A stretch of DNA of 32,000 nucleotides, taken from positions 4,500,001-4,532,000 of the forward strand of contig NC_008312.1 in NCBI RefSeq assembly GCF_000014265.1. The letters are read 5' to 3'. The notes beneath the pieces were generated by a model, which was not told where the DNA came from, did no database searches, and was given only the letters and a program-made list of their open reading frames with translations. Both the position numbers and the translations under genes were made by a program. The DNA comes from Trichodesmium erythraeum IMS101 (GTDB lineage: Bacteria; Cyanobacteriota; Cyanobacteriia; Cyanobacteriales; Microcoleaceae). Below, in pieces: positions 1 to 32,000 of the stretch (positions within the stretch are counted from its first letter, which is position 1; each line of letters begins with the position of its first letter).

Positions 1-271
1 GTTAAAAATAAGCTAATAAGTTTGGGTGTAGAAAGGGTTATTATTAAACAATCTTAATCAAGTATATAATAATTACACATTGGCTATACCTGATAAATAA
101 ATTCAATTAGCTTTTAATCTGCTAGTTATTAAGATTTAAAAAATATAGATTGAGCTCTTAAAATATCAAAAAATTAGCATAACTTCTTTGCACTTGCTTC
201 TATCCATCTGGGTTATTTTAACAGTAAAGTCTATTTATAATATAGAATGATAGAGAAATTACTATTTAATA

Positions 272-676
272 TTGAGTAAACTTACATTTATGAACCCTGA
301 TGATCTAACCCAAATAATGCAAAAAGCATTCCGTACTACCCTAGGTGCAACCTCCTTTTTCATGGAAACTTTGCAAGACTCTAGTAAGCGGGATGAAAAT
401 TTGAATAAATTAAATTCTGATTTTAATCAACTAACTGAGGAGTGGGCTGAAAGAGGTGAGATGACTGAGCAGGAAGCTCGAAGCTTTGTTGATATAATTT
501 TGAATCAACAAAATACTCAAGCCAATACTGATAGCACAACTGTTTCTTCCAGCCCTAATTCTGCTTCGGGTTTGGCACAATCAGATATACAAAGAGATTT
601 ATTAGAGCTAACTCAAGAAATAGCTAACCTACGGAATGATTTACAACAATCTCAAGAGTTAGACTCTCAGAACTAA
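272..676 (+). CDS. Hypothetical protein, 134 aa (128 aa if ATG 290 is used); Gln/Asp/Glu-rich, no family recognised
   Basis: Uninterrupted ORF in the track. TTG at 272, first ATG at 290. No catalytic or binding motif recognisable by eye. Confidence 0.45.
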   Translation: MSKLTFMNPDDLTQIMQKAFRTTLGATSFFMETLQDSSKRDENLNKLNSDFNQLTEEWAERGEMTEQEARSFVDIILNQQNTQANTDSTTVSSSPNSASGLAQSDIQRDLLELTQEIANLRNDLQQSQELDSQN

Positions 677-831
677 AGTTTTTCTTAAATTTTTGGAAAT
701 AAAAAAATATCTGGAACATTATAGGATTCTAATCTATATTTATCTTATTTTCTTATTAAGTTCTGAAAAAGTAGGATAAATCATAGTATCTAACCTAGAT
801 AAAATATAGTTTAACTAGGTTAGATTTTTAT

Positions 832-1062
832 TTAGTCGTTGTCCCATTTTTCTCTGCCTATTAGGTCACCAATTCGGTCCCTAAGTAGAAAGTCACATTC
901 TTCTAATTCACATTCTACACAAGCCCATTCTCTGGCCGGAATATATCGACACAGAGTATAAATAGGCTGCTGACGACTGAGAACTCCTTTATGTACAAGT
1001 TCTAGTGCTTCGTCCCTGATAATGTCTAAAGAATATTGAATTGTGGTGTAAGTCATGGTCAC
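832..1062 (-). CDS. Small hypothetical protein, 76 aa, Cys-containing (LCRYIPAREWACVECELEEC); resembles small conserved cyanobacterial proteins, family not verifiable here
   Basis: Intact ATG-initiated ORF with non-low-complexity sequence. The family assignment (possibly a cyanobacterial DUF) is from memory only. Confidence 0.5.
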   Translation of the reverse strand: MTMTYTTIQYSLDIIRDEALELVHKGVLSRQQPIYTLCRYIPAREWACVECELEECDFLLRDRIGDLIGREKWDND

Positions 1063-1364
1063 CCTCTTGGCCTAGCTTAAGTAATTTTCTGCGCTACGGT
1101 ACTATTTATAATATAATGCAAAATTTGTAATTATGAACATTAAATTTGTCAGTATATATAGTTACAATTTTTTATCTTGTTTTGATAAGAATTTTAAAAG
1201 TAAGAATGCCAACACATTACATTACATTTAGTGTTGTCTAAATTACAGTTATGTGCTAATAAAATTGTAACTATAAGGTAGTAGCTAATAATCTAAACTT
1301 TCCCAGCCTTCTTACCTGAAATCATCATCTGGCCCATATAAGTTTAATTTTGTTTAATCAAAAA

Positions 1365-2900
1365 TTAGGTGATATTTTTTGATATTTTAGACAGATACTT
1401 GTGAATCTTTAAATATAAAGATCCAGATAGCTTTGGGGCTTTTAGTATTTGTCCATAACAGAAGATATAAGATCTCTCTGATAATATTTCTGGGGAAAAC
1501 CTTTTCAATGTTTACTGACTACTGTATATGATTATACCTTATAGTTTGCCATTTCTTAATAATCTCTTCATGAAATCCTCTGCTACTTGTGTTAGACTAA
1601 TTTTTTGTCCAAAACAATGACCATCAATATATCAATGAGAAGTAAAGGTTCTGATAACCTGAGAAATAAGTGTTAAGAAGTATATCCTGTACAAATGCTA
1701 AATTACGTAAATGATGATTATCTGTACTTGGAGTCAGATAACTTCCTTCTACTTGAATAGAGCCTGGCAAAATTTGAGCAACACTTTCTTTTCTTGTGCC
1801 GAATTCGCTAAATTTTTAACTAAATTGTATGTAGGAGCTAAGAAATAATCTGGTATGTTTTCATTTCCAGGTTGCTAGGTAGGAAAAACCTTGATTTTAG
1901 CTTACCAAATTCTCTGCAAAGATTTATCAATTCGTAATTCAGAAATACGGCCTGGAGCCACCGCGTCACAAACAGTATTAATTGTCTGCTCAGGATCTAC
2001 AGGCATACTTAAAATATCTGCATTAGGCAAACCATAAAAATTAGCGATCGCCCCCATAACCAAAACATCAGTCACAACTAATTCACCAAAACCCAACTTT
2101 TAGCGCAACTGACCCATAATAATTTTGTGGAGTAAACTTACTGATATTTTTCGTCCTTGCTCAGGATCAACAAATGGTTACTCATCACAGAATCTATCTC
2201 TGAAGCGCTCGCCTTCACAAAAGGAGATAATTCAACTGTTACCAATCTACTTTCCGAGTGAGATATAACTGGTAAATTAAAATGAGAATCAACTGTCGTA
2301 TCCCCATGACTAGGAAAATATTTAGCCGTGGTCAACCCTGGATATTTTTGAGCGCCTCAAAGAAAAACTCTTGAGAATTGACCAACCGAAGCCGTCGTTT
2401 CTCCAAAAGCTCGAATATTAATGACTGGGTTATCAGGATTATTATTTACATCTACCACTGGAGCCAATACCAATTCCAACCAATAGCCACAGCTTCTTGA
2501 GCTGTAATAGCTCCCATAGTTTCAGCATAACTGTTGGGCTCTTCTTTCAGATCAGTTTGAACAATAGTAGCGATCACCATTAGTGGAGGAAACTAAGTTA
2601 CCCCAGAAAGCCTTTTAGCAACTCCTTTCTGAACATCAGCAGCTAACAGCAAAGGAATTTTTGCCCTATACTAAATTTCTTGGATAGGAGTTACCAAGTC
2701 TATAGCACTTCCACCCGCAAAAACTACCTCTCTAATGCCCAAGTCTTCTACCCAAAATGAAAGCTTGCTTTAATGCCCAAGTCTTCTATCCAAAATGAAA
2801 GCTTGCTTTTCGGGAGATCTCAGTCTGAATAATGAATTTGATAGTCAAACCAATAGCCAGAGGCCATCAATGCGGCCATAGGATCAACTTTTTATGCTAA
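1365..2900 (-). pseudogene. Decayed glycoside hydrolase family 3 gene (NagZ / beta-glucosidase-related glycosidase type)
   Basis: Minus-strand translation gives GH3 blocks spread over three frames: MAALMASGYWFDYQIHY, AKIPLLLAADVQKGV, MGAITAQEAVAIG, LAPVVDVNNNPDNPVINIRAFGET, TTAKYFPSHGDTTVDSHFNLPV (GH3 K-H-F-P-G-H-G-D region), GFGELVVTDVLVMGAI, MPVDPEQTINTVCDAVAPGRISELRIDKSLQRIW, and a C-terminal YIFCYGQ block ending at TAA 1365-1367. The blocks are separated by multiple stops and frameshifts. The 5' limit is approximate. Confidence 0.75.
2734..2809. repeat. 38-bp tandem duplication (x2, 1 mismatch) inside the GH3 pseudogene
   Basis: AATGCCCAAGTCTTCTA(C/T)CCAAAATGAAAGCTTGCTTT at 2734-2771 and 2772-2809. 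The length is not a multiple of 3, so it is itself a frameshifting lesion. Confidence 0.9.
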
Positions 2901-2935
2901 ATTCATAGTTTAGTAATGGATAATTTAAGAATTAT

Positions 2936-3355
2936 TTACTCTATTGTGTCTTGGTGGGACTCTTTATGGGTAATGTCTTCTATTTCCTGTTGTTGTCGTT
3001 CTTGAGAAAGCTTATTTAAAAGTGATAAAATTTCTGTCCCACGCTCTAGAGAACGGTCTTCAACAAAGATAACTTCTGGAGTTCTACGCATACGTATTCT
3101 TTTACCCAATTCACTTCGGACATATCCAGTTGCAGACCTTAAACCTGCCATAGTTTGCGATCTTACTTCGTCAGATCCATAGATACTTACAAATACTTTA
3201 GCATGTTGTAAGTCTCCAGAAACATCTACATCTGTGACGCTGACCATACCAATGCCTACGCGGTTATCTTTGATACCATGGAGCAACATCTGGCTGATTT
3301 CTTGCTTGATTAATGAAGCAATCCGGGAAATGCGACGAGCTATAGCCATAATCAT
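2936..3355 (-). CDS. rbfA: Ribosome-binding factor A
   Basis: N-terminus M(IM)[57 protein letters not shown] is a typical RbfA sequence. The start could be 3355 or 3349. Confidence 0.9.
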
Positions 3356-3595
3356 TACCCTCTATAATTTTATACTAACCATATTCATTTTAATACTTTA
3401 TGCTCGTTCTACAAAGATTTTATTTAAACTCCATTCTAGCAGGCAAGGTTTTCTTCAATGTTTGCAATTCATGTACTTATAATCTGCTGTATAAACTTTT
3501 GATTCCTTGACTTACTCACCCCTCAATTATAGCATTGGCTAATAATATTATTAAAGCAATAAGATATAACACAAAACAAATGTGGAGATAAATAA

Positions 3596-3877
3596 ATGGA
3601 AACAGAATTTTTGATTGGCCAGAAAGTCAGACTAGTAGGTCAACCACCATACATTAAAACTGCTGAATCAATGCCGATATTACGTCCTCCTAATGTAGTG
3701 CGTAATGGTGAAGTAGGAACTGTTTTAAGTTGTAAACCAGGAAATTACTGGGCTGTTCGTTTTGAGAAAGGAGCATTTCTCATAGAAAGTCAATATATAG
3801 AAGATGCATCAGTTGATTCGGGAACTTCTAAGCCAAATAATACTGATGAAGATAGTGAAGTTACATTTAAGTGTTAG
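3596..3877 (+). CDS. DUF3148 / SipA-like small protein (NblS-interacting regulator; also annotated as NDH assembly family protein)
   Basis: GQKVRLVGQPPYIKTAESMPILRPPNVVRNGEVGTVLSCKPGNYWAVRFEKGAFLIESQYIE matches the pattern I recall for this family (VRL..PPYLKTA.PMPMLRP...GE.G.V....G.WAVRF..G.FL). A GGAG lies 9 nt upstream of the ATG. Confidence 0.55.
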   Translation: METEFLIGQKVRLVGQPPYIKTAESMPILRPPNVVRNGEVGTVLSCKPGNYWAVRFEKGAFLIESQYIEDASVDSGTSKPNNTDEDSEVTFKC

Positions 3878-4075
3878 AGAATTGAAAGATATTGAGGTTG
3901 ATATCCTCCTGACGCTGCTATAGGTAAGAAGATATGATTCCCTCAAATCAACCATGGGGATTTTTGCTTCATCACATCTGCTTTCTGACACTTGCTGTTC
4001 AGTGCTTAATAATTACAAACCTAAAAGCATGAGGTTTAGAAATCTCTCTGTGTCGAAGTTCCTGTCAGGCAGAAC

Positions 4076-4615
4076 TTAATTAAATAGTTTTCCTAAATTA
4101 CCTATAGTATCTTTAAGTTTTTCTACAATTTCGTTGATTTTACCAACGTCGATATGCATTTCTTCGGTAGGATATTTTTCGAGAATTTCTAGGACTGATA
4201 TTCGGTTATCATCTGCTGCTGCTAGGATAATAGCAGAACGTAAGGCTTTGTCACTTTCATAGTTGTGTTTCGTTTGAAGTACTTCAGCGACACCTTTTGT
4301 TACATTTTGACCTAGGTTACTATACAGAACTTTGGCTAGGTTCGTCACACCTGCTCCTACTTCTAATGTCATTAATCCACGAACTGTATTAGGGTTAACT
4401 TTTGATATGGCTAGAGCTTGAGAAATTGTTTTGGTAGTTTCACCAGTTTCTGCAAATAGTCGTAGATCCTTAACTTTTATGGATGCTTTTATTGGCCCAG
4501 CTATATCTATGACGATTTTGCTGGTTGCGATCGCTCTTTGATGAGAGAGCATAACTCCAGCGAGGGCGCCCAAGATAATTAATGGACTACGGGACAGCAA
4601 ATTTTGTAATTGCAT
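4076..4615 (-). CDS. DUF1400-like protein with N-terminal signal/anchor, 179 aa
   Basis: Hydrophobic N-terminus (LIILGALAGVML). The block ALRSAIILAAADDNRISVLEILEKYPTEEMHIDVGK resembles the cyanobacterial DUF1400 domain as I remember it. Not verifiable without an HMM search. Confidence 0.45.
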   Translation of the reverse strand: MQLQNLLSRSPLIILGALAGVMLSHQRAIATSKIVIDIAGPIKASIKVKDLRLFAETGETTKTISQALAISKVNPNTVRGLMTLEVGAGVTNLAKVLYSNLGQNVTKGVAEVLQTKHNYESDKALRSAIILAAADDNRISVLEILEKYPTEEMHIDVGKINEIVEKLKDTIGNLGKLFN

Positions 4616-6528
4616 GGTTAATATTGAGTTAGATTTTAATCTAAGCTTTTAGATACAAATTTCTGGATAATTTGTCAACCTATTTTTTATTAGACTAATT
4701 TTATTAACTTAGGGCATATCATCAGTTTAAAGTTTGACAAAATTAGCATTGTATGCTTTAGGTCGATGGCGATCGCTATGCTAATAAAATGACTGAGGCA
4801 ACATTAAAAAATTCCTCCGGTGAAAGTTTACGAAACCCTTGTCATATTGCAAGCATCTCTCTGAGGAAGACCTGAGGGAACGCAACGCTTTTAATTTTTT
4901 ACTTGAGCGCAGAAATTTTCTATGAGATAGGGTGTTTTTTACAATATCTGATGGTAGTTATGGAGTTCACTCCCAGTTTTTTTTAGAGGTAATTATTAAT
5001 CATACTCCTCTGTTAGTTAAAAACCGAATTTCCCGTTAAACTAAATTTCCCGAAACTTACATAAGGGTTATTGCATAAGCTTTAGAGCTAGCTTCGGTGT
5101 TTTACCGATATACCACTGACCGCAGTCTATAACTTATTTTCAAGAGTAGGCTTCAAACTGCCAGGAAACTCAAGCTAATTATTTATATGGTTTTTGCTAA
5201 TTACTCATACTGCTACAATATCGCTATTTATGTGTAAGTTTAAATAAGTATATTAGATTTTTTATTTAACTTTCAAGTCCCCTTAAAAACTTTGGTTTGG
5301 CTCGCTTTTCACAATAACTAATCCTAAGCTTGTTTGCATAGTACTACGGTTTTTTTCAAGGTTTCAAGCACGAATGCATAATTGGTGGGGTAGGACATTT
5401 TGCGTCTGTCCTATTGTAGTGCAAAGTTTGCCTCCCCCAGTGACTTTAGCTTTTGACACTCGGAACACTAGCTCTTCAAATTTATTTCTTTGCCTATTTA
5501 ACTTTAAACAATAGTTTATGCTGGCTTCCCTTGAGAGACATGTTTTGAGAAAAACTCAGGTTTACTTGAAAAAAGTGGGCTGGACTTACTATTTAAAAAT
5601 AAGTGTAGGGTTTTGATTATATTTATGGCTGATTTATTATCACAATAATTATAATTTGTCAAGTAAATTTATATTTAACTGTATTATCCCAACTATTGTG
5701 AAATGCCATATTAAAATACTGGAAAAAAAAATTACCAGATTAATATTGCTTATCAGTTGTTTTTGTGACCGCTATAGTGTATAATTTCAACTCAGTTTCT
5801 TACAGCCGTTTTTTCTGAAAAACTAAAATTGTAGGTATGGCCAAATAAATTATTTGTGACTGGGTTGAATTTAATCAATATATATAACTGTTTTGACTTA
5901 AGTAAAATTTACTGATTAACTCTCAAGGAATTGAATCTTCAAGGTAAGTAGCTTTTTTGTTTGTGTTGAAAAAGTAAAAGCTTTTTAGCTCCACTGACCT
6001 CACACACAAAAAGTATTTTAGCCATTTCCATGACAGAAGGCCGCAAGAAACAAACATATTCGACTGCCTCCTGATTAATCACCATTTCGACCTAGGAACT
6101 TTGTATGTAAGATATCTACTTACTCCTGAGTTCTACCCAAACATAATCATTATTTCTCAGCAAGCTCTAAGGAGTTAATTTAATTACTAGCAACAATTCA
6201 TGTATTGAAAAAATTATAAAGTTATCTCTACCAAAATATCAAAGTTGAGAAAGTCACAATACTTTTATAGATGTGGTGTCATTTCAATTATTAGTTATCA
6301 GGGTAATTTATGTAACCAACTTGATAGCCCCTTGCCTAATCATCAGCCTGAAAATTTCTGGGTTTAATTATTATTTATTCCCATAGATAATTCCAAATCG
6401 GCCATAAAAATTTTCTGAAATTGCTCAATATACTAGCTATTTCAGCAAGCATATTTAGGTTGAAAAAGATACTAAATGGATTCTATATCTTTTTTCTAAA
6501 TGCCTTTGTTTTAATAAACCTTAATAAC

Positions 6529-7350
6529 ATGAAACAAAAGAAGTCATCCTTCAAGTTAAGTAGTAAAATCTTAGGACATTTACTATGTTATCTTGCCATA
6601 TTTGCACCGAATGCTTACTCTCAAACCAAAGTAGAAAATTCAGCTTATTACACAAAACCTAGTGCAGTAGAATCACAACAGTCTCCATTATTAATATCCA
6701 ACATAGCCCAACAAGTTACGGTAAGAATTTTTACAGACAATAGTGCTGGTTCTGGAGTAATCATCAAACAGAAAGGTAACACCTACACTGTTGTCACAAA
6801 TCATCATGTAATTGAGAACAACTCGAATAAATTGTATCGAATTATAAGTGGAGATGGGATAACTCATAAAGCTGCCCTAGTTTATACTCCTCAAATAGGT
6901 AATTTGGATGTAGCGTTATTAGAATTTACTAGCGATCGCCCCTATCAAGTAGTAGAAATAGTAAAAACCAATCAACTCTTAGTAGGAGAAACTGTTTTTG
7001 CTGCTGGTTTTCCTAACTGGTATCAACCTGACTCTTTAGAAATAAGTAGTACCCTTGCTTGGGGTAGTCGAGCTTTTCAATTAACAGTAGGGTCTGTAGA
7101 AATGCTAACCAGTCGCACCCTCAGCCAAGGATATCAATTAGGTTATACCAATGATATTAAAAGTGGCATGAGTGGTGGACCGATTTTAAATAGCAAAGGT
7201 CAGTTAATTGGTATTAACGGACGGTCAAAATATCCCATTGCTGGAATTGGAGCATTTCGTTTTATAGATGGCTCTCGACCATCCATTGAGCAATTCAAAA
7301 AAATGGAATCTTTAAGTTGGGGAATTCCAGCTTCTAGAATCAGCAATTAA
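6529..7350 (+). CDS. Secreted trypsin-like (S1/S1C) serine protease
   Basis: Catalytic triad contexts are present: TNHHV (His), LDVALLEF (Asp), GMSGGPILN (Ser). The signal peptide MKQKKSSFKLSSKILGHLLCYLAIFAPNAYSQ begins at ATG 6529; the track ORF starts further upstream at TTG 6421. Confidence 0.8.
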   Translation: MKQKKSSFKLSSKILGHLLCYLAIFAPNAYSQTKVENSAYYTKPSAVESQQSPLLISNIAQQVTVRIFTDNSAGSGVIIKQKGNTYTVVTNHHVIENNSNKLYRIISGDGITHKAALVYTPQIGNLDVALLEFTSDRPYQVVEIVKTNQLLVGETVFAAGFPNWYQPDSLEISSTLAWGSRAFQLTVGSVEMLTSRTLSQGYQLGYTNDIKSGMSGGPILNSKGQLIGINGRSKYPIAGIGAFRFIDGSRPSIEQFKKMESLSWGIPASRISN

Positions 7351-7367
7351 CTCACAATTAATACTGG

Positions 7368-7715
7368 TTAAAAGTCTGTAGCAAAAGAATTCCATTTTTC
7401 TTCAAACCATACTTTCTCTCTTTTCCATCTAGCATCTCTATTGTTCTGCATTTGTAGATTAATATTATTTGTTACCTCATCTAGCTCGCCTTGAGATAGC
7501 CCATATCTACTTCTAGTTGTTGTAGATTCTTGAGTTAAGCCAATACTTTTATCCCTTGAAAAACTATTAGCATTGTTACTCAATAATTTTTCTGAGGGAC
7601 TAATATTATTAGTTGCTGGTTTTTCTTGAGCTTTTGCCGGATTAGCAGTTAAGCTAACAGTGAAAAACATTGTTATTGTTGCAGTAAATAAAGTTGAAGT
7701 AGTTATAATTTTCAT
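7368..7715 (-). CDS. Hypothetical secreted protein, 115 aa
   Basis: Intact ORF with a clear signal peptide (MKIITTSTLFTATITMFFTVSLTANPAKAQ). The remainder is polar with no recognisable family. Confidence 0.5.
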   Translation of the reverse strand: MKIITTSTLFTATITMFFTVSLTANPAKAQEKPATNNISPSEKLLSNNANSFSRDKSIGLTQESTTTRSRYGLSQGELDEVTNNINLQMQNNRDARWKREKVWFEEKWNSFATDF

Positions 7716-8878
7716 GGCTTTCCTTTTAGTAATTAATTGAAATACTTGAACAAATAAATTAATGCTTAAGCATCATTTGATTATACCATCAATTAACTAT
7801 ATTATAGTAGTATGCCTTGAGTTTAAAAATAATTTTGATAGTTGATATAATTTGGTTCTAAATTTATTTCTCAAGTTTATTTTTAAAGTTGTTAAAACAG
7901 ACACAAACTTAAATAATAGTAAGTTATTAGTGTCTGATAAAATTATCTGTGAACTATCTACAAATTTTGATTAATTATTCCCCAGATTCATATATTTCAG
8001 AGATAATTTTACTTCCCTATCTGAAGAATGAAAGGTTGAGGTTGCTTTAAGGCAAGATGTTGTAGGCGCTTATGTTGAAGAAAAACGAGTAGGAGCTATT
8101 TTTTTAAGAAAGGATGCGATTTTATAGCATTTCTCAAGTTACTGAGGTACATTTTTTTTTCTTCTTTTCTATAGTCTGTTTTCTTTGCTTACTACTCTTT
8201 AAGGAACGTTACATACAGCTTTTTTACTAAAAAAAATAAATTTTGTACTTCAACAGTGTGAAAATTGATATACACAAGGTTTAAGATTACTATAGCAATC
8301 GGATCAAACGGTTGTAAAAATTCAAAAACTAGAAGTAAACTCCGAAACTTTTGCTTATTGCCCCTACTTCTCCAAACCTATTTCTAAAAAGCAGTCATAT
8401 TTTGGATATAAATAAAATAAGATTGCTATAGTTTTAGACACTATTCCAGTCAAATTAATAGCGATATAATAAGACCAATTCTCATGTATTAATGCTAACT
8501 TTTTGTCAAACTTCAGTTATTAAATAATTAACACAAATAGAATAAACTTTTTGCAGGATAAAAGCGCTTGTTAATGTTAATTATCCTTATATTGTAGGGA
8601 CGCCTTTATGCAAAACTCCTTCTCCTCTTGAGAAGGGTTAGGGGTTAGTTTCCCTTTACCATCCCGTCAGGGTTAGGAGTGGGTATCCTGTTCAACAGTC
8701 AAGTTGAAAAGTTGTTGAAAAGTTTTTGATAAATGGTATAAGACCTTTGTAGCGATGCATCTATCTTACCCAAAGGTGTACCTCACCCTTGATGAAATTT
8801 GCTATAAGTTAATAAAAAGAAGTGAAGAGGGAAGATTTATTCCCTTAGTTATTCCCTCAACACTTATATTCAAATAAC

Positions 8879-9457
8879 TTATTCGTAGATAGGCTCGTCA
8901 CTAGCAGTACCTTGTCCGAAATCCTTAAATTGAGTGAGAATTTCTTCTGATTTTTCACGATTTTCTGGCTTTAAAGTGAAGACTACATTATCAAAGCTAG
9001 GCTCTTCTTCTGGGGAAACATAGACCACTTGCTCATAATTGACGACACCAATTTGACTGATATCTGCGAAAGTTGTCATCCCTAGGGCATAAGCAAGGTT
9101 AGTTAGACGAGTGCTAACGGATTGACAACGACGGTCAGGAGTATAGGCACCTTTAGGATGATCAGAAGAAAGAGTTGCAGTCCATACAATCATTGGTTTA
9201 GAGGAAACTTGAATGACTTCTTGTTTCACGAGAGGATATCCACCTAAAAGCCCAGGTTCGCTTGTATCCCTTATTTCACGAACTATTTGAGGAACAGTTG
9301 CATATTGATTTTCTTCAGCGTTAATTGAGACACAAGAGAAAACTACTTTATCCGTAGCTTCCAGTTGTTCTGCTTTTGCTTCCGATTGAGGCATTATACC
9401 CAAGAGACCAACGGTTGCTAAAATACCTGCTAAAGACACTCTTAATTGGTTGTTCAC
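8879..9457 (-). CDS. COP23-like (circadian oscillating protein 23 family) secreted protein
   Basis: Signal peptide, then FSCVS...YATV...PMIVWTAT...YTPDRRCQSVSTRLTN, which matches the conserved Cys/W/YTP..RC..VS.R pattern I recall for COP23-domain proteins. Confidence 0.5.
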   Translation of the reverse strand: MNNQLRVSLAGILATVGLLGIMPQSEAKAEQLEATDKVVFSCVSINAEENQYATVPQIVREIRDTSEPGLLGGYPLVKQEVIQVSSKPMIVWTATLSSDHPKGAYTPDRRCQSVSTRLTNLAYALGMTTFADISQIGVVNYEQVVYVSPEEEPSFDNVVFTLKPENREKSEEILTQFKDFGQGTASDEPIYE

Positions 9458-9971
9458 AATCTTGACCTCTGAACCTAATATTTGCTTTGGCAGAGAAGTT
9501 AACTTATTTCTTCTCTATACTTTTACAGTAGAAGAATTATTAATAGTTGTCAGTAAGAATAAAGTAATATTCAAACGTAAAATTTGTTGAGAAGAAGTGC
9601 TATAAAAGTTAGAAAAAAGTAATATATATTAATTTATTGTCTAATGCTTTACTGTTTTTATGTATCGTTTTTGCTTGAGAGAATTTTAGATATTTATAAA
9701 TACTATTTTAACTGATTTTTTTTGATTTGCAACTTTTAATTTCTAAGTTTCTAGATTAAATAAATCTACATCAAGGTTGTGGCTGAAAAATTATATAAAT
9801 TATATGTACTGTAATCAGTGATGAGTCATAAGTTATCAAAAAATCTAACCCTCCAACCCCCCTTCTGAAGGGCTCTCCTTGTCTAGCAGTCCCCATTATT
9901 TTTAGGACATTCTTGCGCTTCTTAAATTTAGTCCGTGCTGCTAATTTATAACTTCTCCTGAGTTCTGAGTT

Positions 9972-9996
9972 CCCCTCTTAGGGATTTTAAGAGGGG
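9972..9996 (-). terminator. GC-rich 9-bp-stem hairpin 33 nt downstream of the creatininase-family gene stop; possible terminator or small dispersed-repeat remnant
   Basis: CCCCTCTTA (9972-9980) pairs with TAAGAGGGG (9988-9996) around a 7-nt loop. No clean U-run follows on the minus-strand transcript, so terminator function is uncertain. Confidence 0.3.
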
Positions 9997-10028
9997 TTGA
10001 CTTCTGGGTGCTAACTACTCTCTATCCT

Positions 10029-10775
10029 CTATTTATCATGAATAAACTCTAGGTAAGAATTACTTAGTTCTTTTACTGCTAAGGAATAAAACTGCTTACC
10101 ATGTTCAGGTGTAGCTAATGCAGGGTTAGAACCCATGCGACCATCAGGATATCGGCGGCGAAAATCTGTGGCACTATATATTGAATATCCACTAGCGACA
10201 TTTTCTGACAGCGTCGCTTGTTTAATTGCTTCTGGATAAATATACTGAGTCAAAGCTACTTCACTAGGTGTAGCGTGAGACCCTTCTTGATGGCCGTACA
10301 ACTCTTTTGCTAGTTTGTAAACTGAGCTACACATAAACCAATTTCCGATTTTGCACTTAACTTGATCTGCATTGGCAATGTTAAAATCAGCTAAGTGGGC
10401 ATAGGTTTCTGAGAATGCAGCCCTCAGAGTAGAGATATTACCTCCGTGACCATTGATGAAGAAAAATTTGGTAAATCCTGATTTAGTTAAACAAACTATA
10501 TAGTCACGAATCACTTGAATCATTGTAGTAGGCCGTAAACTAATCGTACCGGGGAAATCTGTATGGTGTAAGGCCATTCCTACATTAATTGTTGGCCCTA
10601 CTAATGCTTGTACTGTTTCTCCTACTCCTTTAGAGATGGCTTCTGCACAAATAGCATCTGTACCAATCAATCCTGTAGGTCCATGTTGTTCAGTGGAACC
10701 AATTGGTAAAATAATACTTTGAGATTGATTTAGATAAGCTTCGACTTCTGACCAGGTACTTAAGTGTAGTAGCAT
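10029..10775 (-). CDS. Creatininase (creatinine amidohydrolase) family protein
   Basis: IILPIGSTEQHGPTGLIGTDAICAE and FINGHGGN are hallmark creatininase-family motifs. Full length, 248 aa. Confidence 0.85.
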   Translation of the reverse strand: MLLHLSTWSEVEAYLNQSQSIILPIGSTEQHGPTGLIGTDAICAEAISKGVGETVQALVGPTINVGMALHHTDFPGTISLRPTTMIQVIRDYIVCLTKSGFTKFFFINGHGGNISTLRAAFSETYAHLADFNIANADQVKCKIGNWFMCSSVYKLAKELYGHQEGSHATPSEVALTQYIYPEAIKQATLSENVASGYSIYSATDFRRRYPDGRMGSNPALATPEHGKQFYSLAVKELSNSYLEFIHDK

Positions 10776-11389
10776 ATTTATATTTAGATTTTGATTGATT
10801 TATTTATACTTTTAATGTTTGTTATTAGTATAAATTTTTATGGTGTATTGAATTAGCTTTAAACTATTTAATGTACTCTAAATTATTCAATTTTGAGAGA
10901 ATAATTAAAGTTTATAAATTAACCTATAGTTTTTGTAAACAGCAGTTTTGAGTAATATTCTATTAAATTGGTATGATATTTTCAGATTTAATATTTTGAC
11001 AATTATCATCATATTTAATCTTTTGATAACCCAAAGTTAACCTTTTCTTAACCTGTTAGCTGTAATGTTAATGCAGTATAAGTTTTCTATTCAGAACAAA
11101 AATGCAAAATTCAACTTTGTAACCCTTGCTTAATTAGTATATATTCCTAATAAACGACAAAAAACTAGACTGTAGTAATATGTAGATTATATTGGTAATA
11201 TCGTTGTTATACTAATTATTGATAGTAAAAATGCGTTATATCAATGGAATAAAACCTAGTTTTTTTAGCAGTTTTAAAAGCTATAAATCAATTAATTAAG
11301 TTAATTAGCTAAAAAATTTGCGGGTAGCTTAATTGATCAGTAAAGTCCAATTAATAATTTACACATCCTAATTATCAAAAGCAATATTT

Positions 11390-12130
11390 ATGTTTTCCTC
11401 AGATCTAAGCCAAAGTTTTTCTAGGTCTGCCGTCAGAACAAATAGTAAGATTTTATTATTAGAAACTGAAGAGCTATTTGGGAATATGTTAGCCCTAGCT
11501 CTAGAAGAACAAGGTTATGAAGTGGTTATTACTCGAGATAGCTGTAAAGTTATTCCCATTTTTGAGAATTCTTTATCGCTCAAAAGTGAACAATCTTTCA
11601 ATCTGTTAATTCTTGACTCTGTTAATAGTTTGGATGTGTGCCGAATGTTAAGACATCAAGGTAATTTAATACCAATAATGGTTTTAGGAGCAAAAGGCAG
11701 TGTTAATAATTGTGCTTTTTATCTAGAAGCTGGAGCTGATGATTATCTAACTAAACCCTTTGGGATACGGGAATTTATTGCTCGTTGCCAAGCTATGATC
11801 CGTCGCCAACGTTTAAGTCAACTATCTCAGGCACTAATACTTCAGTATCAGGATATAATTTTCTATCCTCAAGAATGCCGAGTTATAGTCAGAGGTCAAG
11901 AGGTGAAGCTTTCCCCTAAGCAATTTCGCTTACTTGAAGTATTTATGAATTATCCACAGAGAGTTTGGTCTCGCGAACAATTGTTAGAACAGGTTTGGGG
12001 ACTAGATTTTATTGGGGATAGAAAAACGGTTGATGTTCATATTCGTTGGTTACGAGAGAAATTAGAGTTAAATCCTAGTAAACCAAGGTATTTGATTACT
12101 ATTAGAGGTTTTGGATATAAATTTGGTTAG
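11390..12130 (+). CDS. OmpR/PhoB-family response regulator with atypical receiver domain (NblR-like)
   Basis: The C-terminal winged-helix is typical (LSPKQFRLLEVFMNYPQRVWSREQLLEQVWG...DRKTVDVHIRWLREKL...IRGFGYKF). In the receiver, the phospho-Asp context LLILDS and the Lys in LTKPF are kept. The acidic pocket reads LLLETEE instead of the canonical DD, and the conserved Thr/Ser position reads VLGAKG. Confidence 0.8.
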   Translation: MFSSDLSQSFSRSAVRTNSKILLLETEELFGNMLALALEEQGYEVVITRDSCKVIPIFENSLSLKSEQSFNLLILDSVNSLDVCRMLRHQGNLIPIMVLGAKGSVNNCAFYLEAGADDYLTKPFGIREFIARCQAMIRRQRLSQLSQALILQYQDIIFYPQECRVIVRGQEVKLSPKQFRLLEVFMNYPQRVWSREQLLEQVWGLDFIGDRKTVDVHIRWLREKLELNPSKPRYLITIRGFGYKFG

Positions 12131-12301
12131 TAATACCAAGTCCGACAAATATTTATTACAGCGAAGTTGAAGTAAATACAACAAAAAGAGAGGATCGCGA
12201 TAGAGATAGTTATCTGAAATGAATGGGAGCTGCTCTTTTTAGGCATCTATGATTATGCATGTGTTTTATAGTATTCTTTTTTTTACTAGTGTTATTTCAG
12301 A

Positions 12302-12352
12302 AAAAATTATAGTTAGATGATGATTTGATGATTTCTGATAACTATAATTTTT
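12302..12352. terminator. Candidate bidirectional terminator between convergent genes
   Basis: Perfect 14-bp inverted repeat: AAAAATTATAGTTA (12302-12315) and TAACTATAATTTTT (12339-12352), with a 23-nt loop. It is flanked by A/T runs on both sides and lies between the response regulator stop (12130) and the sbcD-like stop (12422). The stem is AT-rich, hence weak. Confidence 0.3.
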
Positions 12353-12421
12353 AGTGGCATTGATATCTAAAGAATAGAGAATAGATATTATCAAAAAATC
12401 TGTGCTTGAATTTAATTTTTT

Positions 12422-13705
12422 TCATTTTCTCGTGCTATTTGTAAATAAACTTAACTGACTATCAAAATGTTCCTCTGATAAGTCTGCTCTGTCTACTAGT
12501 AACTTATCTGCAGCTTCTAACATTTCCTCTTGAATATCTTGAATATCTTCGCGACTTTCTAAATAAGTTTTTAAAGCTTGTAAAGGATCAATACTATTAC
12601 CTGTTGATAATTCTGGTAAACGTGGTCTTGCCAACTGACTGACTAATTCTGGTTGAATAGTATAAGTATGTGCCTCACTTAAAGCCTGGTGTAAAATGCT
12701 ATTATCTATTAAGTCTAACTGTTCAGAACGTAACTGATAAATTAATCTAACTACTACATTTTTTATCTGATATTTACTAATAGTTTTTAATAACTCAGTT
12801 TGTGGATTTTCTACTTCCGAAACATTAACTTTAATAGTCTGGAAATTTCGTACAGGCAAGGCACAAAATTTCCATATAGCTTTACCTTTTTCTAGTTCAA
12901 CTAAAACAAAACCTTTCTCTTCCTTCTCCTCGCTAAAGTCAACTCTTTCAATACTTCCGGGATAAATAATTGGTGGGTTATTAGAATTATTCAAATTTTG
13001 ATGTTTGTGAACGTGACCTAAAGCAACATAATCAAAATAAGGGTGGTTTAACAGAGAAACAGGAATATTAAAACCTTTACCAACTGCTAAAAAACGTTCT
13101 GCTCCTAAACTAGCTCTATCTGCCATTAAATGACCTAAAAGTACCGTGGGTATTTCTGGGTTTAATTTCCGAATTTCTGATTCTAATATCAACCGCAATT
13201 TTTGAATTAGTGACTCATTTACCTGACCCATAGATTTACCTTCGGTCTCAGATTTTGTCATTAAACTAGAAGCAGTTAACCAAGGCAAAGTAATAATTTG
13301 AATATAACCATTTTGAGTTTGAATTTTGTGAGTTTCTAAGCGATCGCCTACCACGACTCCGGGTATTCCTAAAGTCCGATAAATACCTAAACTTGCACCT
13401 CCTTGGCCTTGGGAATGTTGATCATGGTTTCCTACTAATAATACTATGGGAATTTGAGCATCTACTAAACGGCGTATTTCACCAGCAAAAGCTTGTTTTA
13501 TGTATGGTGCAGGAGTAGCATCTGGAAAAGCATCTCCACCGAATAAAACTAAATCAACTGGTTCGGAAATTGCTTTATCTATACAAAGTTTTAGACTGGA
13601 AATAAAGTCTTCCAGGCGAGTGTTTAAACCTGTTTCTGGGTTGATACGACCATGAGAAAAACCACTGCCAATATGAATATCAGAAAGATGGATAATTTTA
13701 ATCAT
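12422..13705 (-). CDS. sbcD: SbcD/Mre11-family metallophosphoesterase nuclease
   Basis: Calcineurin-like phosphoesterase motifs are present in order: HLSDIHIG, GGDAFP, LLVGNHD, GH(L)MA, GHVH. The 427-aa length is typical for the cyanobacterial SbcD-like type. No sbcC is adjacent in this window. Confidence 0.75.
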   Translation of the reverse strand: MIKIIHLSDIHIGSGFSHGRINPETGLNTRLEDFISSLKLCIDKAISEPVDLVLFGGDAFPDATPAPYIKQAFAGEIRRLVDAQIPIVLLVGNHDQHSQGQGGASLGIYRTLGIPGVVVGDRLETHKIQTQNGYIQIITLPWLTASSLMTKSETEGKSMGQVNESLIQKLRLILESEIRKLNPEIPTVLLGHLMADRASLGAERFLAVGKGFNIPVSLLNHPYFDYVALGHVHKHQNLNNSNNPPIIYPGSIERVDFSEEKEEKGFVLVELEKGKAIWKFCALPVRNFQTIKVNVSEVENPQTELLKTISKYQIKNVVVRLIYQLRSEQLDLIDNSILHQALSEAHTYTIQPELVSQLARPRLPELSTGNSIDPLQALKTYLESREDIQDIQEEMLEAADKLLVDRADLSEEHFDSQLSLFTNSTRK

Positions 13706-14599
13706 TTTATTTTATTTAGGGAGTAGGTAAGCTTCTGGAGTTTTGACTAAATTTTGGGGTATTCAAATAATAAATATGAGAATGATGTTAACCCAAAACT
13801 TAGAATTCAATAGTAATATAAGCTTTGGGTATGTAATAAGTAATCAATATTATTTGTCTTTTTTAGTGAGTTTGAGTTAGGATTGTCTTACTTAAACTCT
13901 TTCAAAAGTTTTATGATCGCTTAAATTTTGCCATTGCACAGGCTCTAGAAAATTAACTTAAAAGTTATTGCGATGCTGATGCTTAAAAGGGTTTCAGTTA
14001 ATTTTGTCGATCTCCTTATTTTGGCTCGACAAATTTTAGGGAAGCTTACATTAGTCTAAAGTCGAGTAGGAATGTTATATGTAAGGTCTTTACAGGGTAA
14101 TTAATAATTAGGGAAAGAAATAGGGAAGGCACAAGATAAATTTTTTACACGGATATACTGATGAGATGTACTTTATTAAATAGGAAACTTGGGTATGTAA
14201 TTAATCTTGTCATAGCAAAGGGTCTAATTTCTGACAATATTGAATATTAATTCCTCAAAATAATTCTATACTTTAGTAACACTTCAATTATTAAGTAATT
14301 GATAGATTATACCAATAACCTTTTTGATAATTAGTATCCTCCCGAATGTGTTAATTATTCTTATGTTTTATGGAAATTACATTCAATACCCCTACCTGAT
14401 CTCCTACTCTCTATCTCCCCTTCCAAGGTTTGAGTTAAGAATGGTTTCCCTGCTTCGCAAAAATGTAAAAAAAGTTTTCGAGAAATAAATTGTATAACTC
14501 ATTTTACTTGGAGAAGGAAGGAGAAAAGAAAGGTATTAATCTTCAACCCTATTTTCTTATTTATATCTTTTTTTTTAAAGGTTTAAATTGTACTTATCC

Positions 14600-16228
14600 T
14601 TATAAAGATTCTGGTTCTTGACCAGAAACAACTGGTGCAGTATTATTTAATTTTAACTCTGGATGCTCAGATTCAACCTGTTGACAATTCCACTGATTTT
14701 TAAATAGCAAAACAGGTCTACCCCAGCTATCTTTGACCGCCACAGTATTAAATAACCTACCCACTTTTTGCAGTATTTCCCAACCACCATCTACCCAACG
14801 TGCGACAGTAAAAGGTAACATTTCTACTCTAGTTTCTACTCCATATTCATTTTGCATTCTAAACTGAACTACCTCTAATTGTAACTGCCCAACAGCAGCT
14901 AAAATAGGGTCTCTTTTTGCCTCATCTGCTGAGTACATAATTTGCACTGCACCTTCTTCTCGTAATTCATTAACTCCCTTACGAAATTGCTTAAATTTAG
15001 AAGGGTTAGGATTTCTTAAATAAGCAAATATTTCTGGTGAGAAACAGGGGATACCTTCGTATTCTATTTTTTTGCCATTATAAATAGTATCTCCTATGGC
15101 AAATACTCCAGGATTATTTAAACCAATTATGTCACCAGGATAGGCATTTTCGATAGATGCTCTGTCTTGAGCAAATAGCTTTTGGGGACGAGATAATCGT
15201 ACTGTTTTACCTGTTCGAGCATGACTAACTGTCATGTCTTTTTCAAATTTTCCTGTGCAAACTCTAATAAATGCAACTCGATCTCGATGTTTTGGATCCA
15301 TATTAGCTTGCAATTTAAACACAAATCCAGTGAAGTTTGGATAAGTAGGAGAAACTTCCCCAACTGTACTTTTATGAATACCTGGTTTAAGAGCATATTC
15401 TAAGAAAGCATCCAGGAATAATTGCACCCCAAAATTAGTCATTGCACTACCAAAAAATACAGGGGTCATTTCTCCTGTATGTATCTGTTCTAAGTCTAAA
15501 GCTGAGCCTAATTCGTCTAGCAATTCTAAATCTTCTTTGAGTTGATAATAAAGGTCTTGATCTAATAGTTTTTCTATTTGAGGATCGCCTAAATTTACTA
15601 CTGTATTTACTGCTGCTTTCCTACCATGAATACTCCGCTCAAATAAGTGAATTTGTTCTTTTCTTCGATCAAATACTCCTTTGAAGCGATCGCCCATACC
15701 TATAGGCCAATTTACCGGATATGTTTTTAAGCCTAATTCCTGTTCAATTTCATCTAAGAGTTCTAATGGTTCTCGTCCTGGTCTATCCATTTTATTAATA
15801 AAGGTAAAAATGGGTAGTTTTCGCATCTTACAAACTTCAAATAATTTGCGAGTTTGAGGTTCTAAACCTTTAGCACTATCTTCTAACATTACAGCATTAT
15901 CGGCAGCTGCTAATGTTCTATATGTATCTTCACTAAAATCTTGGTGTCCTGGAGTATCTAGGAGGTTTATTTGACAGTTTTGATAATCAAATTGTAGAAC
16001 TGTGGAAGTGATAGAAATGCCTCTTTGTTGTTCCATTGCCATCCAGTCTGAGGTGGCATGACGTTGTGCTCTTTTAGCTTTGACTGCACCAGCCTCTTGA
16101 ATAGCACCTCCGTACAATAATAGTTTTTCTGTAAGAGTGGTTTTACCAGCATCAGGATGGGAGATAATTGCAAAGTTACGCCGTTTATCTACTGCTGTTT
16201 GCAATTCTGCTTCAATTTCAATGGACAT
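14600..16228 (-). CDS. prfC: Peptide chain release factor 3
   Basis: [60 protein letters not shown] plus DTPGHQDF and NKMD G-motifs. Full-length RF3, 542 aa. Confidence 0.95.
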
Positions 16229-16985
16229 AAGTTAACCTATATTTATAGAATCTAGAATCGTTCGTAATATTATATATTTATATATATTTATCTAGGCTAA
16301 ATTTAATATATTTCTCATTATGATATAATTTATATTAATAATATTTATATTAACACATATCTGACATCATAAATAGAATAAATATTTTGAGAATAGGAAA
16401 AATATCAACTTAATAAAAATTAATACTTAACTTCTTTAGATCTGATAGGTTGATATTTTTTTACAATAAAAGCCATATAAAATTTTGATCAAATATTTGG
16501 GCTATGGGAAGTTTTATTGCTTACCCATGTTGTTATATTTAGCAACCTGAATTAGTGTGGCTATTCATATTGTTATAATCATTAATTGAAGCACAGAATA
16601 AATTATACTAGTAACAAAAAACTTTAACAGATATTTTACCGATTTTTATGGTTAAACTATTACTTATTAGTAGTGATATTTGTCTAGAATTATCTAACTG
16701 TTATCCATTTATTTTTCATCTACTATAGTTACAATTTTGTTGATATAGAGGTAAAAAAAAGTAATGATTTAGTACCCGGGAATAGGGAATAGTGTAATAT
16801 CCTTTATACTTAATTATTTTAAGACTATCCTCCTTTAGCTATCAAAACTATTTTATTCTCCAAAAACGTAGAAAATAATATTTTAGCAATTTAATATTCT
16901 GTTACTTATTACAATTTATTCATAAATTCATTCATGTTAGCTTTATCTGTAGCTCAACTAATTTTCTCAATATTATTCCATATTT

Positions 16986-17459
16986 CTAACGCATTTCAGG
17001 TATTCTATTACTATTAGAAGAAGTACTACTTTCCTTAGCATTAAGCCTTTGGTTAAATTCACGAATACGACGAGACAATAGACGAATAATATTAATTGCA
17101 ATTTCTGGTGTTTCATCAATTGCGTCATAAAGTTGTATTTGAGTTAAAACTAAACATTCACAATTTTCTAAAGTAGTAACAGAAGCAGAGCGAGGTTCAG
17201 CATCAAACAAAGACATTTCACCAAAACAAGCTCCTTGTTCTAAGTGTGCTAACTCACGGTCTTCCAAATGAACTTTAACTTTACCAGATACTACGATATA
17301 AAGAGATCTTCCTTCTTTCCCTTCAGTAAAAATAGTATGGTTAGTAGGGAAAGATAGCTCGTTCATCACAGAAGCTAAACGTACTAGAAAATCATCTCTT
17401 AATTCTCTAAAAATTGGTACAGCTCTAATAAACAAAAGACGCTCGACACTTGTAAGCAT
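16986..17459 (-). CDS. Stand-alone cyclic nucleotide-binding domain protein
   Basis: The cNMP-binding signature GACFGEMSLFDAEPRSASV (FGE...R.A) is present and is preceded by the beta-roll (LYIVVSGKVKV). There is no DNA-binding or other output domain. Confidence 0.85.
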   Translation of the reverse strand: MLTSVERLLFIRAVPIFRELRDDFLVRLASVMNELSFPTNHTIFTEGKEGRSLYIVVSGKVKVHLEDRELAHLEQGACFGEMSLFDAEPRSASVTTLENCECLVLTQIQLYDAIDETPEIAINIIRLLSRRIREFNQRLNAKESSTSSNSNRIPEMR

Positions 17460-17946
17460 AATATTTACATCCTCATTCTTGACAAAGAAACAAATTTAAT
17501 AATTATTGTTGTAGAAGCCAGTTTTTATGGTTAATAATATTTTAGATGAAATTTGATAGATAGCTAACTGAGTTTCTTTAGCTTACACCATTTCCCTAGC
17601 TTTAATACAAAATAATTTATACATCATACTCATTTTATAAAATAATTTTACAAATAGGATGAGGTCAAAAAAATAAAGTAGGAAATAAGGGTGGATATTG
17701 CTGTCTATCATTTATCAGTTTTTTCCAATATTGTTAATTCTTCTTAAATCTATAAATACTAATTTTTATTATACAGGTAATGAATTAATAATTAATAGCT
17801 GAATACTTACCTGATAATAATTATTATGATATATAGCAAATGTTAATAATAAATAGTATGAATTTATATTTGATTAACTACTACTACCTTTAGTCTCCAG
17901 GATTAAAAAAAACTCATTAATTTATCAGTTTATTTAGAAAATTAAA

Positions 17947-18867
17947 ATGGAATTACAAGACAAAGAATACACAGTAGATACTAGTCAGTTATTAGTGGCT
18001 AGTGAAAAATTTGGCAGTGCTGATATTTACGGACAAAATGCTAAATCAATATTAAATAAAGCTACTGGTTTTATTAAAGCTTATGATTTTACTTTGAATC
18101 CTTATCGGGGTTGTCAATATGGTTGTACTTATTGTTATGCTGCGGCTTTTAGTCCTAATGAAAAAAAACGAGATGAGTGGGGAAAATGGGTTTTAATTAA
18201 AGAAAATGCGGCGGAAGTTGTAGAGAAAGAGTTGATGAGATGGCAGAAGAAAAATTATGATAAATTACCTAGTATTTATATGAGTAGTGTCACAGATCCT
18301 TATCAACCAATAGAGTCTAAAACTCAATTAACTCGGAGATTATTAGAAGTTATGTTAGAATATCGACCAATTTTAGTTATCCAAACTCGTAGTCCGATGA
18401 TAACGAGGGATATTGATCTTTTGCAACGGTTTAAAAATCTCCGAGTTAATATGAGTATTCCAACGGGTAGTGAGCTAGTAAGAAAAGATTTTGAACCTCA
18501 AACACCTAGTATTAAAGCTAGACTTAATGCTATGAAAAAAATCAAAAAGGAAATTCATAATTTCACAGGTTATTTGCCTAAACTTTCTATTACTATTACT
18601 CCTTTACTGCCGACTTTACCAGAAGAACAAGAAAGTTTTATTAGGCAACTAAATTTTGTAGATAGAGTTGTCATTCAAGATTTTCATGTTAGTCATAAGG
18701 GCTCCCTGGTAGCTAGCACTCGTGATGCAGCTATAGATATGAAAAAAAAGTACGAATGGTGGTACAGTAACCAACATGAAAATTATCAACAATTCAAAGG
18801 TAAGTTGCTAGAAATACTCAGTGATGTAGAAGTTAAGGAAGGTAAAGCTGGATTTACTTATGAATGA
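17947..18867 (+). CDS. Radical SAM protein, SPL/DNA-photolyase-like (COG1533-type)
   Basis: LNPYRGCQYGCTYCYA carries the CxxxCxxC cluster motif in the context typical of SplB-like radical SAM proteins. 306 aa. Confidence 0.8.
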   Translation: MELQDKEYTVDTSQLLVASEKFGSADIYGQNAKSILNKATGFIKAYDFTLNPYRGCQYGCTYCYAAAFSPNEKKRDEWGKWVLIKENAAEVVEKELMRWQKKNYDKLPSIYMSSVTDPYQPIESKTQLTRRLLEVMLEYRPILVIQTRSPMITRDIDLLQRFKNLRVNMSIPTGSELVRKDFEPQTPSIKARLNAMKKIKKEIHNFTGYLPKLSITITPLLPTLPEEQESFIRQLNFVDRVVIQDFHVSHKGSLVASTRDAAIDMKKKYEWWYSNQHENYQQFKGKLLEILSDVEVKEGKAGFTYE

Positions 18868-19091
18868 CTAGGTCACAAATTTTTGGCAGATTTATAAGTT
18901 TATACTTTATCTGGAAATAAGGGGATAATTCTCTGGCAAATTAAATACTAAAAATAATTATATCTTCTACTGAAAGGTCCAGAATATGGAAATTATAAAG
19001 GTAAAAAAATTAGTAATTTAATCAACATAAAAATTATCAACAATTTTCAGATAAGTTAATACAGGTGTAAATAATTTAGCAATAAAATAAT

Positions 19092-19349
19092 TTGAGAGAA
19101 TATTTACTAATGAATAATAAAATCACAAATTTTTGCCGTTCTATCAAATTTTGGTTTGCCCTAAAACAAGGAAATATTTTTTTGGCAAATAAAACACTAA
19201 AAGCTATTGAAAGTTCGGGAGCAAAATTATCTCCTTTAGAGAAATTATATCAAGACAAGCTGAAGTTTCAAGAATCTTTAAATGATAAAGATAGGGAAAT
19301 TAGCTATTTAAGCACGGATCTTAGAAAAACTGTTGATAAATTAGATTAA
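19092..19349 (+). CDS. 85-aa ORF, probably the severed N-terminal part of the downstream methyltransferase-like gene
   Basis: It is in the same frame as ORF 19407-20444 and separated from it only by TAA 19347-19349. The 19 codons between the two ORFs contain no further stop. Confidence 0.4.
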   Translation: MREYLLMNNKITNFCRSIKFWFALKQGNIFLANKTLKAIESSGAKLSPLEKLYQDKLKFQESLNDKDREISYLSTDLRKTVDKLD

Positions 19350-19406
19350 TTAGAATTAAAACTTAATTTTAATGAGCCATTAATTAGAAAAATTGATGAC
19401 TATATA

Positions 19407-20444
19407 TTGACTCCGAATACGAAGTTTATTGAGTTTGTAATTAATAGTTTTCAGTTGATTGAAAAAGATGAAAATTTATTACAATGTACGGGAATTGATG
19501 AACAGATATTTTATGACTTAGAATCAAGTTTAGCAAACTATATTAAATCTGAAGTTGAAACCATACCTGAAGATAAACGAATACTAGAGTTAGAAAAAGC
19601 TCACAGGGATATAGGAAAGTTAAAGGTTGGCGCTGATCCTGATTATAGTTTTTATTTAACTCCTCATGTTTATTTTATAAGATACTTTTTAGATAATATT
19701 TATTCCAATTATTTAGCTTGGTACTTGGTCTATCAAAGTGGATTATTACCAACAAAAATTAATATATTGGATATTGGTGCCGGTCCAGGAACAGTTGCTT
19801 ATGGACTAGCTTTGTTTCTGCAAAGTAGTAGTAGCTTTTTTGCGACTCATCCTATGCATATTTGTTATTATTCTCTGGAAAAACAAGCTCAGTTTCAATA
19901 TCGAGGTCTTCAGTTTTGGCGGCAATATATAGAGCAACAAATAATGCCTACAAATTTATATTTTCGATTTGATACGAGGGATCTTTTTACATACAATGAA
20001 CAGTTGAAAGTTTTGCCAAAAGGATTTTTTAATTTTATAACTATTTCTCACTGTTTATTTTTTGACCAAGAAGAAAAGAAAAAGTCTTTCAAGGTTTATC
20101 GGAAAATATTTCAGGAAAGCTTGAGTAATGATGGTTATGCAATTATCATAGTGCAAGGCAGAAAAATTTTTAGGAATTATTATCTAGAATTTAGTGAAAA
20201 TAGAGACATAGAAAAAAAACTAATTGAAAATTTGATGGCAGATATAGGCTTGAACTTAGTTTGGTATAAATATTTAGCTTCTACTGGTCAAAGAATGCCG
20301 AGTAAGAGTCGTGAATATGGCATATTTGCTAGGGAAAACTTACCTCATCAAAAATATATGGAAAAATTAAAAAGACAGTATCTTCAAAGTAAGCATTATT
20401 CAAGTTACGGAATAGATGACTATATTATTCTAGGCAAAAAATAA
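19407..20444 (+). CDS. Class I SAM-dependent methyltransferase-like protein (Rsm22-like?), possibly a nonsense-interrupted gene
   Basis: SAM-binding motif I is present: INILDIGAGPGTVAYGLALFL. The track start is a TTG, which is simply the first start-capable codon after the upstream stop. There is no ATG before motif I. Confidence 0.55.
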   Translation: MTPNTKFIEFVINSFQLIEKDENLLQCTGIDEQIFYDLESSLANYIKSEVETIPEDKRILELEKAHRDIGKLKVGADPDYSFYLTPHVYFIRYFLDNIYSNYLAWYLVYQSGLLPTKINILDIGAGPGTVAYGLALFLQSSSSFFATHPMHICYYSLEKQAQFQYRGLQFWRQYIEQQIMPTNLYFRFDTRDLFTYNEQLKVLPKGFFNFITISHCLFFDQEEKKKSFKVYRKIFQESLSNDGYAIIIVQGRKIFRNYYLEFSENRDIEKKLIENLMADIGLNLVWYKYLASTGQRMPSKSREYGIFARENLPHQKYMEKLKRQYLQSKHYSSYGIDDYIILGKK

Positions 20445-20522
20445 AAATAGCTCTCAAAATTTTATATAAAAAATGCTCTACAAAATCAAATGCTGAATAT
20501 TAAATATTACTAAATAAAAAAC

Positions 20523-20568
20523 TTAGTTTATGGACAGAATACTTATTAGTTTATGGACAGAATACTTA
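20523..20568. repeat. Perfect 23-bp tandem duplication (x2) ending 1 nt before a start codon
   Basis: TTAGTTTATGGACAGAATACTTA occurs at 20523-20545 and again at 20546-20568. The ATG of the next gene is at 20570. Confidence 0.95.
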
Positions 20569-20569
20569 A

Positions 20570-21883
20570 ATGAATAAATCACAAACATCACCTATTAATA
20601 GTATTTGGCTATTTATGATAATTTCAGCTACTGTTATAGCTGCATACAATAATAGAATGATGGAAATAACTGAAGCATCATTTGAAGCTGCCAAAAATGC
20701 CGTTACTTTAGCCATCGGACTAATTGGTAGTATGGCATTATGGTTAGGGATAATTCAAATAGTTGAAACAGCAGGAGGGATGAAAATAATTGCCCGTTTT
20801 ATTTACCCTATAATGGTAAAGCTTTTTCCAAATATACCTGCATCTCACCCTGCTATGTCTGCCATTATTTTCAATATAGCTGCTAATGCTTTAGGATTAG
20901 GAAATGCTGCAACACCTATGGGTTTAAAAGCTATGGCAGAAATGGATAAATTAAATCCAGAAAAGGGAACTGCTACAGATGCAATGTGTTTATTTTTAGC
21001 AATTAATACCTCTTCGGTAACTATAATTCCTATTAGTGTAATAACCATTCGAGCGAGTGCAGGTGTTACTAATCCTGGGGATATTATTTTACCTACAATT
21101 ATTGCTACTTTTTGTTCTACAATTATGGCAGTTGTAGCAGCAAAATTTTTTGCAAGTCGGCAACCAATGCCAAGTATAAATCAATCATTTACTTCAGAAG
21201 ATTTGGAGAAAAATGATTTGTTTGACAGAGAAGAAAAAATCTCAGAACTTACACCACCATCCAAAATTGGAAAGTTAGTTTTTGCTAGTTTAATTGGCGT
21301 TTTTTTAGGTGCAATAATTTATCGCTTAAGACTCAGAGGTATACCTTATATTTTTAGTCTTACTTTTCTCCAAAGTTTGTCTAATTGGTTATTACCAATA
21401 CTAATTTGTTCCTTTCTTTTGTTTGGCTATTTCCGAGGAGTTAAAGTTTATGAAACAATGACTGAAGGCGCAAAATCTGGATTTGAAGTTGCTATTAGAG
21501 TAATTCCTTTTATGGTGGCAATTTTTGTAGCAATTGGAATGTTTAGAGCTAGTGGTGCGCTAGATATTATAGCTGGAATTTTATCGCCCATAACTAATCT
21601 AATTGGAATACCAGCAGAAGCACTACCTATGGCACTAATTCGACCTTTATCTGGTAGTGGTGCTTTTGGCATTATGTCCGAAATAGTTACAAATGAACCA
21701 TTAAGTTTTCTATCCTATTTAGTATCAACTATCCAGGGTTCTACAGAAACAACTTTTTATGTATTAGCTGTTTATTTCGGCAGTGTTGGAATTAAAAAAA
21801 CTAGATATGCTTTGCCTGCTGCTTTATCTGCTGATCTGGTAGGAATTTTGATATCTGTGATAGTTTGCCGAATTACATTTTAA
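20570..21883 (+). CDS. Nucleoside-recognition-domain membrane protein (fused SpmA/SpmB type)
   Basis: Polytopic membrane protein. NIAANALGLGNAATPMGLKAMAEM and LIRPLSGSGAFGIM are typical of the Gate/nucleoside-recognition (SpmA, SpmB) family. Confidence 0.8.
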   Translation: MNKSQTSPINSIWLFMIISATVIAAYNNRMMEITEASFEAAKNAVTLAIGLIGSMALWLGIIQIVETAGGMKIIARFIYPIMVKLFPNIPASHPAMSAIIFNIAANALGLGNAATPMGLKAMAEMDKLNPEKGTATDAMCLFLAINTSSVTIIPISVITIRASAGVTNPGDIILPTIIATFCSTIMAVVAAKFFASRQPMPSINQSFTSEDLEKNDLFDREEKISELTPPSKIGKLVFASLIGVFLGAIIYRLRLRGIPYIFSLTFLQSLSNWLLPILICSFLLFGYFRGVKVYETMTEGAKSGFEVAIRVIPFMVAIFVAIGMFRASGALDIIAGILSPITNLIGIPAEALPMALIRPLSGSGAFGIMSEIVTNEPLSFLSYLVSTIQGSTETTFYVLAVYFGSVGIKKTRYALPAALSADLVGILISVIVCRITF

Positions 21884-22119
21884 TAATTAAATACTGGAAT
21901 AAAGTGACTTTAAATTTAGTTGATTTTTTCCTATTATTTATAAGTATCTCAACTAACATCATTAGGAGTGATGAACTAAAACAATAAACTGAGTTTATTT
22001 ATATCATTATTATTTTTATATATCAGGAAAATTTCTATCATAATCTCGTTTATTTGTAGGTTATAATGATATAATTTATTTGTACTATACTTGAATTAAA
22101 AATTCAACAACAAAAATCT

Positions 22120-23082
22120 ATGAAAGCAATCACTATTAATCGATATGGTTCCATTGATGTCTTAGAATATTCAGAAATTCAAGAACCATTAATTACATCA
22201 AATCAATTATTAGTAAAAATTCACGCTACTAGTGTTAATCCTGTTGATTGGAAAATTAGACAAGGGCAATTACAATTATTATCAGCTTTTAACTTTCCAA
22301 TTATTTTAGGTTGTGATTTATCTGGAGTTGTATTAAAAGTAGGAGAAAAAGTAGAAGACTTTAAACCTGGAGATGAAATTTATACATTCGTAAATCCATT
22401 ATTAGGAGGTGCTTATGCAGAGTATATTGCTGTACCTGCAAATACTGTTGCATTAAAACCAAAGAATATGAATTATTGCCAAGCTGCAGCAGTACCTGTA
22501 GCAGGTTTAACTGCTTTTCAAGCATTACTTGATTTAGGTCAAATTAGACCAGGAAAAAAAATATTAATTAATGGTGCTTCTGGGGGAGTTGGAACTTTTG
22601 CCGTACAAATTGCTAAGGCAATGAAAGCTGAAGTAATAGGTGTTTGTAGTAGTAAAAATATTACTCTAGTAGAAAGTTTAGGGGCTGATCGGGTTATTGA
22701 TTATAATCAGGTTGATTTTACTAAAGAATTTGAACAGTATGACATTATTTTTGATGCTGTGGGAAAAGAAACTTTTTCTAGTTGTGAAAATGTATTGAAA
22801 TCAGAAGGAGTTTATATTTCTACTCTACCAAATTTAGAAAATTTACCTTCTACTTTATTGACTTTATTTGTACCTGGTAAAAAGTCTAAATTAATTCTTG
22901 TTCAACCTAATCCTCGTGATTTAATTTCTCTCCGAAAATTGATTGAAGATGGATTAGTTAAATCAGTGATTGACCGAACATATAAGTTGGCAGAAATAGC
23001 AGCTGCTCATACTTATAGCGAAATGAATCATGCTGTTGGAAAAATTGTGATTATCAATGAAGAGATAAGTCTAGTTGAATAA
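22120..23082 (+). CDS. Medium-chain dehydrogenase/reductase, NADPH:quinone oxidoreductase-like
   Basis: MKAITINRYG...LLVKIHATSVNPVDWKIRQG and the NAD(P) fold ILINGASGGVGTFAVQIAK are present. The catalytic-zinc Cys/His ligands are absent, which indicates the quinone-reductase subclass. Confidence 0.85.
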   Translation: MKAITINRYGSIDVLEYSEIQEPLITSNQLLVKIHATSVNPVDWKIRQGQLQLLSAFNFPIILGCDLSGVVLKVGEKVEDFKPGDEIYTFVNPLLGGAYAEYIAVPANTVALKPKNMNYCQAAAVPVAGLTAFQALLDLGQIRPGKKILINGASGGVGTFAVQIAKAMKAEVIGVCSSKNITLVESLGADRVIDYNQVDFTKEFEQYDIIFDAVGKETFSSCENVLKSEGVYISTLPNLENLPSTLLTLFVPGKKSKLILVQPNPRDLISLRKLIEDGLVKSVIDRTYKLAEIAAAHTYSEMNHAVGKIVIINEEISLVE

Positions 23083-23133
23083 TTTTTTTATACTTTAAGA
23101 ACAGCAGTAGCTTTGAAAAAATAGGATATTAAT

Positions 23134-23571
23134 ATGTTGATTAAAAATGAACTTTTAGAAATAGAAACTGCTCCTGGAATTGAAATATACAATATTACTC
23201 CCCAAGTTATTGATATCTTAACTGCAACTGGTATAAATGATGGGCAGGTAATTGTATTTTCTAGACACACAACTACTGCTTTAGGGATTAATGAAAATGA
23301 GGAAAGATTAATTGAAGATTTGAAAGTATACTTAAGAAAGTTAGCGCCAGAATCTGACAAGTATCTTCATAATGATTTGCATTTGCGAGATGTTCCTCCG
23401 GATGAACCAATTAATGCTCATTCTCATCTTATAGCAATGACTTTAAATAATAGTGAGGTGATTCCTATTATGGATGGAAAATTAGCTTTAGGAACTTGGC
23501 AGTCAGTATTATTTTTTGAATTAGATGGACCTCGAAAAAGAAATGTATTAGTGCAGGTTACTGGTAGATAA
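23134..23571 (+). CDS. yjbQ: YjbQ/UPF0047 family protein (secondary thiamine-phosphate synthase enzyme)
   Basis: DITP...G.V.VFS.HTTTAL.INENE, NAHSH and LALGTWQSVLFFELDGPRKR are characteristic UPF0047 blocks. Confidence 0.85.
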   Translation: MLIKNELLEIETAPGIEIYNITPQVIDILTATGINDGQVIVFSRHTTTALGINENEERLIEDLKVYLRKLAPESDKYLHNDLHLRDVPPDEPINAHSHLIAMTLNNSEVIPIMDGKLALGTWQSVLFFELDGPRKRNVLVQVTGR

Positions 23572-24096
23572 AGTTTGATTATCTCAGTGTCTAATAAAAG
23601 GAAATAGGCAGTAGTAAAAATCCTTACTCTTGATTTATTTTTTTCTTTTTTGAACTGGTATTATTCTCAGACAATATATATTCTAAATTTCCACTTCAAG
23701 CAAGTTGGACGAGTTGGGAAATTATTAGTTTTCGCCAAAGTTTTAAGAGAGAGAAATTTTTATCAGGAAATTAGCAACTATATTTTGAAAAACTCAAAAA
23801 GTTACTGTTATTGTAGAGGATATTCAAATACTTGAAATTAAAGAGGCCTGTTTTGAGTATATCTGAGCACACCTTTTCCATTATGTTTATAGTATCATGT
23901 CAAGTGTTTTTAATCAACCACTTTGAGGATATTTTTAATTGAGTTAATTTAAATTTATTCCCTGGTTCATAACAGCCCAAAAACTGGCGAATTTTCTCTA
24001 AATTTGTCCCCAATTAGGGAAGCTTAAGTTTATAAAAAACTTTTAAATACTGACTAAAAATAAATTCAAGTGGAAGAGATAAATAAGGAAGGCTTT

Positions 24097-25353
24097 ATGT
24101 TGAAACAAATAACTTTGGAAAACTGGAAAAGTTTCCGTCATGCAGAATTATATATTGACCCATTAACGGTTTTAATTGGTACAAATGCTAGTGGGAAATC
24201 TAATGTTGTAGATGCCTTAGATTTTTTGAATAGTATGATGCAACGTGCTTCAGTAGAAACAGTATTAATAGGCGATCGCTTTACTCCAGGTATTAGAGGA
24301 GGAATTGAGTGGGCAGCTAGAAAACCAGAAACAAAATTTAGTTTTCAAGTATTAGTAGATGGGAAAGATAAAGGGAATGATTATCTTTATAAAATCACTG
24401 TAGAAAATACAAATGCTGTACAGGTAGTAGATGAATCTTTAACTTTAATTGATAGTCAAAATATCTCGGATAATAATTCATGTCAGCAACTTTTTTTTAT
24501 ATCCTTTACTTATGAAAAAAATAGAATAATTTATAAACATTATGAAGCAGAAAAAGAAGTTATAAAAAAATTTTATCCTACTCCTAATCCTTGGTTGGGT
24601 CATTCTACAGATAAGATTCCATTCTATGAATTTGATGATGTTAATCAAATGATGTCTGCGCAAATTATGGTTCCAGAGATTCTCAAAAATATTTTTATTT
24701 TAAATCCAATACCTTCGCAAATGAGGTATCCTTCACCTCTATCAACAAAGTTAGAAAGAGACGGTTCTAATATTGCTGGAGTTTTAGCAGCATTACCACA
24801 ACCAATAAAAGCTCAAGTAGAGGAAAAACTATTAAAATATCTGGCAAAATTACCAGAAGGAGATATGCAAAAAGTATGGTCTGAATCTGTGGGAAGATTA
24901 GGTAGGGATGCCATACTTTACTGTGAAGAAATCTGGGATTTTAACAAAGACCCAATGATAGTTGATGCTAGTGGAATGTCAGATGGAACTTTGCGATTTT
25001 TAGCAATTTTAACAGCAATGTTAACTCAACCAGAAAATAGTCTAATTGTCATAGAAGAAGTTGATAATGGTTTACATCTTTCTCGCGCTAGATTACTATT
25101 AGAAATGCTAAGAGAAATTGGTCAACAGCGTCAAATTTATATCTTAGTTACAACCCATAATTCTGCTTTATTAGATGAGCTAACTCCAGATTTTATTCCT
25201 TTTGTAATGGTAGCTTATCGAGATAAACAAACCGGAGAAAGTCAGTTAATTCCTTTAGAGGATATTGGAGATTTACCGAAGTTAATGGCATCAGGAACTT
25301 TAGGTAAAATTGCTAGTAATAGTTTGATTGAAAAAAGTCTTAAAGTAAATTAG
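24097..25353 (+). CDS. ABC-type / SMC-like ATPase (AAA_21/AAA_15-like), candidate defence-module ATPase
   Basis: MLKQITLENWKSFRHAELYIDPLTVLIGTNASGKSNVVDAL carries the Walker A motif. Also present are the signature-like MSDGTLRFLAIL, Walker B LIVIEEVDNGLH and H-loop VTTHNS. ATG 24097 is preceded by AAGGAAGG; the track ORF begins at GTG 24070. No nuclease domain is fused. Confidence 0.8.
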   Translation: MLKQITLENWKSFRHAELYIDPLTVLIGTNASGKSNVVDALDFLNSMMQRASVETVLIGDRFTPGIRGGIEWAARKPETKFSFQVLVDGKDKGNDYLYKITVENTNAVQVVDESLTLIDSQNISDNNSCQQLFFISFTYEKNRIIYKHYEAEKEVIKKFYPTPNPWLGHSTDKIPFYEFDDVNQMMSAQIMVPEILKNIFILNPIPSQMRYPSPLSTKLERDGSNIAGVLAALPQPIKAQVEEKLLKYLAKLPEGDMQKVWSESVGRLGRDAILYCEEIWDFNKDPMIVDASGMSDGTLRFLAILTAMLTQPENSLIVIEEVDNGLHLSRARLLLEMLREIGQQRQIYILVTTHNSALLDELTPDFIPFVMVAYRDKQTGESQLIPLEDIGDLPKLMASGTLGKIASNSLIEKSLKVN

Positions 25354-26234
25354 ATAGCCGGAGAAAGTCAGTTAATTCATTTAGAGGATATTGGAGATTT
25401 ACCGAAGTTAATGGCATCAGGAACTTTAGGCAAAATTGCTAGTAATAGTTGATTGAAAAAAGTCTTAAAGTAAATTAGATAGCCGGAGAAAGTCAGTTAA
25501 TTCATTTAGAAGATATTGGAGATTTACCGAAGTTAATGGCATCAGGAACTTTAGGTAAAATTGCTAGTAATAGTTTGATTGAAAAAAGTCTTAAAGTAAA
25601 TTAGATAGCCGGAGAAAGTCAGTTAATTCATTTAGAAGATATTGGAGATTTACCGAAGTTAATGGCATCAGGAACTTTAGGTAAAATTGCTAGTAATAGT
25701 TTGATTGAAAAAAGTCTTAAAGTAAATTAGATAGCCGGAGAAAGTCAGTTAATTCATTTAGAGGATATTGGAGATTTACCGAAGTTAATGGCATCAGGAA
25801 CTTTAGGCAAAATTGCTAGTAATAGTTGATTGAAAAAAGTCTTAAAGTAAATTAGATAGCCGGAGAAAGTCAGTTAATTCATTTAGAGGATATTGGAGAT
25901 TTACCGAAGTTAATGGCATCAGGAACTTTAGGCAAAATTGCTAGTAATAGTTGATTGAAAAAAGTCTTAAAGTAAATTAGATAGCCGGAGAAAGTCAGTT
26001 AATTCATTTAGAGGATATTGGAGATTTACCGAAGTTAATGGCATCAGGAACTTTAGGCAAAATTGCTAGTAATAGTTGATTGAAAAAAGTCTTAAAGTAA
26101 ATTAGATGGCCGGAGAAAGTCAGTTAATTCATTTAGAGGATATTGGAGATTTACCGAAGTTAATGGCATCAGGAACTTTAGGCAAAATTGCTAGTAATAG
26201 TTGATTGAAAAAAGTCTTAAAGTAAATTAGATAG
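25232..26234 (+). repeat. Tandem array, 8 units of 125/126 bp; unit 1 is the native 3' end of the ATPase CDS and units 2-8 are extra copies
   Basis: Units start at 25232, 25358, 25483, 25609, 25735, 25860, 25985 and 26110, and the array ends at 26234. Each unit runs CCGGAGAAAGTCAGTTAATTC...AAAGTAAATTAGATAG and carries the last 41 codons, the TAG stop and 4 nt of spacer. Units differ by 0-4 nt. Confidence 0.95.
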
Positions 26235-26235
26235 T

Positions 26236-26842
26236 ATGAAAAAAGTGCTGATTATTGATACTTCAATTTTCTGTGTTTATTTAGGAGTAACTGGCAAAGA
26301 AAACTGTGGTTCTAAGGGTAATAAGTTGATAAAATTCAAGTAGATGAAAAACTGAAAAATTAGGAAGAAGAAAAAACGACATTTGTTTTACTTTTAGCAA
26401 CAATTATTGAAATAGGTAATCATATTGCTCAAGCATCAACAAAGCGTTATAAAATAGCAAAAAAAAAATTAGCTAATCTGATGAAATTAACTGCAGATAA
26501 CCCAACTCCTTGGGCAGCATTTATAGAACTATTAGTTTTATGGAATAGCAAAAAAAATTAGCTAATCTGATGAAATTAGCTGCAGATAACCCAACTCCTT
26601 GGGCAGCATTTATAGAACTATCAGTTTTATGGAATTCAGAAAATTTGAAGCAGTTAGCTGATGAATTTCCTAATTTTGCTAATCAAGGATTGGTCCTAGG
26701 AGATGCTACAATTAAACAGATTGCTAACTATTATAATAAGTGAGAAAATCAGGTAGAAATTTTGACAGGAGATAAAAGTTTAAAATCATATTAACTTCCC
26801 GAACCTCGGCTAATTCCTAGACGCAGAAGAGACAAGAATTAA
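26236..26842 (+). pseudogene. Decayed PIN-like nuclease gene, formerly abutting the ATPase gene
   Basis: Pieced together across frames: MKKVLIIDTSIFCVYLGVTGKENCGSKGNK / VDKIQVDEKLKN* / EEEKTTFVLLLATIIEIGNHIAQAS...LANLMKLAADNPTPWAAFIELSVLWNSENLKQLADEFPNFANQGLVLGDATIKQIANYYNK*ENQVEILTGDKSLKSY*LPEPRLIPRRRRDKN*. Acidic residues sit in PIN-like contexts (IIDTS, IIEIGN, LGDATI, LTGD). There are at least five lesions: one frameshift, three in-frame stops and one 91-bp duplication. Confidence 0.55.
26454..26635. repeat. About 90-bp tandem duplication (x2) inside the PIN-like pseudogene
   Basis: ATAGC(A)nTTAGCTAATCTGATGAAATTA(A/G)CTGCAGATAACCCAACTCCTTGGGCAGCATTTATAGAACTAT(T/C)AGTTTTATGGA at 26454-26544 (A-run of 10) and 26545-26633 (A-run of 8). 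Confidence 0.9.
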
Positions 26843-27032
26843 AACAGCAATATCTAGATTTTTTTCAATTAACTAGATTTAATTTATAGCTATAGAAATG
26901 AGCTAATTTTTACAGAGATAACTATCAACAAAAAAACTCTGCAACTCAGATTTTGTGCATTTAAATGACAAATTGATTGTATGCCTCCCTTGAGAAAAAA
27001 CCTTTCTAAATTATAAATTCTCAATTTTAGCT

Positions 27033-27262
27033 AATACCAGAAATTCCTCCAGTAACCAGAGCAATTTTTCCATCAAATTCGTTACTCATAATTTATGGTT
27101 GTGTAAATAACATTAAATTTGGGCAAAATTATCTAATCATTACTCAGATAAAATTAGTAATTATTCAAAAATAATCACTAATTATAAAAAATTTTTCTCC
27201 CAAAGAAAAAGGGCAAATCAGAGATTTTTTTTTCGGCTTCAATAGCTCAAAAAATAAATCAA
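27033..27262 (-). pseudogene. Fragment copy of the SDR gene 5' end (19 codons, MSNEFDGKIALVTGGISG) plus a copy of its upstream region
   Basis: 27033-27262 aligns colinearly by eye, at roughly 80% identity, with 28021-28250 (the first codons and upstream region of the intact SDR). The fragment start codon is at 27089-27087 on the minus strand, and the reading frame ends after about 19 codons. Confidence 0.8.
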
Positions 27263-27309
27263 AATACTCTCATAAAATACTCTATCTTAATCAAATAATA
27301 TAACTGCAA

Positions 27310-28077
27310 TTATTGCGCAATCAAACCTCCATCTATTCTGAGAGAATGACCAGTAATAAAACTAGCTGCATCAGAACATAACCAGACAACAGCATTGGCT
27401 ACTTCTTCTGGTTGACCAATACGACCAATAGGGTTTGCTGCTACTATTTTTGCTTTAGCTTCACTATCACCTATTTGGGCAAAAGCACGCTCAATCATAT
27501 CTGTTTGAATGAAACCAGGACAAACAGCATTAATTCTAATACCTGCTGTTGCTTGTTCCAGAGCAAGGGCTCTTGTTAAGCCTATTACACCATGTTTACT
27601 AGCACAGTAAATTGACGAATTAAGAGTACCAATTAGCCCTGCTATAGAAGCATTATTCACTATTGCTCCCCCGCCATTTTTTAACATTTCAGGAATTTGA
27701 TATTTCATCGATAACCAAACTCCTTTAAGATTAATATCAATTACCTGATTCCAATTTTCTTCAGTTTGCTCAATACTAGGTCCTATTATCCCTTCTATAC
27801 CTGCATTATTAAATGCATAATCTAAACTACTATAGGTATTAATTGTTTGATTCACTAAATTTTCAACTTCAATAGCTTGAGTAATATCTGTTTTGAAAAA
27901 GATAGCTTCGCTGCCAACTTCTTTAATCATTGCTACTGTTTCTTCACCTTCTTTTTCCCGGCGACTGGCAATAACTACTTTGGCTCCTTTCTTAGCAAAA
28001 GCTATAGCAGTAGCTCTACCAATACCAGAACTTCCTCCAGTAACTAAAGCAATTTTTCCTTCAAATTCTTTACTCAT
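27310..28077 (-). CDS. Short-chain dehydrogenase/reductase (classical SDR, FabG/glucose-1-dehydrogenase-like)
   Basis: TGGSSGIGRA (cofactor motif), NNAG and the catalytic S...YCASK are present. 255 aa. Confidence 0.9.
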   Translation of the reverse strand: MSKEFEGKIALVTGGSSGIGRATAIAFAKKGAKVVIASRREKEGEETVAMIKEVGSEAIFFKTDITQAIEVENLVNQTINTYSSLDYAFNNAGIEGIIGPSIEQTEENWNQVIDINLKGVWLSMKYQIPEMLKNGGGAIVNNASIAGLIGTLNSSIYCASKHGVIGLTRALALEQATAGIRINAVCPGFIQTDMIERAFAQIGDSEAKAKIVAANPIGRIGQPEEVANAVVWLCSDAASFITGHSLRIDGGLIAQ

Positions 28078-28321
28078 AATTTATGCTTGCGTAAATAACA
28101 TTATATTTTATGTAAATTATCTTATCATGCCTCAGATAAAATTAATAATTCTTTTTTAATGGTCACTAATTATTAAAAAAATAATTCATTATAAAAAGGG
28201 CAAATTAGAAACTTCTAGCTACTTCAATAGCTCAAAAAATGAATAAAATTTATTTGGTGAAGACTTGATTAATCATAGAATAAAAGGGAGCTTTACTGCC
28301 TAGTTTTTTTAAAGTTATTTA

Positions 28322-28455
28322 TACTGTTTCTTTACTTTCTTTTTCCCTACGACTGGCAATAACTATTTTGGATATTTTTTTAGCAAAAGATATAGCATTA
28401 ACTATACCAATAGCACGACTTTCTCCAGTAATTAGGGTGGCTTTTCTCTCAAATT
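28322..28455 (-). pseudogene. Second, more diverged fragment of the SDR 5' region (about codons 4-48), no start codon
   Basis: 28322-28455 aligns with 27934-28067 of the intact SDR gene (TACTGTTTCTT.ACTTTCTTTTTCCC..CGACTGGCAATAACTA.TTTGG...). The Gly-rich motif region is degenerate. Confidence 0.7.
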
Positions 28456-29051
28456 ATGTAATTATATTTATGATGTATTTGTTTCAAAATATGATAGTAT
28501 ATAAAACTAATTAGCTATTAGCTTGTAGCATTTTTGTACCGAGATGTTCCGTAAATATCTAGCCTTCTGGCTTAGAACTACTTTAAAAGTTGTTAACAGC
28601 TCTTGATTCAAGCTTACGGCTATCATTATACCAGATGTTTTAGGAAGGTTTAAAATATATTTCTAAAGGTCACAATAAATAATCCTACTAACCAAAAAAA
28701 TAAGGTCTCAAGCTTCCCATTTGGATGAAAAAATACTCAATTCAGTATTTCAAGGCTATGGCTTCAGTCAGAGGTACTAATAACTGATAACTTAAATGAC
28801 TACTGATTTAATTTTCAGCATTTATCTAGTCTTTTAACTATGATATAAAAAAATTATCCTCAAATATATTTATAGCTACATCGATGCAGTAAATTGGTTA
28901 GAGTCTAAAATCAATTATGATGGTAGTTATTCTCTAGGAACTGAGGATTTAGCTTGTTATTATAAGGAGACTTATCTGTTGTATATATTTTGACTTCCGT
29001 AAATAAAATCATATAGCGATCGCCCTATTTGTCCCATAATTAATTTTGCCA

Positions 29052-31796
29052 ATGTCCTACTCTGTCCCAAAAATCTCAAAACCTGTCCTAGCTGAACCGG
29101 GGTCATCTTACAACAGCCATTCCCCAGAGTTGCAAAAGTTGGTAGAAGTCTTAGTTGATGTTCCTGTTAAAACTTCAACAGAAAATGCTGAAGAGTCTGT
29201 CCAAATACTCTCAAAATCTGTCCTAGCTGAACCGGGGTCATCTTATAATAACCATTCCCCAGAGTTGCAAGAGTTGGTAGAAGTCTTAGTTGATGTCCCT
29301 TTTCAAACTTCAACAGATGATGCTGAAGAAGAGGAAAAATTATTTACCTACAAAATACCTCCTGAACTGGACATTCAACCAGGAGACATTGTAATAGTAC
29401 CTTTTGGCAGACAACAAGTAGGAGGGATCGCTATCCGCAAAACCTCTAAACTACCAGAAGGTTTAAGTAGCGATCGCTTGAAAAATATATCAGATATTAT
29501 TACTAAAGGTTTTTTCCCTGCCACTTATTGGCAACTCCTGGAAAAAGTCGCTATCTATTATCAAACACCACTTATTAAAGTAATTCGCGCAGCTCTACCA
29601 CCAGGGCTACTCAAAGGTAGTCAACGACGCATTCGCATCATCGAAGCAGCAATACCAACAGGAGGAGAAATTTTTCTCAATGCAAATGCTCAAAAAATTC
29701 TGGAAATTCTGCAAAACTCCAAAACTAAAGACTACACCTGGAAATACATTCAACGTCAAGTCAAAGGTGCTGAAAGAGGATTAAAAGATTTACTACAACG
29801 AGGTTGGGTAGAAAGTTATCTCGAACCCCCTTCCCCACCAAAACCAAAACTCAGACAAGCAGTTACTCTAGTTGCTCAAACCCCACCCAAAGATTTAACC
29901 CCACGCCAACAAGAAGTCATGGAAGTATTACGCCAAAGTGGAGGGGAAATGTGGTTAACAGAATTACTTAACACTTGCAAAACTACGACTTCTGTGGTAA
30001 AAAAACTGGAAGAAAAAGGCTATGCTGTCATTCAGGAACAAGAAATATTACGCCGAGAACAAGGCAGAGGTAATACCAGAGATGAAATAAAAATGCTTAC
30101 ATCCTACCAAACAGAAGCATTAACAACAATTACCAAGATTCAAGAATTTGCTCAAGTTTTGCTACATGGAGTTACAGGATCTGGAAAAACAGAGGTATAT
30201 TTACAGGCGATCGCTCCCATCCTCGAAAATGGTAAATCTGCTCTTGTACTAGTTCCCGAAATTGGTCTCACTCCTCAACTGACCGATAGATTTCGCGCTC
30301 GTTTTGGCAAAAAAGTATATGTTTACCATAGCGCCTTATCTGCTGGAGAACGTTATGACACTTGGCGTAACATGACCTGGGGTATTCCACAAATTATCAT
30401 CGGTACTCGTTCAGCAATTTTTGCCCCCCTGCCAAAATTAGGTCTAATTGTTTTAGACGAAGAACACGATAACAGCTTTAAACAAGACCGCCCTGCACCT
30501 TGTTATCACGCTCGCACTGTAGCGAAATGGCGAGCAGAATTAGAAAACTGTCCATTAATATTAGGTTCAGCAACTCCCTCTTTAGAAAGTTGGTTGGAAA
30601 CAAGAAAATACTATCAAGACAAAAAGATTCAAGCATCCCCCTATCTACTAGAAAATATAGACAAAAATGTTTCCCCAACAGGCAACACCCAAAATTTAAC
30701 ACCTAACACTTACTACCTATCATTACCAGAACGGATCCACTCACGACCGATGCCACCTGTCGAAATAGTAGATATGCGTCAACAACTACGACAGGGAAAC
30801 CGGACAATGTTTAGCTATCCTCTACAAGAAGCACTGCAAGAACTACAGGAAACAAAACAACAAGGAATTTTATTCATTCACCGTCGCGGTTACAGCACAT
30901 TTGTCTCTTGTCGCAGTTGTGGTCATGTAATGGAATGCCCCCATTGCGATGTTTCCCTTTCCTATCATTATACCCACGAAGGTGCAACTGAACTATTACG
31001 TTGTCATTACTGCAATTATAACGAATTACAACCACAACGTTGTCCTAAATGTGGTTCTCCTTTTTTCAAATTTTTTGGCAGTGGAACTCAAAAAGTAGCG
31101 CAGGAGTTAACAAGACAGTTTCCTGGCTTACGATATATTAGATATGATAGCGACACTACTCGCAAAAAGGATGCCCACCGAAATTTGTTAAATCAATTTG
31201 CTAATGGTGAAGCAGATTTATTGATCGGTACCCAAATGTTGACAAAAGGCTTAGATTTGGCACAGGTGACATTAGTAGGAGTCGTCTCTGCTGATGGGTT
31301 GCTACATTTTTCAGATTATCGCGCTAATGAACGAACTTTTCAAACATTACTGCAAGTAGCAGGTCGTGCGGGTCGTGGAGATAACCCAGGGCGAGTAATT
31401 ATTCAGACCTATACTCCAGAACATCCTGTGATTCAAGCAGTGCAACGTAATGATTATGAGTCTTTTGTGGAAACAGAATTACAAGGAAGAGCAGAATTGC
31501 ACTATCCTCCTTATGGGCGGTTGATTTTATTACGTTTGAGTAGTTATGATCCGACTGAGGTAGCTGTGACTGCTCAAGAGTTGGCAAGTGTGTTGAGGGA
31601 AAAAGAGGGAAAGGAAAAATATGATTTATTGGGTCCTGCACCGGCTCCTATTGCTAGAATAGCTAATCGTTATCGTTGGCAGATTTTGTTAAAGTTATTG
31701 TCTGGATATGAGAATGTACCTGATCTGACTCAGTTGAGTAATTTTTGTCGTCCTGGGGTAAGTTTGACTGTAGATGTTGATCCTATGAATTTGTGA
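29052..31796 (+). CDS. priA: Primosomal protein N' (replication restart helicase PriA)
   Basis: Walker A LLHGVTGSGKTEVYL, Walker B LDEEHD, the Cys-rich zinc region CRSCGHVMECPHCDVSLSYH...CHYCNY...CPKCGS, and the C-terminal GRAGRG are all present. ATG is at 29052; the track ORF starts at TTG 29046. Confidence 0.95.
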   Translation: MSYSVPKISKPVLAEPGSSYNSHSPELQKLVEVLVDVPVKTSTENAEESVQILSKSVLAEPGSSYNNHSPELQELVEVLVDVPFQTSTDDAEEEEKLFTYKIPPELDIQPGDIVIVPFGRQQVGGIAIRKTSKLPEGLSSDRLKNISDIITKGFFPATYWQLLEKVAIYYQTPLIKVIRAALPPGLLKGSQRRIRIIEAAIPTGGEIFLNANAQKILEILQNSKTKDYTWKYIQRQVKGAERGLKDLLQRGWVESYLEPPSPPKPKLRQAVTLVAQTPPKDLTPRQQEVMEVLRQSGGEMWLTELLNTCKTTTSVVKKLEEKGYAVIQEQEILRREQGRGNTRDEIKMLTSYQTEALTTITKIQEFAQVLLHGVTGSGKTEVYLQAIAPILENGKSALVLVPEIGLTPQLTDRFRARFGKKVYVYHSALSAGERYDTWRNMTWGIPQIIIGTRSAIFAPLPKLGLIVLDEEHDNSFKQDRPAPCYHARTVAKWRAELENCPLILGSATPSLESWLETRKYYQDKKIQASPYLLENIDKNVSPTGNTQNLTPNTYYLSLPERIHSRPMPPVEIVDMRQQLRQGNRTMFSYPLQEALQELQETKQQGILFIHRRGYSTFVSCRSCGHVMECPHCDVSLSYHYTHEGATELLRCHYCNYNELQPQRCPKCGSPFFKFFGSGTQKVAQELTRQFPGLRYIRYDSDTTRKKDAHRNLLNQFANGEADLLIGTQMLTKGLDLAQVTLVGVVSADGLLHFSDYRANERTFQTLLQVAGRAGRGDNPGRVIIQTYTPEHPVIQAVQRNDYESFVETELQGRAELHYPPYGRLILLRLSSYDPTEVAVTAQELASVLREKEGKEKYDLLGPAPAPIARIANRYRWQILLKLLSGYENVPDLTQLSNFCRPGVSLTVDVDPMNL
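29061..29330 (+). repeat. In-frame 135-bp (45-codon) tandem duplication at the 5' end of priA
   Basis: Unit 1 (29061-29195) encodes SVPKISKPVLAEPGSSYNSHSPELQKLVEVLVDVPVKTSTENAEE. Unit 2 (29196-29330) encodes SVQILSKSVLAEPGSSYNNHSPELQELVEVLVDVPFQTSTDDAEE. 35 of 45 residues are identical. Confidence 0.9.
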
Positions 31797-31842
31797 TCAA
31801 CAGGACTTATATCAAATCCGGATAATTTCTATTCCTGAGATA

Positions 31843-32000
31843 GGCTTTGTTGTAAAAAAGATGATTGAAAGGGTACATATAATATTCAAGATAGTACCAA
31901 TTAGTAGATATGAGTAACTCCAAGTCCAAGTCTCAGTCTCAGTACAAGGTTAAAAATTTGTCTGAGTACGATGCCTCATTGAAGTAAGGAGGAAGTTTGA
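31843..32000 (+). mobile_element. Left end of an IS5-family, IS903-group insertion sequence (truncated by the window); the transposase start carries an in-frame stop
   Basis: GGCTTTGTTG at 31843 equals the first 10 nt of the IS903 terminal inverted repeat (GGCTTTGTTGAATAAATC, from memory). The ORF from ATG 31910 reads MSNSKSKSQSQYKVKNLSEYDASLK*GGSL, paralleling the IS903-type K.NWS.YN.ALI.RGSLTFW. A TAA at 31985-31987 interrupts it. Confidence 0.6.

What the first reader, a model, noticed from the sequence alone, without database searches (positions are those of the whole stretch)
25232..26234. Eight-copy head-to-tail array re-copying the last 41 codons + stop of the ATPase gene, wedging about 0.88 kb between two formerly abutting genes
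The units are 125 or 126 bp long and start at 25232 (native, inside the CDS), 25358, 25483, 25609, 25735, 25860, 25985 and 26110. The array stops at 26234, one nt before the ATG (26236) of the next gene. Each unit encodes GESQLI(P/H)LEDIGDLPKLMASGTLGKIASNSLIEKSLKVN, then TAG, then 4 nt of spacer. Three linked differences define two haplotypes. Type A (GAGGAT / GGC / AGTTGATT, 125 bp, frameshifted) covers units 2, 5, 6, 7 and 8. Type B (GAAGAT / GGT / AGTTTGATT, 126 bp, frame kept) covers units 3 and 4. The native unit reads GAGGAT / GGT / 126 bp and has CCT where all extra copies have CAT. The order native-A-B-B-A-A-A-A implies several rounds of amplification or unequal exchange of already diverged units, not a single slip. 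Deleting units 2-8 restores ...AATTAGATAGTATG..., with the stop and the next start 5 nt apart, so the array has uncoupled a tight operon junction. It is not a CRISPR array (no spacers), and it is not a typical satellite or MITE because the unit is coding sequence. An array of a gene's own 3' end at the junction of an ATPase-nuclease pair is something I cannot match to a described feature class. It may be neutral decay, or it may have been selected because it silences or uncouples a toxic downstream nuclease.
Basis: seen in the sequence. Interest (0 to 1): 0.78.

Follow-up and report, generated by a model that had tools for sequence, protein, structure and literature searches.

The report
Tandem copies of a gene's tail
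In the marine cyanobacterium Trichodesmium erythraeum, the last 126 bases of an ATPase gene have been copied head-to-tail eight times inside a decaying two-gene candidate phage-defence locus, which is most likely an ordinary by-product of this genome's habit of making and keeping tandem duplications.

Summary
An exact 8.0-copy head-to-tail array of 125/126-bp units lies at 25232-26234. It re-copies the last 39 codons, the stop and 4 nt of the ATPase gene.

The window is Trichodesmium erythraeum IMS101, not Nostocales. The ATPase is Tery_2912. The downstream remnant is annotated as Tery_2913.

All T. thiebautii-like and Okeania orthologous loci carry one copy, with the junction TTAGATAGTATG. 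So the array did wedge about 0.88 kb into a 5-nt operon junction. Five other T. erythraeum-clade assemblies contain the unit-unit junction and two more break in the last unit. The array is therefore not an IMS101 artefact, but the copy number of 8 is unverified.

The gene pair matches the untested PADLOC candidate defence system PDC-M07, an ABC-type ATPase plus a PIN-fold protein. In IMS101 the PIN gene is dead: a frameshift, three stop codons and its own 89-bp duplication.

The units show no promoter-like or terminator-like site, no RNA structure signal and no ORF. The same window holds several other fresh or decayed duplications of gene ends. A 7-copy array carrying a gene's 3' part is already published for this genome.

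Best reading: a neutral tandem duplication that was later expanded. It is a new member of a known kind and of low interest.

The parts
24097..25353 (+). Tery_2912, intact 418-aa ABC/AAA_21-type ATPase (PDC-M07A-like). An alternative GTG start lies at 24070.
   Evidence: ORF list. Pfam AAA_21 4.9e-30 and AAA_15 5.4e-20. PADLOC PDC-M07A 3e-157. Exact match to ABG52080.1, Tery_2912.
25232..25357 (+). Unit 1, the native unit (126 bp). It contains 2 nt of codon 379, codons 380-418, the stop TAG at 25351-25353, and ATAG. It carries the ancestral C at unit position 22, plus GGT and TTT.
   Evidence: The ancestral states are shared with the orthologues in alignment A1.
25358..25482 (+). Unit 2, type A (125 bp): CAT, GGC and a 1-nt T deletion that creates a TGA stop.
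25483..25734 (+). Units 3 and 4, type B (126 bp each, identical to each other): CAT, GAA, GGT, reading frame kept.
25735..26234 (+). Units 5-8, type A (125 bp each). Units 5, 6 and 8 are identical to unit 2. Unit 7 has an extra A->G at 26108.
26236..26842 (+). Pseudogene of the PDC-M07B / PIN-fold partner gene. Lesions: a 1-nt deletion near 26325 leading to a TAG, an in-frame TAG near 26353, a variable A10 tract, an 89-bp duplication, a TGA at 26741 and a TAA near 26790. The 57-aa ORF at 26570-26743 is annotated as Tery_2913.
   Evidence: Alignment to the intact 171-aa Okeania gene and to the T. thiebautii-like gene. PADLOC PDC-M07B 1.3e-50 for the Okeania orthologue. ABG52081.1. PIN fold.
26461..26635 (+). 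89-bp x 2 tandem duplication inside the PIN pseudogene (97-98% identical, not a multiple of 3). It is absent from a second T. erythraeum-clade lineage.
   Evidence: TRF, the repeat finder family D5. L022, L024 and L026 lack it.

Best explanation
This is a locus-specific tandem duplication array (a bacterial minisatellite) with no function of its own.

Proposed history (inferred):
1. In the T. erythraeum lineage, after its split from the T. thiebautii-like clade, a 126-bp segment was duplicated in tandem. The segment runs from inside codon 379 of Tery_2912 to 4 nt past its stop codon. The join shows no microhomology.
2. The extra copy acquired C->A at position 22.
3. It diverged into two subtypes (A and B).
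4. Repeated unequal recombination or replication slippage between the now-homologous units expanded it to 8 copies.

The left breakpoint lies inside the coding sequence and unit 1 keeps its own stop codon. The ATPase protein is therefore unchanged, and the only structural effect is that the partner gene's start is pushed about 0.88 kb downstream.

The array sits in a degenerating two-gene candidate defence locus (ABC ATPase + PIN) whose PIN gene is a multi-lesion pseudogene. Nothing opposes the array's persistence. Trichodesmium, which keeps about 40% non-coding DNA, generates and retains such duplications often.

Shown: the structure, its derivation from the gene's 3' end, the single copy in relatives, its presence in several T. 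erythraeum assemblies, the dead partner gene, and the lack of promoter, terminator or structure signals.
Inferred: the slippage/unequal-exchange mechanism and neutrality.
For: - Exact 8.0 copies with no spacer and no partial unit.
- The unit is 100% derived from the Tery_2912 3' end + 4 nt.
- All 16 non-erythraeum orthologous loci (T. thiebautii-like L001-L005, L019, L020; Okeania, Planktothrix and others L006-L013, L015) have one unit start. The seven of them that were aligned show the TTAGATAGTATG junction.
- The unit-unit junction is present in L022-L026. Scaffold N-gaps or contig ends fall inside the array in L024, L025, L027 and L031. These include a lineage that differs from IMS101 at 7-13 of 1135 nt.
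- The seven extra units share a derived A. The native unit keeps the ancestral C/GGT/TTT.
- The PIN partner carries at least 5 inactivating lesions.
- No sigma-70-like or terminator-like site lies inside the array.
- RNA folding z-scores are -0.67, -1.42, +0.45 and +0.19.
- No Rfam family matches in the window.
- The longest stop-free stretch in units 2-8 is 41 codons, and no ORF of at least 40 aa is listed there.
- Other gene-end duplications occur in the same 32 kb: the SDR 5' end twice (80% and 77% identical), the radical-SAM 3' end (70%, score 53 against a shuffle maximum of 29), PriA 135 bp x 2, and 89 bp x 2.
- There is a published precedent in IMS101 (PMC4143802).
- The genome is known to be 40% non-coding (PMC4649490).
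Against: - Neutrality is inferred, not measured.
- No transcriptome data could be consulted for this locus.
- Unit 1 has escaped homogenisation. This could reflect selection on the ATPase, and so a locus that is not entirely dead. The ORF is intact, with dN/dS 0.34-0.47.
- The order of events (array first or PIN death first) cannot be resolved.
Confidence: 0.8

Rival explanations
1. The array was selected because it uncouples or silences the toxic PIN nuclease by breaking translational coupling with the ATPase gene.
For: The ancestral junction is 5 nt. The partner protein has a PIN/VapC-like fold with invariant D8, E59, D126 and D149. The array and the PIN lesions are both shared by two T. erythraeum lineages, so the array could be the older event.
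Against: The PIN gene has a frameshift, three stops and an 89-bp duplication, each sufficient to silence it. One duplication would already uncouple the genes, so eight copies are not needed. T. thiebautii-like relatives vary the PIN gene through a poly-A tract (A7, A9) without any array. There is no signal of selection on the units.
Confidence: 0.06
2. The array is a functional RNA-producing repeat, like the Tery_0080-adjacent array. Each unit, or the read-through transcript, would yield a non-coding RNA, for example one antisense or sense to the ATPase 3' end.
For: In IMS101, a 7-copy tandem array containing duplicated 3' parts of a neighbouring gene gives the most abundant RNA in the cell (PMC4143802). 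Most non-coding DNA in Trichodesmium is reported to be transcribed (PMC4649490). No terminator-like site follows the ATPase stop, so read-through is likely.
Against: There is no promoter-like site in the units on either strand. Folding is no better than in shuffled sequence. There is no Rfam hit. The unit has no sequence beyond the coding tail, whereas in the published array the transcript is attributed to 736-973-bp repeats that also contain sequence unrelated to the gene.
Confidence: 0.06
3. The array is a recombinational switch (contingency locus). Exchange between unit 1 and type A units would convert the ATPase from 418 aa to a 409-aa frameshifted tail (or P->H), toggling the activity of the system.
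For: Assembly L023 joins the unique left flank directly to a type A unit, which gives a 409-aa product. The homology needed for such exchange exists.
Against: L023 has flanks 100% identical to IMS101. It is probably an IMS101 culture metagenome in which a short-read assembler replaced the 1x C variant by the 7x A variant. The partner effector gene is dead, so there is nothing to switch. Unit 1 is intact in IMS101, L022, L024, L025 and L026.
Confidence: 0.04
4. The array is an assembly artefact: the true locus has one copy, or a very different copy number.
For: The copy number of 8 rests on one finished assembly. Short-read assemblies give 2 to more than 4 copies with gaps.
Against: Unit-unit junctions occur in five other assemblies from different samples. 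Two further contigs break in the last unit. Scaffolders placed N-gaps inside the array. The units are heterogeneous (4 sequence types), which artefactual expansion would not produce.
Confidence: 0.03

Closest known systems
Tandem repeat array next to Tery_0080 in T. erythraeum IMS101 (Pfreundt et al. 2014, PMC4143802)
   Same: It is in the same genome. It is a head-to-tail array of 7-8 units. Each unit contains a duplicated 3' part of the immediately adjacent gene. Internal units are near-identical and the edge unit is divergent.
   Different: Its units are 736-973 bp and mostly made of sequence unrelated to the gene. Each has a strong mapped TSS and yields a transcript of about 260 nt. The gene fragments lie on the strand opposite to that transcript. 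Here the units are 125/126 bp, made only of the gene tail, and have no promoter-like site.
Bacterial tandem duplication-amplification / minisatellite (VNTR) loci
   Same: A first illegitimate duplication is followed by homology-driven unequal exchange or slippage. This gives an integer number of head-to-tail copies, subtypes arranged in blocks, and less homogenised edge units (established knowledge of tandem-array evolution).
   Different: Copy-number polymorphism between strains, the operational hallmark of a VNTR, could not be measured because the other assemblies are collapsed short-read assemblies.
Mycobacterial MIRU-type intercistronic repeats (from memory, not tested)
   Same: They are tandem units of about 50-100 bp that sit in operon junctions and overlap the stop and start codons of the flanking genes.
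   Different: MIRUs are a family dispersed over tens of loci. This unit was found only at this one locus in all sequence examined, and it is simply the local gene's tail.
PADLOC candidate defence system PDC-M07; ABC ATPase + PIN architecture (HEC-03-like; Payne et al. 2024, bioRxiv 10.1101/2024.01.29.577857)
   Same: This is the gene pair that hosts the array. The ATPase matches PDC-M07A at 3e-157. The intact Okeania partner matches PDC-M07B at 1.3e-50 and has a PIN fold.
   Different: This describes the host locus, not the array. In the window the B gene is a pseudogene. PDC systems are untested candidates.
Diversity-generating retroelement TR/VR pairs (known in IMS101)
   Same: A repeat of about 120 bp coincides with the 3' end of a protein-coding gene.
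   Different: Only one of the five variable columns is an A versus non-A difference. The copies are in direct tandem rather than being a separate template next to a reverse transcriptase gene.

Membership tests
Locus-specific tandem duplication array / bacterial minisatellite | Head-to-tail copies without spacers, in an integer or near-integer number | tested here: met
   TRF gives 8.0 copies at 98% matches. Unit coordinates abut exactly.
Locus-specific tandem duplication array / bacterial minisatellite | The unit derives from local single-copy sequence, and orthologous loci have one copy | tested here: met
   One unit start in 16 orthologous loci outside T. erythraeum. The junction alignment is A1.
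Locus-specific tandem duplication array / bacterial minisatellite | Copy number varies between strains | tested here: inconclusive
   Other assemblies show 2, 2+gap or 4+gap units, or break at the array. These are short-read collapses, not measurements.
Tery_0080-type expressed tandem arrays of Trichodesmium | A tandem array adjacent to a gene, with each unit carrying a duplicate of that gene's 3' part | tested here: met
   compared with the description in PMC4143802.
Tery_0080-type expressed tandem arrays of Trichodesmium | Each repeat has its own transcription start and gives an abundant ncRNA | not testable with these tools
   No transcriptome data are held. The consensus scan found no promoter-like site inside the array.
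Tery_0080-type expressed tandem arrays of Trichodesmium | The unit contains additional sequence unrelated to the gene | tested here: not met
   The unit is the gene tail plus 4 nt of the native spacer only.
PDC-M07 candidate defence system (the host locus) | A PDC-M07A ATPase adjacent to an intact PDC-M07B gene | tested here: not met
   A is met at 3e-157. B is met for the Okeania orthologue at 1.3e-50. The window's B is a pseudogene with at least 5 lesions.
PDC-M07 candidate defence system (the host locus) | Anti-phage activity | not testable with these tools
   PDC systems are described as untested candidates (10.1101/2024.01.29.577857).
CRISPR array | Short repeats separated by unique spacers | tested here: not met
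   The units abut with no spacer.
DGR template/variable repeat | Differences confined to adenines of the template repeat | tested here: not met
   The variable columns are C/A, G/A, T/C, a T indel and A/G.
DGR template/variable repeat | An adjacent reverse transcriptase gene | not tested
   Only six window ORFs were scanned against Pfam. None of them was a reverse transcriptase.
Dispersed intercistronic repeat family (MIRU/MITE-like) | Copies at many unrelated loci | tested here: inconclusive
   There is no copy elsewhere in the 32-kb window or in the 31 fetched loci. There were 0 hits in the JGI metagenome contigs. The whole IMS101 genome could not be scanned.

The most novel reading that the evidence does not exclude
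The array is a maintained, functional element rather than debris. Either it is transcribed into a repeated RNA carrying eight copies of the ATPase mRNA tail, analogous to the hugely expressed Tery_0080 array. Or it acts as a recombination switch that toggles the ATPase C-terminus between 418 aa and 409 aa in polyploid Trichodesmium cells.
Probability: 0.07. Interest if true: 0.55.

Novelty: new member of a known kind. Interest (0 to 1): 0.24.

Why it matters
The array is a clean, datable snapshot of how Trichodesmium's unusually large non-coding fraction can grow. A gene end is duplicated, amplified and then left to decay. Fresh examples (98-100% identical) and old ones (70-80% identical) sit side by side in one 32-kb window.

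It also marks a candidate ABC-ATPase/PIN defence locus caught in the act of degenerating.

Practically, it is a likely marker for distinguishing T. erythraeum lineages. It is also a known trap for short-read assemblies, which collapse it, gap it or break at it. No new kind of biology is implied.

Tried and rejected
- CRISPR: rejected, there are no spacers.
- DGR TR/VR: rejected, the differences show no adenine-specific pattern.
- Promoter or terminator in the unit: none found by the consensus scan.
- Structured RNA: folding is not better than in shuffles on either strand. No Rfam family matches in the whole window.
- Hidden ORFs in units 2-8: the longest stop-free stretch is 41 codons, the type B copy of the tail itself.
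- Microhomology at the duplication breakpoints: none at the join (acaaa|CCGG and GATAG|tatg). The 89-bp duplication downstream, by contrast, appears by eye (not formally tested) to share a 3-nt AAT at its join.
- Finding the source genome through genome contigs and exact gene look-up: it was not returned. The source was identified instead by exact protein look-ups.
- Two scans of JGI metagenome contigs, one for the unit-unit junction and one for the CAT-type unit: 0 hits.
- Transcriptome evidence: no supplement is held for PMC4143802. No paper mentions Tery_2912 or Tery_2913. The supplements of PMC12090762 contain neither tag. Walworth et al. 2015 is not held.
- The L023 'recombinant ATPase allele': treated as a probable short-read artefact rather than evidence.

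Full report
**1. The observation**

Reading 25000-26500 and running Tandem Repeats Finder (25232-26234, period 125, 8.0 copies, 98% matches, score 1930) confirm the array.

The lengths are 126,125,126,126,125,125,125,125. Five columns vary:
- Position 22: C in unit 1, A in units 2-8.
- Position 29: A in units 3 and 4.
- Position 74: T in units 1, 3 and 4; C in the rest.
- Position 92: T deleted in units 2 and 5-8.
- Position 125: G in unit 7 only, at 26108.

Each unit holds 2 nt of the Thr379 codon, 39 full codons, TAG and ATAG, so '41 codons' is a slight overcount. The array is an exact integer number of units. The base before it (A) and the base after it (T) do not continue the repeat.

**2. 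The organism and the genes**

The ATPase's best protein matches are Trichodesmium (94-97%) and Okeania (81%). Exact look-ups place seven neighbouring proteins, and then the ATPase itself, in Trichodesmium erythraeum IMS101, a 7,750,108-bp chromosome.
- The ATPase is Tery_2912 (ABG52080.1, 'SMC protein-like').
- The 57-aa ORF at 26570-26743 is Tery_2913 (ABG52081.1).
- The window's G+C is about 31%.

The ATPase carries the AAA_21, AAA_15 and SMC_N domains and matches PADLOC PDC-M07A at 3e-157. The intact 171-aa downstream protein of Okeania matches PDC-M07B at 1.3e-50. PDC systems are untested 'phage defence candidates'. The same preprint notes ABC ATPases partnered with PIN proteins.

The B protein has no Pfam, NCBIfam or PDB sequence match. 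An AlphaFold model built from 30 homologues (pLDDT 87.5, pTM 0.82) finds almost only PIN/VapC domains in the PDB. The E-values are weak, 2e-3 and upward, at Foldseek probability about 1.0 and target-normalised TM 0.55-0.68. D8, E59, D126 and D149 are invariant in the alignment. 'ATPase-nuclease pair' is therefore reasonable for the ancestral locus.

**3. Relatives**

Syntenic T. thiebautii-like contigs (L001-L005, L019, L020) and Okeania loci have the ATPase stop followed 5 nt later by the partner's ATG. The sequence is ...TTAGATAGTATG.... These, together with loci from more distant cyanobacteria, each have exactly one unit start. The array is therefore derived, and it did split a tight junction.

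Contigs fetched through the neighbouring SDR protein belong to the T. erythraeum clade.
- L022 and L026 contain the native unit plus one type A unit.
- L023 contains two type A units.
- L024 and L025 (strain GBRTRLIN201) have scaffold N-gaps inside the array.
- L027 and L031 end inside the last unit.

This is what short-read assemblers do with a 1-kb array of near-identical 125-bp units. It shows that the unit-unit junction exists in independent samples.

L022, L024 and L026 differ from IMS101 at 7-13 of 1135 nt in the ATPase gene and lack the 89-bp duplication. They are therefore a separate lineage that still has the array. The copy number of 8 itself rests on the finished IMS101 assembly alone.

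**4. State of the locus**

Aligned to Okeania, the IMS101 partner gene carries these lesions:
- a 1-nt deletion that runs into a TAG;
- an in-frame TAG;
- an expanded A tract;
- an 89-bp (non-triplet) tandem duplication;
- a TGA and a TAA.

It is a long-dead pseudogene. The A tract is A7 in L020 (in frame), A9 in L001 and L022, and A10 in IMS101. L019-type alleles carry a premature stop in the ATPase.

The ATPase ORF in IMS101 is intact, with dN/dS 0.47 against the T. thiebautii-like gene and 0.34 against Okeania. That indicates some constraint or only recent relaxation.

**5. Does the array itself carry signals?**

- No sigma-70-like or terminator-like site falls inside 25232-26234.
- RNA folding of type A and type B units on both strands is not better than in shuffles (z -0.67, -1.42, +0.45, +0.19).
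- No Rfam family matches anywhere in the window.
- No ORF of at least 40 aa is listed in units 2-8. The longest stop-free stretch is 41 codons.
- The pattern of differences is not adenine-specific, so this is not a DGR.

**6. Context: this genome does this often**

The same 32 kb holds several other duplications:
- an 89-bp x 2 duplication (26461-26635);
- an in-frame 135-bp x 2 duplication at the PriA N-terminus (29061-29329, 90% identical);
- two decayed copies of the SDR gene's 5' end (27033-27265, 80%; 28282-28472, 77%);
- a decayed copy of the radical-SAM gene's 3' end including its stop (19019-19135, 70%; score 53 against a shuffle maximum of 29);
- small 38-bp and 23-bp duplications.

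A T. thiebautii-like relative has a 323-bp x 2.6 array where IMS101 has a single copy.

The literature already describes, in IMS101, a >6-kb array of 7 tandem repeats. Each contains a duplicated 3' part of the adjacent gene Tery_0080, and the array gives the most abundant RNA in the cell (PMC4143802). About 40% of the genome is non-coding (PMC4649490).

**7. Interpretation**

The most economical account is as follows.
- A tandem duplication of a 126-bp segment straddling the stop codon arose in the T. erythraeum lineage.
- The extra copy picked up C->A.
- It split into subtype A (T->C and a T deletion) and subtype B (G->A).
- Several unequal-exchange or slippage events then expanded it to native-A-B-B-A-A-A-A.

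Unit 1 keeps every ancestral state. This fits either selection on the ATPase or the usual poor homogenisation of edge units.

The array is best seen as neutral debris in a decaying locus (confidence 0.8). The rivals are:
- selected uncoupling of the PIN toxin (0.06);
- an RNA-producing array (0.06);
- a recombination switch for the ATPase tail (0.04);
- an assembly artefact (0.03).

L023 has a 'flank + type A' allele. Its flanks are 100% identical to IMS101, and short-read bubble-popping would produce exactly this error. I therefore do not count it as evidence.

**8. Verdict**

The feature is real and was accurately described. Its interpretation was over-reached. It is a new member of a known kind (tandem duplication arrays of gene ends in Trichodesmium). 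I found no published description of this particular locus. Interest is low, about 0.24.

Noticed in passing
window 26461-26635: An 89-bp x 2 tandem duplication (97-98% identical) lies inside the PIN pseudogene. It is present in IMS101, L023 and L025 (GBRTRLIN201) but absent from L022, L024 and L026. It is therefore polymorphic within the T. erythraeum clade.
   Followed up: partly
window 29061-29329: An in-frame 135-bp (45-codon) tandem duplication, 90% identical, sits at the N-terminus of the PriA helicase gene (29046-31796). PriA is called at 914 aa in the other T. erythraeum assemblies, so they probably carry the duplication too.
   Followed up: partly
window 27033-27265 and 28282-28472 (source 27897-28249): There are two decayed copies (80% and 77% identical) of the 5' end and upstream region of the SDR gene Tery_2914. 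One lies beyond the gene's 3' end and one lies upstream. The first is also present in T. thiebautii-like L001, so it is old.
   Followed up: partly
window 18768-18885 vs 19019-19135: A decayed (70% identical) duplicate of the 3' end and stop of the radical-SAM gene (17947-18867) lies about 250 bp downstream. This is an older instance of the same kind of event.
   Followed up: partly
L001 2967-3807 (homologous to window 23820-23997): The T. thiebautii-like relative has a 323-bp x 2.6 tandem array (95% matches) upstream of the ATPase, where IMS101 has one copy (86% identical).
   Followed up: partly
window 26459-26468; L001, L020, L022: The poly-A tract inside the PIN gene varies between lineages. 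It is A7 (in frame) in L020, A9 (+2) in L001 and L022, and A10 in IMS101. This is a hypermutable homopolymer that by itself switches the gene's reading frame.
   Followed up: partly
L019 1888-1893: A T. thiebautii-like ATPase allele has CAA->TAA at codon 378, just before the position where the IMS101 repeat unit starts. It gives a 377-aa product. Other 377-aa proteins in the same cluster (P0217, P0222) are on record from several contigs but were not inspected.
   Followed up: no
L001-L005 4027-5857 vs window 23134-23571: Between the ADH gene and the ATPase, T. thiebautii-like genomes carry an HSP70/MreB-like gene and a hydrolase fragment. T. erythraeum carries YjbQ (Tery_2911) instead. This is a local rearrangement between the clades.
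   Followed up: no
window 2733-2809 and 20523-20568: There are small perfect or near-perfect tandem duplications: 38 bp x 2 downstream of rbfA, and 23 bp x 2 ending 2 nt before the Tery_2909 start codon.
   Followed up: no

What the first reader, a model, noticed from the sequence alone, without database searches (positions are those of the whole stretch)
24097..26842. Candidate two-gene ATPase + PIN-like nuclease module (defence/abortive-infection-like), with the nuclease partner decayed
The 418-aa protein from 24097 has the full ABC/SMC-type motif set (Walker A GTNASGKS, signature-like SDGTLRFL, Walker B IEEVDNGLH, H-loop TTHNS) and no effector domain. This is the architecture of the ATPase components of two-gene anti-phage systems, in which AAA_15/AAA_21 ATPases pair with a nuclease (for example Septu PtuA/PtuB, PARIS AriA/AriB, AbiL/RloAB-like pairs). 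The gene that originally started 5 nt after its stop can be reconstructed across frames into a protein of about 190 aa. Its acidic residues lie in PIN-like contexts (IIDTS near the N-terminus, IIEIGN, LGDATI, LTGD), and it has a basic C-terminal tail (RLIPRRRRDKN). That gene now carries at least five inactivating lesions, while the ATPase ORF is intact. I cannot tell from memory whether this exact ATPase + PIN-like pairing is a catalogued system. The locus lies between housekeeping-type genes (yjbQ, SDR) and next to duplicated or fragmentary DNA, as small accessory modules often do.
Basis: partly seen in the sequence, partly recalled or inferred. Interest (0 to 1): 0.68.

Follow-up and report, generated by a model that had tools for sequence, protein, structure and literature searches.

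The report
Decayed ATPase plus PIN-nuclease defence-candidate module
This is a broken copy, in a Trichodesmium-like cyanobacterium, of a two-gene ATPase plus PIN-nuclease module already listed as an untested anti-phage candidate (PADLOC PDC-M07): the ATPase reading frame survives, the nuclease gene is dead, and a 125-base piece of the gene junction has been copied eight times.

Summary
The ORF at 24097-25353 encodes an intact 418-aa SMC-head-type ABC ATPase. The region 26236-26842 is the remnant of a 171-aa partner gene.

The pairing is already catalogued. The ATPase matches PADLOC PDC-M07A (E 3e-157) and the frame-corrected partner matches PDC-M07B (E 2e-43). PDC-M07 is one of 145 untested "phage defence candidates" of Payne et al. 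2024.

The partner is a PIN-fold protein. A model of an intact orthologue (pLDDT 88) finds only VapC/PIN structures. D8, E59, D126 and D149 are invariant in the family.

The two genes are tightly linked:
- 80 of 80 genomic loci with B have A immediately upstream.
- 71 of 75 metagenomic loci with A (and room downstream) have an intact B downstream.
- No third gene is conserved.

Five lesions break the partner ORF: a 1-nt deletion, three stop codons and an 89-bp tandem duplication. An 8-copy tandem array of 125/126 bp (25232-26234) now puts 882 nt between the genes instead of 5.

The module sits at the same place beside priA in Dapis and Okeania, so it was inherited vertically. Related Trichodesmium contigs show every state: both genes intact, A broken, B broken, both broken. 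The module is therefore eroding across the genus.

Anti-phage function is still untested. This is a new, dead member of a known candidate kind, and interest is modest.

The parts
24097..25353 (+). PDC-M07A-type ABC/SMC-head ATPase gene. The 418-aa ORF is intact.
   Evidence: PADLOC PDLC04391 hit at E 3e-157 over residues 1-416. Pfam AAA_21, AAA_15 and SMC_N. The AF2 model (pLDDT 79, pTM 0.83) is closest to SMC and Rad50 heads and to PtuA. Window-specific replacements P328L, D348Y and G409S fall at positions conserved in 97-100% of relatives.
25232..26234 (+). Tandem array of 8 copies of a 125/126-bp unit. The unit is the last 41 codons of the ATPase gene, its stop codon and 4 nt of the spacer. 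Copy 1 (25232-25357) is the functional 3' end of the gene.
   Evidence: TRF reports period 125, 8.0 copies, 98% matches, score 1930, and also period 251. Unit boundaries and the two variants (126 bp and 125 bp) are. Relatives L001, L002, L004 and L085 carry one copy. All copies share window-derived substitutions, so the array is younger than the split from the L001 lineage.
26236..26842 (+). Pseudogene of the PDC-M07B-type PIN-fold nuclease. The ancestral protein was 171 aa.
   Evidence: The frame-corrected translation hits PADLOC PDLC04394 at E 2e-43 over residues 1-157. It is 83% identical to the intact P0001. The fold of the orthologue is PIN/VapC. dN/dS against L001 is about 0.98.
26327..26330 (+). 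Lesion 1: a G-to-T substitution plus a 1-nt deletion, which shifts the frame at about codon 31-32.
   Evidence: DNA alignment to L001, L004, L085 and L002.
26361..26363 (+). Lesion 2: an in-frame TAG that replaces GAG.
26461..26635 (+). Lesion 3: an 89-bp tandem duplication that starts in a poly-A tract and shifts the frame by +2.
   Evidence: TRF reports period 89, 2.0 copies, 97% matches. The repeat finder family D4. Relatives have a single copy.
26741..26743 (+). Lesion 4: TGA that replaces TTA.
26792..26794 (+). Lesion 5: TAA that replaces CAA.

Best explanation
The locus is a vertically inherited, degenerating copy of the two-gene module that PADLOC lists as phage-defence candidate PDC-M07. 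Gene A encodes an SMC-head-type ABC ATPase. Gene B encodes a 171-aa PIN-fold nuclease with a basic C-terminal tail.

In intact relatives B starts about 5-20 nt after A's stop on the same strand. The pair is therefore almost certainly co-transcribed and probably translationally coupled (inferred).

In this genome B is dead. It has five ORF-breaking lesions, neutral-looking substitution and losses at invariant residues. An 8-copy tandem amplification of the A-B junction has pushed it 882 nt away from A. As a two-component system the module cannot work here.

A keeps a full-length ORF. It also shows signs of relaxed constraint, so it is either an orphan in early decay or is retained for some B-independent role.

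Inferred mechanism of the intact system, by analogy and not shown here: the ATPase oligomer holds or senses, and the PIN protein is the effector, most likely a Mg2+-dependent RNase of the VapC type. A phage cue would release or activate it, and it would arrest the infected cell. This follows HEC-03 (ABC ATPase plus PIN, both genes required for defence) and PARIS (AriA releases the AriB nuclease).
For: Identity:
- PDC-M07A at E 3e-157 and PDC-M07B at E 2e-43.
- The intact orthologues P0123 and P0001 give the same best hits.
- PDC-M07 is cassette CAS_00050, FAM_00005>>FAM_01367, with 406 RefSeq instances, "assigned as candidate".

PIN fold:
- Model quality and PDB matches.
- Invariant D8, E59, D126 and D149.
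- Sub-threshold Pfam PIN_12 or PIN hits in 10 and 5 of 50 members.

ATPase fold: SMC head, Rad50 and PtuA.

Linkage:
- 80 of 80 loci and 71 of 75 loci.
- No third conserved gene.

Decay: lesions, B dN/dS about 1, and the array.

Vertical inheritance:
- Dapis has Gate-ADH-YjbQ-A-B-...-PriA.
- Okeania has A-B-SDR-PriA.

Genus-wide erosion:
- L001: both genes intact.
- L004 and L085: B has E113*.
- L169 to L171: B has a +AA frameshift.
- L172: A has a stop at codon 103 and B is intact.
- L173: both genes broken.

Analogies: HEC-03 and the ABC-ATPase defence superfamily; the PARIS abstract (PMC11464382).
Against: - No experiment shows that PDC-M07 defends against phage. The source paper calls the 145 PDC systems untested.
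- In my sample the immediate neighbours of the module are mostly housekeeping genes. Only a few are defence genes: PglZ, type I R-M specificity subunits and mad5.
- In this clade the module sits at a fixed chromosomal site, not in a mobile island.
- RNase activity, the A-B interaction and the trigger are all inferred.
- A has no disabling lesion while B, which is 2.4 times shorter, has five. This argues that A was not simply neutral for the whole period.
Confidence: 0.88

Rival explanations
1. The ATPase is still functional as an orphan. After B was lost it was kept by selection for a B-independent role, or to work in trans with another effector.
For: In the window lineage, five ORF-breaking lesions hit the 516-nt B gene and none hit the 1257-nt A gene. 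Under equal neutral rates the chance is about 0.29^5, roughly 0.002 (my calculation). All invariant motif residues of A are kept. Pairwise dN/dS for A is 0.38-0.45, against about 1 for B.
Against: Polarised with outgroups, the window branch of A has about 14 non-synonymous to 5 synonymous changes (omega about 0.75). The sister branch has 8 to 10 (omega about 0.21). The window-branch changes include P328L, D348Y and G409S, at positions conserved in 97-100% of relatives. Other Trichodesmium lineages have A broken, at stop 103 in L172 and stop 378 in L173, so A is dispensable in the genus. The counts are small.
Confidence: 0.25
2. PDC-M07 is not an anti-phage system. It is a chromosomal toxin-antitoxin-like or RNA-metabolism module: an ATPase-regulated PIN RNase with a stress or housekeeping role.
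For: The module keeps a stable syntenic position beside priA across Trichodesmium, Dapis and Okeania. Its neighbours are mostly housekeeping genes such as MutS, AlaRS, GcvP and transporters. Only 2 hits were found in 2.9 million viral contigs. There is no experimental defence data.
Against: The cassette was picked because it is found embedded inside known defence systems. The ATPase's nearest families are all defence-associated: HEC-01A, AbiLi, AriA, mad3 and PtuA-like. Its patchy spread across phyla fits an accessory module: Cyanobacteria, Desulfobacterota, Gammaproteobacteria, Chloroflexota, Bacteroidota and Thermotogota. Its repeated loss in Trichodesmium shows it is dispensable. A TA-like abortive mechanism and defence are not mutually exclusive.
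Confidence: 0.2
3. The 8-copy array, and possibly the 89-bp duplication, is an assembly artefact, and the true genome has a single junction.
For: All relatives recovered from short-read assemblies have one copy. I could not lay reads on the region.
Against: The copies are not identical. Two unit variants (126 bp and 125 bp, differing at 3-4 sites) occur in an ordered higher-order pattern, plus a private change in copy 7. This is typical of real unequal-crossover arrays. Short-read assemblers collapse such arrays rather than create them. The same window holds other tandem duplications, and one of them (in priA) is shared with an independent assembly. Tandem amplification of a gene's 3' part is documented in T. 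erythraeum IMS101 (PMC4143802). Even without the array, B carries four other lesions.
Confidence: 0.08

Closest known systems
PADLOC PDC-M07 (phage defence candidate, multi-gene no. 07; Payne et al. 2024, bioRxiv 10.1101/2024.01.29.577857)
   Same: Both proteins match the PDC-M07A and PDC-M07B HMMs over their full length. The gene order is A>>B on the same strand, with nothing else conserved.
   Different: This copy is dead: B is a pseudogene and is separated from A by a tandem array. The family itself is an untested candidate with no described mechanism. The PIN fold of B was established here by modelling, not taken from the catalogue.
HEC-03 (ABC ATPase plus VapC-like PIN protein; experimentally validated, both genes required; same paper)
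   Same: It has the same architecture and logic: an ABC ATPase with no effector domain, followed by a small PIN-domain protein that has no VapB partner.
   Different: There is no sequence-level membership. Neither the corrected window B nor the intact P0001 hits any HEC-03B model at E <= 0.01-1. The ATPase's best non-M07 hits are HEC-01A, the TOPRIM-partnered family FAM_00005.
PARIS (AriA ABC ATPase plus AriB TOPRIM nuclease)
   Same: It is a two-gene pair of an ABC ATPase and a nuclease. The ATPase hits the AriA models at E 9e-29. PARIS provides the release-of-nuclease model (PMC11464382).
   Different: The effector fold is TOPRIM, not PIN. The AriA match is far weaker than the PDC-M07A match. 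No trigger is known for PDC-M07.
Septu / retron-associated PtuA-PtuB
   Same: The ATPase model aligns with PtuA structures (8eea, 9n6b, 9nnb; E about 1e-11).
   Different: The partner there is an HNH nuclease. The NCBIfam PtuA score is 30.9 bits against a cut-off of 500. The coiled-coil or insert region is short and poorly modelled here (residues 124-174).
VapBC type II toxin-antitoxin (VapC PIN RNases)
   Same: B's fold and acidic tetrad match VapC (5x3t_B, 3zvk, 5wzf and others).
   Different: There is no VapB-like antitoxin, and the upstream partner is a 418-aa ATPase. B is about 40 aa longer. It has a conserved Cys-containing insert (C13...C24-G25), an ETGNH motif and a P-R-R-R tail. The Pfam PIN models are not reached at threshold.
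Tandem array of a gene's 3' part in T. erythraeum IMS101 (Tery_0080 array; Pfreundt et al. 2014, PMC4143802)
   Same: Both are tandem amplifications, of 7-8 copies, of a segment that contains the 3' part of the adjacent gene, in a Trichodesmium genome rich in non-coding DNA.
   Different: That array has 736-973-bp units, contains foreign sequence and yields a very abundant ncRNA. Here the unit is 125 bp, is made purely of the gene's 3' end and spacer, and its expression is unknown.

Membership tests
PADLOC PDC-M07 | Protein A matches a PDC-M07A HMM | tested here: met
   PDLC04391 at E 3e-157, residues 1-416 on profile positions 1-406 of 412.
PADLOC PDC-M07 | Protein B matches a PDC-M07B HMM | tested here: met
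   The frame-corrected translation hits PDLC04394 at E 2e-43, residues 1-157 on profile positions 1-149 of 154. This holds only after five lesions are read through.
PADLOC PDC-M07 | A and B are adjacent on the same strand, with A first | tested here: met
   The order is kept. The spacing has grown from 5 nt to 882 nt because of the array. In relatives, 80 of 80 and 71 of 75 loci are adjacent.
PADLOC PDC-M07 | Both genes are intact, giving a functional system | tested here: not met
   B has a frameshift, three stop codons and an 89-bp duplication.
PADLOC PDC-M07 | Anti-phage activity | not testable with these tools
   The authors list it as untested. No paper in the library mentions PDC-M07 in its main text.
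PIN-domain nucleases (Pfam clan PIN, VapC-like) | Three-layer alpha/beta/alpha PIN fold | tested here: met
   The AF2 model of orthologue P0001 has pLDDT 88. The top 30 PDB matches are all PIN/VapC proteins, with probability 0.80-1.00 and TM up to 0.72. The test was run on the orthologue, not on the broken window gene.
PIN-domain nucleases (Pfam clan PIN, VapC-like) | Four conserved acidic residues in canonical positions: the end of beta1, the helix after beta2, and after beta3 and beta4 | tested here: met
   D8, E59, D126 and D149 are invariant in 50 sequences. Their positions match the model's secondary structure. All four codons are still present in the window remnant.
PIN-domain nucleases (Pfam clan PIN, VapC-like) | Match to a Pfam PIN-clan HMM at the gathering threshold | tested here: not met
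   The corrected window protein gets no hit. Only sub-threshold PIN_12 (10 of 50 members, best E 3e-4) and PIN (5 of 50, best E 0.015) hits appear.
PIN-domain nucleases (Pfam clan PIN, VapC-like) | Metal-dependent nuclease activity | not testable with these tools
   This needs a biochemical assay.
HEC-03 (validated ABC ATPase plus PIN defence system) | B matches a HEC-03B HMM | tested here: not met
   Only PDC-M07B models are returned at E <= 1 for the window protein and at E <= 0.01 for P0001.
HEC-03 (validated ABC ATPase plus PIN defence system) | A matches a HEC-03A HMM better than other ATPase families | tested here: not met
   The top 25 hits are PDC-M07A, HEC-01A, AbiLi, AriA and others, with no HEC-03A among them.
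RecF / RecN / SMC housekeeping ATPases | Score above the NCBIfam equivalog cut-off | tested here: not met
   RecF scores 28.6 bits against 172, RecN 21.3 against 408 and SMC 24.5 against 729. All three matches cover only the N-terminal P-loop region.
VapBC type II toxin-antitoxin | A small VapB-type antitoxin gene lies immediately upstream of the PIN toxin | tested here: not met
   The upstream partner is the 418-aa ABC ATPase in 80 of 80 loci.

The most novel reading that the evidence does not exclude
The eight-fold amplification of the A-B junction is not mere junk. It would be a Trichodesmium-style expressed repeat, as with the Tery_0080 array that yields the cell's most abundant ncRNA. Alternatively it would be a selected way of uncoupling a toxic PIN effector from its ATPase. 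In either case the surviving ATPase would be maintained as an orphan with a new, B-independent role.
Probability: 0.08. Interest if true: 0.55.

Novelty: new member of a known kind. Interest (0 to 1): 0.27.

Why it matters
The locus itself adds little, because it is a dead copy of a module that a public defence-system catalogue already contains.

Three by-products are useful.

1. Effector fold. The PDC-M07 partner has no Pfam or NCBIfam family. It is shown here to be a PIN-fold protein with an invariant D-E-D-D tetrad, a Cys-containing insert and a basic tail. This gives the untested candidate a concrete, mutable effector hypothesis and places it beside the validated HEC-03 architecture.

2. 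Strength of linkage. The linkage of A and B (80 of 80 and 71 of 75 loci) across at least six phyla makes PDC-M07 a good candidate for experimental testing.

3. A natural series of states. Trichodesmium populations carry every state of the module: both genes intact, A dead, B dead, both dead. One genome has an 8-copy junction amplification. This illustrates how accessory modules erode in this pseudogene-rich genus. It also supplies knock-outs that could be compared if phage pressure on Trichodesmium is studied.

Tried and rejected
- Read support.
- Literature. A full-text search for "PDC-M07" found no paper. The only record is a supplementary table of Payne et al.. A search for "PDC-M" returned mostly unrelated papers.
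- Sequence searches for B. The Pfam and NCBIfam searches of the corrected B gave nothing. The profile search of PDB sequences with the B family gave only a chance ribosomal-protein hit. The fold comparison was needed.
- A asymmetry hypothesis, rejected. I first thought B is repeatedly lost while A is always kept, which would point to an antitoxin-like or independently useful A. Looking up the shorter A-like proteins on purpose showed L172 (A stop at codon 103, B intact) and L173 (both broken). Three genome loci, L013, L017 and L018, have a disrupted or truncated A next to an intact B. The clean asymmetry was therefore dropped, and only the weaker within-window argument is kept.
- Regulatory features. 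The Rfam scan of the whole window gave no match. The promoter and terminator scan gave no excess over shuffled sequence.
- Third gene. A search for a conserved third gene found none. The only other recurrent ORF cluster is an antisense shadow ORF inside A, plus lineage-specific synteny such as MutS in Nostocales.
- Neighbourhood enrichment. Only per-family counts were available, so the fraction of defence neighbours is an impression (a few of 91), not a statistic.
Full report
**1. What is in the sequence**

The ORF list and the raw sequence show an intact reading frame from ATG 24097 to TAG 25351-25353, encoding 418 aa. The mechanical ORF begins at GTG 24070. All orthologues start at the MLKQ of 24097, and M1 is an invariant column.

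Directly over the 3' end of this gene, Tandem Repeats Finder reports an array at 25232-26234. It has period 125, 8.0 copies, 98% matches and score 1930. Splitting it by hand gives eight units of 126 or 125 bp. Each unit is the last 41 codons of the ATPase gene, its stop codon and four spacer bases. Copy 1 is the real 3' end of the gene. The ATG of the next gene (26236) follows the last copy with the ancestral spacing, TAG-ATAGT-ATG. The distance from the functional stop codon to that ATG is now 882 nt.

From 26236 to 26842 a second gene can be followed across three frames.

**2. Identity of the two genes**

The ATPase hits Pfam AAA_21 (4e-30), AAA_15 (5e-20) and SMC_N (7e-16). Against PADLOC-DB it matches PDC-M07A end to end at E 3e-157. 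The next families are far weaker: HEC-01A at 1e-42, AbiLi at 4e-32 and AriA at 9e-29.

NCBIfam scores for RecF, RecN, SMC, Rad50 and PtuA are all far below their cut-offs and cover only the P-loop region. The housekeeping alternative therefore fails.

An AlphaFold2 model built on 35 family members has pLDDT 79 and pTM 0.83. Residues 124-174, the insert, are poorly defined. The model is closest to SMC and Rad50 head domains and to PtuA of Septu and retron effector complexes, at E about 1e-11.

The frame-corrected downstream protein matches PADLOC PDC-M07B at E 2e-43 over its whole length. It matches nothing in Pfam or NCBIfam.

**3. The partner is a PIN-fold protein**

A database search with the corrected protein returned more than 1,100 homologues of about 170 aa. 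Nearly all are "hypothetical"; a few sources name them PIN or VapC.

In an alignment of 50 of them, D8, E59, D126 and D149 are invariant. So are T9, C13, G25, N62, H63, P91 and W92. A P-R-R motif in the basic tail is nearly invariant.

The intact orthologue P0001 is 83% identical to the corrected window protein. It models at pLDDT 88 and pTM 0.82. Its top thirty Foldseek PDB matches are all PIN domains: M. tuberculosis VapCs, FitB, PAE0151, PAE2754, Shigella VapC, SMG6 and Nmd4. Their probability is 0.80-1.00 and TM reaches 0.72.

The four acidic residues sit where the PIN catalytic tetrad sits:
- at the end of beta1;
- in the helix after beta2;
- at the start of the helix after beta3;
- after the last strand.

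At the sequence level only sub-threshold Pfam hits appear: PIN_12 in 10 of 50 members and PIN in 5 of 50.

**4. Linkage**

Scanning one genome per GTDB species with the B profile gave 538 confirmed loci, and the best 80 were fetched. In all 80 an A homologue lies immediately upstream on the same strand. I estimated the gaps at about 5-50 nt, mostly 9-15.

Clustering all flank ORFs showed that only A and B recur.

In the reverse direction I scanned metagenome contigs with the A profile.
- 71 of 75 loci with room downstream have an intact B directly downstream.
- Three of the four exceptions (L111, L126, L148) contain B fragments. Only L120 has none.
- A viral-contig locus, L167, at first looked like a further exception. 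It carries a divergent B.

Hosts span Cyanobacteria, Desulfobacterota, Gammaproteobacteria (Dickeya, Methylomonas, Methylovulum, Leucothrix), Chloroflexota, Bacteroidota, Thermotogota, Cloacimonadota and others. That spread is typical of an accessory module.

Only two viral-contig hits were found. Immediate neighbours are mostly housekeeping genes, with a few defence genes: PglZ, type I R-M specificity subunits and mad5.

**5. What is known about it**

PDC-M07 comes from Payne et al. 2024 (bioRxiv 10.1101/2024.01.29.577857). Cassettes found embedded in known defence systems were curated into 145 "phage defence candidates", which the authors explicitly call untested.

The supplementary table lists CAS_00050, FAM_00005>>FAM_01367, with 406 RefSeq instances, "Assign as candidate PDC-M07". 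FAM_00005 is also the ATPase family of HEC-01.

The same paper validates HEC-03, an ABC ATPase plus a VapC-like PIN protein, with both genes required for defence. HEC-03 is the closest functional analogue. The window's B and its intact orthologue do not hit HEC-03B models, so this is a parallel family and not a member.

No paper in the library mentions PDC-M07 in its main text.

**6. Decay in this genome**

The comparison is with L001, a metagenomic relative that is 96.7% identical in gene A and has both genes intact.

B carries five ORF-breaking lesions:
- a 1-nt deletion at 26329/26330;
- TAG at 26361-26363;
- an 89-bp tandem duplication at 26461-26635 that begins in a poly-A tract;
- TGA at 26741-26743;
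- TAA at 26792-26794.

B also has replacements at invariant or near-invariant positions: P53L, T60I, P19T, T23N and W31L. dN/dS for B between the window and L001 is about 0.98.

All eight array copies share substitutions derived in the window lineage, including those that cause K408N and G409S. The amplification is therefore younger than the split from the L001 lineage. The copies differ from one another at no more than four or five positions and fall into an ordered pattern of two variants.

I could not check the array against reads. Three points support it:
- its internal variant structure;
- the other tandem duplications in the same window, one of which, in priA, is shared with an independent assembly;
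- the published precedent of a 7-copy array containing the 3' part of Tery_0080 in T. erythraeum IMS101 (PMC4143802).

**7. Is the ATPase healthy?**

It keeps every invariant residue, and pairwise dN/dS is 0.38-0.45.

Polarising changes with Dapis and Okeania outgroups gives a different picture.
- The window branch has about 14 non-synonymous to 5 synonymous changes (omega about 0.75).
- The sister branch has 8 to 10 (omega about 0.21).
- The window-branch changes include P328L, D348Y and G409S, at positions conserved in 97-100% of non-Trichodesmium relatives.

On the other side, five ORF-breaking lesions in the 516-nt B gene and none in the 1257-nt A gene would be unlikely if both had been neutral throughout (about 0.002).

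My reading is that A outlived B under some constraint and is now relaxing. The numbers are small and I leave this open.

**8. History**

The closest named relative is a partial ATPase from "Trichodesmium sp. St16_bin2-tuft", 97% identical.

Dapis sp. BLCC M126 has the gene order Gate-ADH-YjbQ-A-B-RpiB-PriA. This is the same position as in the window, where the order is Gate 20570-21883, ADH 22120-23082, YjbQ 23134-23571, A, B, SDR 27310-28077 (minus strand), PriA 29046-31796. Okeania has A-B-SDR-PriA. The module was therefore present at this site in the common ancestor of the clade. It is not a recent insertion.

Within Trichodesmium-like contigs every state occurs:

| Contig | Gene A | Gene B |
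|---|---|---|
| L001 | intact | intact |
| L004, L085 | intact | E113* |
| L169, L170, L171 | intact | +AA frameshift in the same poly-A tract |
| L172 | stop at codon 103 | intact |
| L173 | stop at codon 378 | both of the B lesions above |

I had begun to favour a "B is lost, A is kept" asymmetry. Looking up the shorter A-like proteins on purpose removed it. The module is eroding as a whole in the genus. That fits what is known about this genome: only about 60% of it is coding, and it is rich in pseudogenes and repeats (PMC4143802).

**9. Mechanism**

Shown here:
- the families and folds of both proteins;
- the catalytic-type residues of B;
- the tight operon-like linkage;
- the inactivation in this genome.

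Inferred:
- the two genes are co-translated and form a complex;
- the ATPase senses or gates;
- the PIN protein is a Mg2+-dependent RNase that arrests the infected cell.

The inference rests on analogy with HEC-03, PARIS (PMC11464382) and VapC toxins (established knowledge). The conserved basic tail could be a docking peptide or a nucleic-acid anchor. That is speculation.

**10. Verdict**

The system is already catalogued, as an untested candidate. This copy is non-functional as a pair.

Novelty is "new member of a known kind", and interest is modest. The useful residue is threefold: the PIN assignment for PDC-M07B, the quantified linkage, and the natural series of knock-out states in Trichodesmium.

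Noticed in passing
window 29061-29329: There is an in-frame 135-bp tandem duplication (2 copies, 90% matches) in the 5' part of the priA gene (29046-31796). It repeats a roughly 45-aa N-terminal segment (...KPVLAEPGSSYN.HSPELQ.LVEVLVDVP...). Both copies are also present in the related contig L085, so the duplication is older than the split of these lineages. Dapis has one copy.
   Followed up: partly
window 27033-27191, 27929-28081, 28021-28179, 28317-28469: Fragments of the 5' end and upstream region of the SDR gene (27310-28077, minus strand) are duplicated on both sides of that gene, at 78-84% identity. This includes a pseudo-start (MSNEFDGKIALVTGG-like) at about 27040-27092 on the minus strand. 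It is more local duplication debris next to the decayed module.
   Followed up: partly
window 23572-24096, compared with L001, L085, L168, L169 and L172: In the sister Trichodesmium-like contigs an HSP70/MreB-like gene (minus strand, 313-532 aa) lies directly upstream of the ATPase. In L085 it is accompanied by IS630-type transposase fragments, and in L169 by a yjbQ truncated to 37 aa. The window and Dapis instead have an intact yjbQ and a 525-nt spacer. The upstream flank has therefore been rearranged in the sister lineage.
   Followed up: partly
window 23852-23924; L002 4092-4157 and 4473-4545: A roughly 70-nt intergenic element upstream of the ATPase occurs once in the window and twice in the Dapis intergenic region, at 89-94% identity. 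It is a small conserved or repeated non-coding element of unknown nature. It has no Rfam match.
   Followed up: no
window 2733-2809 and 20523-20568: The window holds two further short tandem duplications: 38 bp x 2 and 23 bp x 2, the latter ending at the start codon (20570) of the Gate-family transporter gene. Tandem duplication appears to be frequent in this genome.
   Followed up: no
L126, L148 and L111 (metagenome contigs): Outside cyanobacteria there are also loci with a full-length A followed by only fragments of B. One has an internal deletion that leaves ...WAAF...ILTGD...PRRR. One has nothing left but the VPRRRQRR tail. One has an N-terminal stub. Loss of B with A left behind is therefore not unique to Trichodesmium.
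   Followed up: partly
L166 (IMGVR_UViG_2528311002_000009) and L167 (IMGVR_UViG_2687453693_000004): Only two viral or proviral contigs out of 2.9 million carry the module. One has a B protein 52% identical to the query and the other a divergent B at 29% identity. Both have A directly upstream. The module is thus rarely carried by phages or prophages.
   Followed up: partly
B family alignment A1, columns for C13, C24, G25, N62 and H63: The PDC-M07B PIN proteins carry an invariant or near-invariant Cys pair in an insert after beta1 (C13...C24-G25) and an E-T-G-N-H motif around the catalytic Glu. These features are not typical of VapC. They could mark a metal or redox site, or the interface with the ATPase.
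   Followed up: no
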